Shown here piece by piece: positions 1 through 64,000 of a DNA stretch of 64,000 nucleotides (positions are counted from its first letter, which is position 1; the number at the start of each line of letters is the position of its first letter). The position numbers were made by a program, and so were the translations under genes. The notes under the pieces are model-generated. The model was not told where the DNA came from, searched no databases, and worked only from the letters and a program-made list of their open reading frames with translations. The stretch lies in NCBI GenBank assembly GCA_963774955.1, contig CAVZGV010000003.1, positions 320,771 to 384,770 on the forward strand. Direction: 5' to 3'. This DNA comes from Candidatus Falkowbacteria bacterium (GTDB lineage: Bacteria > Patescibacteriota > Patescibacteriia > CAIXNZ01).

Positions 1-2
1 CT

Positions 3-3000
3 TTGCCGCTGATTATCAATATAACACCGGCTGAATTTAGAATAATAATCGATAGTAGCGACGGGAACCCTGAGGGCACTGATTATGCAATTTATGAGTA
101 TTATTCAGATAGTTATCTACATGCCGATGGTAAGTTATATAAAGATGAGCCTCAGTGGCGTGTTTATTCAGGCTGGGGAGGCTCATCGGGCATTAAGGTC
201 AATGAAACCTTAGCCGTTTATGATTTTTATCCTTTAGCCAGAAATGTTGATGGAATAATTTCAGGATTTAGGCCTCATGGTTTGTCTTTAAGCTGTAAGG
301 CCATAAGCTCAACTGAAATTGATTGGCAATTAAAAACTCCTTCCAGCTGGGATAAGGATGGATTTGATTTTTACAGAGTTCAACCAGATGAAGCCTCTTT
401 CTTGGCAGATGAAATAGTGAATCAAAGTACTGATGTAACTTATCAGGATAAAGAGTTGACTCCAAACACGGCTTATTCTGCCTTTTTCAAGACTTTTAAG
501 GATAGCGAGGATGTTAAAACCGAATCTGAAGCTTCAAATACTGATAATTGTTATACTTTGGCCAATGAACCGTTACCGCTTAAAATTGTAGTCGTCTCGG
601 ATGCTTCTGTTCAAATTACTTTGGATAGTCGGGACGGTAATCCGCCGGAAACTTTGTATGCCATTTATGATGTTAAAAGCGGTTTATATGTCCAGGTTGA
701 TCATAGCCTTGGTTCCGAGCCTGTTTGGCAGACTTATGCTGAATGGGGCGGGGAAGAAGGATTTTTAGTCAATGTTGTCTCAGGTTCAGAAGTGACAGGC
801 CAATTTCACATAAGTCTGGATGGTGTTGATCTGAGTCAGTATGATTTTGTAGCTAAAGTCAAAAATGGCGACGGTATCGTGACGTCAGAACCGGAGGTAA
901 CAAGTGTCTCCGTCAGTAAAGGCGTGGCCGTCAATGCGGTTTTAAGCGCTAATACTCTGCCCGGTAAAATCGCCCTGGCCGGCAATGGTTTGCCATCTCA
1001 ATCATTAGCTTTACGCTTGATACAAGAATTTTCATTTTTCCTAAATCTGATCTTAATTATATTGATAATTGTCTTGGCCATTAATCTCTATAGTACCTTT
1101 AAGCATTTGAATTTAACCAGGAGATTAATGGAGAAATTTAGGTATTTACTGCTGATTTTCAATAAAGAACCGGCAGTTATATTCAGCCGCTGGGCCACTA
1201 AGGATAAAAACGGGACTTATCAGCTTTCATATTATCGGCAGCGAATTGCGCATTTAAGTTCCCAGAAAGCACTACGTGGAGCTGCCGGTATAGTCATTCT
1301 CAAGGTGGTAATTTTAGTGGCGCTGACTTTCGGTTTGGCCGGCTTGCAGTATCAGAGTATTGCGCAGGTAATTGATTATAATCAGGATCAGTCAGAGGTC
1401 AATGTCGGAGATAAAGTAAGCTATATTATCAGATTTTATAATACCGGTGATGTGGAGGCCAGGAATATTGTTGTTCTCGATAATTTGGATGCAAATTTAT
1501 CTTTTGTAGCTGATAGTTATAGGGCAATAATTAATGGTGTGGAAATTATCCCGAAATTTACCATTGATGGCAGCCTTTTGAAATTTAACCTCGAAAATTT
1601 GGGTGCAAAACAAAACGGTAATATTACCTTTGATGCAGTGGTTAACAGCGTAATCTCAGGCGGCGATACTGTTAATATTTCTAATGTAGCCGTCGTTTCC
1701 GGTGAAAATTTCGGAACGAGAACAACGAACACTGTTAGTAATTCAGTAGCTCCTGAGGTTATGATGATTGAAGAAACTCCGCTGGAATTATTAGATACTG
1801 AAACTGACCAAAAGGATACATTAGCAGAAGTACCTGCTGTTGTCAGTGGCGGCGGTAGCGGTAATTTACCGCCACAGGCTGTGGCTGATAACGCTGAAAC
1901 TTTTACTGACCAGGATGTGGAGATTGCAGTTTTGAATAATGACAGTGATCCGGAGAATCAGCTTGATATTGCTTCTTTGGCCGTTATAATCCCACCGCAA
2001 AATGGCATGGCCAGTATTGATTCTGAGCAAGGTACGATTATTTATCATTCTAATCCTGGTTTTGTCGGTGAAGATAGTTTCAGATATCAAATCTGTGATC
2101 AGGGCAATCAGTGCGCGCAAGCTCCCGTGTCCGTAACTGTTAAGGCCGTGGAAGTTGCCGGTCAAGAAGTCAAAATATCAATTCTTGGTTCTATTTTTAG
2201 AGCAGTAACAGCAGATGTCAGTAAAACAAATATGGGAGAGCAGGCCTTTGCCAGTATAATGGAGAATGAAACGGTGAAAAAAATAATTGAAAGCGCACCT
2301 GTTCAATTTGCTCAGGATAAAGTTTTAAATAATCCCGCGGTAGAACAGGCCAGTCAAAATTTAGTCACCCCAACTTTAGTTACGGTCTCAGTTATTAATA
2401 CGGCGCCGGCGATTGTTTCGGCCGGGATGAATTTCTGGGCATATTTACATTTTATTTTTATAGAGCCATTATTAATTTTATTCAGGAAAAAAAGGAAGAA
2501 TTGGGGCGTGGTTTATGATTCTCTGACTAAAATGCCTATCAGTCTGGCCATGGTCAGGCTTTATCGCAAAGAAGATCGCCGCTTAATTCAGACCAAGGTC
2601 ACTGACCGCGAGGGACGTTATTTAATTATGGTTAAAGACCCCGGCAACTATTATCTGGAAGTAACCAAACCAAATTATGATTTTCCGACCAAGATATTAA
2701 GCACAGAAAAAATGGATACAAAATATATTGATCTATATCATGGGGAAGAAGTTGCGATTAAAGATAAGGAGGCGGCAGTTTCGGTTAATATTCCCCTGGA
2801 TGTGCGTGAGAAAAAAGTCAGGCCGATTCGTGCAGTTATCCGCAGTTTCGCGCTTCAGCATCTTAAAACTGTTATTTCTTATGTTGGGTTAATTTTGGCG
2901 ATATTAGTGTTAATCATTTATCCGTCAGTGATTACAATTTTGGCCTTAGTCTTCCATGTCGTTTTCTATATTATTTTCAGAAAATTATTGATCCCAACTA

Positions 3001-3401
3001 AACCCAAGGGCTGGGGGATTATATATGATGAACAAACTAAGCAGGCTTTGCATAATGTCGTGGTTCGTTTATTTGATCTGAAATTTAATAAATTGCTGGA
3101 GACTCAGCTGACCGATAGTCAGGGGCGTTATGCTTTCCTGGTGGGTCAAAATGTTTTTCAGGTCATGGCGGAAAAAGATGGCTATCAGACCAAGGAAATT
3201 AAACCGGTTGACCTTTCTGCTAATGATCAGATTGTTAATTTGGATATTGCCTTGGCTAAACACTCACAAAGTGGCATAATCACAGCAAACACTGATCAAC
3301 CCGTAAACAGCGATCAATCGATAAAGAATGATCAGCCAATAAATAATAATCAATTAACAAATAATGAACTCCAAAACAATGATCAATCCACTCAAAATTA
3401 A
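3..3401 (+). CDS. Giant multidomain membrane/surface protein, 5'-partial. Two N-terminal ~150-aa Ig-like repeats, a membrane module, a DUF11-like repeat, a cadherin/VCBS-like domain, two carboxypeptidase-regulatory-like domains each flanked by TM helices, and a Q/N-rich tail.
   Basis: 1132-aa ORF running from the window edge. It shows an internal tandem duplication (IDSSDGNPEGTDYAIYEY.. / LDSRDGNPPETLYAIYDV..). It carries 'GRYLIMVKDPGNYYLEV' and 'GRYAFLVGQNVFQVMAEKDGY' CarbopepD_reg-like motifs and several hydrophobic TM stretches. Confidence 0.6.
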   Translation: MPLIINITPAEFRIIIDSSDGNPEGTDYAIYEYYSDSYLHADGKLYKDEPQWRVYSGWGGSSGIKVNETLAVYDFYPLARNVDGIISGFRPHGLSLSCKAISSTEIDWQLKTPSSWDKDGFDFYRVQPDEASFLADEIVNQSTDVTYQDKELTPNTAYSAFFKTFKDSEDVKTESEASNTDNCYTLANEPLPLKIVVVSDASVQITLDSRDGNPPETLYAIYDVKSGLYVQVDHSLGSEPVWQTYAEWGGEEGFLVNVVSGSEVTGQFHISLDGVDLSQYDFVAKVKNGDGIVTSEPEVTSVSVSKGVAVNAVLSANTLPGKIALAGNGLPSQSLALRLIQEFSFFLNLILIILIIVLAINLYSTFKHLNLTRRLMEKFRYLLLIFNKEPAVIFSRWATKDKNGTYQLSYYRQRIAHLSSQKALRGAAGIVILKVVILVALTFGLAGLQYQSIAQVIDYNQDQSEVNVGDKVSYIIRFYNTGDVEARNIVVLDNLDANLSFVADSYRAIINGVEIIPKFTIDGSLLKFNLENLGAKQNGNITFDAVVNSVISGGDTVNISNVAVVSGENFGTRTTNTVSNSVAPEVMMIEETPLELLDTETDQKDTLAEVPAVVSGGGSGNLPPQAVADNAETFTDQDVEIAVLNNDSDPENQLDIASLAVIIPPQNGMASIDSEQGTIIYHSNPGFVGEDSFRYQICDQGNQCAQAPVSVTVKAVEVAGQEVKISILGSIFRAVTADVSKTNMGEQAFASIMENETVKKIIESAPVQFAQDKVLNNPAVEQASQNLVTPTLVTVSVINTAPAIVSAGMNFWAYLHFIFIEPLLILFRKKRKNWGVVYDSLTKMPISLAMVRLYRKEDRRLIQTKVTDREGRYLIMVKDPGNYYLEVTKPNYDFPTKILSTEKMDTKYIDLYHGEEVAIKDKEAAVSVNIPLDVREKKVRPIRAVIRSFALQHLKTVISYVGLILAILVLIIYPSVITILALVFHVVFYIIFRKLLIPTKPKGWGIIYDEQTKQALHNVVVRLFDLKFNKLLETQLTDSQGRYAFLVGQNVFQVMAEKDGYQTKEIKPVDLSANDQIVNLDIALAKHSQSGIITANTDQPVNSDQSIKNDQPINNNQLTNNELQNNDQSTQN

Positions 3402-3918
3402 ATTCTGGTATAAAAGGTCATTGACTTTATTGAACGTGGGTTTAGTTTCATTGCTTACGACACCTCAAGTCTTAGCGCAAACCAGTAATGATGCGGAAAA
3501 TTTGCCTATATTCCGTTTAGCGCGTGAATTTTCTGTTTTTTTGAATATTGTTCTGATTATTTTTGTAATTTTGCTGGCTATAAGTCTGCACGGCGCTTTG
3601 AAATATCTGGGCAATCCCGACACGTTAAAAAATAAAATAAGGATAGTATTTGCGTTTTTAAAGCGAGAACCGGCCGAAATTTTTTCTCAGCTGTCGAATC
3701 AGGATCGAAACGGAACTTATCAGCTGCCGTTTGAGAAATATCGCCAGCTACACCTTATTTCCAGGAAAACATTTTTACGTACGCTTGGACTGATTGTAAT
3801 GCAGGTTATATTAGTACTTTTCTTGATTTACGGTTTGACTTTTCTTTCCCACTATACCAAAGCTCAAGGCGATAATCTGTTGCAAAGTCACAATTTTTTA
3901 CTTCAGTTAGATAAATGA
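3379..3918 (+). CDS. Membrane protein; stand-alone paralog of the membrane module inside the upstream giant protein.
   Basis: Signal-peptide-like N-terminus (..LLTTPQVLAQTS). 'FRLAREFSVFLNIVLIIFVILLAISL...REPAEIFSQLSNQDRNGTYQL' aligns with 'LRLIQEFSFFLNLILIILIIVLAINL...KEPAVIFSRWATKDKNGTYQL' of ORF 3..3401. The ORF starts at 3364; the Met at 3379 is the likelier start. Confidence 0.6.
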   Translation: MINPLKIKFWYKRSLTLLNVGLVSLLTTPQVLAQTSNDAENLPIFRLAREFSVFLNIVLIIFVILLAISLHGALKYLGNPDTLKNKIRIVFAFLKREPAEIFSQLSNQDRNGTYQLPFEKYRQLHLISRKTFLRTLGLIVMQVILVLFLIYGLTFLSHYTKAQGDNLLQSHNFLLQLDK

Positions 3919-4126
3919 TATAAAGGTCTCCCGATATCCCGGGGGATCTTTTAGTTTTAGGCTTGAAATTTTAGGGTAATTTTGATATAGTTTGTGTATT
4001 CGTAAACAGGGTAAAGGTAAGGAGGTTAGTTAGGTAAATAGTGGTTAGTGTTAAGTCCTATCGGTTTTTACTAAATACTATGCACTAAACCAACCTCTTA
4101 ACCTATTCACATTAGACAATCCAAAT

Positions 4127-6841
4127 ATGTCAATTCTAACCAAAATCTTCGGTGACCCGAATAAACGGGTAATCGATAAAATTCAGCCTATCGTTACACA
4201 AATTAATGCTTTGGAAAACGAAATTGAAAAATTGTCTGACGAGAAGCTGAAAAATAAAACTAAAGAATTTAAAGATCTGCTGGCCCAAGGCAAAACTTTG
4301 GACGATATTCTGCCTGAGGCCTTTGCTGTGGTCCGTGAAGCTGCCAAACGGGTTTTGGGTCAGCGTCATTATGATGTTCAATTAATCGGCGGTGTTGTTT
4401 TGCATCGCGGTCAGATTGCGGAAATGAGAACCGGTGAAGGTAAAACCTTGACCTCTACTTTGCCGATTTATTTAAATGCTTTGGAAGGTCAAGGCGTTCA
4501 TGTGGTTACAGTCAATGATTATTTAGCCCGACGCGACTGCGCCTGGATGGGCCAGATTTATAATTTCTTGGGTTTAACCGTCAGTTGTATCCAGAATCAG
4601 CGGGTTACTTATATTTATGATTCTACGGTTAAGGCTGATAAAGCGGATAATGAGCAGGATATTACCAAAATTTTTAAAGTTGATATGGATAATTTACGGC
4701 CGGTTGAAAATCGCAGGCAAGCTTATGATTGCGATATTACTTACGGCACTAATAATGAATTTGGGTTTGATTATCTTCGTGACAATATGGTGACACAGTT
4801 TAAAAGATATGACCCAGCGGGATTTGCATTATGCCATTGTTGATGAAGTTGACAGTATTTTAATTGATGAAGCCAGAACACCGTTGATTATTTCTGCGCC
4901 GGATGCAGAATCCACTGATAAATATTACAAATTTGCCAGCGTGGTCAAAAACTTGAAAGAAAATGAGGATTATAATATTGATGAAAAAATGCACTCTGTC
5001 ACTTTTTCTGAAGAAGGGCAGGAACATCTTGCTCAAATATCTGGGTTTTGATCCCTGGGTGAAAATGGATTATGAAACAACTTTTCATCTGGAAGCGGCG
5101 CTGAAAGCCATGACTTTGTATAAATACGACAAAGAATATGTGGTCAAAGACGGTGAAGTTATTATTGTTGATGAATTTACCGGACGTTTAATGCCGGGCC
5201 GCCGCTATTCTGAAGGTTTGCATCAGGCCCTGGAAGCTAAGGAAGGCTTAACTATTCAAAAAGAAAGTAAGACCCTGGCTACGATTACTTTTCAGAATTT
5301 GTTTCGTATGTATAAAAAACTGGCTGGGATGACTGGTACGGCCTTAACTGAAGCAGAAGAATTTTATAAAATATATAAACTTGAGGTGGTGGAAATCCCG
5401 ACAAATCGTGCTGATGATCCGTCAGGATCTTAATGATCTGATTTATAAAAATGAAAAGGCAAAATTTGAAGCTGTGGTTGAAGAAGTTAAAAGGCGTCAG
5501 GAATTGGGCCAGCCGGTTTTGATCGGTACAATTTCGATTGATAAAAATGAATATTTGGCCAGTCTTATGGAACGAAACGGCATTAAATACAATATGCTTA
5601 ACGCCAAACAGCATGAAAAAGAAGCTGAATATATTGCTCAGGCCGGCAGATCCGGCGCTGTTACTTTGGCGACTAATATGGCCGGTCGCGGTGTAGATAT
5701 TATTTTAGGCGGCAATCCTCCTGATGCGGCTGAGGCTAAAAAAGTTAAGGAATTGGGCGGTCTACATGTTATCGGTACGGAACGCCATGAAGCCCGTCGT
5801 ATTGATAATCAGTTGCGCGGACGCGCCGGACGTCAGGGCGATCCTGGTTCTTCCCAGTTTTTTGTTTCTTTGGAAGATGATCTGATGCGTATTTTTGGTT
5901 CTGATAAGATTAAAAGCGTTATGGAGACTTTCCAGATGCCGGACAATATGCCGATTGAAAACGGATTTATTTCCAAATCACTGGAACAGGCCCAACGCAA
6001 AGTTGAAGGTAATAATTTTGATATCCGCAAACATTTGGTTGAATATGATGACGTGATTAATAAGCACCGGGAAGTGATTTATGCCAAAAGGAAAGAAGTT
6101 TTGGAGATTTCTGAGAATTTAAAAACCGACGTGAAATTGCGGGCGCGTATTTTTGAAATGATAGACGCGGAATTGGAACAGGTGGTGATTTTTCATTGCG
6201 CCGGAGATAATGAAAAAGACTGGAATATCAAGGAAATATATGAAGTTGCGGCGACAATTTTCCCGATTTCCGATAAGGATAGAATCGAAATGCAGGAGAT
6301 GCGTAAGGTTGCCGGCAATGCCACGGAAGATGCTCATGCCAGGACACAGATTATTGATTATTTAATAAATTTGGCCAATCAGTCTTATGATTTGCTAATA
6401 GAAAAAGTAAATAATCCCGATTTGTTTAAGGCTATTGAAAAACAGGTGTTACTCCATTCTATTGATTATTTTTGGATTTTTCATTTGGAGGCCATTAATC
6501 ATCTGCGCACAGGTATTGGTTTGCGCAGTTATGCCCAGGTTGATCCTTTGATGGAATATAAAAGGGAAGCTTTCCGTTTATTCAACGAACTCTTAAATAA
6601 TATTCAGAAGCAGGTGGTTTACAGCATCTTTAAAGTTGGTGTAGTCCAGGAAACCGCGCCTGATCTGATTGAGCAGGGCAAAGAATTCTTTGGCCCCAAA
6701 AAGACCATGGACAAAGGTTCGGTTTTCGGCGCTGAGGCAAATAGGACCCAGCAGGTAGTGCAAAAAAGAGGGGATGTGGGCAGAAATGATCCTTGTCCTT
6801 GCGGTAGCGGAAAAAAGTTTAAGAAGTGTTGTGGGACGTAA
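4127..6841 (+). CDS. secA: Preprotein translocase ATPase SecA, interrupted by three apparent +1 single-base insertions into four ORF pieces.
   Basis: N-terminus [14 protein letters not shown].., DEAD motor motifs ([46 protein letters not shown]) and the C-terminal zinc finger [13 protein letters not shown]. The reading frame jumps near 4800 (extra A in an A-run), near 5045 (extra T in a T-run) and near 5420 (extra G in cgtGctg). Confidence 0.9.
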
Positions 6842-6860
6842 AATTGATAATACCGTAATT

Positions 6861-7184
6861 ATGAAATCCCTTAAATTTAAAGATTTTAAGGCAGAAATGA
6901 TATTAGCTGGAGAGAAAACTTCGTCCATGCGGCTTTTTGATGACAAAAATATCCAAACCGGGGATAATTTGGATTTGATTAATTCAGATACTGGTGAAAT
7001 TTTTGCCCAAGCCCAAGTCGTTCAGGTAATTGAGAAGAAAATAGGAGGCGTTGAGGCCAAGGACTTAATTGGTCATGAAAAATTTGACAGCCAGGAAGCA
7101 ATGCTGCAGGTGTTTAAAAAATATTATGGTGATAAGGTTGGTTTGGAAACGACTGTTAAAATCGTACGATTTAAACTTAGCTAG
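6861..7184 (+). CDS. ASCH-domain protein.
   Basis: GEKTSSMR matches the GxKTxExR ASCH motif. The ORF begins at 6774; the Met at 6861 lies just past the secA stop, and the protein is small and beta-barrel-like. Confidence 0.5.
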   Translation: MKSLKFKDFKAEMILAGEKTSSMRLFDDKNIQTGDNLDLINSDTGEIFAQAQVVQVIEKKIGGVEAKDLIGHEKFDSQEAMLQVFKKYYGDKVGLETTVKIVRFKLS

Positions 7185-7193
7185 ATTGGATTT

Positions 7194-7598
7194 ATGAAAA
7201 TAGCCGAATATGTCCAAAATTATACTTCAGGTGACCGCATTAAATTCAAGCATATCCTGTCAGAATTTAAAGAATTGCTTGAGGACATATTTAAACTGAA
7301 TAAAAAGGGTATATATGAAGAATTTGAAGATGTGTTGCATTTTGTCCAATTGTGGCTTTATTGGCGTTTTGGCCTTAACGGCGAAATTTGGCCCATAACC
7401 ATACATTCGGCCGATAAATTCATGGCGCGCAGAACAGTCTGGCGGAAAATATATTTATTTGTCGGTCTGTCTGAGGACATTTCAAATTTTGTTGGTAATT
7501 ATAACAAACCGGAAAAGGTTATTAAACAATTGGTGAAATTCGGCGTCCCTAAAGAAAAAGCTGAAGAAGCTTATAATAAAATTATTTTAAATCAATAA
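7194..7598 (+). CDS. Hypothetical protein.
   Basis: 134-aa ORF co-directional with its neighbours; no recognisable motif. Confidence 0.4.
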   Translation: MKIAEYVQNYTSGDRIKFKHILSEFKELLEDIFKLNKKGIYEEFEDVLHFVQLWLYWRFGLNGEIWPITIHSADKFMARRTVWRKIYLFVGLSEDISNFVGNYNKPEKVIKQLVKFGVPKEKAEEAYNKIILNQ

Positions 7599-7602
7599 AA
7601 TT

Positions 7603-8076
7603 ATGGATATAAAAATTGAAGCAGCGAAAATTGAAAATCTAAAGGATATCCAGGGTTTAAATTCGAAACTTTTTGCCAAAGAATATAAGGATTATGACCA
7701 GTTATTAAAGTTGGATTGGCCATTTGGCTCGGAAGGAACCCAATATTTTACTGATAGAATTTCTAAGCCAGACGGCTGTGTTTTTGTCGCTAAAGTCGAT
7801 AATAAAACAGTTGGCTATTTAGCAGGTGGTTTAACTCAAAGAGAAACGTATCGCAATCTGCCGATTTGTGCTGAATTAGAAAATACTTTTATTCTCGACG
7901 ATTATCGTTCTAAGGGTATTGGCTCACGACTTTATGCTGAGTTTTTAGGGTGGTGTAAAACTAAAAATGTGCATAAAATTGTAGTTGAGGTCAGCGCTCA
8001 GAATGAGTTGGGTTTAAATTTTTACAGGAAAAATAGTTTTAAGGATTTCTCAATGATTCTAGAAGCGGATTTATGA
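7603..8076 (+). CDS. GNAT family N-acetyltransferase.
   Basis: [13 protein letters not shown]...[19 protein letters not shown] resembles GNAT motif A. Confidence 0.7.
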
Positions 8077-8612
8077 TTTATTTTATCACCGGTAATAAAA
8101 ATAAACTCGCTGAAGTCCAGACTGTTTTGCCAGAAGTGGAAAAGTTAGAAATTGATTTGCCGGAAATTCAGGAACTTGATGCCCAAAAAATAATTGAGGC
8201 TAAATTAACTGAAGCCTTAAAGCATAAAGAGGATGAATTTATTGTGGAAGATACTTCTTTGCACTTGGATTGTCTCAATGGTTTGCCCGGACCGCTGATT
8301 AAATGGTTTTTACAGACCATCGGCAATCAGGGCTTGGCGCAACTGGCGGATAAATTAGGTAATGATAAGGCTGAAGCCGTAACCATGATCGGTTATGCTA
8401 AAAGCCAAAACGAGATGCAGTTTTTTGAAGGCAGAGTTAAAGGAAAAATAGTTAACCCCCGCGGTGAAACTAAATTTGGCTGGGATCCGATTTTTATACC
8501 TGACGGCCATGACAAAACTTTTGCGGAAATGGGAATTGAAGAAAAAAATAAAATCAGTATGAGAAGAATGGCTTTGAATAAATTGAAGGAATTTTTAAGA
8601 TCCAAAAATTAA
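8073..8612 (+). CDS. rdgB: Non-canonical purine NTP pyrophosphatase (RdgB/Ham1, ITPase).
   Basis: [33 protein letters not shown] and [10 protein letters not shown] are Ham1-family motifs. Confidence 0.8.
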
Positions 8613-8617
8613 AATTA

Positions 8618-8722
8618 GGCGAAAACGCCCTTTGTCATTCTGAGGAACCGAAGAATCTATGATGTCACAGATCCTTCGCTCCGCTCAGGATGACAGTGAT
8701 CCGACAAAGGGCGTTTTCGCCC
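8618..8722. mobile_element. MITE copy 1 of the GGGCGAAAACGCCC-TTTGTCAT family (~105 bp, terminal inverted repeats).
   Basis: Left end ggcgaaaacgccctttgtcattctgagg, right end gacaaagggcgttttcgcc, with an internal sub-palindrome. About 93% identical to the copy at 51249-51353. It lies 6 bp after the rdgB stop. Confidence 0.8.
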
Positions 8723-8734
8723 TCAAATAATATT

Positions 8735-9364
8735 ATGACCCTACTCCTCACCTCCGCCGGCATGAAGGTTAAGACTGAAATTATGAAAATTCTGCCTAAG
8801 CCGGCCGAGCAAATAAAATTAGCCCATATTATCACTGCTTCTAAATCAGAATCAGATACTTCTTATGTCCACAGAGATTCTGAAGCCATGAAATATGCCG
8901 GATTTCAGGTTGAGGAAATTGATATTGAAGGCCAAACTGAATCTGAACTCAGAGAATTACTGGCTGAAAAAGACATTGTTTATGTCCAAGGCGGTAATAC
9001 TTTTTATTTAATGAAAGCTGTCAGGGAAAGCGGGTTTGATAAGGTTGTTAATGAATTAATCAATCAGGGCAAGATTTATATAGGTGTTAGCGCCGGTACT
9101 ATCATCGCCGGCATTGATATTACTGTGGCCGGTTATGGCGGCGAGATTTGGGATAAGAATGAAGTCGGGTTAACGGATATGACAGGTATGAAGCTGGTTG
9201 ATTTTGCGATTTCACCGCATTTTAAACCTGAAGAATTGGACTTACTTAAAAAAATGCAGTCTGAAGTTGATTATAAGCTTCGAGCCCTAACTGATGACCA
9301 AGCGTTTTTAGTTAAAGATGGCGGAGTTAACTTGGTAGGTAACGGTAAGGAAATAAAAATATGA
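8735..9364 (+). CDS. pepE: Peptidase S51 (dipeptidase E / cyanophycinase-like).
   Basis: QGGNTFYL and GVSAGTIIAG are S51 hallmarks. The ORF's N-terminal extension overlaps the MITE, so the start is taken at MTLLLTSAG. Confidence 0.75.
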   Translation: MTLLLTSAGMKVKTEIMKILPKPAEQIKLAHIITASKSESDTSYVHRDSEAMKYAGFQVEEIDIEGQTESELRELLAEKDIVYVQGGNTFYLMKAVRESGFDKVVNELINQGKIYIGVSAGTIIAGIDITVAGYGGEIWDKNEVGLTDMTGMKLVDFAISPHFKPEELDLLKKMQSEVDYKLRALTDDQAFLVKDGGVNLVGNGKEIKI

Positions 9365-9567
9365 TTCAACCCGGCAAATATCGCCATTACAAAGGCAAAG
9401 AATATGAAGTAATTGGTTTAGCCAAGCACAGCGAGACTTTGGAGGATTTGGTTGTTTACAAGGCGTTATACGGTGAAGGACAAATGTGGGTGAGGCCGGT
9501 AAAGATGTTTGAAGAAAAGGTTATTGTTGATGGGGTAGAGGTGCCGAGGTTTGAATTTATTTCTTGA
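9361..9567 (+). CDS. DUF1653-like small protein.
   Basis: YRHYKGKEYEVIGLAKHSETLEDLVVYKALYG matches the DUF1653 pattern. Confidence 0.55.
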   Translation: MIQPGKYRHYKGKEYEVIGLAKHSETLEDLVVYKALYGEGQMWVRPVKMFEEKVIVDGVEVPRFEFIS

Positions 9568-10215
9568 CGTGGCTTGACGAAGCCTTGCTTCGTAAGTCAT
9601 TAAAATGTTATAAAAATGAAAACTAAAATAAGAAATATCCATCGTCCAATCCACATATTTGAACCTGGTGCCCAGTATTTTATTACGCTTTCCATATATC
9701 AAAAGAAAAAATCATTAAATACGGACGAAAAGAAACATGTAGTTCGGGAAAGTTTAATGAACGCAATCGAAAAATACGGTATTGTTTTAAATGCTTGGGT
9801 TATTCTGGAAAATCATTTTCATGTGTTAATTTCCGCTATAAGTCCCGAAGCTATTCCTCGATTTATAAAATTTATCAGTTCCAGAAGCTCAGTGATGCTA
9901 AACAAAATGAACAATACGCCCGGGGTAAAGAATTTTTATCAATATTGGGATAGGATAATAAGGGATGAGAATGATTTTTATACCAAAATTAATTATATCC
10001 ACTTTAACCCGGTTCATCATAGGTACTGCCAAGAGCCTGCTGAATATGCTTTTTCATCGTATAAAGAATACCTTGATGAATTTGGGGTGGAATGGCTGAA
10101 TGACTGCATAAATAATCATCCTTTGAATACCCATCGGTATTGAATGACACAACAAGGCTGTGTAAAGCCACGTTACGATGAAAATTAGCATCAGCAAGGC
10201 TGTGTTAAACTACGG
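9567..10215. mobile_element. RAYT unit: Y1 transposase gene bracketed by inverted REP-like hairpin repeats.
   Basis: Upstream acgtggcttgacgaagccttgcttcgtaagtcat; the reverse complement of downstream is acgtggctttacacagccttgttgtgtcat. A second downstream copy agcaaggctgtgtt lies at 10193-10215. Confidence 0.5.
9616..10143 (+). CDS. IS200-like Y1 transposase (REP-associated tyrosine transposase, RAYT-like).
   Basis: HxH motif in ENHFHVLIS, a C-terminal Tyr region (YIHFNPVHHRY) and ~175 aa size. Flanked by imperfect inverted repeats at 9567-9600 and 10145-10174. Confidence 0.65.
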   Translation: MKTKIRNIHRPIHIFEPGAQYFITLSIYQKKKSLNTDEKKHVVRESLMNAIEKYGIVLNAWVILENHFHVLISAISPEAIPRFIKFISSRSSVMLNKMNNTPGVKNFYQYWDRIIRDENDFYTKINYIHFNPVHHRYCQEPAEYAFSSYKEYLDEFGVEWLNDCINNHPLNTHRY

Positions 10216-10239
10216 AAAAGGGGTTTTATCGCGTTTTAT

Positions 10240-11202
10240 ATGGCGAATAATATAAGAGAAAAAAACAATCACGGCTGGCACTACATTGCCGATGTTGACT
10301 TGGGTGATTTTTTGACCTTGGCTGATGTTAGAGATACCTATTTGCAGAATTATTTGGGAAAAGGTTATACGGATGTTAAGTTGGAGCTGGTGAAAGGGAA
10401 AATCTATAAAGTTTATCTTTATCGTCCCGTTGAGCTCAAAGGTTTGAATAAAAATGATCCTCTTTTTATGGCCGTGATTTTACCGACAAAGATCAGTTTA
10501 TTGAAGTCTCAAATTAAAAATTTTCCTGACAAGAAAAAAGAAATTCAAAATGAAATTATTTTTTGGAAGATTGCTTTAAGAAATTATCGGCAGAAAAGAA
10601 AGCTATCCGAATGGGCAGCAGGTTTACCAGATAAATTGCGTTTTAAAATGCGGAACTGTAAATATCTGCCGAGTTTTAATGAAACCAGTAGAATCCCTTA
10701 TAAACAACGCGAATCATTTCAGGAAGAATTTTTTGATTATGAAATTTGGAATAGGGAATACATTAATGCTTTGGCCAAACAAATCGGCAATCATAAGATA
10801 GTCATGGAGGTTGGAGCAGGCTCTGGGCGGCTAAGTTACTTTTTAAGAAAAAAATTACCCAATAACCAAATTATCGCAATTGATATTAGTTTGAAAAACA
10901 AAGTAGCTGGTATTCCACTTATAAAAATGTCCATGAAACAGGCTTTACAGAAGTTTAAACCGGATATTTTAATTTGTTCCTGGCCTGACGCTTTTTTCTG
11001 GCAGGAAATTAAGCATAATACCAGCGCCAAGAAAATAATTTTAATCGGCGACAGTGAGGATACACCATTGGCTAGGGAAATAAAAGGCGAGTGGCAATGG
11101 CTGCCAATTAAGGGTTTTAAAGTAAGGGAATTTTTTGCAGCTAAAAAGGTTCAGACCAGCCGAGACAGCCTGGGTACCACAATTATTTATAAAAATAATT
11201 AA
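10240..11202 (+). CDS. Class I SAM-dependent methyltransferase-like protein with an N-terminal extension.
   Basis: VMEVGAGSGRLSYFL (motif I GxGxG) followed by IAIDIS (motif II). Confidence 0.55.
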   Translation: MANNIREKNNHGWHYIADVDLGDFLTLADVRDTYLQNYLGKGYTDVKLELVKGKIYKVYLYRPVELKGLNKNDPLFMAVILPTKISLLKSQIKNFPDKKKEIQNEIIFWKIALRNYRQKRKLSEWAAGLPDKLRFKMRNCKYLPSFNETSRIPYKQRESFQEEFFDYEIWNREYINALAKQIGNHKIVMEVGAGSGRLSYFLRKKLPNNQIIAIDISLKNKVAGIPLIKMSMKQALQKFKPDILICSWPDAFFWQEIKHNTSAKKIILIGDSEDTPLAREIKGEWQWLPIKGFKVREFFAAKKVQTSRDSLGTTIIYKNN

Positions 11203-11206
11203 ATCT

Positions 11207-11695
11207 ATGAGAAATAAAACTCAGGAATCAAATTTGGAAACTGCTGATTTTGCCGCCGGTTGTTTTTGGGGCGTGCAGTCAACTTTTGATAAATTAGCCG
11301 GAGTCAAAGAAACAACAGTCGGTTATGAAGGCGGACAAGTGGCTAATCCGACCTATGAACAGGTCAGTGATCACCAAACTGGTCATGCTGAGACAATCCG
11401 CATTAAGTATGATCCGAATATCATTTCATATACAACCTTGCTGGATACCTTTTGGAAAATACATAATCCGACAACCAAAGACCGTCAGGGACTCAATGTC
11501 GGTTCTAATTACCGTTCGGCTATTTTTTATCACAATCAAAAACAAAAAGAACTGGCGGAAAGAGCCAGGGAAGATTTATTAAAAAGAGGTGTTTATAAAA
11601 AAATTGTTACTGAGATTGCACCGGCTTCAGAGTTTTGGCCGGCTGAGGAATATCATCAGAAATATTATTTAAAAAATAAGGGTTTAGTTTGTTAA
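11207..11695 (+). CDS. msrA: Peptide-methionine (S)-S-oxide reductase MsrA.
   Basis: Active-site GCFWG and YHQKYY near the C-terminus. The ORF extends upstream to 11135; the Met at 11207 follows the previous stop. Confidence 0.85.
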   Translation: MRNKTQESNLETADFAAGCFWGVQSTFDKLAGVKETTVGYEGGQVANPTYEQVSDHQTGHAETIRIKYDPNIISYTTLLDTFWKIHNPTTKDRQGLNVGSNYRSAIFYHNQKQKELAERAREDLLKRGVYKKIVTEIAPASEFWPAEEYHQKYYLKNKGLVC

Positions 11696-12138
11696 TTATG
11701 AACAGAATTATAAATATGAAACGCGACGTCTCAATTTTAATTCCTTATAAAAAAGAAAATGGTGAGGTTTTGGTTTTCCTGGAACGCCGTTCCAAAACAG
11801 CCGAGCGGATTCCTGATTGGTTTGGTTTTTGGGGCGGGGGAATTGAAGCAGGAGAATCCTCGGAACAGGCTTTATTGCGTGAAATAAAAGAAGAATTGGA
11901 TTTTAAACCGGTCGGTTATCAACATTTTAAAGATTTTGAATTCGGGGTTTTAAAAAGCATTAAACATCTTTATATCTTAGAGGTTGACAAAAGTTTTGAA
12001 TCTAAGATAAAGTACAATGAAGCTCAATACGGACAGTGGTTTAATCAGCAACAAATTGAAACTGAAAAATTACTGATTGAAGACGACAAGATCGTTTTGA
12101 GAGAGTTCTTTAACTCGTTAAAAGGAGAAAATATATGA
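11689..12138 (+). CDS. NUDIX hydrolase.
   Basis: Nudix box GGGIEAGESSEQALLREIKEELDF (GX5EX7REUXEEXGU). Confidence 0.8.
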   Translation: MLIMNRIINMKRDVSILIPYKKENGEVLVFLERRSKTAERIPDWFGFWGGGIEAGESSEQALLREIKEELDFKPVGYQHFKDFEFGVLKSIKHLYILEVDKSFESKIKYNEAQYGQWFNQQQIETEKLLIEDDKIVLREFFNSLKGENI

Positions 12139-12713
12139 AAACAATCTTGCCCATTATTTTGGGTTCTTCATCCCAGTGGCGGCAGGGGATTATGCGTCAG
12201 TTGGGTGTTCCTTTTACTGTCATGACTGCTGATATTGATGAAAAGGCAATCCGTCATGATATTCCCGAAGAAATGGTGGTTTTGATTGCTAAAGCTAAGG
12301 CTGCAGCGATTTTACCCAAAATTTCTGAACCTTCAATTCTGATCACGGCTGATCAGGTGGTACGCTGTAACGACGAAATCAGGGAAAAGCCGGTTGACGA
12401 GAAACAGGCCAGGCAATTTCTGGAAAGTTATAGTCGCTATCCGGCCGAAACCATCAGCAGTATCGTGGTCATCAATACCGGGTCCGGTAAGATGGCTGAA
12501 GGTGTTGATCTGGCCAAGATATTTTACAAACCGATACCGATTGAAGTCGTTGATGCTTTAATCGCCAAAGGTGATGTTTTCAAGGCAGCCGGTGGATTTA
12601 TTCATGAAGATCCTTTGATCAGTCCCTATGTTGATCACCTTGAAGGGACAGATGACAGCATTGACGGTTTACCGATTGCGCTGTTAGAAAAATTAATTGC
12701 CGAAGTTAGTTAA
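12135..12713 (+). CDS. maf: Maf-like nucleoside triphosphate pyrophosphatase.
   Basis: ILGSSSQWRQGIMRQLGVPFTVMTADIDE is the Maf N-terminal signature; ~190 aa. Confidence 0.8.
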   Translation: MKTILPIILGSSSQWRQGIMRQLGVPFTVMTADIDEKAIRHDIPEEMVVLIAKAKAAAILPKISEPSILITADQVVRCNDEIREKPVDEKQARQFLESYSRYPAETISSIVVINTGSGKMAEGVDLAKIFYKPIPIEVVDALIAKGDVFKAAGGFIHEDPLISPYVDHLEGTDDSIDGLPIALLEKLIAEVS

Positions 12714-12723
12714 AAAAATAAGT

Positions 12724-12752
12724 CCTCCCGCTACGTGGGAGGGCTTTATATT
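12724..12752. terminator. Rho-independent terminator hairpin, probably bidirectional.
   Basis: cctccc-gctacgt-gggagg stem followed by a T-rich run. It sits between maf (+) and the convergent 92-aa gene (-). Confidence 0.6.
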
Positions 12753-12760
12753 TGTGCCCG

Positions 12761-13039
12761 TTAAATAATGATTTCATAACTGATTTTTTGGCCTGGTTCT
12801 TGAGGCAGAGCTGTCATCAAAATACCTTGGATTTCTTCAGTGGCAATTTTTTTATCCTCCCAGGTATAGGTGATTCGAACAGCTTGATCTGTATGTGTTT
12901 GAACCAGGATCCACGGCTCAATACGGCACGATGGTTGTGATTGATCAATGATCGTTAAGTTGTGAATCATTGCAAAGTCATATAGATGTTTCATCTTTTG
13001 GACACAACTTTTTCCACGGGTATGTACACAGTCTTCCAT
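12761..13039 (-). CDS. Hypothetical 92-aa protein.
   Basis: Good SD (aggaggg, 7 nt upstream) and a sigma70-like promoter on the minus strand at 13040-13085; isolated between two terminators. Confidence 0.5.
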   Translation of the reverse strand: MEDCVHTRGKSCVQKMKHLYDFAMIHNLTIIDQSQPSCRIEPWILVQTHTDQAVRITYTWEDKKIATEEIQGILMTALPQEPGQKISYEIII

Positions 13040-13096
13040 TATTTTTCCCTCCTGAAGATGAGTATAAATAAATTTATGAATTTTTGCAAATAAATA

Positions 13097-13120
13097 AGCC
13101 CCACCGCGTAGCGGGGGGCT
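13097..13120. terminator. GC-rich hairpin terminator.
   Basis: gccccaccgc-gta-gcggggggc followed by T-rich tracts on both strands; ends the minus-strand operon 14323..13133. Confidence 0.55.
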
Positions 13121-13132
13121 TTAAGTTTGTAA

Positions 13133-13585
13133 TCAGGGTTTTTTTCTGAATATCGTGAGCTTGGCTCTGACCTCATCGCAGCCTTGTTCGCGATCGTAGT
13201 CAGGGAAGATCCCGATCTGATCCGGGGGAACACCGGGGAACTGGCGTTTGATCATTTCCAGCAGATCCTCCATGTCAATTTCGAAAGGGACATAGATCTC
13301 TTTGACTTCGTTGACTTTCTCGGAGGAGAGTTTGGACTCGGCTTCCTGTCGGCGTTGGATCCAGTCTTCCTGGGGAATGTTGTGGTTGTCCTCGGTGAAG
13401 GAATCGTTTTCCGCGTCGAAACGGAAGTAGCCGCAGATGCAGGTGTATTCGGTCGGACCGTCTTTCAGGTCAAACTCGATGTCAAATTCCTTGCCGCACA
13501 TGGGGCATTTGCCCGCAATGCGCTTGGTGTGGCTCTGGATTTCCACGTATCCGACTTCACCGATTTGGTAGCTATTGTAGCCCAT
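13133..13585 (-). CDS. Zinc-ribbon protein, hypothetical (GC-rich island).
   Basis: CPMCG..(x16)..CICG Cys4 motif with an acidic C-terminal half. ~52% GC and GC3-rich codons, unlike the host. Confidence 0.6.
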   Translation of the reverse strand: MGYNSYQIGEVGYVEIQSHTKRIAGKCPMCGKEFDIEFDLKDGPTEYTCICGYFRFDAENDSFTEDNHNIPQEDWIQRRQEAESKLSSEKVNEVKEIYVPFEIDMEDLLEMIKRQFPGVPPDQIGIFPDYDREQGCDEVRAKLTIFRKKP

Positions 13586-13597
13586 GATTTTCTCCTT

Positions 13598-14323
13598 TTA
13601 GATCTGGATCTGGAATTTCTTGGTTTTGCTTTGCCAGGGCATCTTGATCATGGGGATACCGGGAATTTCGCGGTTGGAGTAAAAGCAACCGTCAACCCCA
13701 TGGAAAATCGAAGCCTTGGCGCCGTCATGTTCGGGCACGTGCACCAGCATGTAGTGCTCATCTGGAAACTCTTTGGGATCGCTGGTAATAAAGACGATGT
13801 CCAGATTGAATGTACTGGCCAAGGTCCGCAGTTCTTCAGCATTGGATGGCTTGACCTGGTCATCTTTGCCCAGATAGATCCTTACTGCCACATTGGGCCA
13901 GGATCTGATCATCTGGCAGGGAAGTCCGGGGATCATGGCAGTTGACCAGAATTCTCCGTACTCGTTCAAGATGATGCGGGCAGTGTCGGAATTCGGCAGT
14001 TTGACGATAATACTGGGAATGCCTCCCCAGACAGCAGCCGGGTCTTCGGAGCAGATTGTCAATCCCGCCAATTCAGCCAGCGCCACCAGCTCCTCCAAGA
14101 GAGGAATGATCCTTTTCTTTTTGGGTTGGTTGTTGCTAACGCAGTATTCGCGTTTTTTTTTGGCTTCATTCAGGAAACAGGAAATGGCCCAGCCAATGGA
14201 GCTCCACTGATCCCAGTGCCTGTAAGCACCGTCCCAGTCACGAAATCCCTCAGGCAGGTCGGCACCATTTAGCCATTCGGCTAGGGTTAAATCGTTTCGC
14301 TTGGTATGGTCAACTTTTGGCAT
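13598..14323 (-). CDS. Hypothetical 241-aa protein (GC-rich island).
   Basis: Long minus-strand ORF 12 bp upstream of the zinc-ribbon gene, in an operon arrangement. SD aaaggag and promoter at 14374-14402. Confidence 0.6.
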   Translation of the reverse strand: MPKVDHTKRNDLTLAEWLNGADLPEGFRDWDGAYRHWDQWSSIGWAISCFLNEAKKKREYCVSNNQPKKKRIIPLLEELVALAELAGLTICSEDPAAVWGGIPSIIVKLPNSDTARIILNEYGEFWSTAMIPGLPCQMIRSWPNVAVRIYLGKDDQVKPSNAEELRTLASTFNLDIVFITSDPKEFPDEHYMLVHVPEHDGAKASIFHGVDGCFYSNREIPGIPMIKMPWQSKTKKFQIQI

Positions 14324-14373
14324 GTCTTTCTCCTTTTCAAAATAAAAATAAATTCAATTTTAAGGAACTTTTA

Positions 14374-14402
14374 ATTTTAGCACATTTTAGTGGTTTTGTC
14401 AA
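14374..14402 (-). promoter_or_regulatory. Sigma70-type promoter (TTGACA-17-TAAAAT) on the minus strand.
   Basis: Reverse complement reads gtgTTGACAaaaccactaaaatgtgcTAAAATtaaaag, upstream of the 241-aa gene. Confidence 0.6.
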
Positions 14403-14409
14403 CACGTTC

Positions 14410-14522
14410 GCCAAAAAGAAAAGGGAGCTCCGTTATGGGAGCTCCCTTGGTGTTAAGGCAAATAGATAGGGCTGTAGATCGGCGTGTAGTTTTGATTGGC
14501 CACGCTGAGCGTCAGTCCCTTG
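14410..14522. repeat. Direct repeat copy A (~113 bp): duplicated gene 3' end plus terminator hairpin.
   Basis: ~90% identical to 15145-15258. Contains hairpin gggagctcc-gttat-gggagctccc and a 31-aa stub ORF (14453-14548, minus) ending ..GLTLSVANQNYTPIYSPIYLP, the same C-terminus as the lipoprotein 15188-16015. The stub start overlaps the upstream gene's stop (TAATG). Confidence 0.85.
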
Positions 14523-14547
14523 ATATTAGGCTCAGACTTGGAGACCA

Positions 14548-15021
14548 TTAATCAAGTGGCTGGGTCATTAGCTTTATTTGCATAACCTGCCTGAGCTTTT
14601 TCATTAAACGCTCAAGTGCTTCTTTTTTGAAAGGATCAATGTCTGAATCGTCCAGCTCAACATTATCTACTTCGTCTTTCTCGTCTATCAACCCGATTTC
14701 AACTGACAGAAAAGTGATTGCTAAGATTCTGGTTAAAGTTTTAAAATTTATATCCAGAATTTCCATAATTCGAATGAAATTGGCTGTTTCGTCCAGAAAA
14801 TCATCAGCCTGAAGATCAACTTCTTCTTTTAATAATTTATCTGCGAAATTTTGGGTCATACCCAGAATTTCAATCATTTTTTCTCTTGATGTTTGGACTT
14901 CTCCCATTAGTAAGAAAAAAATATATGGCAGATCGTAGCCGCAATCGTCAATCCAGTGTTTAGCTTCTTTTCTGGTTAATCCTCGCATCAATTCAATATT
15001 ATTCTCTAAGGCTATGGACAT
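14548..15021 (-). CDS. Hypothetical acidic 157-aa protein (AT-rich, inside the GC-rich island).
   Basis: Minus-strand ORF with host-like AT-rich composition, bracketed by the two 114-bp direct repeats. Confidence 0.5.
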   Translation of the reverse strand: MSIALENNIELMRGLTRKEAKHWIDDCGYDLPYIFFLLMGEVQTSREKMIEILGMTQNFADKLLKEEVDLQADDFLDETANFIRIMEILDINFKTLTRILAITFLSVEIGLIDEKDEVDNVELDDSDIDPFKKEALERLMKKLRQVMQIKLMTQPLD

Positions 15022-15144
15022 GTCAATTCCTCCATTAGGTTATGTTGTACCAATGAACTAAGCCCTTTATGAAATAACTTGGCAGAATTTTTTTAAAAAA
15101 CTATCTTTATAATATTAGATGTTTAATTATTTGTCAATATGTTA

Positions 15145-15258
15145 GCCAAAAAGAAAAGGGAGCTCCGTGTGGGGAGCTCCCTTGGTTTTAAGGCAAATAG
15201 ATTGGGCTGTAGATCGGCGTGTAGTTTTGATTGGTCACGCTAAGAGTTAGTCCCTTGG
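15145..15258. repeat. Direct repeat copy B: the authentic 3' end of the lipoprotein gene plus its terminator.
   Basis: gccaaaaagaaaagggagctccgtgtggggagctcccttgg..agtcccttgg aligns with copy A. Confidence 0.85.
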
Positions 15259-16015
15259 TATCACTGGTTTTCCAGTGGTTCAGGTTGAGCGGATCAAACG
15301 CTGTTACCCGGATGGCCAGTGGTTGGTTGTCCGGAAAATCGTAGTCCAGGAAGGCGATGTCCTCGTAGTTTTGCAGGGCGATCCAGAAAGTACAGAGCTG
15401 GAAGCTGGCTTCATAGCCGCCGCCATTCCTGAGTTTCAGAGCGTAAACCTCAACTCGGATCGGATCCGAAGACAGGTTTTCGCAGTAAAACGAGTTGTTG
15501 CTCTGGTCCAGCGGATTGTTTTCCGCATAACGGCCGTCAAACTGACAAGCCGCGCCATTGATGATGCCCACCGGAATCTGATAAGTGTTTCTGGTGCTGG
15601 TGTTGATGATTTCAAACTCACCCTCGACGACCATGCCCTGTCCTTGGAAATCCGGTTCGGTGCCGTGGACATTGGCATAGTAGACTGAAACAATGCCCCG
15701 CCAGATTTTGAATTCCAGCATATCGCCTTCTTCCAGGTCGCGCGAATAGACACTGTTGGTGTTATAAGGCAGGGTGATCAGCTCACGGACAAGGTAGGTG
15801 TTGGTGGTTTTGTTGAACAGATCCACCTTGACTACCACGTCATTGTTGTTGGTGAACGAAATCAGACCGTTTTCCAGGGTGAAGTCAAAGTCGACTCCGG
15901 CCAGACTGGCGTAGGCGTAGTGGTAAGTCGGGGGAGTCCCGGGCGCTTCCTCTTTATAGGGTGCGCAGTTCAGACAGAAGAACCCGAGGCAGATGCTGAT
16001 AATAAGTTGCTTCAT
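15188..16015 (-). CDS. Secreted protein/lipoprotein, hypothetical (GC-rich island).
   Basis: The ORF runs 15188..16087; the real start is the Met at 16015 (MKQLIISICLGFFCLNC signal/lipobox-like) with a GGAGG SD, 10 bp after the upstream gene. It shares an ANVHG motif with its upstream neighbour. Confidence 0.6.
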   Translation of the reverse strand: MKQLIISICLGFFCLNCAPYKEEAPGTPPTYHYAYASLAGVDFDFTLENGLISFTNNNDVVVKVDLFNKTTNTYLVRELITLPYNTNSVYSRDLEEGDMLEFKIWRGIVSVYYANVHGTEPDFQGQGMVVEGEFEIINTSTRNTYQIPVGIINGAACQFDGRYAENNPLDQSNNSFYCENLSSDPIRVEVYALKLRNGGGYEASFQLCTFWIALQNYEDIAFLDYDFPDNQPLAIRVTAFDPLNLNHWKTSDTKGLTLSVTNQNYTPIYSPIYLP

Positions 16016-16025
16016 TTTCGTCTCC

Positions 16026-16502
16026 TCAGGGATCCAAGTCGTAGACTGTTCCGTTTTTGGGACAATCCACTGGCTGGTAATTGGCATCCCAGTAAGTCAC
16101 GTAGACCTCGACGTGGGAATTGATTTCCAGCCAGGTGTTGTAGGGACAGCCAGTATGCATGTAGCCGTCTTCACCTTTGATATTGACGCAGTCATTGGCA
16201 TTCCAGCCAACTCCGATGTCAACCACCTGAACATTGCCTTCGAACATGATGATCCTGGCGCCGTGGACATTGGCGTTTCTGACATAAATTTTGTTCCAGT
16301 ACCACTCGCCGTCGCCCTGGACATAGGTGGCGCCGAATTCCATGTCCACACCGCAAAAGTCGTCGATGTAGACCAGGTCGGGTTCGCCGTAGACGTTCAT
16401 GCCGGTGTCGGCTTTCTGGCCGTTGATGTTGACGCTGTCACAGCCCAGGCCAATGATTCCGCAGGCCAGAATAATACTGGCCATAACGATCATCTTTTTC
16501 AT
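16026..16502 (-). CDS. Lipoprotein, hypothetical (GC-rich island).
   Basis: MKKMIVMASIILAC.. with a lipobox-like ILAC/LGC; SD aagggagg; ~52% GC. Confidence 0.6.
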   Translation of the reverse strand: MKKMIVMASIILACGIIGLGCDSVNINGQKADTGMNVYGEPDLVYIDDFCGVDMEFGATYVQGDGEWYWNKIYVRNANVHGARIIMFEGNVQVVDIGVGWNANDCVNIKGEDGYMHTGCPYNTWLEINSHVEVYVTYWDANYQPVDCPKNGTVYDLDP

Positions 16503-16595
16503 AAGATTATCCTCCCTTTCATTGGAAACAGTTTGGGTGTATAAGCCTAAAATTGCCTAATTTAAAGGACAAAATCTAATATCTAGTATATTCGA

Positions 16596-16623
16596 ATATA
16601 TCATATTTTATCAAATTTGTCAA
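16596..16623 (-). promoter_or_regulatory. Sigma70-type promoter (TTGACA-16-TATATT) for the minus-strand lipoprotein operon.
   Basis: Reverse complement reads cTTGACAaatttgataaaatatgaTATATTcg. Confidence 0.5.
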
Positions 16624-16640
16624 GGTTTAATATTATGCCC

Positions 16641-16669
16641 TTGATAAAAAAAGCTTTTTGTCATACAAT
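16641..16669 (+). promoter_or_regulatory. Sigma70-type promoter (TTGATA-17-TACAAT) for secD; divergent from the lipoprotein promoter.
   Basis: ccTTGATAaaaaaagctttttgtcaTACAATagc, ~65 bp upstream of the secD start. Confidence 0.5.
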
Positions 16670-16733
16670 AGCTATAAGAATTAGCCTGTTTACAGGCGAT
16701 TTTATTTTTATTTAAATTTAACCAAATATTATT

Positions 16734-18785
16734 ATGGCGCAAAAAAATCGCGGTTCATTTAATCCCAAAACCAAGCTTAGAGTTTATTTAGTTCTTATTT
16801 TAATTATTGCGGTTTTGGGCGGGTTTTTGGATTACCCAAAATTGTATGATAGCGGTGTGGATTTTTTAAATTCCAAATTAGGCCTGCAAATTGGACATTA
16901 CTATAATTTGCCTTTTCGTTTAGGTCTGGATTTACAGGGCGGCACTCAGTTGGTTTATCAGGCTAATATGGACAAAATTCCTGGCAGCGATCAGAATGAT
17001 GCAGCTGAAGGTGTCCGCGATGTTATTGAACGACGCGTTAACGCTTTTGGCGTGGCTGAGCCATTGGTTCAGACCTCCAAGGAAGGCAGTAACTTCCGAG
17101 TCCTCGTTGAATTAGCCGGGATTAAAGATGTTGATCAGGCTATCAAAATGATTGGAGAAACTCCGCTTTTGGAATTTAAAGAACAGTCAACTCAACCTCA
17201 GGAATTAACGGCTGAGCAGAAAAAAACCATGGATGAGTATAATAAAGAAGCCAAAAGCCAGGCTAAGGAAATTCTGGCTCAAGTGCTTGATAATCCCGGT
17301 AGTTTTGCTGATTTGGCCAAAGAAAAGTCAGAAGACGCAGCCACTAAAGATAATGGCGGCGATGTGGGCTTTATTTCCGAAAGCAGTGTCCATAGTGAAT
17401 TTTTCAAAACTTTAAATAATCTTGATAACGGACAGGTGGCTAAGGATCTGGTCGAAAATGCTGAGGGTTATAATATCCTCAAACGCGGTGAATATAAAGA
17501 AGAGACTAAAGTCAAAGCCAGTCATCTTTTGATCTGTTTCAAAGGCGCGGATCGCTGTGAACAGGAGACTTCCAAGGAAGATGCCCTGAAAAAGATTCAG
17601 GAATTAAAAGCTCAGGCCACGGCTGATAATTTTACCGACTTAGTTAAGGCCAATTCCACGGAACCGGGTGCTGATCAAAGCGGCGGCGATCTTGGTTATT
17701 TTGGTAAAGGGCAAATGGTTAAGCAGTTTGAGGACGCTGTTTACGCTATGAACGTAGGGGATATATCCGATGTAATCGAAACTCAGTTCGGTTATCATTT
17801 AATATATAAAGCAGACGCCAAGGCTGATCCGACTTATCAGGCTTACCGTATTTTGACAAAAAAGAAAACCGATGCTGATTATATTTCCCAGGATCAATAT
17901 AAATATACCGGACTTTCCGGCAAACATTTAAAGAAAGCCCAAGTAACTTTCAGCCCGAATACCAATGAACCTCAGGTTTCCTTGGAATTTAACGATGACG
18001 GTAAAGCTTTATTTGCGGATATTACCGGCAGAAACGTCGGTAAAATAGTGGGTATCTTCTTGGACGGTGAAGCCATCAGTTTACCGCGGGTGAATGAGAA
18101 AATCAGTGAAGGCAGTGCTGTTATTACAGGCAAATTCTCATTGGAGGAATCAAAGACACTGGCCAGACGTTTAAATGCCGGTGCCTTACCCGTACCTATT
18201 GAATTAGTTTCCCAACAAACAGTGGGCGCCAGTCTGGGTCAGGAATTTATTCAAAAGAGTTTAAATGCCGCCCTGTTAGCTTTTCTCTTGATTACCATCT
18301 TTATGGTAGTCTATTATCGCTTGCCGGGTTTGTTGTCGATTTTTGCTTTGATTATTTATACTATTATTAACGTGGTAATTTTTAAATCAATACCAGTGAC
18401 TTTAACTTTGTCAGGCATTGCCGGTTTTGTCCTGTCAGCCGGTATGGCTGTGGATGCTAATGTCTTGATTTTTGAACGTCTAAAAGAGGAATTACGGGCA
18501 GGTAAGCCTTTAGCTTCTGCGACTACAGAAGCCTTCAGAAGAGCTTGGACTTCTATTCGCGATGGTAACTTAACTACATTGTTAGCCTGTTTTTTCCTCT
18601 ATTGGTTTGGCACCAGCATGATTAAGGGCTTTGCCGTGACCTTATTTATCGGCGTGGTAATTTCCATGTTATCGGCAATTATTATAACCAGAACTTTTAT
18701 GGAGCTGGTAATCGGCTGGAAATTTGTAAATAATACTAGCTGGTTATTTTTGGGCAAAAAAAAGGATAATGACATTTTAAAATAA
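16734..18785 (+). CDS. secD: Protein-export membrane protein SecD with inserted tandem parvulin (PpiC-type PPIase) domains in its periplasmic region.
   Basis: SecD N-terminus (GLDLQGGTQLVY...GETPLLEFKE) and C-terminal TM core (..AGMAVDANVLIFERLKEE..). An insertion of ~200 aa carries the rotamase signature KASHLLICF...GGDLGYFGKGQMVKQFEDAVYAMNVGDISDVIETQFGYHLIYK, preceded by a degenerate copy (GGDVGFISESSVHSEFFKTL..). Confidence 0.85.
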   Translation: MAQKNRGSFNPKTKLRVYLVLILIIAVLGGFLDYPKLYDSGVDFLNSKLGLQIGHYYNLPFRLGLDLQGGTQLVYQANMDKIPGSDQNDAAEGVRDVIERRVNAFGVAEPLVQTSKEGSNFRVLVELAGIKDVDQAIKMIGETPLLEFKEQSTQPQELTAEQKKTMDEYNKEAKSQAKEILAQVLDNPGSFADLAKEKSEDAATKDNGGDVGFISESSVHSEFFKTLNNLDNGQVAKDLVENAEGYNILKRGEYKEETKVKASHLLICFKGADRCEQETSKEDALKKIQELKAQATADNFTDLVKANSTEPGADQSGGDLGYFGKGQMVKQFEDAVYAMNVGDISDVIETQFGYHLIYKADAKADPTYQAYRILTKKKTDADYISQDQYKYTGLSGKHLKKAQVTFSPNTNEPQVSLEFNDDGKALFADITGRNVGKIVGIFLDGEAISLPRVNEKISEGSAVITGKFSLEESKTLARRLNAGALPVPIELVSQQTVGASLGQEFIQKSLNAALLAFLLITIFMVVYYRLPGLLSIFALIIYTIINVVIFKSIPVTLTLSGIAGFVLSAGMAVDANVLIFERLKEELRAGKPLASATTEAFRRAWTSIRDGNLTTLLACFFLYWFGTSMIKGFAVTLFIGVVISMLSAIIITRTFMELVIGWKFVNNTSWLFLGKKKDNDILK

Positions 18786-18877
18786 ACTAATAAATAATTA
18801 TCACGAATGTCACTAATAGCCATAAAAATCCGCGCGATTAGTGAGTATAAATTCGTGGTTCAGCTAACATATATATT

Positions 18878-19882
18878 ATGAATATCATTAAACTACGAAA
18901 ATTTTTCTTGCCCTTTTCCGGGACTTTGACGGTTATCAGTATCTTGTTATTGATAATGTGGGGTTTGAATCTGGGCATTGATTTTACCGGCGGCAGCTTA
19001 TTGGAAATTGAATATCTGAACGATAAACCACTGGTCACTGATTTGCAGGGGAAGTTGGCGCCTTTAGAGCTTAAAGGCTTAAAGATCCAAGAAATCGGCA
19101 CCAATGGTTATATTTTAAGATTCCAGCAAACTGGCGAAGACGTTCATCAATCAATTTTAGACACATTGCATGATCGGGCAGTTTTAGCTGCAGACGTCAA
19201 TAATGATTCTGGCCTTAAAGTTGAAAGTGTTGCGGGCGATGCCAATATCGAAGTTAGCGGCAGTAATTCTGATTCTGCGCAAACAGCTAATATAATAGAA
19301 AAACGTTATAATTCCATTGGTCCGGCTATTGGCGCGGAACTTAAAACTAAGGCTTTTTATGCTATTATTTTAGTGGTCTTAGCTATTATTATATATATTG
19401 CCATTGCTTTTCGTAAGGTCTCATATCCAGTAAACTCCTGGAAATATGGCGTGGCTGCGGTGCTGGCTTTAGTCCATGATATTTTCGTAACTGTCGGTAT
19501 TTTCGTGATTTTAGGTAGATACTTCGGCTTTGAAATTAATACTCCTTTTGTGGCGGCTTTGCTGACAATTTTGGGTTATTCAGTTAATGATACAATCGTG
19601 GTTTTTGACCGGGTTAGAGAAAATCTTCATAAATATGAGGGTGAATTTGAAGAGATTGTAGAAAAGAGTATTTGGGAGACCATGGCTCGTTCTATTAACA
19701 CCATAGTGACCGTTGAATTGGCTTTATTAGCTTTATTGATCTTTGGCGGTGGTGTCATTAATGATTTTGTTTTACCTCTTTTAATTGGTATTTTCTTTGG
19801 TGCCTATTCTTCAATCTTTATAGCTTCGCCGATTGTGGTTGTTTGGCAAAAATTGGATTGGGCAATGAAGAAAGAGAGCTAG
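18878..19882 (+). CDS. secF: Protein-export membrane protein SecF.
   Basis: GIDFTGGSLLEIEY, ..VHDIFVTVGIFVILG.., FDRVRENL..; 334 aa. Confidence 0.85.
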   Translation: MNIIKLRKFFLPFSGTLTVISILLLIMWGLNLGIDFTGGSLLEIEYLNDKPLVTDLQGKLAPLELKGLKIQEIGTNGYILRFQQTGEDVHQSILDTLHDRAVLAADVNNDSGLKVESVAGDANIEVSGSNSDSAQTANIIEKRYNSIGPAIGAELKTKAFYAIILVVLAIIIYIAIAFRKVSYPVNSWKYGVAAVLALVHDIFVTVGIFVILGRYFGFEINTPFVAALLTILGYSVNDTIVVFDRVRENLHKYEGEFEEIVEKSIWETMARSINTIVTVELALLALLIFGGGVINDFVLPLLIGIFFGAYSSIFIASPIVVVWQKLDWAMKKES

Positions 19883-19950
19883 AAATTGGGGCTTGGAAGT
19901 CTGGGCATAATTCGTGGAAATTGTTTATAGATATTGCTAAAATTAGATAA

Positions 19951-19995
19951 AATAAAAGCTTCTCCGCTTAACGAAGAAGCTTTTATTTTTAGGTT
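19951..19995 (+). terminator. Rho-independent terminator after secF.
   Basis: aaagcttctccgcttaacgaagaagcttt hairpin followed by tatttttagg. Confidence 0.6.
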
Positions 19996-20065
19996 TAATT
20001 TTGTGGCAGGTAAGATACTTGCATAAATGTAAACATTGGGATATAATACATCTGCCTATAAACTC

Positions 20066-20094
20066 TTGACATATATTTTGAGATATGTTATACT
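20066..20094 (+). promoter_or_regulatory. Consensus sigma70 promoter (TTGACA-17-TATACT).
   Basis: cTTGACAtatattttgagatatgtTATACTataga, ~75 bp upstream of CDS 20172. Confidence 0.65.
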
Positions 20095-20171
20095 ATAGAA
20101 TAATTAAAATAGGGTTTAAATGCGCTAATATTTGCATTTAATTTATTTATAAATTACTAACACCTACTAAT

Positions 20172-21248
20172 ATGTCAGCAAAAATAAAGATCATTAGTTA
20201 TTCAGATTTGGTCGATTCATTATTGGCCAATTTGCCAAATCGCGAACGCGAAGTTCTGCAAAGAAGAAATTCTTTGGGCGAAATTAACGGAGCCCATACT
20301 CTTGAGCAGATTGGCAATGATTTTAATATTACCAGAGAAAGAATAAGGCAAATTGAAAGAGAAGGCTTGAAAAAGCTGAAAAGTTTGGATTATCAAAAAT
20401 TAAAATTGCCTATTGATGTTTTGGAAACTCAGGTTGCTGACAACCTGAAATACCATGGCGGCTTAATGGCGGAAGATCATCTGAAGGCTAAGCTCTTATC
20501 GGAAGAAAACGAAGAAGAAGAACGAGCTTTGGATTTCATTTTGGCCAATTTTTTAAATAGTAATTTTGACCGAGTAGAGGCTCAAGCCGATTACCAGATT
20601 CTTTGGAAAATGGATTCAGTAAATTTAGATGAGGCGTTAACTGTTGCTAAGGCCTTGAAAGATTTGATTGAAAATCATGGCCAGCCTATACACATGGAAG
20701 AATTAATTGATAAGTTCAAATATCACAATTTGTATCAGAGAGTAGAACAGCTGGAAGCTGAAAATCAAGCGATAATTGAGGCACTCTTAAGGCTCAATAA
20801 ACATGTTAAATCCAACATTTTAAAACAATGGGGTTTAGCCATCTGGAATACCATCAAACCAAAGAGAATGACTGATAAAGCCTATTTAATTCTTTTAAGG
20901 GAGAAAAAGCCTTTACACTTTGCGGAGGTTGCTGATTTAATCAATCAGGCTAATTTTGACCGCAAAAAGGCGTGTCCGGCCACTGTCCATAATGAATTGA
21001 TTTTAGATGATAAATATGTTTTAGTCGGTCGCGGTATTTATGCCTTGAAAGAATGGGGTTTTCAGGCAGGTACAGTTGCAGATATTATTTCCCAAATTCT
21101 GCAGGAAAACGGTCCCCAAAACAAGCAGGATCTGATGGATAAGGTTTTAAAACAAAGGTTGGTGCAAAAAACCACAATTGTTTTGGCCTTAATGGATAAA
21201 AATAAGTTTGACAGACAGGAAGACGGTCGTTATACCTTAGTTAAATAA
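20172..21248 (+). CDS. Sigma-70 region-4 (HTH) domain protein lacking regions 2/3; putative transcription regulator.
   Basis: N-terminal NREREVLQRRNSLGEINGAHTLEQIGNDFNITRERIRQIEREGLKKLK is a canonical sigma70 r4.2 HTH. The remaining ~280 aa have no recognisable motif. Confidence 0.65.
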   Translation: MSAKIKIISYSDLVDSLLANLPNREREVLQRRNSLGEINGAHTLEQIGNDFNITRERIRQIEREGLKKLKSLDYQKLKLPIDVLETQVADNLKYHGGLMAEDHLKAKLLSEENEEEERALDFILANFLNSNFDRVEAQADYQILWKMDSVNLDEALTVAKALKDLIENHGQPIHMEELIDKFKYHNLYQRVEQLEAENQAIIEALLRLNKHVKSNILKQWGLAIWNTIKPKRMTDKAYLILLREKKPLHFAEVADLINQANFDRKKACPATVHNELILDDKYVLVGRGIYALKEWGFQAGTVADIISQILQENGPQNKQDLMDKVLKQRLVQKTTIVLALMDKNKFDRQEDGRYTLVK

Positions 21249-21268
21249 ACAATTATATACCAAAAAAA

Positions 21269-21300
21269 GAAACCTCCAAGCATTGTGAGGTTTCTTTTTG
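21269..21300 (+). terminator. Rho-independent terminator.
   Basis: gaaacctc-caagcattg-tgaggtttc followed by tttttgtttt. Confidence 0.65.
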
Positions 21301-21467
21301 TTTTCCCATGGCAAAAATGGTCAAAATTATGTATAATATATATAGAACCACAAAAGGTGGCACGAAAAAACACTAAAAGTAATTTAATATTGAAAATCAC
21401 GATAAAACACTTATTATTTTCGTGTTTTTCGTGATTATATTTTCATGGTTAATATTACATTCATTTT

Positions 21468-23234
21468 ATGATTGAAATCGATTTAAGTACAATTATACCC
21501 TGGCTGAACAATTTTATGAATATGGTTATTGTTGATTTCAGCGGTGATGACCCCTGGGTTGCTATGGGTATTTTTATGTTTAAATATCAGGGCTGGCTCT
21601 TGTATATTTATATTTTTATTCGCTATCTGGTTTTTCCAGAATACATGTTTTTTATCCAAAACCGTTGGTTTGCTAAAAATGTACAAATGGTGCTTTTAGC
21701 CATTGATGTGCCGAAAATGAATGAACAAAGTGTTCAGGCCATGGAGAATTTTTTTGGCCATCTCTTGGGAGCTCATAGTTCATTTTTATGGTGGGATAAA
21801 TATATTGATGGGGCTTTTCAGCTTAGTTTTTCCTGTGAATTAATCAGTATTGAAGGCAACATCCAGTTTTTAATCAGAACGCCTAAACAATTTCGCAATT
21901 TAGTGGAAGCAGCTTTATATGGTCAGTTTCCGGACGCGGAAATTACCGAGGTCCAGGATTATGTCACTAATGCGCCGCGTTATTATCCGAATGCCACCCA
22001 TGATCTTGCTGGAGTGGAAATGACGTTGAGCAATAAAAACGTTTATTTGCCAATCAGGACTTATGAAAAATTTGAACATCGATTTGCGGAGGTCTTTGCC
22101 GATCCATTGGCGGGTTTATTGGAAAATCTGGCGCAAATCGGCCCGGGTGAACAAGTTTGGATCCAATATTTATTGAAGCCGCTGCCTGTTGATTGGGGCA
22201 GGGAAGGCGGAGAAAAAGAAATAAATAAAATCATCGGCAAGGTAGAAAAGCCCAAGACAAGCATTATTACTCTTGTTTTTGATATGTTTTTTAGTGTTTT
22301 AAGCGGTTTTGCAGAACAATTAATCGGGCCTGGCGGCGAGACTAGTGCAGTACCAGAAAAAAAAGAAGAGCAGTTTCGCATGATGAATTTGACTCCGGGA
22401 CAAAAAGAACAATTGGAATCGATGGAACGAAAAATTGCTCGATTAGCCTTTAATGTTAAAATTAGATTTTTATATATTTATGAAAAAGGGATTGATAATA
22501 AAGCTTTAAGTTGGCAAGGAATAATCGGCGCGTATAAGCAATGGACTGATATGAATGCTAATGGCTTAAAACCGGACATGAAACCGACAGGTACCGGTTC
22601 AGCCTATTATGTTTTTATAAATAGACGTCGTAATACCAGAAAAAATTATATAATGGGAGCCTATCGCGGTCGAAATAGCGTTATGGGCTCTGTGGCTAAA
22701 CCGTTGAATACCGAAGAATTGGCATCTTTATGGCATTTCCCTGGAATGAGTGTTAAAGCACCTTTTTTAAAGGCTACTGCCTTTAAAAAAGCGGCCGCTC
22801 CGGTTGGGTTACCTATGGAAGCAAAAATACCTTTACCTTCAGAGATTAAAAGCGTAGAAACAGTTATGACGGAAAAAAATATTAATTTACCGACTTTTGA
22901 CTATGACAATGATGAATTCGAAAAGCAATTTGCCTTGGATCGTGAGGGCTTTGCCAAAAGCCGGCCGGCTCGGGAAAAGAGGCTGAAAGAAATTGCGCAA
23001 GCAGAAACTGCTAAGGCAGAATCAGCTCAAAAAGCAGCTTTGGCAGCTGAAGAGGAGGTTCAACGGGCAGTTGTTAAACCCAAGAAGCCCCAGGCCTCAG
23101 CCAATTTGCTGGATACGGATTTTTCAGCTGATAATGAAACTCAATCGTCAGCTCAGATCCCACAGACACCAGAATCAGCCAAGGAAACAAATGATTCTGA
23201 CAAAACTCCAGGCAACTTGCCGTTTCTTGATTAA
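21468..23234 (+). CDS. Polytopic membrane protein, partner of the downstream coupling-type ATPase; disordered acidic/Q-rich C-terminal tail.
   Basis: N-terminal TM helices (..MVIVDF.., ..WLLYIYIFIRYLVF.., ..LLAIDV..) and an 8-nt gap to the ATPase gene. Confidence 0.55.
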   Translation: MIEIDLSTIIPWLNNFMNMVIVDFSGDDPWVAMGIFMFKYQGWLLYIYIFIRYLVFPEYMFFIQNRWFAKNVQMVLLAIDVPKMNEQSVQAMENFFGHLLGAHSSFLWWDKYIDGAFQLSFSCELISIEGNIQFLIRTPKQFRNLVEAALYGQFPDAEITEVQDYVTNAPRYYPNATHDLAGVEMTLSNKNVYLPIRTYEKFEHRFAEVFADPLAGLLENLAQIGPGEQVWIQYLLKPLPVDWGREGGEKEINKIIGKVEKPKTSIITLVFDMFFSVLSGFAEQLIGPGGETSAVPEKKEEQFRMMNLTPGQKEQLESMERKIARLAFNVKIRFLYIYEKGIDNKALSWQGIIGAYKQWTDMNANGLKPDMKPTGTGSAYYVFINRRRNTRKNYIMGAYRGRNSVMGSVAKPLNTEELASLWHFPGMSVKAPFLKATAFKKAAAPVGLPMEAKIPLPSEIKSVETVMTEKNINLPTFDYDNDEFEKQFALDREGFAKSRPAREKRLKEIAQAETAKAESAQKAALAAEEEVQRAVVKPKKPQASANLLDTDFSADNETQSSAQIPQTPESAKETNDSDKTPGNLPFLD

Positions 23235-23276
23235 ATTAGTCAGCTTAGTTTTTAGTTATTAAATTTTAGTTATATT

Positions 23277-25562
23277 ATGTCTGAAGAATTAGTAAAAAAA
23301 ATACAGGACAGCGGGATTGCACCATTTGCAGTCACTACTTATCATAATAAAGAAAAAATTTTTGGCATTAAAACAGATGATCGTCGCCGTCATGTTTATC
23401 TCATCGGTAAAACCGGTATGGGCAAAACGACCCTGATTGAAAACATGGTTTATGCAGATATCATGTCCGGCCATGGCGTCTGTTATATTGATCCTCATGG
23501 TGATACCGCTGAAAAAATGCTGGAATGGATTCCGTCCTGGCGTATAAATGACGTGGTTTATTTTAATCCCGCTGACTTGGAATTTCCTATTTCCTTCAAT
23601 GTCCTGGAAAAGGTTGATCCCAAATATCGCCATTTAGTCTCTTCAGGCCTTGTCGGCGTCTTCAAAAAACTATGGGCCGAGTCTTGGGGCCCACGCTTAG
23701 AGTATATTTTGAGAAATGCGATTTTAGCGCTTTTGGAATATCCTGATAGCACTTTGTTGGGTATTAATCGTCTTTTGGTTGATAAGGAATATCGCAAAAA
23801 AGTCGTGGAAAAAATTCAGGATCCGGTTGTCCGTTCCTTTTGGGTGGATGAATTCCCCAAATGGAATGAGCGCGTTTTACAGGAAGTTGTGTCTCCGATT
23901 CAAAATAAAGTCGGTCAGTTTTTATCAACTGCCCTGATTAGAAATGTTGTCGGCCAGGTAAAATCGAGTGTAAATTTGCGCGAATTGATGGATACCCAGA
24001 AAATTTTAATTTTAAATTTGTCTAAAGGCAGAATCGGCGAAGATGCTTCAGCTTTAATGGGCGCGATGATGGTTACAAAAATACAGCTGGCAGCTATGAG
24101 TCGTGTGGATATCCCGGAAACTCAAAGAAACGACTTTTATCTCTATGTCGACGAATTTCAGAATTTCATTACTGATTCATTTGCCAATATTTTATCTGAG
24201 GCCAGAAAATATCATTTAAATTTAACTATTGCTCATCAGTATATTGAACAGTTGGGTGAAGTGGTTCAGCCGGCTGTTTTTGGTAACGTCGGAACTATTA
24301 TTGTTTTTCGTATCGGCGCGGCTGATGCTGAATTTTTGGAAACTGAATTTGCCCCCAATATCATCCCTGAAGATTTAGTTAATTTACCCAAGTATCACGT
24401 TTATTTAAAGTTAATGATTGACGGCGTTACCAGTGAACCATTTTCAGCCCGCGGTTTGCCCCCTGTATATACCAAATCCATGGGTAATGAAGAAAAGGTT
24501 ATCCGTGCTTCCCGGGAAAGATATACCAGACCCAGGGAAGTCGTGGAAGATAAGATTTACCGCTGGAGTTTGGGTGATAAAGAAATTGAGCGCAGAGAAG
24601 CTGATGCTGCTAAAAAAGCAGGTATCACTGTGGATGTTTTTGCCAAAAAGCAGGAAGATCGTCGTGATCAACCTAGAGACGGAGGTAGAGACTTTAGCAG
24701 AGATGGCGCTAGAGATAGTGGTAGAGATAGTGGTAGACAAGATAATCGGCCTCAGGCACCCAGAGCGCAGTTTTCCAGCCGACCCCAGGTACAATCCCAG
24801 GCAGTTAGTGCTAAGCCGGCGAATACCGCAGCCAAGCCAATGCATCCGGCGAAATGTGATAACTGCGGGGTAGCGATTGAAATTCCTTTTTTACCAGATA
24901 AATCACGCCCGGTCTTTTGCAAAGACTGTCTGAAAAAATCTCGCCGCGGTGAAATTAAAATGCAGCCGCAAGCCAGCGTTCAAGTCGCTGAATCAAGAGA
25001 AGAAACACCGACAATATCCTTAGCCCAATTAAATAAACAGACGTTTGATTTTAAGGGTCGTCCTGTTAGAGAAGTGAAAAAAGAGGAAAAAGGGCAAGCG
25101 GGGTTAAGAAAGGAGGAGCCAAAGGCAGAAAGACCAAGAATAGAACCGCCTCAGCTTAGAAGTGGCAAAGAAGTGGGAGAAGCTAAAGACGGGTTAAGAA
25201 GGGAGGCGCCAAAGACAGAAAGGCCAAGAATCGACCCCCCAGTCATTAAGCAACCTGAAACTAAAAAAATTGAACCCAGGCTTACTGTTCAAGCTGAGAA
25301 GAAAGAATCTGAAATTAAGGCTCCAGTTTCAGCCGCTGCTTCTAAAACAGTTGATTTTGATAAATTAATTGATTTTGTGGAAAAAAAACAGGAAGAATTA
25401 AAAGGAAAGATTGATAGTGAAAAGGCTCCGGCGCAGACTCCAGCTATAAAACCACAACAGGCAAAGCCTAATTCGCAGACAGCTTCGGTAGATTTATTGT
25501 CTCAATTTAGCAATGATTCAGATTCCAAAGAAATTAAGGCAGGGGAGGAAATAGAGTTGTAA
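23277..25562 (+). CDS. VirD4/TraD/TraG-like (T4 coupling-protein/HerA-like) P-loop ATPase with a C-terminal zinc ribbon and repeat-rich disordered tail.
   Basis: Walker A LIGKTGMGKTT and Walker B FYLYVDEFQNF. CDNCG..(x17)..CKDC zinc ribbon. RDGGRDFSRDGARDSGRDSGR and two copies of GLRKEEPKAERPRIEPP, the latter a ~50-nt tandem DNA repeat at 25098-25240. Confidence 0.6.
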   Translation: MSEELVKKIQDSGIAPFAVTTYHNKEKIFGIKTDDRRRHVYLIGKTGMGKTTLIENMVYADIMSGHGVCYIDPHGDTAEKMLEWIPSWRINDVVYFNPADLEFPISFNVLEKVDPKYRHLVSSGLVGVFKKLWAESWGPRLEYILRNAILALLEYPDSTLLGINRLLVDKEYRKKVVEKIQDPVVRSFWVDEFPKWNERVLQEVVSPIQNKVGQFLSTALIRNVVGQVKSSVNLRELMDTQKILILNLSKGRIGEDASALMGAMMVTKIQLAAMSRVDIPETQRNDFYLYVDEFQNFITDSFANILSEARKYHLNLTIAHQYIEQLGEVVQPAVFGNVGTIIVFRIGAADAEFLETEFAPNIIPEDLVNLPKYHVYLKLMIDGVTSEPFSARGLPPVYTKSMGNEEKVIRASRERYTRPREVVEDKIYRWSLGDKEIERREADAAKKAGITVDVFAKKQEDRRDQPRDGGRDFSRDGARDSGRDSGRQDNRPQAPRAQFSSRPQVQSQAVSAKPANTAAKPMHPAKCDNCGVAIEIPFLPDKSRPVFCKDCLKKSRRGEIKMQPQASVQVAESREETPTISLAQLNKQTFDFKGRPVREVKKEEKGQAGLRKEEPKAERPRIEPPQLRSGKEVGEAKDGLRREAPKTERPRIDPPVIKQPETKKIEPRLTVQAEKKESEIKAPVSAAASKTVDFDKLIDFVEKKQEELKGKIDSEKAPAQTPAIKPQQAKPNSQTASVDLLSQFSNDSDSKEIKAGEEIEL

Positions 25563-25727
25563 AAAACAAATAACAAATTTCAAATAGCAAATATAACGCA
25601 AATGACAAGTTTCAAATAATAAACATTTGTGATTTAGGATTTGAACCATTGTAATTTATTTGGAGCTTGGTTTTTTGAGATTTGTGATTTATTTTGTCTT
25701 TTTTTATTAAAGTTTTGTCATTCAATT

Positions 25728-26168
25728 ATGCTTTATCTAGGTGCCGATCATGGCGGTTTTAAATTAAAAGAACAGATTAAAAAATATTTGTTAGCCCAAA
25801 AAATTAAATTTATTGATTTGGGCAGTTTCAATTTGGATGCTGATGATGATTTTCCTCAATATAGCTTTAAAGTCGGCCAGGCCGTTGTTCGAGATAAAAA
25901 GTCAGCTGGCATTTTAATCTGCGGGACAGGCTTTGGCGTTTGTATTGCCGCAAATAAAGTAAAGGGTGTTAGGGCAGTTACCATCAGGAATGTCGCCGAA
26001 GCTAAGTCTGCCAGAATGCATAATGATGCCAATATTATGTGTTTTTCCGGTTGGGATTTGCAGCCGGATTTAGCGAAAAAGATAATTAAAGTCTGGTTGA
26101 ATACAAAATTTAGTAATGCATCCAGGCATAAAAGGCGCTTGGACAAGATCAAAAAGTATGAAAGTTAA
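25728..26168 (+). CDS. rpiB: Ribose-5-phosphate isomerase B.
   Basis: MLYLGADHGGFKLKE.. and ILICGTGFGVCIAANK are RpiB/LacAB motifs. Confidence 0.85.
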   Translation: MLYLGADHGGFKLKEQIKKYLLAQKIKFIDLGSFNLDADDDFPQYSFKVGQAVVRDKKSAGILICGTGFGVCIAANKVKGVRAVTIRNVAEAKSARMHNDANIMCFSGWDLQPDLAKKIIKVWLNTKFSNASRHKRRLDKIKKYES

Positions 26169-26829
26169 AATCGTACCAACTATTTTGGTGAATAATTTTA
26201 CTGAATTTAAGGAACGTTTGAAAAGGGTCGAACCCTTTTTTGCCTTAGTACAGATTGACTGCGCGGATGGAAAATTCGTGAACAACAAAACATTTTACCA
26301 CGTTCGCAAAATTAAAAGTCTTACCGCGAAACGGTATCCTGCTATGCGGGAAAAGTATAAGGGAAAATTTGAACTACATCTGATGATTCATGATCCGCTG
26401 AAAGAGATTAAAAAATGGGTTAGTTATAGAAGGTTAAAAAGAGTAATATTTCATTATGAAGCAGTCAGAGACGAGCTTAAAATTTTAGAAATAATCAGTT
26501 ATTTACATAAGCGGGGAATTGGAGCTGGTTTGGCAATTAATCCTGAAACCAAAATAGATAAAATATTAAAATTTTTACCTAAACTTGATGTCTTGCTAAT
26601 TATGGGAGTAAAGCCTGGTTGGGGCGGACAAGCCATAAGTCTTAAAGTTGTAAAGTCGAAAGTTTATAAAGTCAGAAAATTGTATCCAAAATTGGATATT
26701 GAAGTTGACGGCGGAGTTAGTTTGAAAAATATAAAACAGATTATTAAAGCCGGCGCGAATATTTTAGCCATGGGCAAGGCTTTAAACAGTGAACTCGAAA
26801 TTAATCAGCTTCGGTCATTAATTAAATAA
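26158..26829 (+). CDS. rpe: Ribulose-phosphate 3-epimerase.
   Basis: VPTIL..F, VQIDCADGKFVNN, HLMIHDP and GVKPGWGGQ are RPE (TIM barrel) motifs. Overlaps rpiB by 11 nt. Confidence 0.75.
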   Translation: MKVKIVPTILVNNFTEFKERLKRVEPFFALVQIDCADGKFVNNKTFYHVRKIKSLTAKRYPAMREKYKGKFELHLMIHDPLKEIKKWVSYRRLKRVIFHYEAVRDELKILEIISYLHKRGIGAGLAINPETKIDKILKFLPKLDVLLIMGVKPGWGGQAISLKVVKSKVYKVRKLYPKLDIEVDGGVSLKNIKQIIKAGANILAMGKALNSELEINQLRSLIK

Positions 26830-26842
26830 TAAAAACAGGTGC

Positions 26843-28033
26843 ATGAATATATTCTCCAATGATTATCTGGCTAATTTTTCCAATAAAAAACTGGCCACGG
26901 GCGGGCCGGCCAGGTTTGCCAAGGAATTTTCTGATTTTGCCGTAAAGCAGCGACATAACTGGAATGGCTTGTGTATAATAGCAAAAAGTGGAGCGCAAAA
27001 TCGTTTATCCAAGAAGCAATTTGGGCGCAAGACTTATTGGCAGTTTGTCATGAAGGGCAGAATATACAAACAGATCACAAAAGCCAAGTCTAAAATTGAT
27101 GTTTTACAAAAAACTCAGCCCTTAATTGATAAAATCTCAGCTTTGTTGAAGAAGACTTCTGCGGATATTGTGTTTTTAAATGGTTTTTCCGTGGCTAACT
27201 GGATAATTATGCAGGCTGCATTTAGTGTTAATAAGAAGATTGTTATTCAACACGCAGGTATTTGGACTAAGGAAGTTAATATGTATCGGCATTTTTTTTC
27301 TGCCTGGGGCCGGAGGCTGGTTTTACAAATGGAAAAGGATGTTGTTGCTTGTGTTGATCATCAGATATTTTTAAATGAATACAGCCGGGATGTCTATAGT
27401 AAGATAGTTAAAAAAGTATCCAAATCAAAAAGTCTGGTTATTCCCTTGCCCTTTTTAGGCCAGCAGTCTAGGCAAGTAAAATTTAAACCGGTAAATCCTC
27501 AGCAGGCTTTAAAAATCGGCATTGTTGCCCGTTGGGATAGGATAAAAAATCAAGAAGCGGTTTTGGCCCTGGCCAAAGAAATAAAAAAACAAAATTTGAA
27601 CTGGCAGATATATTCTGTTACAGTAATTCCAGAAACTAAGAAATTCCTAGATTTTAAAAAACAGTATCGTAGTTACATCAAGGTTATTCCGCCCATGCCG
27701 TATCAGGAGATTCCGAAATTTAATCGGATGATGGATCTGATGATTTTACCTTCTCATTTCGATGTTTCCCCTAATGTAGTCATGGAAGCCGCCAATGAAG
27801 GCCTGGCCACTTTAATTTCACCTTACGTCGGCTGGGTCAATGAGTATCGTCGTAGTGGCTGTTCAAGCTTGATTGTTGATTTTGCCAAGCCGGAAGCAGT
27901 CATTAAGGAGATAAAAAGGTTAAGCAATCCGCAATTAAGAAAGAAGATAAAAAATATGTTTGTAAATATAAGGAAAAAACATGATAAAAACAAAATATTT
28001 GCTGAATACTTAAAGCTCTTTAAAACCTTGTAG
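26843..28033 (+). CDS. Glycosyltransferase (GT-B, family 1/4-like), hypothetical.
   Basis: C-terminal half IGIVARWDRIKNQEAVLALAKE.. is GT4-like. Confidence 0.45.
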   Translation: MNIFSNDYLANFSNKKLATGGPARFAKEFSDFAVKQRHNWNGLCIIAKSGAQNRLSKKQFGRKTYWQFVMKGRIYKQITKAKSKIDVLQKTQPLIDKISALLKKTSADIVFLNGFSVANWIIMQAAFSVNKKIVIQHAGIWTKEVNMYRHFFSAWGRRLVLQMEKDVVACVDHQIFLNEYSRDVYSKIVKKVSKSKSLVIPLPFLGQQSRQVKFKPVNPQQALKIGIVARWDRIKNQEAVLALAKEIKKQNLNWQIYSVTVIPETKKFLDFKKQYRSYIKVIPPMPYQEIPKFNRMMDLMILPSHFDVSPNVVMEAANEGLATLISPYVGWVNEYRRSGCSSLIVDFAKPEAVIKEIKRLSNPQLRKKIKNMFVNIRKKHDKNKIFAEYLKLFKTL

Positions 28034-28058
28034 TTAATTATTAATTGATTTTTGCTTT

Positions 28059-29159
28059 ATGAGAATTGCTCAATTAGTTTATAATCTTCACCGCGTCTTT
28101 TCAGCGTCTAATAACGCTATTTACGGCCATGTAGGATATTTATGCGATCGTTTGGCTGATAGCGGACATGAGGTGACTCTGTTTGCGTCCGGTAATTCAG
28201 AAACTAGGGCCAAACTTGAATCTGTTTATCGCACTTCTTTTAATTTAGCCAATAAGCTGTCGGAACGGGAAAGGCGGCATTATAATCATTTATTAATTTC
28301 TAAATGTTATAATCAAGCCAGAAATTTTGATCTCATCCATACTCATTTTACTTTGCTTAGCTCGTATTATAGCGGTTTGGTGGATATCCCGACTTTGATT
28401 TCGATCCACAGCCCGATTATCAAAGAGATTAAGCCTTTTTTAAAGGCGTTCAGAAATAATTATTATGTGTCTTTTTCCTTGGCCCAACGCAAACAAATGC
28501 CGGATTTGAACTGGTTTGCCAACATTTATCATGGTGTGGACACTAAAAAATTTAGTTTTAATCCTAAACCCAAAGATTATTTTTTGTATTTAGGCAGAAT
28601 AACCGAGGAAAAAGGCGTGCATTTGGCTATTGCGGCTGCCAAAGCCGCTGAAGTCCCATTGATTATTGCTGGTGGTAGTTATTCCAGCGAAAGTTATTGG
28701 CACGAGGAAATCGAAAAAAATATTGATGGCACTAATATTATGTATGTTGGCGAAGCCAACCTGGAACAAAAAATAAAATATTTAAGAAATGCCAAGGCTG
28801 TTCTTTTCCCGACGCAGTATAACGAAGTTTTTGGTCTGGTCATGATTGAAGCTATGGCTTGCGGTACCCCTGTGATTGCCTGGCGAAACGGCTCAGTGCC
28901 AGAAGTAATTAAACATCGAAAAAACGGATATATTGTCAAAAGTGTTGATGATATGGTTAAAGCAATCAAGATGATTGATAAAATCAGCAGGCAGGAAACT
29001 AGAAAACGAGCCGAGGATTTTTTCAGTATTGAAAAAATGGTGGCCGGCTATGAAAAAGTTTACGCCAGGATTATAGAGGATAATTACAAAAATAAAAATC
29101 ATCAAAATAATAATGAGATTCTGCCAGTCTCGCAAAATATTCCTTTAATTAATGAATAA
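28059..29159 (+). CDS. Glycosyltransferase family 4.
   Basis: GRITEEKGVHLAIAAAKAAEVPLIIAGG and EVFGLVMIEAMACGTPVIAW match the EX7E motif region of GT4. Confidence 0.75.
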   Translation: MRIAQLVYNLHRVFSASNNAIYGHVGYLCDRLADSGHEVTLFASGNSETRAKLESVYRTSFNLANKLSERERRHYNHLLISKCYNQARNFDLIHTHFTLLSSYYSGLVDIPTLISIHSPIIKEIKPFLKAFRNNYYVSFSLAQRKQMPDLNWFANIYHGVDTKKFSFNPKPKDYFLYLGRITEEKGVHLAIAAAKAAEVPLIIAGGSYSSESYWHEEIEKNIDGTNIMYVGEANLEQKIKYLRNAKAVLFPTQYNEVFGLVMIEAMACGTPVIAWRNGSVPEVIKHRKNGYIVKSVDDMVKAIKMIDKISRQETRKRAEDFFSIEKMVAGYEKVYARIIEDNYKNKNHQNNNEILPVSQNIPLINE

Positions 29160-29607
29160 TATGTCAAAAAATAATTTATCTCATCAAGAAAAATCCGTTG
29201 CTGGCGGGAAAATTCATCGTTGCTCAGTCTGCGGTTATATTTACAAAGATGGCGAAGCTCCGCTAGAATGTCCGATTTGCCAAAATAAAGGGACTTTTGA
29301 TGAAGTTAAACCAGAAGCAGTTAATTATGAATTTTTTAAAGATTGTTGGACTCGCCAGGTTAAATGGATGAATGCCACTAAATATCAGGATGAGATTATG
29401 CTTAATCCTGACGAAAGTGTTTTGAAAATGCTGGCTGAAGCTGAAGGGAAATTTTTACTTGACGGTAAACAGGCCTACTGCCCGTGCCGCATTTTAACCG
29501 GCAATGAACTGGCTGACCGCAAAATCATTTGCCCGTGTTATTTTTACATGGGGGAAATTGAATTGCAGGGTAGGTGCCATTGTAGTTTATATTTGAAGAA
29601 AAAATAG
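29152..29607 (+). CDS. Rubredoxin-like zinc ribbon fused to a ferredoxin:thioredoxin reductase catalytic-subunit (FtrB) domain.
   Basis: CSVCGY..(x14)..CPICQ rubredoxin knuckles, then CPCR...CPCYFYM...CHC, the CPC-x-CPC-x-CHC arrangement of the FTR catalytic chain. Confidence 0.7.
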   Translation: MNNMSKNNLSHQEKSVAGGKIHRCSVCGYIYKDGEAPLECPICQNKGTFDEVKPEAVNYEFFKDCWTRQVKWMNATKYQDEIMLNPDESVLKMLAEAEGKFLLDGKQAYCPCRILTGNELADRKIICPCYFYMGEIELQGRCHCSLYLKKK

Positions 29608-29714
29608 GGCGAAAACGCCCGATCTTGTCACCCTGAGCATAGTCGAATGGGTGACGCCGTCGGAGTATGGTTCGACTAGGCTCACCATGACAACAAGAGC
29701 GGGCGTTTTCGCCC
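29608..29714. mobile_element. MITE copy 2 (same TIR family, different internal sequence).
   Basis: gggcgaaaacgcccgatcttgtcaccctgagcatagtcgaa ... ttcgactaggctcaccatgacaacaagagcgggcgttttcgccc; starts immediately after the stop codon at 29607. Confidence 0.8.
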
Positions 29715-29741
29715 AAATTAATAAAATAATTGAAATGAAAT

Positions 29742-30176
29742 ATGGAACGAAATAGTGAGGATAAAAAAGATAAGAAGAATCGAGTTTTAAAATTTACTAA
29801 AATTTTTTCTATAATTTTAATAATTTGGGGGAGTATTTTAGCGATTTTATCGGTTTTACTGGTGATTTTTTATATATTTTTACCGGAAAGTTTAGTTGCC
29901 GCTGGATCTAATAAGGAAGAAATAATTGATCTTTTAATCTTTGGAATCCCCGGGGCTATATATGGCTTAGTCGGAGGAATTGGTTTGTATAAATTAAAAA
30001 AATGGGCATTTTATTTTGTTTGCGGCTTGGGCGTCTATTATTTATTGATGGGTATATTTTATTTTTTGATTACATTGGATATTTCTAATATTGGAATTGG
30101 AGATGTTGTATTAGGTTTATGTTCAATTTATTTAATAAGAAACAGACAATATTTTTTTGAAAATGAAAAAGTATAA
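29742..30176 (+). CDS. Small membrane protein, hypothetical.
   Basis: Four predicted TM helices. Confidence 0.5.
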   Translation: MERNSEDKKDKKNRVLKFTKIFSIILIIWGSILAILSVLLVIFYIFLPESLVAAGSNKEEIIDLLIFGIPGAIYGLVGGIGLYKLKKWAFYFVCGLGVYYLLMGIFYFLITLDISNIGIGDVVLGLCSIYLIRNRQYFFENEKV

Positions 30177-30984
30177 TTTATTACAACTTAAAGAAATAGC
30201 CAATACTTTGCGTCAGGATGTAATTCACATGTTGGCCGAGGCAGGTTCAGGACATCCGGCCAGCGCTTTGGGTTTGGCTGATGTTTTTGCTGCCTTGTAT
30301 TTTAATATTTTAAAACATAATTTGAAAAACCCCAAGTGGGCACAGCGAGACCGTTTATGTTTATCCTGCGGCCATGTGGTACCCATACGCTACGCTGCCA
30401 TGGCGCGAGCAGGTTATTTCCCCTTGGCCTGGTTAAAGACATTACGAAAACTTGGTTCCAAATTGCAGGGACATCCTTCTTATCAAGATATGCCCGCTTT
30501 AGAATGTTCGTCAGGTCCTTTGGGTCAGGGCGTTTCAGTGGCCGTAGGCATGGCTTTGGCCGCTAAAATGAACAAACAAAAACATTTTATTTATTGCGTC
30601 ACCAGTGACGGGGAACAGGATGAGGGTCAGACCTGGGAAGCGGTTTTGTGCGCTGCCAAGTATAAGCTGGATAATTTAATTTTTATTTTGGACAGAAATA
30701 ATATTCAGATTGACGGGACGGCGGATAAAATTATGCCGCTAAAGCCTTTGTGTCAGAAATATGAAAAATTCAACTGGCATGTTTTACATATTGACGGTAA
30801 TAATATGAAAGAACTTTTAACCGGTTTTGCCAAGGCCAAGAAACTTAAAGGTAAACCGAAGGTTATGATTTGTCATACTGTGCCGGGTAAAGGGGTAAGC
30901 TTTATGGAAAATAAATGGGAGTGGCACGGCAAAGCGCCAAATCAAGACGAGGCCAGGAGAGCCTTAAGTGAATTAAATAAATAA
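30157..30984 (+). CDS. Transketolase, N-terminal (TPP-binding) subunit.
   Basis: ..SGHPASALGLADVFAALYF.., ..GPLGQGVSVAVGMALA.., ..SDGEQDEGQTWEA..; 275 aa. Confidence 0.85.
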   Translation: MKMKKYNLLQLKEIANTLRQDVIHMLAEAGSGHPASALGLADVFAALYFNILKHNLKNPKWAQRDRLCLSCGHVVPIRYAAMARAGYFPLAWLKTLRKLGSKLQGHPSYQDMPALECSSGPLGQGVSVAVGMALAAKMNKQKHFIYCVTSDGEQDEGQTWEAVLCAAKYKLDNLIFILDRNNIQIDGTADKIMPLKPLCQKYEKFNWHVLHIDGNNMKELLTGFAKAKKLKGKPKVMICHTVPGKGVSFMENKWEWHGKAPNQDEARRALSELNK

Positions 30985-30994
30985 ATATAAATTC

Positions 30995-32164
30995 ATGAGG
31001 ACAATTATTTCTCTATTTATTGTGATCACAATTTTAACCTCAGCCGTGGTCGGCGGTGCTGTTTATTACTGGCAGTTAACCGAGATTAACAATTTGCTGA
31101 ATCAAAATCAGATTGTTACTGACCAGCTTAATAAGCAGATTCAGGGTTTGCAGCAGCAATTGGCTGATTTACAGGCTAATACTAATACTCAAGCAGATAA
31201 TACTAATAATCAGCCGGTTCTTTCTATTGAGGACTGGGTAACAATGGTTGAAAATGATTTCGGTATTTCTTTTAAATACCCCAGAAATTATTTTATCTCC
31301 GGAAATCCTGATTCAAAGACGCCTTTATTAAAAATTGCCTCCCCCAATTTCAGTTCTGAATTAGTCGGCCAGCCGTTATTGGCAGTTATTAAGGGCAATG
31401 CCTTTTTTCTGGAGGAGATCATATATCAGGGCAATTTTGATTTGGATAAGATGATTGAGGATAGGTTATCCAAAAATCAAATGGCCGTGCCGGATCAAAA
31501 ACAATTACCCAAAGAAATAATCGGCAATTTTGAGTTTGCTTTATATACAGTAAACGGTTATGATGAGGCATTATTTTATAATGCCAATGATAAACGCGGC
31601 TGGAAAGTAGTTTCAGAAAGCGAAAATCCAGTTGCCGATCATACTCAGTTTCTAGAATTTTTAAATTCAATAAAAGATGTTGAGAATGTATCTGATCAGG
31701 TCTGGCAAACATATACAAATTCAGAATATAAATTTTCTTTGCAGTATCCCCAGGGCGATGAATTTACCATGACACCGATTGCTACGGCCGCTAGCCCAGT
31801 TTATGTTATTAAAGATCAAGTTCAAGACCATAATATGCTTATCCAAATCTGGGATAATCCACAATCTTTAGAACTTTTTGACTGGATGACATCTCTGCCG
31901 TCAGATCCATTGCCTCAGGATGCACCCCGAGACATTAATTATTATATTGATACCAGCACAATTGATATGCAGCCAGCTTTGCGTATTTGGACAGGCGGAA
32001 CCAGTAATTGGGATCAGCCGGGAGAGTGTTTTCAGGCTTGTCCGAGAATTGAAATTTATTTTACCCGTTATAATAAAGCTTTCAAGATTATTTCCAATGA
32101 ATCATTGACTCCGGAAGCCCAGGCTGAATTTGATAAAATGATTTTATCATTAAAATTTTTATAA
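30995..32164 (+). CDS. Hypothetical membrane-anchored protein with coiled coil; separates the two transketolase halves.
   Basis: N-terminal TM (IISLFIVITILTSAVVGGAVYYW) and Q-rich coiled coil (LNQNQIVTDQLNKQIQGLQQQLADLQ). Confidence 0.5.
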   Translation: MRTIISLFIVITILTSAVVGGAVYYWQLTEINNLLNQNQIVTDQLNKQIQGLQQQLADLQANTNTQADNTNNQPVLSIEDWVTMVENDFGISFKYPRNYFISGNPDSKTPLLKIASPNFSSELVGQPLLAVIKGNAFFLEEIIYQGNFDLDKMIEDRLSKNQMAVPDQKQLPKEIIGNFEFALYTVNGYDEALFYNANDKRGWKVVSESENPVADHTQFLEFLNSIKDVENVSDQVWQTYTNSEYKFSLQYPQGDEFTMTPIATAASPVYVIKDQVQDHNMLIQIWDNPQSLELFDWMTSLPSDPLPQDAPRDINYYIDTSTIDMQPALRIWTGGTSNWDQPGECFQACPRIEIYFTRYNKAFKIISNESLTPEAQAEFDKMILSLKFL

Positions 32165-33129
32165 TGTCTTCTGGTTTTCAAAAAAAAGAGATATTGAAAT
32201 CCTGTCGCGACGGGTTTGGCGAGGCGTTTTTGGCATTGGGGCAGAAGAATAAAAAAGTTGTCGTGGTTTCGGCTGATTTGGCTGAATCGACTAAATGTTT
32301 GGAATTTGGCAAAAAATATCCCAATCGTTTTTATGAAGTCGGCGTGGCTGAACAAAATATGGCTGGGGTGGCTGCTGGTTTGGCCCTAGAAGGTTTAATG
32401 CCATTTACCTGTTCCTATGCGGCTTTTAGCCCGGGACGAAACTGGGAACAAATTAGGGTTTCAATCTGTTATAATAATGTTAATGTAAAGATAGTCAGCT
32501 CTCATGCCGGCTTAAATGTCGGCGAGGACGGCGCGACTCATCAGGCGCTTGAGGATTTGGCTTTAATGCGCGTGTTACCAAATATGACCGTTATTGCGCC
32601 TTGCGACTATTTAGAAACAAAAAAGGCAGTTATGGCAGCCGCTAAAATCAAAGGGCCGGTTTATATCCGTTTCGGTCGGGAAAAATGCCAGGTGATTACT
32701 GAGACTAAAACACCATTTGTCATTGGTAAGGCCAATGTAATGCGATCAGGCAAAGATGTGACCATTATAGCCTGTGGACCAATGGTGGCTGAGGCCTTGA
32801 AGGCTGCCGAAGAATTGGCTAAACAAAAAATTTCAGCTGAAGTGATTAATTGTCATACAATTAAACCGATTGATAAGGCAACAATCATTAAATCAGCAAA
32901 AAAGACTAAAAAGGTAATTACGGTTGAAGAACACCAGGTTAATGGGGGATTAGGCAGTGCTGTGGCTGAAGTTTTAGCTCAAAATTACCCGGTGCCTATG
33001 AAGATAATTGGTATGCCGGATAAATTCGGGGAGTCGGGGACAGCGAAACAACTTTTGGATAAATATGGATTAACTTATAAAAATGTAATTAAAATAGTTA
33101 ATAACTTTTATGGAAAATCAAAAATTTGA
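32164..33129 (+). CDS. Transketolase, C-terminal (pyrimidine-binding/C-terminal) subunit.
   Basis: ..YEVGVAEQNMAGVAAGLA.., ..HAGLNVGEDGATHQALEDLALMRVLPNM.. Confidence 0.85.
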   Translation: MSSGFQKKEILKSCRDGFGEAFLALGQKNKKVVVVSADLAESTKCLEFGKKYPNRFYEVGVAEQNMAGVAAGLALEGLMPFTCSYAAFSPGRNWEQIRVSICYNNVNVKIVSSHAGLNVGEDGATHQALEDLALMRVLPNMTVIAPCDYLETKKAVMAAAKIKGPVYIRFGREKCQVITETKTPFVIGKANVMRSGKDVTIIACGPMVAEALKAAEELAKQKISAEVINCHTIKPIDKATIIKSAKKTKKVITVEEHQVNGGLGSAVAEVLAQNYPVPMKIIGMPDKFGESGTAKQLLDKYGLTYKNVIKIVNNFYGKSKI

Positions 33130-33355
33130 GACAAAGGATATTACTAAAAAGGTAATTGATCAATTTATTTCTGAATTTGAGGATTTAGCCACTGATCCTC
33201 GTTGGGATTATGATCCGCAAGTAGTTGAACATGTGCGACAAGGTAAAAAAATTCCTCATGACAGATGGGCAGAACAGCTTCTTATAAAGGTTGGCCAGGA
33301 TTTTCGGTTAAATCCGGATCAAATTGATGAATTAAAAAAGAAAATTTTTGAATAA
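33110..33355 (+). CDS. Hypothetical 81-aa protein.
   Basis: ORF in an operon context; no recognisable motif. Confidence 0.35.
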   Translation: MENQKFETKDITKKVIDQFISEFEDLATDPRWDYDPQVVEHVRQGKKIPHDRWAEQLLIKVGQDFRLNPDQIDELKKKIFE

Positions 33356-33366
33356 TAATTAAGGCT

Positions 33367-33831
33367 ATGAAGAAAAAAAACATTGTCGTATTATTACTAT
33401 TATTATTCTTTATCGCTATTTATATTGGTATCAGGATCTATGTGGGTATCTTTCCGTCTTCTTTTATATCCGAAGCCAAATGTGAAAAACCTTTAGTTAA
33501 TGTCTTATGCTTTAATGAAAATAACGGCAGCCGAGTAATCACTAAAGATAGAATATCTTGTAAATCAAATGAGGATTGTGGCGAGGAGAGTATGAATAAT
33601 TTTTGTGAACCTGGCGTGCCAGAAATTGATTTTCTTCAGAACTATTGTAATCCTTGGGTGAAGTGCGGTAGCGATGGATTCTGCAAAGGCTGTGAATGCG
33701 GCGGTTTGGCAGGGGTGCCGAAATTTTTGAGAACCTACTTGATATTAAATTTAATTGCTGTTATTGGCATTTTAATTAGCGCGTTGTTGCTTGTTTATTT
33801 GTCGGTTAAAAATAAATTTGTTAAAAAATAA
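33367..33831 (+). CDS. Cysteine-rich membrane protein (TM helix - Cys-rich ectodomain - TM helix).
   Basis: 12 Cys in ~90 aa between two hydrophobic helices. Confidence 0.5.
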   Translation: MKKKNIVVLLLLLFFIAIYIGIRIYVGIFPSSFISEAKCEKPLVNVLCFNENNGSRVITKDRISCKSNEDCGEESMNNFCEPGVPEIDFLQNYCNPWVKCGSDGFCKGCECGGLAGVPKFLRTYLILNLIAVIGILISALLLVYLSVKNKFVKK

Positions 33832-33842
33832 ATTATATATTT

Positions 33843-34763
33843 ATGTTAGTTACTACCAAACAAATTTTAGCCAAAGCCAATAAAGGTCATTACGCTGTCG
33901 GCGCCTTTAATACCAATAATTTGGAAATTACCCAGGCGATTATTGAAGCTGCCGAAGAGCTTAAAGCTCCGGTAATAATTCAGACGTCTGAAGGTGCGAT
34001 TAGTTATGCGGGTATCGATTATTTATTGGCCATAAATAAAGTGGCCAGTCAGGCTAAAGTTCCTGTTGCTATTCACCTGGATCATGGCAAGGATTTGAAA
34101 TTAATAAAAAAATGTATTGATAGCGGTTACACTTCAGTTATGTATGATGGCTCATCTTTGCCGGAAAAAGAAAATATCGCCAATACTAAAAAAGTTGTTA
34201 CTTGGGCGCATAAAAAGGGCGTTAGCGTGGAAGCTGAAATAGGGGCTTTGGCCGGGATTGAAGATTTTGTTTCTGTATCGGCTAAAGACGCGGCTCTTAC
34301 CAGTCCGGAACAGGCTTTAAAATTTGTTAAGGCAACCAAATGTGATAGTTTAGCTATTGCCATCGGGACTGCTCACGGAGCTTTTAAATTTAAAAAAGCT
34401 TGTCATTTGGATTTTGCACGTTTGAAAAGGATCAAAGCCAAAGTGAAAATGCCTTTAGTTTTGCATGGTGCTTCGGGGGTGCCGAGTGAATTGGTAAAAA
34501 TGGCCAATAAATATGGGGCTAAATTAGCTGATACTAAAGGTGTACCAGACAGCCAAATTAAGCAGGCGATTAAATATGGCATTAATAAAATTAATACTGA
34601 TACTGACTTGCGTATTGCTTTTACTGCTGCTTTGAGAAAAACTTTAAAGGATAATCCGGCCGAGTTTGACCCGCGTAAGATTTTAGGACCTGCTAGAGAT
34701 TTAATGAAAAAGGTGGTGATGCAGAGGATACGGGTTTTTGGGTCGGTTAATAAGGCGAAATAG
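33843..34763 (+). CDS. fba: Fructose-bisphosphate aldolase, class II.
   Basis: ..GAFNTNNLEITQAIIEAAEE..VIIQTSEGA.., ..HLDHG.., ..LVLHGASG.. Confidence 0.85.
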   Translation: MLVTTKQILAKANKGHYAVGAFNTNNLEITQAIIEAAEELKAPVIIQTSEGAISYAGIDYLLAINKVASQAKVPVAIHLDHGKDLKLIKKCIDSGYTSVMYDGSSLPEKENIANTKKVVTWAHKKGVSVEAEIGALAGIEDFVSVSAKDAALTSPEQALKFVKATKCDSLAIAIGTAHGAFKFKKACHLDFARLKRIKAKVKMPLVLHGASGVPSELVKMANKYGAKLADTKGVPDSQIKQAIKYGINKINTDTDLRIAFTAALRKTLKDNPAEFDPRKILGPARDLMKKVVMQRIRVFGSVNKAK

Positions 34764-34866
34764 GCAAAAATGCCCTTTGTCTGTCGTTGTCATTCAGAAC
34801 AGTACAAAGAATCCAGGACTACATAGATTCCACGCTTCGCTCTGAATGACAAAGAGCATTTTTGCT
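34763..34866. mobile_element. MITE copy 3 (diverged TIR ggcaaaaatgccctttgtc).
   Basis: ggcaaaaatgccctttgtctgtcgttgtcattcagaac ... ctctgaatgacaaagagcatttttgc; begins at the fba stop. Confidence 0.7.
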
Positions 34867-34914
34867 CGCATCATATTACTTATTACTTATTACCAAATTA
34901 ACCAATATAACCCT

Positions 34915-35889
34915 ATGAACTTCGATATCATCTCAATCGGGTCCGCCACAAAAGACGTTTATTTAATCAGTAAAGATTTTAAATTAATTAAATCCGGGAA
35001 ATTTTCCACCGGTTTCGGTGAATGTTTTAATTATGGCAGTAAACTGGATTTGGGTGATGTTTTTTTTGATATTGGAGGCGGGGCTACCAATTCGGCCTTT
35101 ACTTTTGCAAATTTGGGTTTAAAGGCTGGTGTCTGTAGCCGGGTAGGCAAGGATATCTTTGGCTTGGAAATCCTGCATCTTTTGGCGGATAAGGGGATTG
35201 CGTCTATGATTGTTACTGATCGAAAGTATAAAACGGCTTATTCCACTATCTTAGTCAAGCCTGAAGGCGACAGAACAATTTTGGTTTATCGCGGAGCCAG
35301 CGCTAATTTTTCCGCTAAAGATATTAACTGGTCAAAACTCAAGACTAAATGGATTTATTTATCATCAGTGGCCGGCAGTACCAGTTTGCTGGAACGTTTA
35401 TTTGCTTTTGTCCGAGCTAATAAAGTGAAAATCGCCTGGAATCCGGGCAATGCAGAATTAAAATTGGGCAAAGCGAAATTGTCTCGCTATATGAAAGACG
35501 CTTACATTTTTAATCTTAACCGAGAAGAAGCCCAGAAATTAACTGGCAAAAAAGAAATTAAGGATATATTTAAAGAGTTAAACCGTTTAAGTCCCGGTTA
35601 TAATATTGTGACTGAAGGCGCTAAGGGAGCCTATTTAAGCGATGGCATTCTGATTTATTATGCCTCGGCTTTGCCGTCAAAACTTATAAATACCACTGGC
35701 GCCGGTGATGCTTTTGGTTCCGGTTTTGCGACTGGTATGGCCTTAAAAAATGACTGGGATTATGCGTTACGGCTGGGTATTTTGAATGCCAACGGGGTTA
35801 TTCAAAGGATGGGGGCCAAAAACGGGCTTTTGACCAGTTTACCCAAAGCAGCCCTTTTAAACAGCGTGAAAATTACTATCGTGAAATAA
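34915..35889 (+). CDS. PfkB-family carbohydrate kinase (ribokinase-like).
   Basis: ..NTTGAGDAFGSGFATG.. C-terminal PfkB signature. The ORF's N-terminal extension overlaps the MITE, so the start is taken at MNFDIISIGS. Confidence 0.75.
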   Translation: MNFDIISIGSATKDVYLISKDFKLIKSGKFSTGFGECFNYGSKLDLGDVFFDIGGGATNSAFTFANLGLKAGVCSRVGKDIFGLEILHLLADKGIASMIVTDRKYKTAYSTILVKPEGDRTILVYRGASANFSAKDINWSKLKTKWIYLSSVAGSTSLLERLFAFVRANKVKIAWNPGNAELKLGKAKLSRYMKDAYIFNLNREEAQKLTGKKEIKDIFKELNRLSPGYNIVTEGAKGAYLSDGILIYYASALPSKLINTTGAGDAFGSGFATGMALKNDWDYALRLGILNANGVIQRMGAKNGLLTSLPKAALLNSVKITIVK

Positions 35890-37427
35890 TGAATAAGATC
35901 ACAGAAATAAAATCAAAGAGATTATATTTGTTAAGCCTGGCCTTTGGGTCAGGTTTGACTATTATGGCCGTGGAAATATCAGCCTCGCGACTGATCGCTC
36001 CTTATTTTGGCACTTCCACTTTTATTTGGGTAAATATTATTGGAGTTATCATGGTGGCGCTGGCCTTAGGCTATTATCTCGGCGGTAAATTGGCTGATAA
36101 AAAACCTGATTTGAAATTGCTGTTACGATTGGTTTTAATCGCCTGCATCTTCTTATTAATCACACCTTTTGTCGCCAGTTTTTTGGCTTCTTTAGTCGCT
36201 AAGGCTTTACTGGTAATTAATTCAGCCTCAGTGGTAATTTTTTTCGGGTCGCTGATTCTAGTCTGCGCTTTGCTTTTTGTGCCGGTTTTGCTTTTGGGCA
36301 TTGTCAGCCCGTTTATAATTAAATTATTATCTCTTGCTGATGATCGTATCGGGCAGGATGCCGGTTTAGTTTTTTCAGTTTCAACTCTGGGCAGTATTTT
36401 GGGGACTTTTTTGCCGGTCTTGGTTTTTATACCCTTAGTCGGCACGCGTAAGACGATCATCATCTTTACCTGCATATTGATTTTTATAACCTTGATCGGG
36501 TTATTTAATAAGAAATGGTCACTGGTCAGTCTGGTTATTTTACTCTTAGTCTTTATTCAATTGCCCCCCTATAAGCAAGCCGCAGGCGCAATTTTTGAGG
36601 CTGAATCTGTTTATCAGTATTTTCAGGTTACGGATGAAGATAATTTTCGTTATTTAAAAATTAATGAAGGTCTGGGAGTCTTTTCCGTCATCAATAATGA
36701 TCCCAATAATGTGCTGACTGATTCATATTTTGATTATTATAATTTATTGCCGTATCTGGACGGTAATCATAAAAAACAGGATATTTTAGTCATTGGGCTG
36801 GCCGGGGGAACAATCAGTACCCAATTGAACCATTTTTTTAGTCAGGATTATGATTTGAAAATTGACGGAGTGGAAATAGACCAAAAATTAATTGCCACGG
36901 CCAGGAAATATTTTAACTTGGACAATAAGTCCTTAACTGTCCATAATTTGGACGGCAGGATATTTTTAAATTATACTGATCAAAAATACGATGCCATTGT
37001 CATAGATGCGTATGCCAACCAGCTCTATATTCCGTTTCATTTGGCGTCTGAGGAATTTTTTAAGTCGGTTAGAGAGCATTTGACATCTAAGGGTTTAGTG
37101 GCGATGAATGTTAATGCCACGGCTATAAATTCACCGCTTTTGAAAACAATTACCAATACCATGAACAAAGCCTTTGTCCATGTTTATATTTTACCCTTAC
37201 AGGACTGGAATTATTTAGTTTTGGCCGCTGACCAGCCGCTTGATTTTGCGGCTTTAAATGAAATTCAAATTAGACAGGAATTACAGCTGCTGGCTGAAAA
37301 CGCCAGGGTTAATTATCAGGAAGTGTTTTTTGATCCAGACTTTCAGGTTTTGACTGATGATAAGGCGCCAATTGAGCATCTGACTGACTGGATGATCCTG
37401 GATTATGCCATGAAAACTACTCAATAA
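35889..37427 (+). CDS. Membrane-bound spermidine synthase-like (polyamine aminopropyltransferase) protein.
   Basis: ~230-aa polytopic N-terminal domain, then ..DILVIGLAGGT..GVEIDQKLIATARKYF..VIDAY.. (SpeE/PABS-type methyltransferase fold). Confidence 0.7.
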   Translation: MNKITEIKSKRLYLLSLAFGSGLTIMAVEISASRLIAPYFGTSTFIWVNIIGVIMVALALGYYLGGKLADKKPDLKLLLRLVLIACIFLLITPFVASFLASLVAKALLVINSASVVIFFGSLILVCALLFVPVLLLGIVSPFIIKLLSLADDRIGQDAGLVFSVSTLGSILGTFLPVLVFIPLVGTRKTIIIFTCILIFITLIGLFNKKWSLVSLVILLLVFIQLPPYKQAAGAIFEAESVYQYFQVTDEDNFRYLKINEGLGVFSVINNDPNNVLTDSYFDYYNLLPYLDGNHKKQDILVIGLAGGTISTQLNHFFSQDYDLKIDGVEIDQKLIATARKYFNLDNKSLTVHNLDGRIFLNYTDQKYDAIVIDAYANQLYIPFHLASEEFFKSVREHLTSKGLVAMNVNATAINSPLLKTITNTMNKAFVHVYILPLQDWNYLVLAADQPLDFAALNEIQIRQELQLLAENARVNYQEVFFDPDFQVLTDDKAPIEHLTDWMILDYAMKTTQ

Positions 37428-37467
37428 TTTTTTCTTTTAACTATTTTCTATTTAATTTATAAGAGTT

Positions 37468-37500
37468 ATGCACAAGCCTCTTGCATAATTTTTTTATTTG
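37468..37500 (+). terminator. Hairpin terminator after the speE-like gene.
   Basis: tatgca-caagcctct-tgcata followed by atttttttatttg. Confidence 0.5.
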
Positions 37501-37555
37501 TTTTATTATGTTCTCAATGATTAAAAAATAATAATAAAAATAAGCTCCTTTGCGT

Positions 37556-37660
37556 ATGAACACTGAACCATGTCCTGTCTGTGAAAATGACCCATGCACC
37601 TGTGAATCCGATTACATTTATCATGTGCCCACCACAGGCGATCGTGACGATGACGAATAA
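37556..37660 (+). CDS. 34-aa cysteine-rich small protein (CPVC..CTC zinc-ribbon-like), candidate.
   Basis: MNTEPCPVCENDPCTCESDYIYHVPTTGDRDDDE, followed at once by a strong terminator (37668-37700, ccctgct-tgattg-agcaggg + T7). Below the 60-aa ORF-track cutoff; the SD is weak. Confidence 0.4.
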   Translation: MNTEPCPVCENDPCTCESDYIYHVPTTGDRDDDE

Positions 37661-37667
37661 TATAAGG

Positions 37668-37700
37668 ACCCTGCTTGATTGAGCAGGGTTTTTTGTTTTA
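37668..37700 (+). terminator. Rho-independent terminator.
   Basis: accctgcttgattgagcagggttttttgtttt. Confidence 0.7.
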
Positions 37701-37702
37701 TG

Positions 37703-37840
37703 CCAGCTGGAAGGCAGACGTTAGGCGTAATACGGCTACGATGCCCGTATCGTTTTTGGGTTAGGTCTAACGGCTAAACTACGTAACCGATTGACGCCTA
37801 ACTATACGGGCTTCGTTACCCTAACCGATTTACGATTCAC
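37703..37840 (+). ncRNA. Structured intergenic region with nested inverted repeats; candidate small RNA or leader (unclassified).
   Basis: gttaggcg..cgcctaac, tacgg-ctacgatgc-ccgta and gggttagg..cctaacc pairings; GC-richer than the surrounding spacer. No family assigned. Confidence 0.25.
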
Positions 37841-37897
37841 AATAATCGTTTGATTTTTATCAAGGTTTTTGCTAAAATTATGGTATTATTAGACATT

Positions 37898-38563
37898 ATG
37901 ACCTTATATATTGTCGGTACGCCGATAGGGAATTTAGAAGACATTAGTTTAAGAGCCTTAAGAATTTTGAAAGAGGTTGATTTTGTGTTGTGCGAGGATA
38001 CGCGGGTAACGCGTGTGCTTTTGGATAAATATGAAATCAAGACTCCGACCATCTCTTATTTTCAGCATTCGGGTTTGACCAAGGTTAATCAGATAATTGA
38101 TTTACTTAAACAAGGCAAAAATTTGGCTCTGGTTTCCGATGCCGGTACACCCGGTATTTCTGATCCGGGCAATAAACTGATCGAATTGGTTTTAAAGGAA
38201 TTGCCTGACGTCAGAATTGAACCGATCCCCGGTGCCTGCGCCGCTATAGCTGCCTTATCAATTTCCGGCTTGCCAACTGATAAATTTGTGTTTTACGGAT
38301 TTTTACCGCACAAAAAAGGCAAGGAAACTATTTTGAAAGAAATTATCAGCAATAAGTTCACTTCTGTTTTTTACGAATCCACGCATCGGATATTAAAGAC
38401 TTTAGGCAAATTGAAAGATTTGGGGTTAGGGGACAAGCAGATTGTAGTTTGCCGGGAAGTGACTAAGAAGTTTGAAACAACGTATAGAGGAACGATTGCA
38501 GATGTTTTGGCGGTTTTGGAAAAGGATGTGACCAAGGGGGAGTTTGTGGTGGTTATTGGTTGA
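37898..38563 (+). CDS. rsmI: 16S rRNA (cytidine1402-2'-O)-methyltransferase RsmI.
   Basis: LYIVGTPIGNLEDISLRALRILKEVDFVLCEDTRVT, tetrapyrrole-methylase fold. Confidence 0.85.
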   Translation: MTLYIVGTPIGNLEDISLRALRILKEVDFVLCEDTRVTRVLLDKYEIKTPTISYFQHSGLTKVNQIIDLLKQGKNLALVSDAGTPGISDPGNKLIELVLKELPDVRIEPIPGACAAIAALSISGLPTDKFVFYGFLPHKKGKETILKEIISNKFTSVFYESTHRILKTLGKLKDLGLGDKQIVVCREVTKKFETTYRGTIADVLAVLEKDVTKGEFVVVIG

Positions 38564-38617
38564 GGTTTTATGAAGTTGTATTAGGTTGTATGAGGTTATA
38601 TAAGGTTGCACTTGAAT

Positions 38618-38725
38618 GGGCGAAAACGCCCTTTGTCATGCCGACCGAAGCGGAGGCATCCCTAAGTTATTAAGGGATTTCTCGACTACGCTTGAAATGA
38701 CAATAGACAATGGGCGTTTTCGCCC
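38618..38725. mobile_element. MITE copy 4.
   Basis: gggcgaaaacgccctttgtcatgccgaccgaagcggagg ... gaaatgacaatagacaatgggcgttttcgccc. Confidence 0.8.
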
Positions 38726-38745
38726 GATAATAAATATTATCAATT

Positions 38746-38987
38746 ATATGAGCCAAAATAAGAGAAATGGGATTATCATTTTAGTTATAAGTATTTTGTT
38801 TTTTGCCACTGCAGTTAATATGTATTATTTTTCGGATTTTTTTATGAATTTGTTAGATCCGAGTAGCCCCCTTGATGCACAGGCAAAAACCATAATTAAT
38901 TCCGTGGCCATTGCCGATGCCTTGGTTGGTTTGATCATTCTTGGCCTTAGTATGTATTTTTTTAAAAAAGAAGGTGGTATTAAATAA
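38746..38987 (+). CDS. Small two-TM membrane protein.
   Basis: MSQNKRNGIIILVISILFFATAV.. The ORF's upstream extension lies in the MITE. Confidence 0.45.
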
Positions 38988-38995
38988 AAAAATAT

Positions 38996-39625
38996 ATGTC
39001 ACAAATTTTAATTTTCGGTGACAGCATAACCTACGGCGCTAGTGATTTGGAGGGTGGCTGGGTTAGCCGTTTACGCAAATATGTTGATCAAAAGGGGCTG
39101 ACTGATCCTGATTATTATAATTTGGTTTATAATCTGGGTATTTCCGCCAATAATACAGCTGATCTTTTAAAACGTTTTGAATTTGAAGTTCAGCAGAGAA
39201 TTAAGGAGGAAGGGGATACTGTTATAATCTTTGCAATTGGAACAAATGATTCCCAACTTTTTAAGGGTAAATTTATGACTGAACCGGCTCAATTTGGCAA
39301 GAATTTACAGGCTCTTTATACTTTAGCTCAAAAATATAGCTCCAAAATTATTTTTGCGGGTTTATTTCCGGTTGATGAAGCTAAGACTTGCCCAGTAGCC
39401 TGGGATAAAGAAAGATTTTATAAAAATGAAAATCTTGAACGTAATAATAAAATGATTAAAGAATTTTGCGCCAAGAATGGCTTATTATTCATTGATATTT
39501 ACAATCATTTTAGCAAAATTAAATATCAGGAATTACTTGAAGACGGCTTACACCCGACTACTGAGGGACATCGCCAAATGTTTGAAATAATTAGAGATCA
39601 ATTGATAAAAAATAAAATTATATAA
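38996..39625 (+). CDS. SGNH/GDSL hydrolase.
   Basis: ILIFGDSITYG (block I GDS), ..GTND.., ..DGLHPT.. (block V DxxH). Confidence 0.8.
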   Translation: MSQILIFGDSITYGASDLEGGWVSRLRKYVDQKGLTDPDYYNLVYNLGISANNTADLLKRFEFEVQQRIKEEGDTVIIFAIGTNDSQLFKGKFMTEPAQFGKNLQALYTLAQKYSSKIIFAGLFPVDEAKTCPVAWDKERFYKNENLERNNKMIKEFCAKNGLLFIDIYNHFSKIKYQELLEDGLHPTTEGHRQMFEIIRDQLIKNKII

Positions 39626-39628
39626 TTT

Positions 39629-40045
39629 ATGCCAAATAATAAAATTGTTCAAATTTTGAAAAACAAATATTTGATATTATTATATCTGACGACGGTTGTT
39701 ATGATTTTAATGTTATTTGTTGATCTTCGGGGGGTATTTTCGTTTAAAGATAAGCCAGTTCAAAATTTAGCTGAAATTAATGGGGCACCTTTTGATTTTG
39801 ATAATTGTTATGATTGTCCGTCTGGTTATAAGGATTATGGTTGGCCCTGGATAATGAGAACAACTAATATCAGCGGTCAAACTGGTTCTTTGGTTGCAGA
39901 TTATTACCCCGTTAATATTGTTTTGGATTTTATCATTGTCTATCTGTTTTTATTGGTAATTTACAGTCTGGCCAGAATAATTCATTTAAAATCAATTAAA
40001 TCAATAACTAATAAATATGCCCAAAGCAAAAACAGTAAAACCTAA
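39629..40045 (+). CDS. Hypothetical membrane protein.
   Basis: Two TM helices; no recognisable motif. Confidence 0.4.
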   Translation: MPNNKIVQILKNKYLILLYLTTVVMILMLFVDLRGVFSFKDKPVQNLAEINGAPFDFDNCYDCPSGYKDYGWPWIMRTTNISGQTGSLVADYYPVNIVLDFIIVYLFLLVIYSLARIIHLKSIKSITNKYAQSKNSKT

Positions 40046-41591
40046 TACAACTAAGAAGCCTGAACCCAAAACATTTTACATTACCACAACCTTGCCTTAT
40101 GTAAATTCTGATCCGCATATCGGTTTTGCGGCGGAGATTGTGCGCGCGGATATTATTGCCCGCTATCAGCGGACTCTGGGAAAAGAAGTCTTTTTTAATA
40201 CCGGGACTGATGAACATGGCCAGAAAATTTATAATAAAGCCACAGAAGCAGGTCAGGAGCCACAAGCTTATGTGGATGAATGGGCAGCCAAATTTGAATT
40301 GCTGGATGACATGCTGGACTTGAGCTATAACAGTTTTATCCGCACCACTAATCCCGACCATGTCAAAGCAGCTCAGGAATTTTGGAAAATATGCGATAAA
40401 AATGGTGATATTTATAAAAAGAATTACAAAATTAAATACTGTGTGGGTTGTGAACTGGAAAAAAGTGACTCGGAACTGGTTGACGGTCATTGTCCTCTGC
40501 ATCCCAAACAGGAGCTGGAAATTATTGACGAAGAAAATTATTTCTTTGCCTGGTCAAAATATCAGCAAAAGCTTTTAGATATGTATGAGCAGAATTCCGG
40601 TTTTATTGTACCCCAGCATCGGCTGAATGAGATTAAGAATTTTGTCGCTTCCGGACTTCAGGACTTTTCTATTTCTCGTTTAAAAAGTAAAATGCCTTGG
40701 GGCGTGCCCGTACCCGGTGACGATGATCAGGTTATGTATGTCTGGTTTGATGCCCTAGTTAATTATATCTCCTGTCTGGGCTGGCCAAAGGATAAAAAAC
40801 AGTTTAAAAAGTTTTGGCCCGGAGTTCAGGTGGCCGGCAAAGACAATTTGCGCCAGCAGACTGCTATGTGGCAGGCCATGCTGATGTCTGCTGGTTTGCC
40901 TAACTCGCAAAATGTTTTAATTTTCGGCTTTATTAATTCCGGCGGCCAGAAAATGAGTAAAAGCCTGGGTAATGTTATTAACCCTTTGGAATTGGTACAA
41001 AAATACGGCACAGATGCCACCCGTTACTTTTTGGTGGCCGGACTGGCTGCTTATGAAGATAGTGATTTTACCTTTGAACGATTTGAGGAAAAATATAATT
41101 CTGCTTTGGCCAATGAGTTTGGTAACCTGGTGTCACGCGTCTTAGCTATGACCGGAAAATACTATAATTTTGAAGTGCCGAAGTACAATGTAGATTCTGA
41201 TAAATTTTTTATATTTGATCTTAAGACAGACTGGGCACAATATGATTTTTTTATGAAGAATTTTAAACTTGAAGAAGCTCTTAATGTTGCCTGGGACGAT
41301 ATCAGGCGCTGTAACGCCTATATTGATAAAAATAGGCCCTGGGAACTGGCAGCTAATAGCGACGATGAAACTTTACCTGATGTGATTTTTAATTTATTGG
41401 AAACTATTAGACAGATTGCCTGGATGATTTTACCGTTCATGCCGTCGGCCAGTGAAAAGATTTTGACTCAGTTAGGTTTTGATTTTTCTAAAGAAACTGA
41501 AAAGGGGATTGAAGAACTAAGAAAATGGGGCGGCTTGAAATTGGGGCAAAAGGTTAGTAAAGGGGAAAATCTGTTTCAGAGGTTAAACTAA
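40017..41591 (+). CDS. metG: Methionine--tRNA ligase.
   Basis: HIGF(A) in ..PYVNSDPHIGFAAE.., CPLH zinc knuckle, KMSKS (QKMSKSLGN). Confidence 0.9.
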   Translation: MPKAKTVKPNTTKKPEPKTFYITTTLPYVNSDPHIGFAAEIVRADIIARYQRTLGKEVFFNTGTDEHGQKIYNKATEAGQEPQAYVDEWAAKFELLDDMLDLSYNSFIRTTNPDHVKAAQEFWKICDKNGDIYKKNYKIKYCVGCELEKSDSELVDGHCPLHPKQELEIIDEENYFFAWSKYQQKLLDMYEQNSGFIVPQHRLNEIKNFVASGLQDFSISRLKSKMPWGVPVPGDDDQVMYVWFDALVNYISCLGWPKDKKQFKKFWPGVQVAGKDNLRQQTAMWQAMLMSAGLPNSQNVLIFGFINSGGQKMSKSLGNVINPLELVQKYGTDATRYFLVAGLAAYEDSDFTFERFEEKYNSALANEFGNLVSRVLAMTGKYYNFEVPKYNVDSDKFFIFDLKTDWAQYDFFMKNFKLEEALNVAWDDIRRCNAYIDKNRPWELAANSDDETLPDVIFNLLETIRQIAWMILPFMPSASEKILTQLGFDFSKETEKGIEELRKWGGLKLGQKVSKGENLFQRLN

Positions 41592-41726
41592 AAGCACCAA
41601 ATTACAAATTTCAAGTTCCAAATAAACTCCAATAACCAAAGATTCAAAGCTCAAAGTTTGTTGTTTAAGAATTTGAGATCTGATATTTATTTGCCATTTC
41701 TTATTTGAATTTTGTGATTTTATATT

Positions 41727-42419
41727 ATGCAATTAAAAGAATTTAAATTTCAGAGCAAAAAATATAAAGTCAATCTCCGCGATCAGGCTGATCAAAGCGT
41801 GCTGGCGGAGATTTTCGATTTAAGGGAATATCGCAGCGCGGAAAATATCATTAAATCCGCTAATTTTCCTATTATTGACGCCGGAGCTCAGGCAGGTTTT
41901 TTTTCTTTATATTGCCGGGCTTTAAATCAGTCAGTTGCTATTTATGCTATTGAGCCTGAGCCGGAAAATGTCAAGGCGTTATCAAGACATTTAAAGATCA
42001 ATCGGATAGCCAAGGTAAAGATTATTCAACAGGCTTTGGCCGGTAAAAGCGGGAAAATAGATTTTTACGTTTCTGAGGATACGCATAATCATTCGCTGAT
42101 CAAACCGGAACAATTTAAGGCTAAAATATCAGTTGCTAGTACCAGTCTTTCAGATTTCTTGAAACAAAATAAATTAATTCGCATTAGCTTATTAAAATTG
42201 GATATTGAGGGAGCTGAATATCAAGTTCTCGAAAATTTAGCCAAAGATGATTGGCACAAATTTGAAAATATCTTGTTGGAATATCATGATTCAGCCGAAC
42301 AGCAACATCAGAGCCTGGCTGAATTAATCAGGCAAAACGGCTTTAGCCTGGAAATTTTTCCGTCACATTATGATAAAAAACTGGGCTATATGCTGGGTCG
42401 TAATAAAAAGAACAAATAA
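41727..42419 (+). CDS. FkbM-family methyltransferase.
   Basis: ..IIDAGAQAGFFSLY.., ..IDFYVSEDTHNHSL.., ..LLKLDIEGAEYQVL.. Confidence 0.7.
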   Translation: MQLKEFKFQSKKYKVNLRDQADQSVLAEIFDLREYRSAENIIKSANFPIIDAGAQAGFFSLYCRALNQSVAIYAIEPEPENVKALSRHLKINRIAKVKIIQQALAGKSGKIDFYVSEDTHNHSLIKPEQFKAKISVASTSLSDFLKQNKLIRISLLKLDIEGAEYQVLENLAKDDWHKFENILLEYHDSAEQQHQSLAELIRQNGFSLEIFPSHYDKKLGYMLGRNKKNK

Positions 42420-42446
42420 TTTTGGAGGGTAAAAGGAGGGAAAAAA

Positions 42447-42791
42447 TTGAAAATACTTATCGTAGATGATCGAGTGACACGTAGACGTCAGCTTAGTTAT
42501 GTCTTAGGCACTTACCACCAGAAGATATTAAGGGCCCAAAACGGTAAAACCGCCATCACTCAATTTAAGCGCTACAAGCCGGATTTGGTCATAATTGACA
42601 CCAAAATGCCAATTATGGATGGTCCGACGTTGGCTACCCAAATTAAGGCAATTGATCCCCAAGCCCTCATAATTGGTATGGCCATGATTGAAGAAGGCCG
42701 TCAATATTATGAGCATTTTTGGAGAAAAGACGAGCCGATTGAGAAACTAATCTCAATGGTTTTGACTTTATTGGCCAAAAAATCGCCTTAA
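42447..42791 (+). CDS. Stand-alone response-regulator receiver (CheY-like) domain.
   Basis: ILIVDD..(phospho-Asp region DLVIIDTKMPIMDG)..; TTG start. Confidence 0.7.
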   Translation: MKILIVDDRVTRRRQLSYVLGTYHQKILRAQNGKTAITQFKRYKPDLVIIDTKMPIMDGPTLATQIKAIDPQALIIGMAMIEEGRQYYEHFWRKDEPIEKLISMVLTLLAKKSP

Positions 42792-42808
42792 CCGGGCGAT
42801 TTTTGCTT
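42776..42808 (+). terminator. Rho-independent terminator.
   Basis: aaaatcgcc-ttaacc-gggcgatttt followed by tgcttta. Confidence 0.6.
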
Positions 42809-42864
42809 TATTTAGCGTAAAATGATAAAATTTAAGTAAATTAATTGCCTAATTTTTAATATTT

Positions 42865-43734
42865 ATGAAATGTAGCAATTGCCAAAATGAAATAGTTGAA
42901 AATTTAACCCGTTGTAATTATTGCGGTCAAGAGGTTAAAATATCGGCTGTTACCCAGGCTAAACCCAAGAAAAACATCTGGACATCCTTGATTATGGTGG
43001 CTATTTTTATAGCTATCGGTATTTACGGCGGATTGTCTGATAAAGGCGCTCAAAAAAATGATGAAGGCATCAAATTGCTTGATTCAGGCAGCAATTATAA
43101 TCAGGCAATTGCCAATTTTGAGGAGTCATTAAAGAATTTGAAAGATGATGATGACCGGCTGACTGTTTTAAAAAATATGGCCTATGCTTACTGGATTAAT
43201 AATGAACCGGCGAAGGCAGCTGAATCTTTTAAACAAGCTTTGGCTTTGGCCAAGCCGAATTCGTCCGATTATTATCTGGTCTCAGGAGAAATTGCCTTAT
43301 TAGACGGTGAAGCCAAGGCAGCAGAAGAAAATTATCTGCAGGCCGTCAGTAAAAACCCTAATGATTTTCAAGTAAATTCTAGCCTGGGTATCTTTTATCT
43401 TGGTATTGATGATATAGCCCAGGAGTATGCTGATTTTCCCAAAGCTTTGATTTACAATAAGAAGGCCTATGAGGCCAACCCTGATTCCGAAATGACCAAG
43501 GAGAATCTGGCTAATAATTATTTCGTTTTGGGAGAATATCAGCCTGCGGTTGATCTGTTTTTAAAGACGTCATTAGCAAATAAATCATTTAATTGTTATA
43601 TGCTTGGCTTATCATATTACGGTCTTGAAGATAATGCCAATGCCTATAAATATCTCAAGCAGGCGGTGGATTTGGGTTTTGAGCCTGAAACTGAAGTGGT
43701 TGACTTTTTAGATAATTATCAAACGGAAATTTAA
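42865..43734 (+). CDS. TPR-repeat protein with N-terminal zinc ribbon and TM anchor.
   Basis: CSNCQ..(x11)..CNYCGQ, TM (WTSLIMVAIFIAIGIYGG), then TPR-like helices (..YNQAIANFEESL.., ..AAESFKQALALA..). Confidence 0.6.
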   Translation: MKCSNCQNEIVENLTRCNYCGQEVKISAVTQAKPKKNIWTSLIMVAIFIAIGIYGGLSDKGAQKNDEGIKLLDSGSNYNQAIANFEESLKNLKDDDDRLTVLKNMAYAYWINNEPAKAAESFKQALALAKPNSSDYYLVSGEIALLDGEAKAAEENYLQAVSKNPNDFQVNSSLGIFYLGIDDIAQEYADFPKALIYNKKAYEANPDSEMTKENLANNYFVLGEYQPAVDLFLKTSLANKSFNCYMLGLSYYGLEDNANAYKYLKQAVDLGFEPETEVVDFLDNYQTEI

Positions 43735-43741
43735 TAAAATT

Positions 43742-44755
43742 ATGCAAAAAAAACTAACCATCATTTTAATTATCTGCATTCTGATTATGCTGATTTTGTT
43801 TGTGCTGATAAAATTTACTCATCAGCCGATTATCGTTAATAGCCTCAGTAATTTTGCAGACTGCGTCATATCGGGTAATGCTATTTTGGAATCTTATCCC
43901 CGTCAATGCAAGACAGCTGACGGCCGAAGTTTTACTGAGGAAATTACGGATTTAAATAATATTAATGCGGAAATTGATGACTCCTGTATTGATAAATGCG
44001 GGGATGCCATTTGTCAGGAAATAGTCTGCTTAACGGCCGATTGTCCTTGCGCTGAATCCAGCGCGCTTTGCCCGCAGGATTGTTTGGACTCTCAGGTGAA
44101 GTATCAAAGTAATTTTATTAAAGAAGAAAAAGAAGATTATAGCCTGGATCTGGAATATCCGGTTATAACAATGGCTGATAAAAATAAGGCCACAATTATA
44201 AATAAAAAAATTAAATCCTTGATAGATAATCAGCTTTTAGGTTTTAAAAAGGATTTAATTAAAAAAGAGCCTGATATGGGAGCCAGTTTTATGGACAGCG
44301 GCTATGAGTTTTTTATGCTCAATGAAAATTTTGTCAGTTTACATTTTACTATGGTTACTTATTCTTCAGGCGCAGCTCATCCCATGAATTATTCTGTTAC
44401 TTTTAACTATGACGTTGACCGTGATAAGGAAATTTTCCTTGCAGAAATGTTCAAGTCCGGCAGTGATTACTTGAAATACATCGCTGATTACTGCAATCTA
44501 GATTTACAGGATAAATTGGGCGTTGATATATTTGCAGACGGTTTGTTGCCGGACAAAGCTAATTTTAGTACGTTTGCGCTGACTCCGGAATCTCTGATTT
44601 TCCTGTTTGATCCTTATCAGGTTGCGTCTTATGCTGCCGGACCGCAGCAGACCGAAGTATTTTACTATCAGTTGACTGATGTTATTAATGAACAAGGGGC
44701 GATCCCAAGATTAGTAGGGGACGAAAAATGGCAAAATATTATTAATCGTTATTAA
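43742..44755 (+). CDS. Secreted DUF4163/DUF3298 (RsiV-like) domain protein with a Cys-rich N-terminal region.
   Basis: Signal/TM anchor, then ..SSGAAHPMNY.., resembling the DUF3298 'GGAHP' core. Confidence 0.5.
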   Translation: MQKKLTIILIICILIMLILFVLIKFTHQPIIVNSLSNFADCVISGNAILESYPRQCKTADGRSFTEEITDLNNINAEIDDSCIDKCGDAICQEIVCLTADCPCAESSALCPQDCLDSQVKYQSNFIKEEKEDYSLDLEYPVITMADKNKATIINKKIKSLIDNQLLGFKKDLIKKEPDMGASFMDSGYEFFMLNENFVSLHFTMVTYSSGAAHPMNYSVTFNYDVDRDKEIFLAEMFKSGSDYLKYIADYCNLDLQDKLGVDIFADGLLPDKANFSTFALTPESLIFLFDPYQVASYAAGPQQTEVFYYQLTDVINEQGAIPRLVGDEKWQNIINRY

Positions 44756-44772
44756 TAATTAATATTAATTTT

Positions 44773-45282
44773 ATGACAGTGTTTGATGTGATTTTATTAA
44801 TCATCCTGGGCGGTTTTACCATGTTTGGCCTCTGGTTTGGTTTTATTCATACTCTAGGCTCGGTCGTTGGTACTTTTGCCGGCGCCTTTTTTGCCGGTTT
44901 GGTTTATAACCCCATGGGTAATTGGCTGGCCCAGATATTCGGCAATCCCAATTTGATGAAGATTTTTGCCTTCATCTTTATTTTTATTATTGCTAACCGC
45001 TTGATTGGGTTTGGATTTTACGTGCTGGACAAGATTTTCAATTTTTTGACCATCATTCCGTTTTTAAAGTCCATAAATCGCTTGCTAGGAGGTGTTCTAG
45101 GGTTTTTTGAGGGCTTGCTGGTTATTGGTTTATGTTTATTCATAATTTCGCGTTTTCCGGTCTCAGACTGGTTTACCGCTGTTTTACAGGCATCGACCTT
45201 GGCCACCTGGTTTATCGGTATTTCGACCATTTTACAGTTAATGCTGCCGGAACTACTGAGACAGTTGAAATCGGTGATTTAA
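44773..45282 (+). CDS. cvpA: CvpA-family membrane protein.
   Basis: MTVFDVILLIILGGFTMFGLWFGFIHTLGSVVGTFAGAFFAG.. Confidence 0.7.
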   Translation: MTVFDVILLIILGGFTMFGLWFGFIHTLGSVVGTFAGAFFAGLVYNPMGNWLAQIFGNPNLMKIFAFIFIFIIANRLIGFGFYVLDKIFNFLTIIPFLKSINRLLGGVLGFFEGLLVIGLCLFIISRFPVSDWFTAVLQASTLATWFIGISTILQLMLPELLRQLKSVI

Positions 45283-45295
45283 GAATTTAGTTGTT

Positions 45296-46418
45296 GAAAA
45301 CGCTCTTTGTCATACCGGGTAAATGGTACCCAAACTGGTTGGTGAAAAGACAAAATTTCTGTTAAGGTTAGATTAAAATTGATACTTAATATTAAACTGG
45401 TTCAATATTATGAAAAAAAACTTGTCCAGATTGCTCCTCTAATAATGTAATTTTTTATGGCCAAAATGATTGCGGACGGCAAAGATTCAAGTGCGGGAAG
45501 TGCAATCGACTGTTTATTTTCCGCAATGCAAAGAATAAATTGAACCGCCAACTTAAATGGTTTAAATTATGGATAGCCGAAGGATATTCAGTCAGGCAAA
45601 TTTCGGGAATTAGCCACCACAGCAGGAAAACAATTAAGGGAATAATCAGTTATTGGCTCGCAAAATTACCGAGCCCTTTAAACGTACAAACCGGAATAAA
45701 ATATCTGCTTTTTGATGGTACATATTTCCACCGCATGAATTGCTTAATGCTGGCAATGAATAATGCCAATGGCCAAATCATCACAAATAGGTATTTAAGG
45801 CGTGAAAATTACTTTGCCGCCCTTGAGCTGTTCAAGGAGCTGTCAGATAAAGGAATCAAGCCTACAGCCATTACAATTGACGGTAATACTAGCGTAATTA
45901 GAGCCTTAAAGGACGCATGGCCGAATATCGTAATACAGCGCTGTATCGTTCATATCCAGAGGCAGGGATTATTTTGGTTAAGAATGCGTCCTAAACTGGA
46001 GCCATCGATACAATTACGCAAGATATTACTGGCGGTAACAAACATTAACAATTATCCGGAAAAACATAAATTTATTTCAGATTTTCATAAGTGGGAAAGA
46101 AAATTCGGCAAAGCGGTTTCAAGACTCGACTGTAACCACAAAGTCTTTAGTGATTTGCAAAGAACTAGAAGCTTAGTAATTCATGCCTTGCCCGACATGT
46201 TCCATTATTTAGATAATCCGAATATCGCCAAATCAACGAATAAACTTGAAGGATATTTTTCTCGTTTAAAAAGATTGTATCGCCAGCATTCAGGATTAAG
46301 CAAAGATAACAGAAACAATTACTTTAGCTGGTATATTCATTTCAAAAATCATTAATTCACCAACCAGGTTGGACCCCTTATACCCGAAATGACAAAAGAC
46401 AAAGGGCGTTTTCGCTCC
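45296..46418. mobile_element. IS1595-family-like insertion sequence (~1.1 kb); presumed autonomous parent of the MITE family.
   Basis: Imperfect ~45-bp TIRs: left gaaaacgctctttgtcataccgggtaaatggtacccaaactggttgg; the reverse complement of the right end is gagcgaaaacgccctttgtcttttgtcatttcggg..ccaacctggttgg. The ends match the MITE termini. Confidence 0.75.
45410..46355 (+). CDS. IS1595-like transposase (N-terminal zinc ribbon + DDE domain), with a frame break at an A8 run.
   Basis: The zinc ribbon CPDCSSNNVIFYGQNDCGRQRFKCGKCNRLF (45423-45515) is in frame with the ORF 45540..46355 but lacks an ATG. The ATG at 45410 (MKK) is one frame off across tgAAAAAAAAc. C-terminal ..TNKLEGYFSRLKRLYRQHSGLSKDNRNNYFSWYIHFKN is IS1595-like. 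Confidence 0.65.
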
Positions 46419-46428
46419 AATTTCATAT

Positions 46429-47583
46429 ATGCCCAAAGAAAAAGGACAACAAGATGCAGAAGCGCAGGACTTGGCTATGGCCAGGCGGGTTTTGGGTCAG
46501 GCTAAGGAATTGGATTTGACTGAACAGGAGAAAACAGAGCTAATGGAATTGATTAGTCAGGCCAAGGAAAAAGAAAATGCTAATAATTTGGCCGCAGCCA
46601 TAAAATTATACGGGCAGGCTAGGGACTTTATAAAAAATATTAAGGAGAAAAGTAATTACGATAAATTTGAGTGCTTGCAGTCCTGGGAAGCTCATAAGGG
46701 CGTTGCCTGGTCAGTTTTGTTAAGTTCTGACCAAAAGAAATTAATTTCCTGCGGCAGTGATAAGGCTGTCAGAGTTTGGGATAGAAAAACCGGTCAATGC
46801 GATAAAAGTTTAGAAATGCCGGAAGGTCATTGGGGTATTGTCAGGAGATTAAGACCAAGCAAAGACGGTGAACATTTTTATTCTGTCAGTAATGATGGTT
46901 CCTGTAAAATGTGGGATCAAAAAAACTGGCAGTGTGAAAAAACTTTTGAGCCAAACGAAGAAAATCAGCCAGTGTGCACGGACGTTATTGAATTGGATGA
47001 TAATATTTTAATTTCAACCCATCTTTCTCTTAAAATAAAATTATGGTCTAAAAAAAGCGAAGCTAATTCGGTTAGAGGATTGTTTGGAGTTAACGAGGTC
47101 TATGGAGGTATTAAAATAGGAGAAGATTTACTGGCATTATCAACAGATAGGGGGGTGGTAATTTATGACTTAGAAGCTCGTGGAGTTCCAAATATTTTAA
47201 ATAATGTTGCCTCGCAGGAAACAGCTATCTTAGAAAGTGCTGATAAAAAATATTTATTTGTTGGCGCTCCTATAATTAAACCCAAGGGTGAGGGCAATTT
47301 TGATTTGCAGATTTGGGATAAAGACGGCTGGGATCTAATTGCTTCTTTGCCCGGTCACGAAGATATTATCAGAAGTATTGTTCAAACCCGAGATGGAAAA
47401 CATTTGATTACCTGCAGCGATGACAAAACAGTTAAAGTCTGGGATATTGAACAAGAAAAATGCATAAAAACTTTTGACATGGAAGATCATGAACCCAGAT
47501 GTGTTATTGAAGCTGAAAATGGAGACATTATAACTACCGGCAGGGACGGAAAAATAAAGATTTGGGGAATAAAAGAAAAATAA
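46429..47583 (+). CDS. Family member 1: conserved N-terminal module + WD40 beta-propeller.
   Basis: N-terminus ..AQDLAMARRVLGQAKELDLTEQEKTELMELISQAKE..; WD40 repeats (..FECLQSWEAHKGVAWSV.., ..CGSDKAVRVWD.., ..DDKTVKVWD..). Confidence 0.8.
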   Translation: MPKEKGQQDAEAQDLAMARRVLGQAKELDLTEQEKTELMELISQAKEKENANNLAAAIKLYGQARDFIKNIKEKSNYDKFECLQSWEAHKGVAWSVLLSSDQKKLISCGSDKAVRVWDRKTGQCDKSLEMPEGHWGIVRRLRPSKDGEHFYSVSNDGSCKMWDQKNWQCEKTFEPNEENQPVCTDVIELDDNILISTHLSLKIKLWSKKSEANSVRGLFGVNEVYGGIKIGEDLLALSTDRGVVIYDLEARGVPNILNNVASQETAILESADKKYLFVGAPIIKPKGEGNFDLQIWDKDGWDLIASLPGHEDIIRSIVQTRDGKHLITCSDDKTVKVWDIEQEKCIKTFDMEDHEPRCVIEAENGDIITTGRDGKIKIWGIKEK

Positions 47584-47584
47584 T

Positions 47585-48820
47585 ATGAAAAAAAATATTG
47601 AACAACCCAAAGATGAGGTGCAGGAACTGGCCATGGCCAGGCAGGCTTTGGATAAGGTTAAGGAACTGGATTTGACTCCTGAGGAAAAAGAAAAAGTGAT
47701 GGCTATGATTGATAAGGCCAAGGAGCATGAACAGAACAAGGAGCTGTCAAAAGCCCTGAATGTATATAACGAACTTCTGCGGTTATTGAAAAACAAAGAA
47801 AATATCGGCAATTTAGAAAAGTTAGTTAAATATGGTGACTTTGAGATTTTGTATTCGCAGGCGCAGGTATTATTTGCCTTGGAGGAAGAGATTGCCAAAG
47901 TTAAGAATAGTGTTGATCCGCTGGTCCATTATTCAGAATTGGTAATCAGGCAAATACTTATCGATAAAGGGCTTAAAGTTGAAGCCGGAAATGTAATAAA
48001 ATTAAACGTTAGTCATCTTGACATAGCAACTTTGCCGGACTTAAAATCCTTAGAAAAACTGGAAGATTTAAACTGTTCGTATAATAAGTTATCTGTATTG
48101 CCAGAGTTAAAGACGTTATCAAAAATTAAAATAATAAATTGTTCTTGTAATCAGTTATCTGAATTACCGGATTTAAGCGCCTTAAAAAATCTTGATACTT
48201 TGTTTTGTGACTCAAATCATCTCACTGTAATGCAGGATCTAAGCGCTTTAATTAATCTTAAACGATTAAATTTAAGTATTAATTATTTTAGTGGTTTACC
48301 TGACTTGAGCCACTTGACTAAACTGGAATTTTTGGACTGTTCAAGGAATGAATTAATTTATTTGCCCGATCTTAAAGCCTTAAAAAAACTGGAACATTTA
48401 GAATGTAATAACTGCGAATTGGTAGGCTTGCCGGATTTTGAAGATTTAAAAAAAATAAGAATATTAAGCTGCAGTCACAATCTTTTGTCTTTCATCCCTG
48501 GCCTTAGTAAATTGGAAGATATTGAAGATTTGGATTGTTCAAATAATCTGATATTAAATCTTGACGACGTTAGTTCCTTGGAAACGCTTGTTAAGCTACA
48601 GATTGAAAATAATAAAATAACTAGTTTGCCTGATTTATCCAGGCTGGATCAACTGGAAGTTTTAAATTGTTCTCGAAATAAATTATCCATCTTGCCCAGA
48701 GATTTAGTCGGGTTAGAAGATCTTAAAGAAGTTTGGCTGGGAGGCTGTATAGTGAATAGGACTGAAACTGAGGAAGAATTTGAGGAAATTTTACCGGCAG
48801 GATGTGAAATATATTGGTAG
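47585..48820 (+). CDS. Family member 2: conserved N-terminal module + leucine-rich repeat domain.
   Basis: ..VQELAMARQALDKVKELDLTPEEKEKVMAMIDKAKE..; ~13 LRRs of type LxxLxxLxxLxCSxNxLSxLPDL. Confidence 0.8.
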   Translation: MKKNIEQPKDEVQELAMARQALDKVKELDLTPEEKEKVMAMIDKAKEHEQNKELSKALNVYNELLRLLKNKENIGNLEKLVKYGDFEILYSQAQVLFALEEEIAKVKNSVDPLVHYSELVIRQILIDKGLKVEAGNVIKLNVSHLDIATLPDLKSLEKLEDLNCSYNKLSVLPELKTLSKIKIINCSCNQLSELPDLSALKNLDTLFCDSNHLTVMQDLSALINLKRLNLSINYFSGLPDLSHLTKLEFLDCSRNELIYLPDLKALKKLEHLECNNCELVGLPDFEDLKKIRILSCSHNLLSFIPGLSKLEDIEDLDCSNNLILNLDDVSSLETLVKLQIENNKITSLPDLSRLDQLEVLNCSRNKLSILPRDLVGLEDLKEVWLGGCIVNRTETEEEFEEILPAGCEIYW

Positions 48821-48890
48821 TTTGGAAAAAAGTACGAGCCGCGGAGCGGCATTCCGCTGCGTGGAAAAGTCCGAATTTATAATAATTTTT

Positions 48891-50261
48891 ATGCCCAAAG
48901 AAAAAATACAAGCAGATAAAATTGAAGCTCAGGAACTGGCCATGGCCAGGCGGGTTTTGGGTACTGTTAAGGAATTGCCGATGTCTGAGGCTGAAAAGGC
49001 CAAGCTTATGGAATTGATTGATCAGGCAAAGCAATTGGAAACAGAAAATAAGTTGCATCAGGCCATTGTGGTTTATAATCAGGCAGCCGGTCTGATGCGG
49101 AAAATTAAAGCCAGAAATGAAAATCAGGTTAGAACCAATCCCAAGGAATCGTGGGACTGGCAGGTCGGAGAAAAATTATTGTTGGATGACGAAGGATTTA
49201 TTGGCCCAAAAGGCTTTGCTCAATTTGATACCGCGGTATTTACTACGGACGGAGAAACTGTTTTGTGTGAAGTAAGCGACCAATTCATCAATTGGCTGGC
49301 AAAGAATGGTAAAACAGCTGCTGAAACAGTCTTTAAAAGTAAACAACTTGTAGCCAGTAATGATGGGCAGCATTTTGCCGCATTAGTTTTGAATACTGCA
49401 GACGGCGATGAAGACTTTTATGAGGTCGTCACAGATAAAGGCAAAGGGATATATAAATCTTCTGAAGCTTGCAAAAAATTGATGTTCAGTCCTGACGGAG
49501 AAAAATTAGCAGTCTTTGTGAAGGATGAGGTTTCCAGCCCCAGTGACCAGTATTATAAAATTGTTGAAAACGGCCAATTGCTTTTTCCCTGGATTTATGG
49601 CGATCCTTCAGACCCCAAAGATTATCGCTTGAAAGATATAATCTATAGTCCTGATAGTCAGAAACGAGCAGCTATCATTCATGGGCTTGGCAGTGACTTC
49701 AGTGATGCAAATGAGGTTTCAGAGAGTATTGTAGTAGATGGCGATAAAAAGTGGCAACCACAAGCAGCGACTTTGAAATGGCCGGTTTATAGCCCTGATG
49801 GTGAAAAACTGGCAGTAGTAGACCGTGAAGGTCAGATTATGGTTAATGAAAAATATATTGAAATTCTTTCCGGGAAAAAAGCCCTGAGTCCGCCGGTTTT
49901 TAGCCCCAATGGAGAAAAGATCGCTTATGTTGTTAGCCTGGACCCGAGAAAAACAAGTTTTACTTTAGCTGAGGATGATAAAATCAAATGGGAACATTCC
50001 ATGTTTAAAGAAATACGCGATTTTGTTTATAGTGATGACGGACAAAGCATTGCAGCTGTGGTAATAAATCCAAGCGAGGAAGCAAACGAAATTAAAATTG
50101 CGGTCAACGGTATTAATATTGATGACGATGAATATATTAATGTTAAACATTTAACCTTCAGTCCTGATGGACAAAAGATTATGTATGTGGGACAAAAAGA
50201 CGACGGTAAATATTTTCGGATTGTCAAAGATGTCAGTGATTATGCAAAAATTCAGACATAA
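48891..50261 (+). CDS. Family member 3: conserved N-terminal module + PD40/TolB-like beta-propeller.
   Basis: ..AQELAMARRVLGTVKELPMSEAEKAKLMELIDQAKQ..; six (F/Y)SPDG(E/Q)K(L/I)A blades. The ORF extends upstream to 48780; start taken at MPKEKIQ. Confidence 0.75.
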   Translation: MPKEKIQADKIEAQELAMARRVLGTVKELPMSEAEKAKLMELIDQAKQLETENKLHQAIVVYNQAAGLMRKIKARNENQVRTNPKESWDWQVGEKLLLDDEGFIGPKGFAQFDTAVFTTDGETVLCEVSDQFINWLAKNGKTAAETVFKSKQLVASNDGQHFAALVLNTADGDEDFYEVVTDKGKGIYKSSEACKKLMFSPDGEKLAVFVKDEVSSPSDQYYKIVENGQLLFPWIYGDPSDPKDYRLKDIIYSPDSQKRAAIIHGLGSDFSDANEVSESIVVDGDKKWQPQAATLKWPVYSPDGEKLAVVDREGQIMVNEKYIEILSGKKALSPPVFSPNGEKIAYVVSLDPRKTSFTLAEDDKIKWEHSMFKEIRDFVYSDDGQSIAAVVINPSEEANEIKIAVNGINIDDDEYINVKHLTFSPDGQKIMYVGQKDDGKYFRIVKDVSDYAKIQT

Positions 50262-50266
50262 ATATA

Positions 50267-51241
50267 TTGGATAAATTTATGCGCCAAGAAAAAATACAAT
50301 CAAAAAGTGAACAGCAACAGGCACTGGCCATGGCCAGGCGGGTTTTGGGTCAGGCTAAGGAAATGAAATTGAATTCTGACCAGCATAAAAAAATGATGGG
50401 AATGATAGACAAAGCTCGAGGTTTTGAAGTCACAGGGGAGACACAAAAGGCTTTGCACGTATATTTGGCTTTGAAAACTTATTTAGAAGAAATTAAGAAT
50501 GGTCCCAAATTTACTTTCAGCGGAGTAGCTGATAGAACAAAAGATAATCATGAGGTGCTGTTATTTTTTGATGAAGAATTGGAAAAATCTAAGGCTTTTT
50601 ATGAGAATGAAGGGGTTGATTGGGTGGAATTCCCTGAGCAAATTATAATTACCCAGAGTCAAGAAGCCGAGATGAAACGTTGTATCAGAGAGTTTAGTTT
50701 TAATAAAATTATGATCATACCTGCTGGCTTGGCTGTTGATGCTGATGAAATGAATATACTTCATAGTTTAATGGGCAGACTATACCCGCCGACTAAATAT
50801 AATCCCAATTATACAAAATATGCAGGTACTAAAATTTTAGAAAAAAGGCAAAATTTGCGAATTGTTTTATATCGCAATCAGAAAGGTTTGGATGACTTGT
50901 ATCTGCAAACCAGGGGCAAATCTGCCGAAGAATTAATGGCCCCAGGTGGCTTAATGGATACTTTAGGGTTGGAAGGACTTTCTGAAGCTGAATTTTTAGT
51001 GCTACAACATCAGCATTTTTTGGATTTTCCTGCAGATTATATGTATATGGGAGATGAGGTTATGCTTTTAGGAAGTAATTTTATGAAAACTGACGAGGGG
51101 CATGAAATGGCAGTCAGCGCTTATTGGGATCTTTCAGGCACTCATTCACCCAAAGGATTAGTATTTGATGGCCGGCCTAAAAATATGCTTGGTTCCGGTG
51201 TCGGATGTCCGTTGGTTAAGACTTTTGAAATTAAGGATTAA
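50267..51241 (+). CDS. Family member 4: conserved N-terminal module + uncharacterised alpha/beta C-terminal domain.
   Basis: ..QQALAMARRVLGQAKEMKLNSDQHKKMMGMIDKAR..; the likely start is the Met at 50279 (MRQEKIQ). Confidence 0.7.
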   Translation: MDKFMRQEKIQSKSEQQQALAMARRVLGQAKEMKLNSDQHKKMMGMIDKARGFEVTGETQKALHVYLALKTYLEEIKNGPKFTFSGVADRTKDNHEVLLFFDEELEKSKAFYENEGVDWVEFPEQIIITQSQEAEMKRCIREFSFNKIMIIPAGLAVDADEMNILHSLMGRLYPPTKYNPNYTKYAGTKILEKRQNLRIVLYRNQKGLDDLYLQTRGKSAEELMAPGGLMDTLGLEGLSEAEFLVLQHQHFLDFPADYMYMGDEVMLLGSNFMKTDEGHEMAVSAYWDLSGTHSPKGLVFDGRPKNMLGSGVGCPLVKTFEIKD

Positions 51242-51248
51242 GGCTGAA

Positions 51249-51353
51249 GGGCGAAAACGCCCTTTGTCATTCTGAGGAACCGAAGAATCTGTGAGACACA
51301 GATCCTTCGCTACGCTCAGGATGACAGTGAACCGACAAAGGGCGTTTTCGCCC
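51249..51353. mobile_element. MITE copy 6 (~93% identical to copy 1).
   Basis: gggcgaaaacgccctttgtcattctgaggaaccgaagaatctgtgagacacagatccttcgctacgctcaggatgacagtgaaccgacaaagggcgttttcgccc. Confidence 0.85.
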
Positions 51354-51364
51354 AGATAAGAAAT

Positions 51365-52513
51365 ATGCTAAAAGAAAAAATACAACCTAAAAATGAATCA
51401 GCGCAGGCCTTGGAGATGGCCCGATTTGCTTTGGGTCGGGTCAAGGAGATGGATTTATCTGAGCAAGAGAAAGAAAAACTAATGGAATTAATTAGCCAGG
51501 CTAAAGCTAAAGAACTAAATAATGAATTGGGAGCGGCTTTAAAATTATATATCCAAGCCAAGGATTTTTTAAATAATATAAAAAAACAAAGTAAGTACGA
51601 TAAGTTCGAATGTTTACAGACGCTTGAAGGCCATGAAGACAGGGTAAATGCTGTTTTGGAAACAAGGGATGCTAAATATATTATTTCCGGCGGTTCAGAT
51701 AATAATATTATTGTTCGGGACAGGAATAGCGGCCAGCAGATTGAAATTTTAAAGGAACATAAAGGACTTATTCACGCGCTTAAAGAAACAGAAGACGGCC
51801 AATATATACTATCAACCAGTTATGACGGAACCATTAAAATGTGGGATAAAGAAACCTGGGAATGTGTTCAGACGTTTATCAGGAAAGAAGAACGCGACCG
51901 CGATAAGGTTGTTATGGATGTGGTTGAAATAGATGATCAGACTTTGGCTTCTATTAGTAATGCGGTTATTACAATCTGGGATAAGGAAACAGGGGAAGAA
52001 AAAGAAAGTCTTTATCCTGAAGGTATGGCAGGTACTTTTTATAGTCTTGAAAAAATTGCCAACAAAGAGTCATTACTTATAACAAGTGATCTGATCACCA
52101 GAATTTATAGCTTAACATCGAATGACTGGGATCTGGGTTTTGGCGAAGATACAAAAGGAAGTTCTGTAGCTAAGGAAAGTAATGACCATAAATTTATTTT
52201 TTATGTGACCTCTTATAATGCTGCCGAGCCTTACAAAATTCGAATGTGGAATCAGGATACCTGGGATGTTGAGGCTGAGTTTAAGGGGCACCAGAAAGAT
52301 GTTAAGGGAATGCTTCAGACTAAGGACGGCAAGCATTTAATCACCCTTGCCAATGACAAGACAATCAGGGTCTGGGATATTGCCACTCAGGAATGCCTTA
52401 AAGTTTTTGAACTGGATGATTTTGTTCCGACTTGCATCGCGGAATCTGCCAATGGTGACATTATTGTCGGCGGAGCAGACAAAACTATTAAAATTTTTGG
52501 TCAAAAAAAGTAA
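51365..52513 (+). CDS. Family member 5: conserved N-terminal module + WD40 beta-propeller (closest paralog of member 1).
   Basis: ..AQALEMARFALGRVKEMDLSEQEKEKLMELISQAKA..; ..FECLQTLEGHEDRVNAV.., ..NDKTIRVWD.. Confidence 0.8.
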   Translation: MLKEKIQPKNESAQALEMARFALGRVKEMDLSEQEKEKLMELISQAKAKELNNELGAALKLYIQAKDFLNNIKKQSKYDKFECLQTLEGHEDRVNAVLETRDAKYIISGGSDNNIIVRDRNSGQQIEILKEHKGLIHALKETEDGQYILSTSYDGTIKMWDKETWECVQTFIRKEERDRDKVVMDVVEIDDQTLASISNAVITIWDKETGEEKESLYPEGMAGTFYSLEKIANKESLLITSDLITRIYSLTSNDWDLGFGEDTKGSSVAKESNDHKFIFYVTSYNAAEPYKIRMWNQDTWDVEAEFKGHQKDVKGMLQTKDGKHLITLANDKTIRVWDIATQECLKVFELDDFVPTCIAESANGDIIVGGADKTIKIFGQKK

Positions 52514-52523
52514 CTATATAATT

Positions 52524-53582
52524 ATGTCTGAAAAAATTAAATCACAACAAACTAGGGAAAAATCATCTTTGGAAATGGCTAGAGCTACATTGGGCCGAGT
52601 CAAGGAGATGGATCTGACGCCGGAGCAAAAGGAAAAAATGATGCAGATGATTGACATTGCTAATCAGCATGAACAGGCAGGGGATAAGTCCAAGGCTTTA
52701 ATTGCCTACAATGAATTAAAAAAGTTTTTAGAGGAAATTTCCAAGCCGGATGAGGTTATTGATTACAATGGTTTGAGGATAAAAAAATCACAAGCTAAAT
52801 TTTTAGAAGATTTAGCTCGACAAAAGGCTGGATTTTTTAATACAAATGCTTATGAACAGTTTAGAGATGATGTAGTTAAGTTTGTTAAAGAGGTTGATGA
52901 TGATGGCAATATTTTGGCAATTGATTGCACTGGCCAGAATTTAATAGCCTTGCCAGAGTTACCGCCTAATTTAGAAAAATTAAATTGTTCCATGAATAGT
53001 AATCTTACTTCTTTACCACCTTTGCCTGACAGTTTGATTGAACTTGATATTTTGCAGTGTCAAATCGATGTTTTGCCTGAATTGCCAAAAGGATTGAAAA
53101 AACTTGATTGTACAGATACTGATATAACCAAATTACCATCTTTACCCCCGAATTTAGAATTTTTACATTGTGGCCAAAATCTGGGATTAAAATTTGATCC
53201 AGAAGAACCTTTACCGGCAAGTTTGATAGATTTTAACTGTTGGAATTGTAATTTAGATAAACTTCCTGATTTGCCCAAAGGTTTGAAAACATTAGACTGT
53301 CGATCCAATCGACTTACGGAGTTGCCGACCCTACCTGAAACTCTGGATGCTTTAATAGTAGATGGAAATATATTTTTTGAGTTGCCGTCATTGCCCAAAA
53401 ATATCAGAGTTATTTTTTGCAATAAAAGTCATTTGACAGATTTACCCCCGTTACCTAAAAATTTGCAAGCTTTGTATGCAGATCAGAATGCTTTTAGCCA
53501 AAAGACTATCGATGCCATTAAAGCCCATCCTAATTTTGACCCTGAAAATTTTAAATTTAAAAATCTGGAAGATTTTGTTTAA
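52524..53582 (+). CDS. Family member 6: conserved N-terminal module + YopM/IpaH-type LPX leucine-rich repeats.
   Basis: ..SSLEMARATLGRVKEMDLTPEQKEKMMQMIDIAN..; 20-22-aa repeats L(T/P)xLPxLPxxLxxLxCxxNx (..LIALPELPPNLEKLNCSMNSNLTSLPPLPDSLIELD..LPELPKGLKKLDC..). Confidence 0.8.
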   Translation: MSEKIKSQQTREKSSLEMARATLGRVKEMDLTPEQKEKMMQMIDIANQHEQAGDKSKALIAYNELKKFLEEISKPDEVIDYNGLRIKKSQAKFLEDLARQKAGFFNTNAYEQFRDDVVKFVKEVDDDGNILAIDCTGQNLIALPELPPNLEKLNCSMNSNLTSLPPLPDSLIELDILQCQIDVLPELPKGLKKLDCTDTDITKLPSLPPNLEFLHCGQNLGLKFDPEEPLPASLIDFNCWNCNLDKLPDLPKGLKTLDCRSNRLTELPTLPETLDALIVDGNIFFELPSLPKNIRVIFCNKSHLTDLPPLPKNLQALYADQNAFSQKTIDAIKAHPNFDPENFKFKNLEDFV

Positions 53583-53631
53583 TAAGTAATTGGTAATTTG
53601 TAATTAGTAAAAAGAAAATATTATTTTAAAT

Positions 53632-54465
53632 ATGATCATTGATTCTCACGCCCATATTACATTCAAAGAGTATGCCAAGGATTTACAGGACGTTATTAAA
53701 CGTTCTTTTGAGGTTGGCGTACAAATAATCAATGCCAGTAATAGTTTAGAGACAAGCAGGCAGGCAGTTGAACTGGCTGAAAAATATGACAATATGTGGG
53801 CGGTTGTGGGTTGTCATCCGGATGATTTGGAGGAAAATTTGTCCGCCAGAGGCGGATCCGCCCATGGCGGAGATATTGAAAAATATAGGCAGTTGGCGCA
53901 GTCAAGCAAAAAGGTTGTCGGCATTGGGGAAGTGGGGTTGGATTATTATCGCTTAGCAGAAAATGGTAAAGACACAAAAGCTTATCAAAAAGAAATTTTT
54001 ATGCAGTTTATTGATTTGGCGCAGGAACTTGATTTGCCCCTGGTTTTGCATTGCCGGGGAGCGAAGGATGATCCCTATTGCGCCTACGACGAAATTCTTG
54101 ATTTCCTAAAATCTAAAACCCAAAATCCTAAATCTGAAAGCCGTGGTGTCATTCATTGTTTCGGCGGTAATTTGGAACAGGCAAACAAGTTTTTAGATTT
54201 AGGTTTTTACATAGGCATTACCGGTATTGTGACTTTCAAAAATGCCAAGGAACTGCAGGCCATTGTTAAAGAAGTTCCTTTAGATAAAATTTTAATTGAA
54301 ACAGATGCGCCGTTTTTAGCTCCAGAGCCGTATCGCGGGCAAAGGAATGAACCGAGTTATGTAAAATATGTTTGTCAGAAAATTGCGGATTTGAAAGGAT
54401 TATCTTTTGAGGAAGTAGAATCTGCGACTTATAAAAATACCTGTAGGTTATTCAATCTTAAATAA
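53632..54465 (+). CDS. tatD: TatD-family metal-dependent DNase/hydrolase.
   Basis: MIIDSHAHI.., ..GEVGLDYY.., ..LPLVLHCR.., ..GIVTF.., ..ETDAPFL.. Confidence 0.8.
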   Translation: MIIDSHAHITFKEYAKDLQDVIKRSFEVGVQIINASNSLETSRQAVELAEKYDNMWAVVGCHPDDLEENLSARGGSAHGGDIEKYRQLAQSSKKVVGIGEVGLDYYRLAENGKDTKAYQKEIFMQFIDLAQELDLPLVLHCRGAKDDPYCAYDEILDFLKSKTQNPKSESRGVIHCFGGNLEQANKFLDLGFYIGITGIVTFKNAKELQAIVKEVPLDKILIETDAPFLAPEPYRGQRNEPSYVKYVCQKIADLKGLSFEEVESATYKNTCRLFNLK

Positions 54466-54516
54466 TGAACTAATACTGCTAATTTGCTTCTAATCTACTA
54501 ATAATTCATTAAAATT

Positions 54517-54966
54517 ATGGCAAAATTTAGGGATGATTTATTGTATAAAGAGTTGAGTTTTCAAATAGTAGGCATAATGTTTAACGTTTATAATGAGCTG
54601 GGATATGGATATCAGGAGAAATACTATCAGAAAGCAATCGAAAGAGCGCTTGAGGAATCGGGTATCAAATACCGCGAACAAGTACCTTTCAGAATAATAT
54701 TCAAACAAAGAAATATAGGGATATATTATTTAGATTTTTTAATTGATGATAAGATAGTCGTTGAATTAAAAGTCGGTAAAAAATTTGCTAAGAAAGATTT
54801 TGATCAGGTTAAGGGATATTTACATGCCTCTAATAAAAAATTGGCACTACTAATTAATTTTACGCCCCTAGGAGTTAAATTTTTAAGAGTAATAAATTTC
54901 GAAGATAAAATAACAGAAACATCAGCTGAATTAAAATTAAATAATTTACGTAAATTATTTAATTAG
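54517..54966 (+). CDS. GxxExxY-family protein (PD-(D/E)XK-like).
   Basis: GYGYQEKYYQ (G..E..Y motif); ~150 aa. Confidence 0.6.
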   Translation: MAKFRDDLLYKELSFQIVGIMFNVYNELGYGYQEKYYQKAIERALEESGIKYREQVPFRIIFKQRNIGIYYLDFLIDDKIVVELKVGKKFAKKDFDQVKGYLHASNKKLALLINFTPLGVKFLRVINFEDKITETSAELKLNNLRKLFN

Positions 54967-54999
54967 AAGATTAGTAGCTAATTAGTAAATTAGTAGCTT

Positions 55000-56088
55000 A
55001 TGACAAAAAGAATTGAACAACCTCAAAATGAACAATCTCAGGAGCTGGCTATGGCCAGGCAGGCTTTGGGTCGGGTTAAGGAAATGAATTTGACGCCGGA
55101 GCAAAAGGAAAAGATAATGGCTATGATTGACGAGGCCAAAGAGGCCGAAAAATCCGGTCAAAAATCTAAAGCTTTAAAGATTTATAGGGAGTTGAAAGAA
55201 TCTTTAGAGAAAATAAAGTCATCAGAAAGTCTGGAATCGTTTCAGAATAAGACAGTTGAATTTATTAATGAGGGTTCTAATAAATTTTCAGATCGACGAA
55301 ATATTGCCATGGCATTGGCCGGAATAGATTCTGACCAAGCTTGGGAATTAAGATCTAAAATTTTGGAAACAAGCTGGAAGGATGTTAATTTTTTAACGCA
55401 TGTCGGATATAGTTTGGCTGGATTAGATTCTCAAGCGGCCTGGGATTTGAGAACTAAAATCCGGGAAAAAGGAGCAGATATTCACATAAGTTTAATAGGA
55501 CTGGATTCTGATAAAGCCTGGCAGCTGCGGAGAGAACTTTTAGAAAAAGGCGCTGATAATTGGTCTATCATGGAGAGTTTAGCCGGATTAGATTCAGCCG
55601 AGGCTTGGGAAATGAGGGATAAACTCATGGAACGAGGAGCGCATAAAAACGCTTTAGTTTCTAGTTTGGTAGGGTTGGATTCGGATAAAGCCTGGAAAAT
55701 AAGAGAGGAGGTTCTCGAAGACAAGGATGAAACTAACAGCTTATATGACTTGGCTAAAAGTCTAATAGGTTTGGATTCAGCCAAGGCTTGGAGCATGAGA
55801 CAACAGCTTTTGGAAAAAGGATTAGAAAAACAATTTATTGTTGGATTGTTAGGCGGAGCAGACTCGGAAAAAGCCTGGGCAATGAGGGAGGAAGTTATAA
55901 TGAAAATATCGGAAGGTAATAATGTTGCTATGAGTTTAGACGGGCTGGATTCGGAAAGAGCCTGGGATATGAGAGCGGAACTTATTGAGCAAGGAGTGCG
56001 ATTTGATGATGTTGCCTTGGGTATTTATGGCGGTTATTCGATGGAAGCTGTGCGTAAGGCCAGACGAGATGAAATATTTAAAAGTTAA
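55000..56088 (+). CDS. Family member 7: conserved N-terminal module + eight tandem ~34-aa alpha-helical repeats (L.GLDS..AW..R..L.E.G).
   Basis: ..SQELAMARQALGRVKEMNLTPEQKEKIMAMIDEAKE..; repeats LAGIDSDQAWELRSKILE / LAGLDSQAAWDLRTKIRE / LIGLDSDKAWQLRRELLE / LAGLDSAEAWEMRDKLME / ... Confidence 0.75.
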   Translation: MTKRIEQPQNEQSQELAMARQALGRVKEMNLTPEQKEKIMAMIDEAKEAEKSGQKSKALKIYRELKESLEKIKSSESLESFQNKTVEFINEGSNKFSDRRNIAMALAGIDSDQAWELRSKILETSWKDVNFLTHVGYSLAGLDSQAAWDLRTKIREKGADIHISLIGLDSDKAWQLRRELLEKGADNWSIMESLAGLDSAEAWEMRDKLMERGAHKNALVSSLVGLDSDKAWKIREEVLEDKDETNSLYDLAKSLIGLDSAKAWSMRQQLLEKGLEKQFIVGLLGGADSEKAWAMREEVIMKISEGNNVAMSLDGLDSERAWDMRAELIEQGVRFDDVALGIYGGYSMEAVRKARRDEIFKS

Positions 56089-56097
56089 AAGGTTTTA

Positions 56098-56734
56098 TGA
56101 CTAAGCCGACTTTTAAAAAAGAAAAAGAACTTGTGGAATAAGGGCTACCATTTGGTCGCCGGTATTGATGAAGTTGGTCGCGGTGCCTGGGCCGGACCGA
56201 TTGTGGCAGCCGGGGTTATTTTTGAAAAAGAATTAAAGATTAAAGGATTAAATGATTCTAAGAAAGTTATCAGCGTCTAAAAGGGAAGAACTGGCTGAGA
56301 TTATAAAAGCCAAAGCTTTGGCCTGGACAATTCAGATTGTTGAGCATGATGTCATTGATGATATCGGTGTAGGCAAGGCAAATGCTCTAGTCATTGATAA
56401 AGTTATTAATGCTTTAGAGCCTAAGCCCCATTATTTATTGATTGATAAGGCCAGGGTTATCAAGTATAAAATCAGAATTCCCTGGGAAACCATTATTAAA
56501 GGCGATAGCAAGATCTTTTCTATTGCCGCTGCTTCGATTATCGCTAAAGTTTATAGAGATGAATTAATGCTAAAATTAGCTAAAAAATACCCAAAATACG
56601 GGTTTGAAAAGCATAAAGGTTATGGCACAGAATTACACCAGAAAATGCTTAAACTGCATGATATTTGTCCGATTCACCGTAAATCTTACCGCCCGATTAG
56701 CCAGCCAAGCCTGTTAAATTTTGAAAAGGCTTGA
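56098..56734 (+). CDS. rnhB: Ribonuclease HII, with one or two apparent single-base insertions.
   Basis: ..[34 protein letters not shown]|[14 protein letters not shown].., ..[21 protein letters not shown].., ..HKGYGT.. The frame breaks at aaaGtta (~56270). Either a second break in the A-run at ~56118 or an internal TTG start at ~56131. Confidence 0.8.
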
Positions 56735-56847
56735 TTAATTTGATTTATTAGGATAAAATTAACAGTGAAACCTATAAATAACTGTGGATAAGTAGCTTTC
56801 CCCAAAACTCAATTGAGTCCTTTTTTTTTACAAATTAGGATAAGACT

Positions 56848-57132
56848 ATGGAAGATTTAAATAAAAAACAACCAGAGATAAAAAAGCCGTGGTGGCAGGA
56901 TTCAGTCACGCTGTTTATGCAGCTATCCGGCTGGATAGGTATTCCGGTTATTTTAGGAGTTTTTTTGGGGCAATGGCTGGATAATAAATATGGCACTAAA
57001 CCTTGGTTATTTTTGGCAACAGTGGGTTTCGCTTTTATAATTTCAACGGTCGGCATTGTAAAAGAAGCCGGTCAGGCAATTAAAAAAATTGAACAAGAAT
57101 CTAAGAATAACAAAAATGATATTGGGAAATGA
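56848..57132 (+). CDS. AtpZ/AtpI-like small membrane protein preceding the atp operon.
   Basis: Two TM helices (..LSGWIGIPVILGVFLGQWLD.., ..LFLATVGFAFIISTVGI..) directly upstream of atpB. Confidence 0.55.
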   Translation: MEDLNKKQPEIKKPWWQDSVTLFMQLSGWIGIPVILGVFLGQWLDNKYGTKPWLFLATVGFAFIISTVGIVKEAGQAIKKIEQESKNNKNDIGK

Positions 57133-58013
57133 AATCAATTTAAAATCAGAATCTTTACCTTCGGAAAACGTATCAGGTCATGCTGAAAATTTAGTTGAGA
57201 CTGAGCAAACAGCAGCCCATGAGCATACATTATATGCTGAAACCGTTTGGCAGGGTAAATATTTTACGGTAACTAATTCCATGCTTAACGCCTGGATTGT
57301 GGTGGCCATTGTTATTGTTTTTTCGCTTATCATCAGATCAAAAATAAAGAAGATTCCCAGCGGAATTCAGAATTATGCCGAGACTGTGGTTGACGGAGCG
57401 CTTGAATCTGGCTGATTCGGTAACCGGCAGCCGCGAAAAATCCCTTAAATTTTTTCCGATTTGTTTTGCGCTTTTTATTTTTATTTTTTTAAATAACTGG
57501 CTGGGTATTTTACCCGGCGTGGGTTCAATCGGTTTTTATGCTATGGAAGAAGGCCACAAGGTCTTTGTGCCTTTTTTTCGTGGTGGTACCGCTGATTTGA
57601 ATACTACATTGGCCTTGGCTCTGTTCTCGGTAATTGGCGCCAATGTGGCCGGCATGATTATGGTTGGCTGGTGGAAGCATATAAATAAATTTGTTAATCT
57701 TAAGGCGTTTATTGAAATTCCTAAAAAAATTAGACAGGATTTTACGGTTATTTTAGTTAATCCGATTAAGGCCTTTGTCGGCATAGTGGAAATTATTGGC
57801 GAAGTAGCCAAAGTCGCTTCACTGTCATTTCGTCTTTTTGGCAATATTTTCGCCGGCGAAGTGCTTTTGGCTTCCATGGCTGCTTTGTTTGCCTTTTTTG
57901 TACCTATTCCTTTTATGTTTTTGGAAATCATTGTCGGGTTGATTCAGGCGGTTATCTTTTCAGTCTTGACTTTGGTTTATCTGACGATTGCCACCACCGC
58001 TGAGGAACACTAA
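57116..58013 (+). CDS. atpB: F0F1 ATP synthase subunit a, with one apparent single-base insertion near 57400.
   Basis: ..SVTGSREKSLKFFPICFALFIFIFLNNWLGILPG.., ..LSFRLFGNIFAGEVLL.. (essential Arg region). The N-terminal 100 aa lie in ORF 57089..57415, one frame off (cttGaat). Confidence 0.8.
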
Positions 58014-58051
58014 AATAAGTCAAAAGTAAAAAATCAAAAATTTGGAATTAA

Positions 58052-58339
<288 letters not shown>

Positions 58340-58473
58340 TAATTTTTGACGTGAAGGGGATGAACATTCGTCCCCTTGGGCTAACAATTATTTAAGCTAC
58401 AAATATACAAATACATACAAATTTTTACAAATTTGTAGTCATTTGTAGCCAATTTGTAGATTTGTAACATTAT

Positions 58474-58971
58474 ATGGATTCACTTATTTCAACATTTCAT
58501 TTAGATTTAACCTTAATTATCGCCCAATTGGTAAATTTTGCCATTGTGGCTCTGGTTTTATGGTTTTTTGCCCTCAAGCCTTTGATTAAAGTTATGTCAG
58601 AACGCACCAAGACTATTGAAAAGAGCTTGTCTGATGCGAAAAAGATAGAAGAAAGACTGGCTAAGACTGAGGCGGAAAAAAGGCAGATTTTGGAGGTTAC
58701 TAAAAAAGAAGCTGCCGGAATTTTGGAAGAAACAAGTAAAAAGGCAGAAGCAAGTAAACGCGATGCGGTTAATAAAGCCAAAGAAGAGATTGAAAAATTA
58801 GTGGAAAAAGGTAAATATCAGCTGGTGTCTGATCGTGAAAAAATGTTAGCTGAGGTGAAAGCTCAGGTGGCTGATTTAGTCATTGATGCCACCAAAAAGG
58901 TTTTGGGTGAAGCCTTGACTAAAGATGTTGATAAGAAGGTAGTGGAAGACGCGATCAAGAAAATTAAATAG
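58474..58971 (+). CDS. atpF: F0F1 ATP synthase subunit b.
   Basis: N-terminal TM followed by a long charged coiled coil; operon position. Confidence 0.8.
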   Translation: MDSLISTFHLDLTLIIAQLVNFAIVALVLWFFALKPLIKVMSERTKTIEKSLSDAKKIEERLAKTEAEKRQILEVTKKEAAGILEETSKKAEASKRDAVNKAKEEIEKLVEKGKYQLVSDREKMLAEVKAQVADLVIDATKKVLGEALTKDVDKKVVEDAIKKIK

Positions 58972-58996
58972 AAAATAGCAAAAAGAAAATATTTGT

Positions 58997-59404
58997 ATGA
59001 GAAAAATTTCCAGCAAAAAATATGCTCAGTTGCTTTATGAAGTGACTAAAGACCTGGAGAAGGATCAGGTTAAGATTGAAATTGATAATTTTTTAAAGTT
59101 AGTGCACAAAAATAAAGATTCCAAACATTTAGATAAAATTTTTAAAGCATTTGATGAATATGCCAAAATGCAGGAATCAATTATTGATGTTTCGGTGATT
59201 TCTTTTGAAGTTTTAACCCCGAATCAAAAAGAGGAATTAAAACATCAAATTAAAAAAGAGCAAAATGTTAAAGTCGTGAATTTGCAGGAAACAACGGATA
59301 AGAATTTACTGGGCGGATTTGTTTTGAAAATTGGCGATACCATTTTTGACGCCAGTTTAAAAACAAGGCTTGAATGTTTACGCCATGAAATGAAAAAATC
59401 ATAA
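58997..59404 (+). CDS. atpH: F0F1 ATP synthase subunit delta (short form).
   Basis: Position between atpF and atpA; OSCP-like C-terminal ..LGGFVLKIGDTIFDASLKTRLECLRHEM.. Confidence 0.7.
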   Translation: MRKISSKKYAQLLYEVTKDLEKDQVKIEIDNFLKLVHKNKDSKHLDKIFKAFDEYAKMQESIIDVSVISFEVLTPNQKEELKHQIKKEQNVKVVNLQETTDKNLLGGFVLKIGDTIFDASLKTRLECLRHEMKKS

Positions 59405-59428
59405 TGTTTAATACTTAATTTTAATAAT

Positions 59429-60952
59429 ATGAGTAACAAAGATTTAGTAATCGAATCATTAAAACAGCAAATTAAAGATTTTAAAACCGGTTTGAAAGTC
59501 GAAAAAACCGGTACGGTCGTGGAAGTCGGCGACGGTATTGCCAGGATTTCAGGCTTATCTGATTGTATGTCATCGGAAATGTTGGAATTCCAGACCAAAG
59601 GCGAGCCAGTCTATGGCGTGGCTTTGAATCTGGAAGAAGATTCTGTCGGCGCCATTATTCTTGGTGATTATTTGGAGATTAAAGAAGGCGATACAGTCAA
59701 AACTACCGGCCGTATTTTAGAAGTTCCTGTGGGAGAATCTATGATTGGTCGTGTTATTAATCCCTTGGGGGAAGCTCTAGATGGCAAGGGTGATATTAAA
59801 ACTAAAAAGTTTTATCCGGTGGAAAAGATTGCTCCTCGCGTTATTACTCGTGAAGGCGTAAGACAACCTTTGCAAACCGGTATTAAGGCCATTGATGCTA
59901 TGATTCCGATTGGACGCGGCCAGCGTGAATTGATTATTGGTGATCGTCAGACTGGTAAGACCGCTATTGCTATTGATACTATTATTAATCAAAAAGGCCA
60001 GGATGTGATTTGTATTTATGTAGCTATTGGTCAAAAAGAATCTAAGATTGCCAAAATTGTAGCTGAATTGGAAAAACGAGGCGCTATGGATTATACTGTT
60101 GTGGTTTTGGCCGGAGCTTCTGACCCGGCTGCGTTATCATTTATTGCGCCTTATGCCGGCTGTGCTATCGGTGAATATTTTATGGATCAGGGTAAAGATG
60201 TTTTGGTTGTTTATGATGATTTATCCAAACATGCCGTGGCTTATCGTCAAATTTCTCTGCTTTTAAGACGACCGCCGGGACGTGAAGCTTATCCCGGTGA
60301 TGTTTTTTATTTGCATTCTCGACTTTTGGAACGCGCTGCAAAATTAAATAAAAATTATGGTGGTGGTTCATTAACGGCTTTGCCGATTATTGAAACTCAG
60401 GCCGGTGATGTTTCCGCTTATATTCCGACTAATGTCATTTCCATTACTGACGGTCAGATTTATCTGGAAAGTGATTTGTTTTATCAGGGTATTCGTCCGG
60501 CTTTAAATACCGGTATTTCAGTGTCTCGTGTCGGTTCAGCTGCGCAGATTAAAGCCATGAAAAAAGTGGCCGGCCACTTAAACTTGGATATGGCGCAATA
60601 TCGTGAAATGGCGGCTTTTGCTCAGTTTGGTTCTGATTTGGATGAAGCGACCAGAAAACAGATTATCCGCGGTCAGCGCATGCAGGAAATTTTAAAACAG
60701 GATCAGTATGTGCCTATGCCGGTTGCCAATGAAGTGGTAATTATTTATGCCGGAGTTAACGGTTATCTGGATGATGTGCCGGTAGAAAAGGTCTTAGAAT
60801 TTTGTACTGAATTTGATAAATATCTTAATATCTCAGGTAAAGATTTATTGCAGCAAATTGATAAGGAAAAAGATATCAGTGACGAATTGGCAGGGAAGTT
60901 GAAGGAATTGATTGATGATTTTAAAAAGACCCTTGATTACCTTATTAAATAA
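59429..60952 (+). CDS. atpA: F0F1 ATP synthase subunit alpha.
   Basis: Walker [16 protein letters not shown] and ..[28 protein letters not shown]..; 507 aa, intact. Confidence 0.95.
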
Positions 60953-61066
60953 AGTTAGAACTAAGAACTAAAATGTAAGAACTGGAACTAAAAATTGATA
61001 ACTATTTGGTTTTAAGCTCTAAGTTATAGTTATTAGTTTTTACATTAAAGTTCTTAGTTAATTACT

Positions 61067-61969
61067 ATGCCTAATACGCGCGACATTAAACGTCGTATAA
61101 AATCAATCCATAATACCAAGAAAATCACCAAGGCCATGGAAATGGTCGCTTCTTCCAAAATGAGAAGAGCGGTGAATGGAGTTTTGGCCTCCAGGCCATA
61201 CTCTGATTTGGCGTGGCAGCTGATTTTAAATGTGGCCGGTAAAGTAAAGACAAAACATCATCGTCTTTTAGCCAGACGCAAAAAAATAAATTCCGTGGGT
61301 ATAGTTTTAATTACCTCCAATCGCGGTTTGTGCGGTTCATTTAATCAGCAGGTCATGAAATCAGCAGTGGAAATTATAAAAAAAGAAAAAGCTATTAAAT
61401 CTGAGCTGAACGTGGAAATAATTGGCGTCGGTAAAAAAGGTGCCCGCTCCATGTTTAGACAGGGTTATAACGTGGTGGCTGAGTTTGAGAAGCCTGATGT
61501 ACTTAAAAGTATTCTGGATATCAGACCGATGGCGAAGATGATTATGGCTGATTTTTTAAATAAAAAATATGACAAGGTTTATTTAATATATACGGATTAT
61601 GTTTCTGCCTTGAAGCAAATTCCGAGAGCTAAACAGATTTTACCGATTGAAACTACTCCGGATTTGTTTTTAGGCACCGTTAATGAACAAGAACAACAGG
61701 CGGTTAAACAATTTGATTATAAATTCGAACCGCCAGCTAAAGAAATTTTAGGTGAATTGCTCCCCAGGCTGTTAGCAGTTCAGATTTACCAGGCCTATTT
61801 GGAAAGTAATGCCTCTGAACATTCAGCCAGAATGTTGGCGATGAGAAATGCTTCTGACGCGGCCGGAGATATGATTTCTGAATTAACTTTAATCTTTAAC
61901 CAGGCGCGTCAAGCAGCCATTACTAAGGAAATAGCTGAAATTGCTGGCGGCAAAGCCGCTTTGGAATAA
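61067..61969 (+). CDS. atpG: F0F1 ATP synthase subunit gamma.
   Basis: MPNTRDIKRRIKSIHNTKKITKAMEMVASSKMRRA.. and C-terminal ..ITKEIAEIAGG.. Confidence 0.9.
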   Translation: MPNTRDIKRRIKSIHNTKKITKAMEMVASSKMRRAVNGVLASRPYSDLAWQLILNVAGKVKTKHHRLLARRKKINSVGIVLITSNRGLCGSFNQQVMKSAVEIIKKEKAIKSELNVEIIGVGKKGARSMFRQGYNVVAEFEKPDVLKSILDIRPMAKMIMADFLNKKYDKVYLIYTDYVSALKQIPRAKQILPIETTPDLFLGTVNEQEQQAVKQFDYKFEPPAKEILGELLPRLLAVQIYQAYLESNASEHSARMLAMRNASDAAGDMISELTLIFNQARQAAITKEIAEIAGGKAALE

Positions 61970-62066
61970 GTTAAAGTGCTACAAAATTTAATAATTAAAA
62001 ATTAATATTATTAAATACTTAAAATCTTAAAACCTTAATAATATTTATAATCAATAACTAAATAAT

Positions 62067-63439
<1,373 letters not shown>

Positions 63440-63498
63440 CAAATGACAAAATCCAAATGACAAATAAATTTCAAATTACAAATTTTAAATAACAAATC

Positions 63499-63933
63499 AT
63501 GCCGGACAAAAAATTACAATTTAAAATCACCACCCCGGAACGGGAAGTCTTTAACGACCTTGTTGACCAGGTGACTATTCCGACTAAAGAAGGGGAGATT
63601 ACGGTTTTGCCGGAGCATATTCCGTTGGTAGCTATTTTAGTTACCGGTGTTTTGGTGGCTAAAAAAGATAAAGAAGATATTGATATAGCAGTGACCGGTG
63701 GATTCATTGAAGTTTTACCTGACAAGGTAACAATTTTGGCTGATTCAGCTGATTTGGCTCAGGATCTTGATGAACAGGCGGTGGTGGAGGCTCACAAGCG
63801 TGCTTTGGCCTTGAAAAATGAGAAACGTTTTGATGCTGAAGAGTTTTCAGCTTTAACAGCTCAAATTGAAAGGGAATTAGCCCGCTTAAAAGTTGTCAGA
63901 AAGAAAAAGTATCGTAATTTACCTAATAAATAA
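63499..63933 (+). CDS. atpC: F0F1 ATP synthase subunit epsilon.
   Basis: ..KLQFKITTPEREVFNDLVDQVTIPTKEGEITVLPEHIPLVAIL.. N-terminal beta-sandwich plus a C-terminal helical hairpin. Confidence 0.85.
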   Translation: MPDKKLQFKITTPEREVFNDLVDQVTIPTKEGEITVLPEHIPLVAILVTGVLVAKKDKEDIDIAVTGGFIEVLPDKVTILADSADLAQDLDEQAVVEAHKRALALKNEKRFDAEEFSALTAQIERELARLKVVRKKKYRNLPNK

Positions 63934-64000
63934 TCGTTTATAGGTTATCAGTATCGGTGTCCGTTACGATAATCGTTAAACGTATAGTATTGAAAATATA

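Follow-up and report, generated by a model that had tools for sequence, protein, structure and literature searches.

The question raised by this locus is why seven tandem genes that have diverged over most of their length carry a short stretch of nearly the same DNA near their 5' ends, and whether that stretch serves to exchange the domains encoded behind it. We analyzed a window (the whole stretch of DNA, 64,000 nt) from a Parcubacteria-type (CPR) bacterium that contains seven same-strand paralogs in tandem at 46429-56088, here numbered m1 to m7.

The paralog array and its N-terminal module

All seven paralogs share an N-terminal three-helix module of about 75 amino acids, and each continues into a differing C-terminus. 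The C-terminal types comprise four repeat folds (WD40, LRR, PD40 propeller and helical repeats) and one domain, that of m4, without an assigned fold. The array and the elements next to it are as follows.

45306-46396, + strand: insertion sequence (IS) element with 41-nt imperfect terminal inverted repeats, adjoining the array on its 5' side
46429-47583, + strand: m1, module and WD40 propeller, 384 aa (ORF list, Pfam WD40, module alignment)
47585-48820, + strand: m2, module and leucine-rich repeats, 411 aa (ORF list, alignment, Pfam)
48891-50261, + strand: m3, module and PD40/TolB-like propeller, 456 aa from the aligned ATG (ORF list, alignment, Pfam)
50279-51241, + strand: m4, module and a C-terminal domain without assigned fold, 320 aa
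51249-51353, no strand: palindromic repeat element in the m4-m5 intergenic gap, in which hairpins GGGCGAAAACGCCC and GGGCGTTTTCGCCC flank a palindromic core
51365-52513, + strand: m5, module and WD40 propeller, 382 aa, without the island haplotype
52524-53582, + strand: m6, module and leucine-rich repeats, 352 aa, without the island haplotype
55000-56088, + strand: m7, module and LAGLDSxxAW helical repeats, 362 aa

The gaps between paralogs measure 1-123 nt and hold no small ORFs; a TatD and a PD-(D/E)XK gene sit between m6 and m7. A longer, TTG-started ORF of m3 that begins at 48780 is probably a gene-calling artefact. The nearest relative of m1 is m5. The C-terminal domain of m4, which had no match in Pfam or Foldseek, is also present in P0008, P0027, P0029, P0032 and P0037. 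Besides the TatD and PD-(D/E)XK proteins, the neighbours are MetRS, a methyltransferase, a TPR protein, DUF3298, CvpA, RNase HII and ATP synthase, and a half copy of the m4-m5 intergenic repeat element lies upstream of m1 (46398-46415).

The module contains no Pfam domain and is predicted to form a three-helix bundle (pLDDT 79), with Q-x-L-A-M-A-R-x-x-L-G-x-x-K-E as its most conserved motif. A three-helix bundle is also the fold of the MIT domain of VPS4, and a PDB profile search weakly aligned module helices 2-3 with MIT helices 1-2 (six VPS4/SKD1 chains, E 0.09-0.3); this match is below significance, with no support from Pfam, and a Foldseek search with the module model returned generic bundles only (E>1) and no MIT structures. 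With 54 cluster representatives, the module defines a hitherto undescribed family of modular proteins with varied protein-binding C-termini, which may mediate interaction with host cells.

Extent of the identity island

The earlier note on this DNA had reported a near-identical nucleotide block at the 5' end of the paralogs. Such a block exists, but it spans only about 45 nt (module codons 13/14 to 27/28) and occurs in five of the seven genes, m1-m4 and m7. Its codons read CAG GAA CTG GCC ATG GCC AGG CGG GTT TTG GGT ... AAG GAA.

46465-46509, + strand: island in m1, codons 13-27, 33 nt of it the same as in m4
47621-47665, + strand: island in m2, with a perfect 14-bp palindrome CTGGCCATGGCCAG at 47627-47640
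48930-48974, + strand: island in m3, palindrome at 48936-48949
50318-50362, + strand: island in m4, palindrome at 50324-50337
51404-51448, + strand: homologous position in m5, with synonymous and non-synonymous divergence and a 15-nt tract GTCAAGGAGATGGAT in common with m6
52563-52607, + strand: homologous position in m6, diverged
52615-52636, + strand: second, separate tract of 22 nt, TGACGCCGGAGCAAAAGGAAAA, in m6 and m7 (55091-55112 in m7)
55039-55083, + strand: island in m7, with a Q-A haplotype ATGGCCAGGCAGGCTTTGG in common with m2

The longest exact shared runs are 33, 28, 22, 22 and 21 nt. The longest, ATGGCCAGGCGGGTTTTGGGTCAGGCTAAGGAA, joins m1 and m4 (46477-46509 and 50330-50362) and agrees with the figure of about 30 nt given before, and m3 and m4 share 28 nt. 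A run described as common to m2, m3 and m7 is exact over 22 nt in m2 and m3 (CAGGAACTGGCCATGGCCAGGC), but the m7 version (CAGGAGCTGGCTATGGCCAGGC) is off at two positions. The 30-mer GAACTGGCCATGGCCAGGCGGGTTTTGGGT is found exactly in m3 (48933-48962), with one mismatch in m4 (50321-50350) and with three mismatches each in m1 (46468-46497) and m2 (47624-47653); dinucleotide-shuffled sequence gave 0 matches to it. Exact runs of at least 16 nt shared by any pair among the seven occur in the module alone: six fall in the island and a seventh at codons 31-38. The C-termini, with their unrelated folds, share no run of that length, and even m1 and m5, whose WD40 parts are homologous, have no exact run above 13 nt there (1,173 aligned nt).

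Synonymous divergence and run lengths

Nei-Gojobori pS in the island, a region picked after inspection and resting on about 10 synonymous sites per pair, is 0.00-0.29 among m1, m2, m3, m4 and m7 and 0.00-0.05 among m2, m3 and m4. Outside the island pS is 0.55-1.1 over the remainder of the module (0.57-0.92 for codons 29-75) and about 0.5-1.0 in the C-termini. The comparison of module and C-termini that the earlier note had suggested has two answers: the island lies far below the C-termini, while codons 29-75 are saturated at synonymous sites to the same degree as the rest of the genes. At the island position m5 and m6 show a pS of 0.5-1.1 to the other five genes.

Purifying selection on a conserved peptide combined with codon bias, or else chance or an assembly artefact, might be all that is needed to produce such a pattern. 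The island is indeed the most conserved protein stretch as well (pN 0.19 versus 0.40 in the flanks), and GGT, GAA and GTT within it are codons that the genome prefers. We therefore used a null in which the seven protein sequences were held fixed and every codon was redrawn from the codon usage of the window (5000 draws). The longest run over all 21 pairs had a mean of 15.8 and a 99th percentile of 24 under this null and reached at least 33 in 0 of 5000 draws (p<2e-4), and five pairs had runs of at least 20 nt where 0.08 were expected. Other invariant residues of the module (A46, A58 and Y62) are encoded by mixed codons, and m5 and m6 encode nearly the same peptide motif with different codons. 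An assembly chimera, for its part, predicts a one-way switch of relationship and not a patch with the same lineage on both sides, as is described below for m1. Given the pS collapse, the mosaic tests and the run-length null, we rejected this explanation, which we regard as highly improbable.

Codon choice in the island is unusual for a genome of 38% GC. Island GC3 is 0.61, whereas its amino acids and the window's codon usage together predict 0.43 (z=3.7), and the island uses the non-preferred codons AGG, CGG and AAG (16%, 9% and 29% of their own synonymous sets).

Mosaic relationships and probable short-tract gene conversion

Relationships among the genes change over short distances, as seen with triplet max-chi-square tests that permute polymorphic sites without modelling rate differences between them. 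Overall m1 is m5-like (61 versus 22 informative sites), and it resembles m5 on both sides of a patch, nt 50-84, in which it is m4-like at 11/11 sites (p=0.001). Likewise m7 resembles m6 overall but follows m2 at 14/14 sites between nt 40 and 66 (p=0.004), and m2 follows m3 at 23/24 sites between nt 29 and 84 (p=0.001). A GENECONV-style run test gave Bonferroni-significant results, at differing positions, for m1-m4, m3-m4, m2-m3, m6-m7 and m4-m5. The tracts are pair-specific, with different gene pairs sharing different short tracts, and they run across amino-acid-variable codons. For example, m1 and m4 both have a derived CAG GCT (Q-A) at positions where the amino acid varies among the other copies, which marks the shared stretch as a copied tract rather than a common motif. 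Fast divergence of m5 and m6 at the island position could instead account for part of the mosaic signal.

Our preferred reading, to which we give a probability of roughly 0.6, is that the island records repeated gene conversion among the tandem paralogs, in short tracts and possibly with a GC bias. Gene conversion or recombination had been proposed for this locus before, and the proposal gains support from a synonymous collapse found only in the island, the conflict between island and flanks and the pair-specific tracts. Strong protein constraint on the most conserved motif would keep the copies alike enough to seed heteroduplex, and non-reciprocal homologous recombination, which we infer to be of RecA type, would then wipe out synonymous differences there between changing pairs of copies. 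If conversion or repair were biased towards GC, as we likewise infer, the unusual G/C-ending codons of the island would be explained. Such a patch leaves the C-termini unmoved, although the same homology could now and then give rise to unequal crossovers by which whole members are gained or lost. At the DNA level the phenomenon is an ordinary, expected by-product of tandem paralogy and involves no new mechanism.

Concerted evolution by short-tract gene conversion is known in bacteria from tufA/tufB, Neisseria opa and mycobacterial PE/PPE genes, a subject reportedly reviewed by Santoyo and Romero (2005). The array resembles these families in its identity islands amid saturated paralogs, its mosaicism, tracts of tens of nt and tandem or nearby copies. 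It differs in its very short tract of about 20-45 nt, which sits within a small N-terminal module of proteins that are otherwise non-homologous, and in being recognized here from a single array and not by strain comparison. A full-text literature search found no paper on recombination among paralogs in CPR genomes, and the island provides a clear case, backed by statistics, of very-short-tract concerted evolution in a reduced genome of this kind, where paralog recombination is little documented.

Copies in a second genome and in subfamily 2

DNA of the subfamily could be retrieved from just one further genome, the MAG GCA_026395725.1, which has five copies. Island pS is 0-0.29 within the window, 0.18-0.88 between genomes and 0.40-0.88 within the MAG (five foreign copies, compared irrespective of orthology); the MAG copies are less homogeneous, so the homogenisation appears to be genome-specific. 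Several copies of the second genome (P0006, P0023) retain the unusual codons AGG CAG GTT TTG GGT CGG GTx AAG GAA, and their island pS to the five of the window is 0.18-0.49, below that of the flanks. Neutral conversion alone does not predict that unusual codons are kept across genomes, which points to some nucleotide-level constraint or to biased conversion. The MAG also has a rearrangement scar at the island. In subfamily 2, a complete paralog is present in one of the related lineages and missing from another (one gene versus two), and the 1,424-bp difference starts and ends inside the module. Over evolutionary time, then, the module seems to serve as a recombination substrate.

A possible functional nucleic-acid element

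Selection on the nucleotides themselves, and not conversion, could have kept the island constant if it served as a palindromic binding site for a protein (CTGGCCATGGCCAG), as an element of the mRNA, or as a conserved cluster of rare Arg codons (AGG CGG) that makes translation pause about 20 codons into the gene. The 14-bp GC-rich palindrome is perfect in m2, m3 and m4 and has one mismatch in m7. Despite the use of non-preferred codons, AAG and TTG stand at their island positions in all seven copies, and the codon retention in the second genome is a partial parallel. In subfamily 2 a GC-rich identical run of 32 nt occurs at the MAR motif of two paralogs, in a genome of 34% GC, but statistically it does not stand out from the flanking sequence (1/30 versus 23/141 sites differ between these paralogs). 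The motif GG/GG/GGG/GGG occurs in m1, m3, m4 and m7, and islands account for four of the eight G-run motifs in the window; minimum-free-energy folds, however, include no G-quadruplex. The island has no conserved or covarying RNA structure (consensus -3.9 kcal/mol, each copy folding differently) and no Rfam match. No antisense or inverted copy was found in the window or among the 21 inverted-repeat pairs found, and the motif is absent from the JGI metagenomes and GTDB representative genomes searched. Moreover m5, m6, P0020 and P0017 are intact genes without the island, and pair-specific tracts that cross amino-acid-variable codons are not what such an element would leave. We consider this explanation unlikely, and gene conversion the better account of the island.

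Proposed exchange of C-terminal domains

The earlier note went further and saw in the island a means of shuffling C-terminal binding domains, in the manner of antigenic variation. A constant N-terminus, highly diverse C-termini and a tandem arrangement are what a programmed or high-frequency cassette system, antigenic-variation- or shufflon-like, would look like with the island as its homology anchor. Runs of 28-33 nt come close to the shortest homology on which RecA-dependent recombination works in E. coli, reportedly about 23-27 bp (Shen and Huang 1986), and the module boundaries of the subfamily-2 difference and the scar in the MAG fit as well. This part of the proposal nevertheless gained no support, and we hold such a system to be very unlikely. 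The detected patches are internal, with sequence of the same gene on both sides, and so these events left the C-termini unexchanged. All seven copies are complete ORFs, each with its own aligned ATG and a full-length module, with no asymmetry between silent cassettes and an expression site. The islands all lie in direct orientation on the + strand, so that a crossover would be an irreversible deletion or duplication and not a switch. No conserved block follows the variable parts on their 3' side. Finally, Pfam and the neighbouring genes revealed a single recombinase-like gene in the neighbourhood, the Mutator-family transposase of the upstream IS element (ORF 45540-46355), and no invertase or integrase.

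Known switching systems (Neisseria pilE/pilS, Borrelia vlsE and the R64 pilV shufflon) are similar in their recombination among related sequences near the gene of a surface or interaction protein and in a G-rich motif. Unlike pilE/pilS and vlsE, the array has no expression site with silent or 5'-truncated cassettes, no homologous variable segments between conserved blocks and no predicted G-quadruplex; unlike the shufflon, it has no inverted crossover sites or adjacent site-specific recombinase. Polymorphic toxin and effector loci (Rhs, CdiA, LXG) also combine a constant N-terminus with diverse C-termini, clustering and a junction homology able to mediate replacement. Here, in contrast, no known trafficking domain was recognised in the module and the C-termini match no toxin family, most being binding scaffolds (WD40, LRR, propeller, helical repeats) with m4 of unassigned fold. 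Immunity genes are absent, as are orphan cassettes without the N-terminus, and the island lies at codons 13-28 and not at the junction of module and C-terminus (about codon 75-85).

Another form of domain turnover is somewhat less improbable than a programmed system, but we still think it doubtful. The GC-rich island around the invariant L-x-M-A-R motif would be a selected homology anchor through which Parcubacteria-type episymbionts gain, lose and re-pair the C-terminal binding domains in a family of proteins that interact with the host. Conversion would hold the anchor copies identical and thereby allow unequal crossover to add or remove members, a simple, recombinase-free route to diversified effectors. 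If the module is indeed a recombination substrate for the gain and loss of members, this would help to explain how interaction proteins diversify in tiny genomes. The module breakpoints of the one-gene/two-gene difference, the MAG scar and the cross-genome codon retention are compatible with such an anchor.

The tandem array and its N-terminal module

The paralogs lie among housekeeping genes (MetRS, CvpA, TatD, RNase HII and ATP synthase), in a window of 38% GC whose long ORFs are, with few exceptions, on the + strand. With tblastn, exactly seven copies of the N-terminal module of ~75 residues were recovered from the window, those of m1-m7, and their seven-way alignment has a mean column identity of 61% with 14 invariant residues. 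The C-terminal parts show no kinship across domain types. In the whole 64-kb window there were no tRNA genes (ARAGORN) and no Rfam families at the gathering threshold. The array and the mobile and repeat elements in the window are as follows.

Features of the array and nearby elements
near 8665-8700, core of the hairpin-pair element
29607-29723, hairpin-pair element
near 34820-34860, core of the hairpin-pair element
45306-46396, compact IS element directly upstream of m1, with 41-nt imperfect terminal inverted repeats
46398-46415, half copy of the hairpin-pair element, upstream of m1
46429-47583, +, m1, WD40 repeats at the C-terminus
47585-48820, +, m2, leucine-rich repeats at the C-terminus
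48891-50261, +, m3, PD40/TolB-like propeller at the C-terminus
50279-51241, +, m4, C-terminal domain without a Pfam match
51249-51353, full copy of the hairpin-pair element, in the m4-m5 gap
51365-52513, +, m5, WD40 repeats at the C-terminus
52524-53582, +, m6, leucine-rich repeats at the C-terminus
55000-56088, +, m7, LAGLDSxxAW helical repeats at the C-terminus

The IS element holds a 271-aa Mutator-family (PF00872) transposase ORF between its inverted repeats. The repeated intergenic element consists of an inverted hairpin pair, GGGCGAAAACGCCC / GGGCGTTTTCGCCC, about a ~70-nt palindromic core (GTCAYYCTGAG...); it has no Rfam match, and a copy that is 85% identical is present in the second genome used for comparison, MAG GCA_026395725.1 (L006:106-190). 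Because both m1-m2 (46429-48820) and m5-m6 (51365-53582) encode WD40 followed by leucine-rich repeats, and m1 and m5 have a common upstream hairpin, these pairs are probably the product of a two-gene segmental duplication, an old one given that synonymous sites are saturated.

Extent of the shared DNA

The earlier note had described a near-identical DNA block recurring at the 5' ends of the paralogs. The block is real and exceeds chance, but it is limited to ~45 nt (codons 13/14-27/28, CAG GAA CTG GCC ATG GCC AGG CGG GTT TTG GGT xxx Gxx AAG GAA) and is carried by only five of the seven genes, while m5 and m6 use other codons for almost the same motif. We refer to this stretch as the island. 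The 30-mer quoted in that note is exact in m3, has one mismatch in m4 and three in each of m1 and m2, and had no matches in shuffled sequence. The longest exact run, given there as about 30 nt between m1 and m4, measures 33 nt; it is followed by m3-m4 (28 nt), m2-m3 (22 nt), m1-m3 (21 nt) and m2-m7 (19 nt), and m6-m7 share 22 nt in a separate tract further downstream. The string said to be common to m2, m3 and m7 holds for the 22-nt run of the first two, but m7 differs at two positions.

As a null model we kept the protein sequences fixed and redrew each codon from the codon usage of the window in 5000 draws. The longest run across all 21 pairs then had a mean of 15.8 nt and a 99th percentile of 24 nt, and a run of at least 33 nt occurred in 0/5000 draws; runs of at least 20 nt were observed in five pairs against 0.08 expected. 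When whole genes were compared, exact matches of at least 16 nt between any two copies were confined to the module, and between m1 and m5, whose WD40 parts are homologous, no exact run in those parts was longer than 13 nt.

Synonymous divergence and codon use

By the Nei-Gojobori method, the proportion of synonymous differences (pS) within the island is 0.00-0.29 for pairs of m1, m2, m3, m4 and m7, and 0.00-0.05 for pairs of m2, m3 and m4, compared with 0.57-0.92 (mean 0.77) over codons 29-75 of the module and about 0.5-1.0 for the alignable C-termini. The comparison of module with remaining gene that had been proposed earlier therefore divides the module: the island is less diverged, whereas most of the module is like the rest, which indicates constraint at the protein level only over codons 29-75 and leaves the island alone as the departure. 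Several island codons are non-preferred (AGG and CGG supply 16% and 9% of Arg codons, and AAG supplies 29% of those for Lys), and AAG and TTG are found there in all seven copies, while invariant module residues outside the island have mixed codons. Island GC3 is 0.61 vs 0.43 expected (z=3.7). A strong AT bias marks codons 1-13 of the paralogs, whose GC3 is 0.12 where 0.37 is expected; this is consistent with translation initiation lacking a Shine-Dalgarno sequence; none was found at gene starts in the window, and the regions upstream of its genes are AT-rich.

Mosaic tracts and probable gene conversion

The tracts of identity cut across the relationships of the genes that carry them. Over the module m1 is m5-like (61 vs 22 informative sites), as it is in its upstream hairpin and C-terminus, yet at nt 50-84 it equals m4 at 11/11 informative sites (permutation p=0.001). 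Likewise m7, overall m6-like, is m2-like at nt 40-66 (14/14 sites, p=0.004), and m2 is m3-like at nt 29-84 (23/24 sites, p=0.001). A GENECONV-style test with Bonferroni correction found five significant pairs at differing positions, among them m6-m7 (nt 93-112) and m4-m5 (nt 10-28). Furthermore, m1 and m4 share CAG GCT (Q-A) at codons where the remaining copies have other amino acids, which points to a copied tract rather than a common motif. Because these patches are internal and have the gene's own lineage on both sides, an assembly chimera is excluded, and no C-terminus has been exchanged. We attribute the island to gene conversion over a very short tract among these tandem paralogs, a reading with statistical support to which we give a probability of roughly 60%. 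The kind of phenomenon is already known; this case is new, and the modular protein type is undescribed.

Gene conversion is the part of the earlier interpretation that the mosaic tracts and the collapse of island pS support. Its further proposal, an antigenic-variation-like shuffling of C-terminal binding domains, is very improbable in the form of programmed cassette switching, since the defining features of such a system are absent: the array is not divided into an expression site with silent cassettes, neither an invertase nor an integrase is present (the sole mobile-element gene is the Mutator-family IS), and there are no homologous variable segments. The islands are all direct repeats, with no inverted or antisense copies in the window, and a crossover between them would irreversibly delete or duplicate genes.

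The island as a possible nucleic-acid element

An alternative is that the island is conserved as a functional nucleic-acid element. In its favor, CTGGCCATGGCCAG is a palindrome of 14 bp, without mismatch in m2, m3 and m4, and some copies in the MAG (L005-L007) keep AGG CAG GTT TTG GGT CGG GTx AAG GAA, with an island pS of 0.18-0.49 against the window's five copies, lower than in the flanks. A genome of 34% GC also has two adjacent paralogs of a second subfamily with a common 32-nt GC-rich run at the same conserved MAR motif, although statistically this run does not stand out from the sequence around it and is suggestive rather than significant alone. Against it, the island has no conserved or covarying RNA structure (RNAalifold and individual folds), Rfam match, predicted G-quadruplex or antisense copy in the window, its motif was not found in JGI metagenomes or GTDB genomes, intact members lack it (m5, m6 and the related proteins P0020 and P0017), and the identity tracts are specific to gene pairs. 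We regard such an element as unlikely; for the G/C-ending codons kept across genomes, GC-biased conversion would fit as well as selection.

Several specific readings of the island found no support. The RNAalifold consensus of 11 sequences reached -3.9 kcal/mol and showed little covariation, and every copy folds differently. A GG/GG/GGG/GGG motif is present, but no G4 appears in minimum-free-energy folds. An internal start at the ATG of MAR, with AGGA 7 nt before it as Shine-Dalgarno, is contradicted by window genes lacking such sequences, by the upstream 16-17 codons being open in 7/7 copies with in-frame indels, and by the MPKEKPQ leader conserved across subfamilies. A promoter and terminator scan was uninformative in this AT-rich sequence. 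Four of the eight G-run motifs in the window are those of the islands:

46473-46496, G-run motif in m1
48938-48961, G-run motif in m3
50326-50349, G-run motif in m4
55053-55075, G-run motif in m7

Relatives of the module and recombination within it

An exhaustive profile search with the module gave 54 cluster representatives, nearly all with the module at the N-terminus and with a wide range of C-termini; family relatives carry the annotation Candidatus Parcubacteria. The module profile gave no match in a word-indexed protein search, nor did peptide patterns and the island DNA pattern in scans of viral contigs and of the GTDB genomes and JGI metagenomes. Subfamily 1 (LxMARQxLGRVKEMDLTPE) is restricted to three genomes and subfamily 2 (SLESQLKMARPRRxEVKRVPLTPEEKEFLG) is more widespread; the richest sister genome has at least 12 family members.

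Two lineages differ at a syntenic subfamily-2 locus with the order DUF2304 / paralog(s) / GT2. In one (L001, L003 and L004) the paralogs form a tandem pair encoding 460 aa and 193 aa, whereas the other (L008-L011), with flanks 85-86% identical, has only the 193-aa gene. Both ends of this 1,424-bp difference fall within the ~200-nt module (L001:10001-12006 vs L008:6001-6582; also L003/L004 vs L009-L011). In the MAG (L005:1200-1420, JAPLYE010000094.1), the truncated P0006 leads out of frame into the following copy, P0023, in which the MPKEK leader is missing and the MAR-x-TL-G motif is duplicated in tandem over 7 codons; this is a rearrangement scar at the island. The two cases suggest that the module mediates occasional unequal recombination, a weak evolutionary form of the earlier idea and not a switching mechanism.

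Structure prediction gives the module itself as a three-helix bundle (pLDDT 79). Its resemblance to VPS4 MIT domains is weak and not significant (E 0.09-0.3), and Foldseek gave no match. We infer that it may serve as a common docking or targeting part ahead of interchangeable binding domains. In the gene m4 (50279-51241), the C-terminal domain matched nothing in Pfam, and its model (pLDDT 76) had no significant fold match in the PDB. It is an alpha/beta domain of ~240 aa ending in G-C-R/P-L that is also present in P0008, P0027, P0029, P0032, P0037 and P0047, and it recurs behind both module subfamilies.
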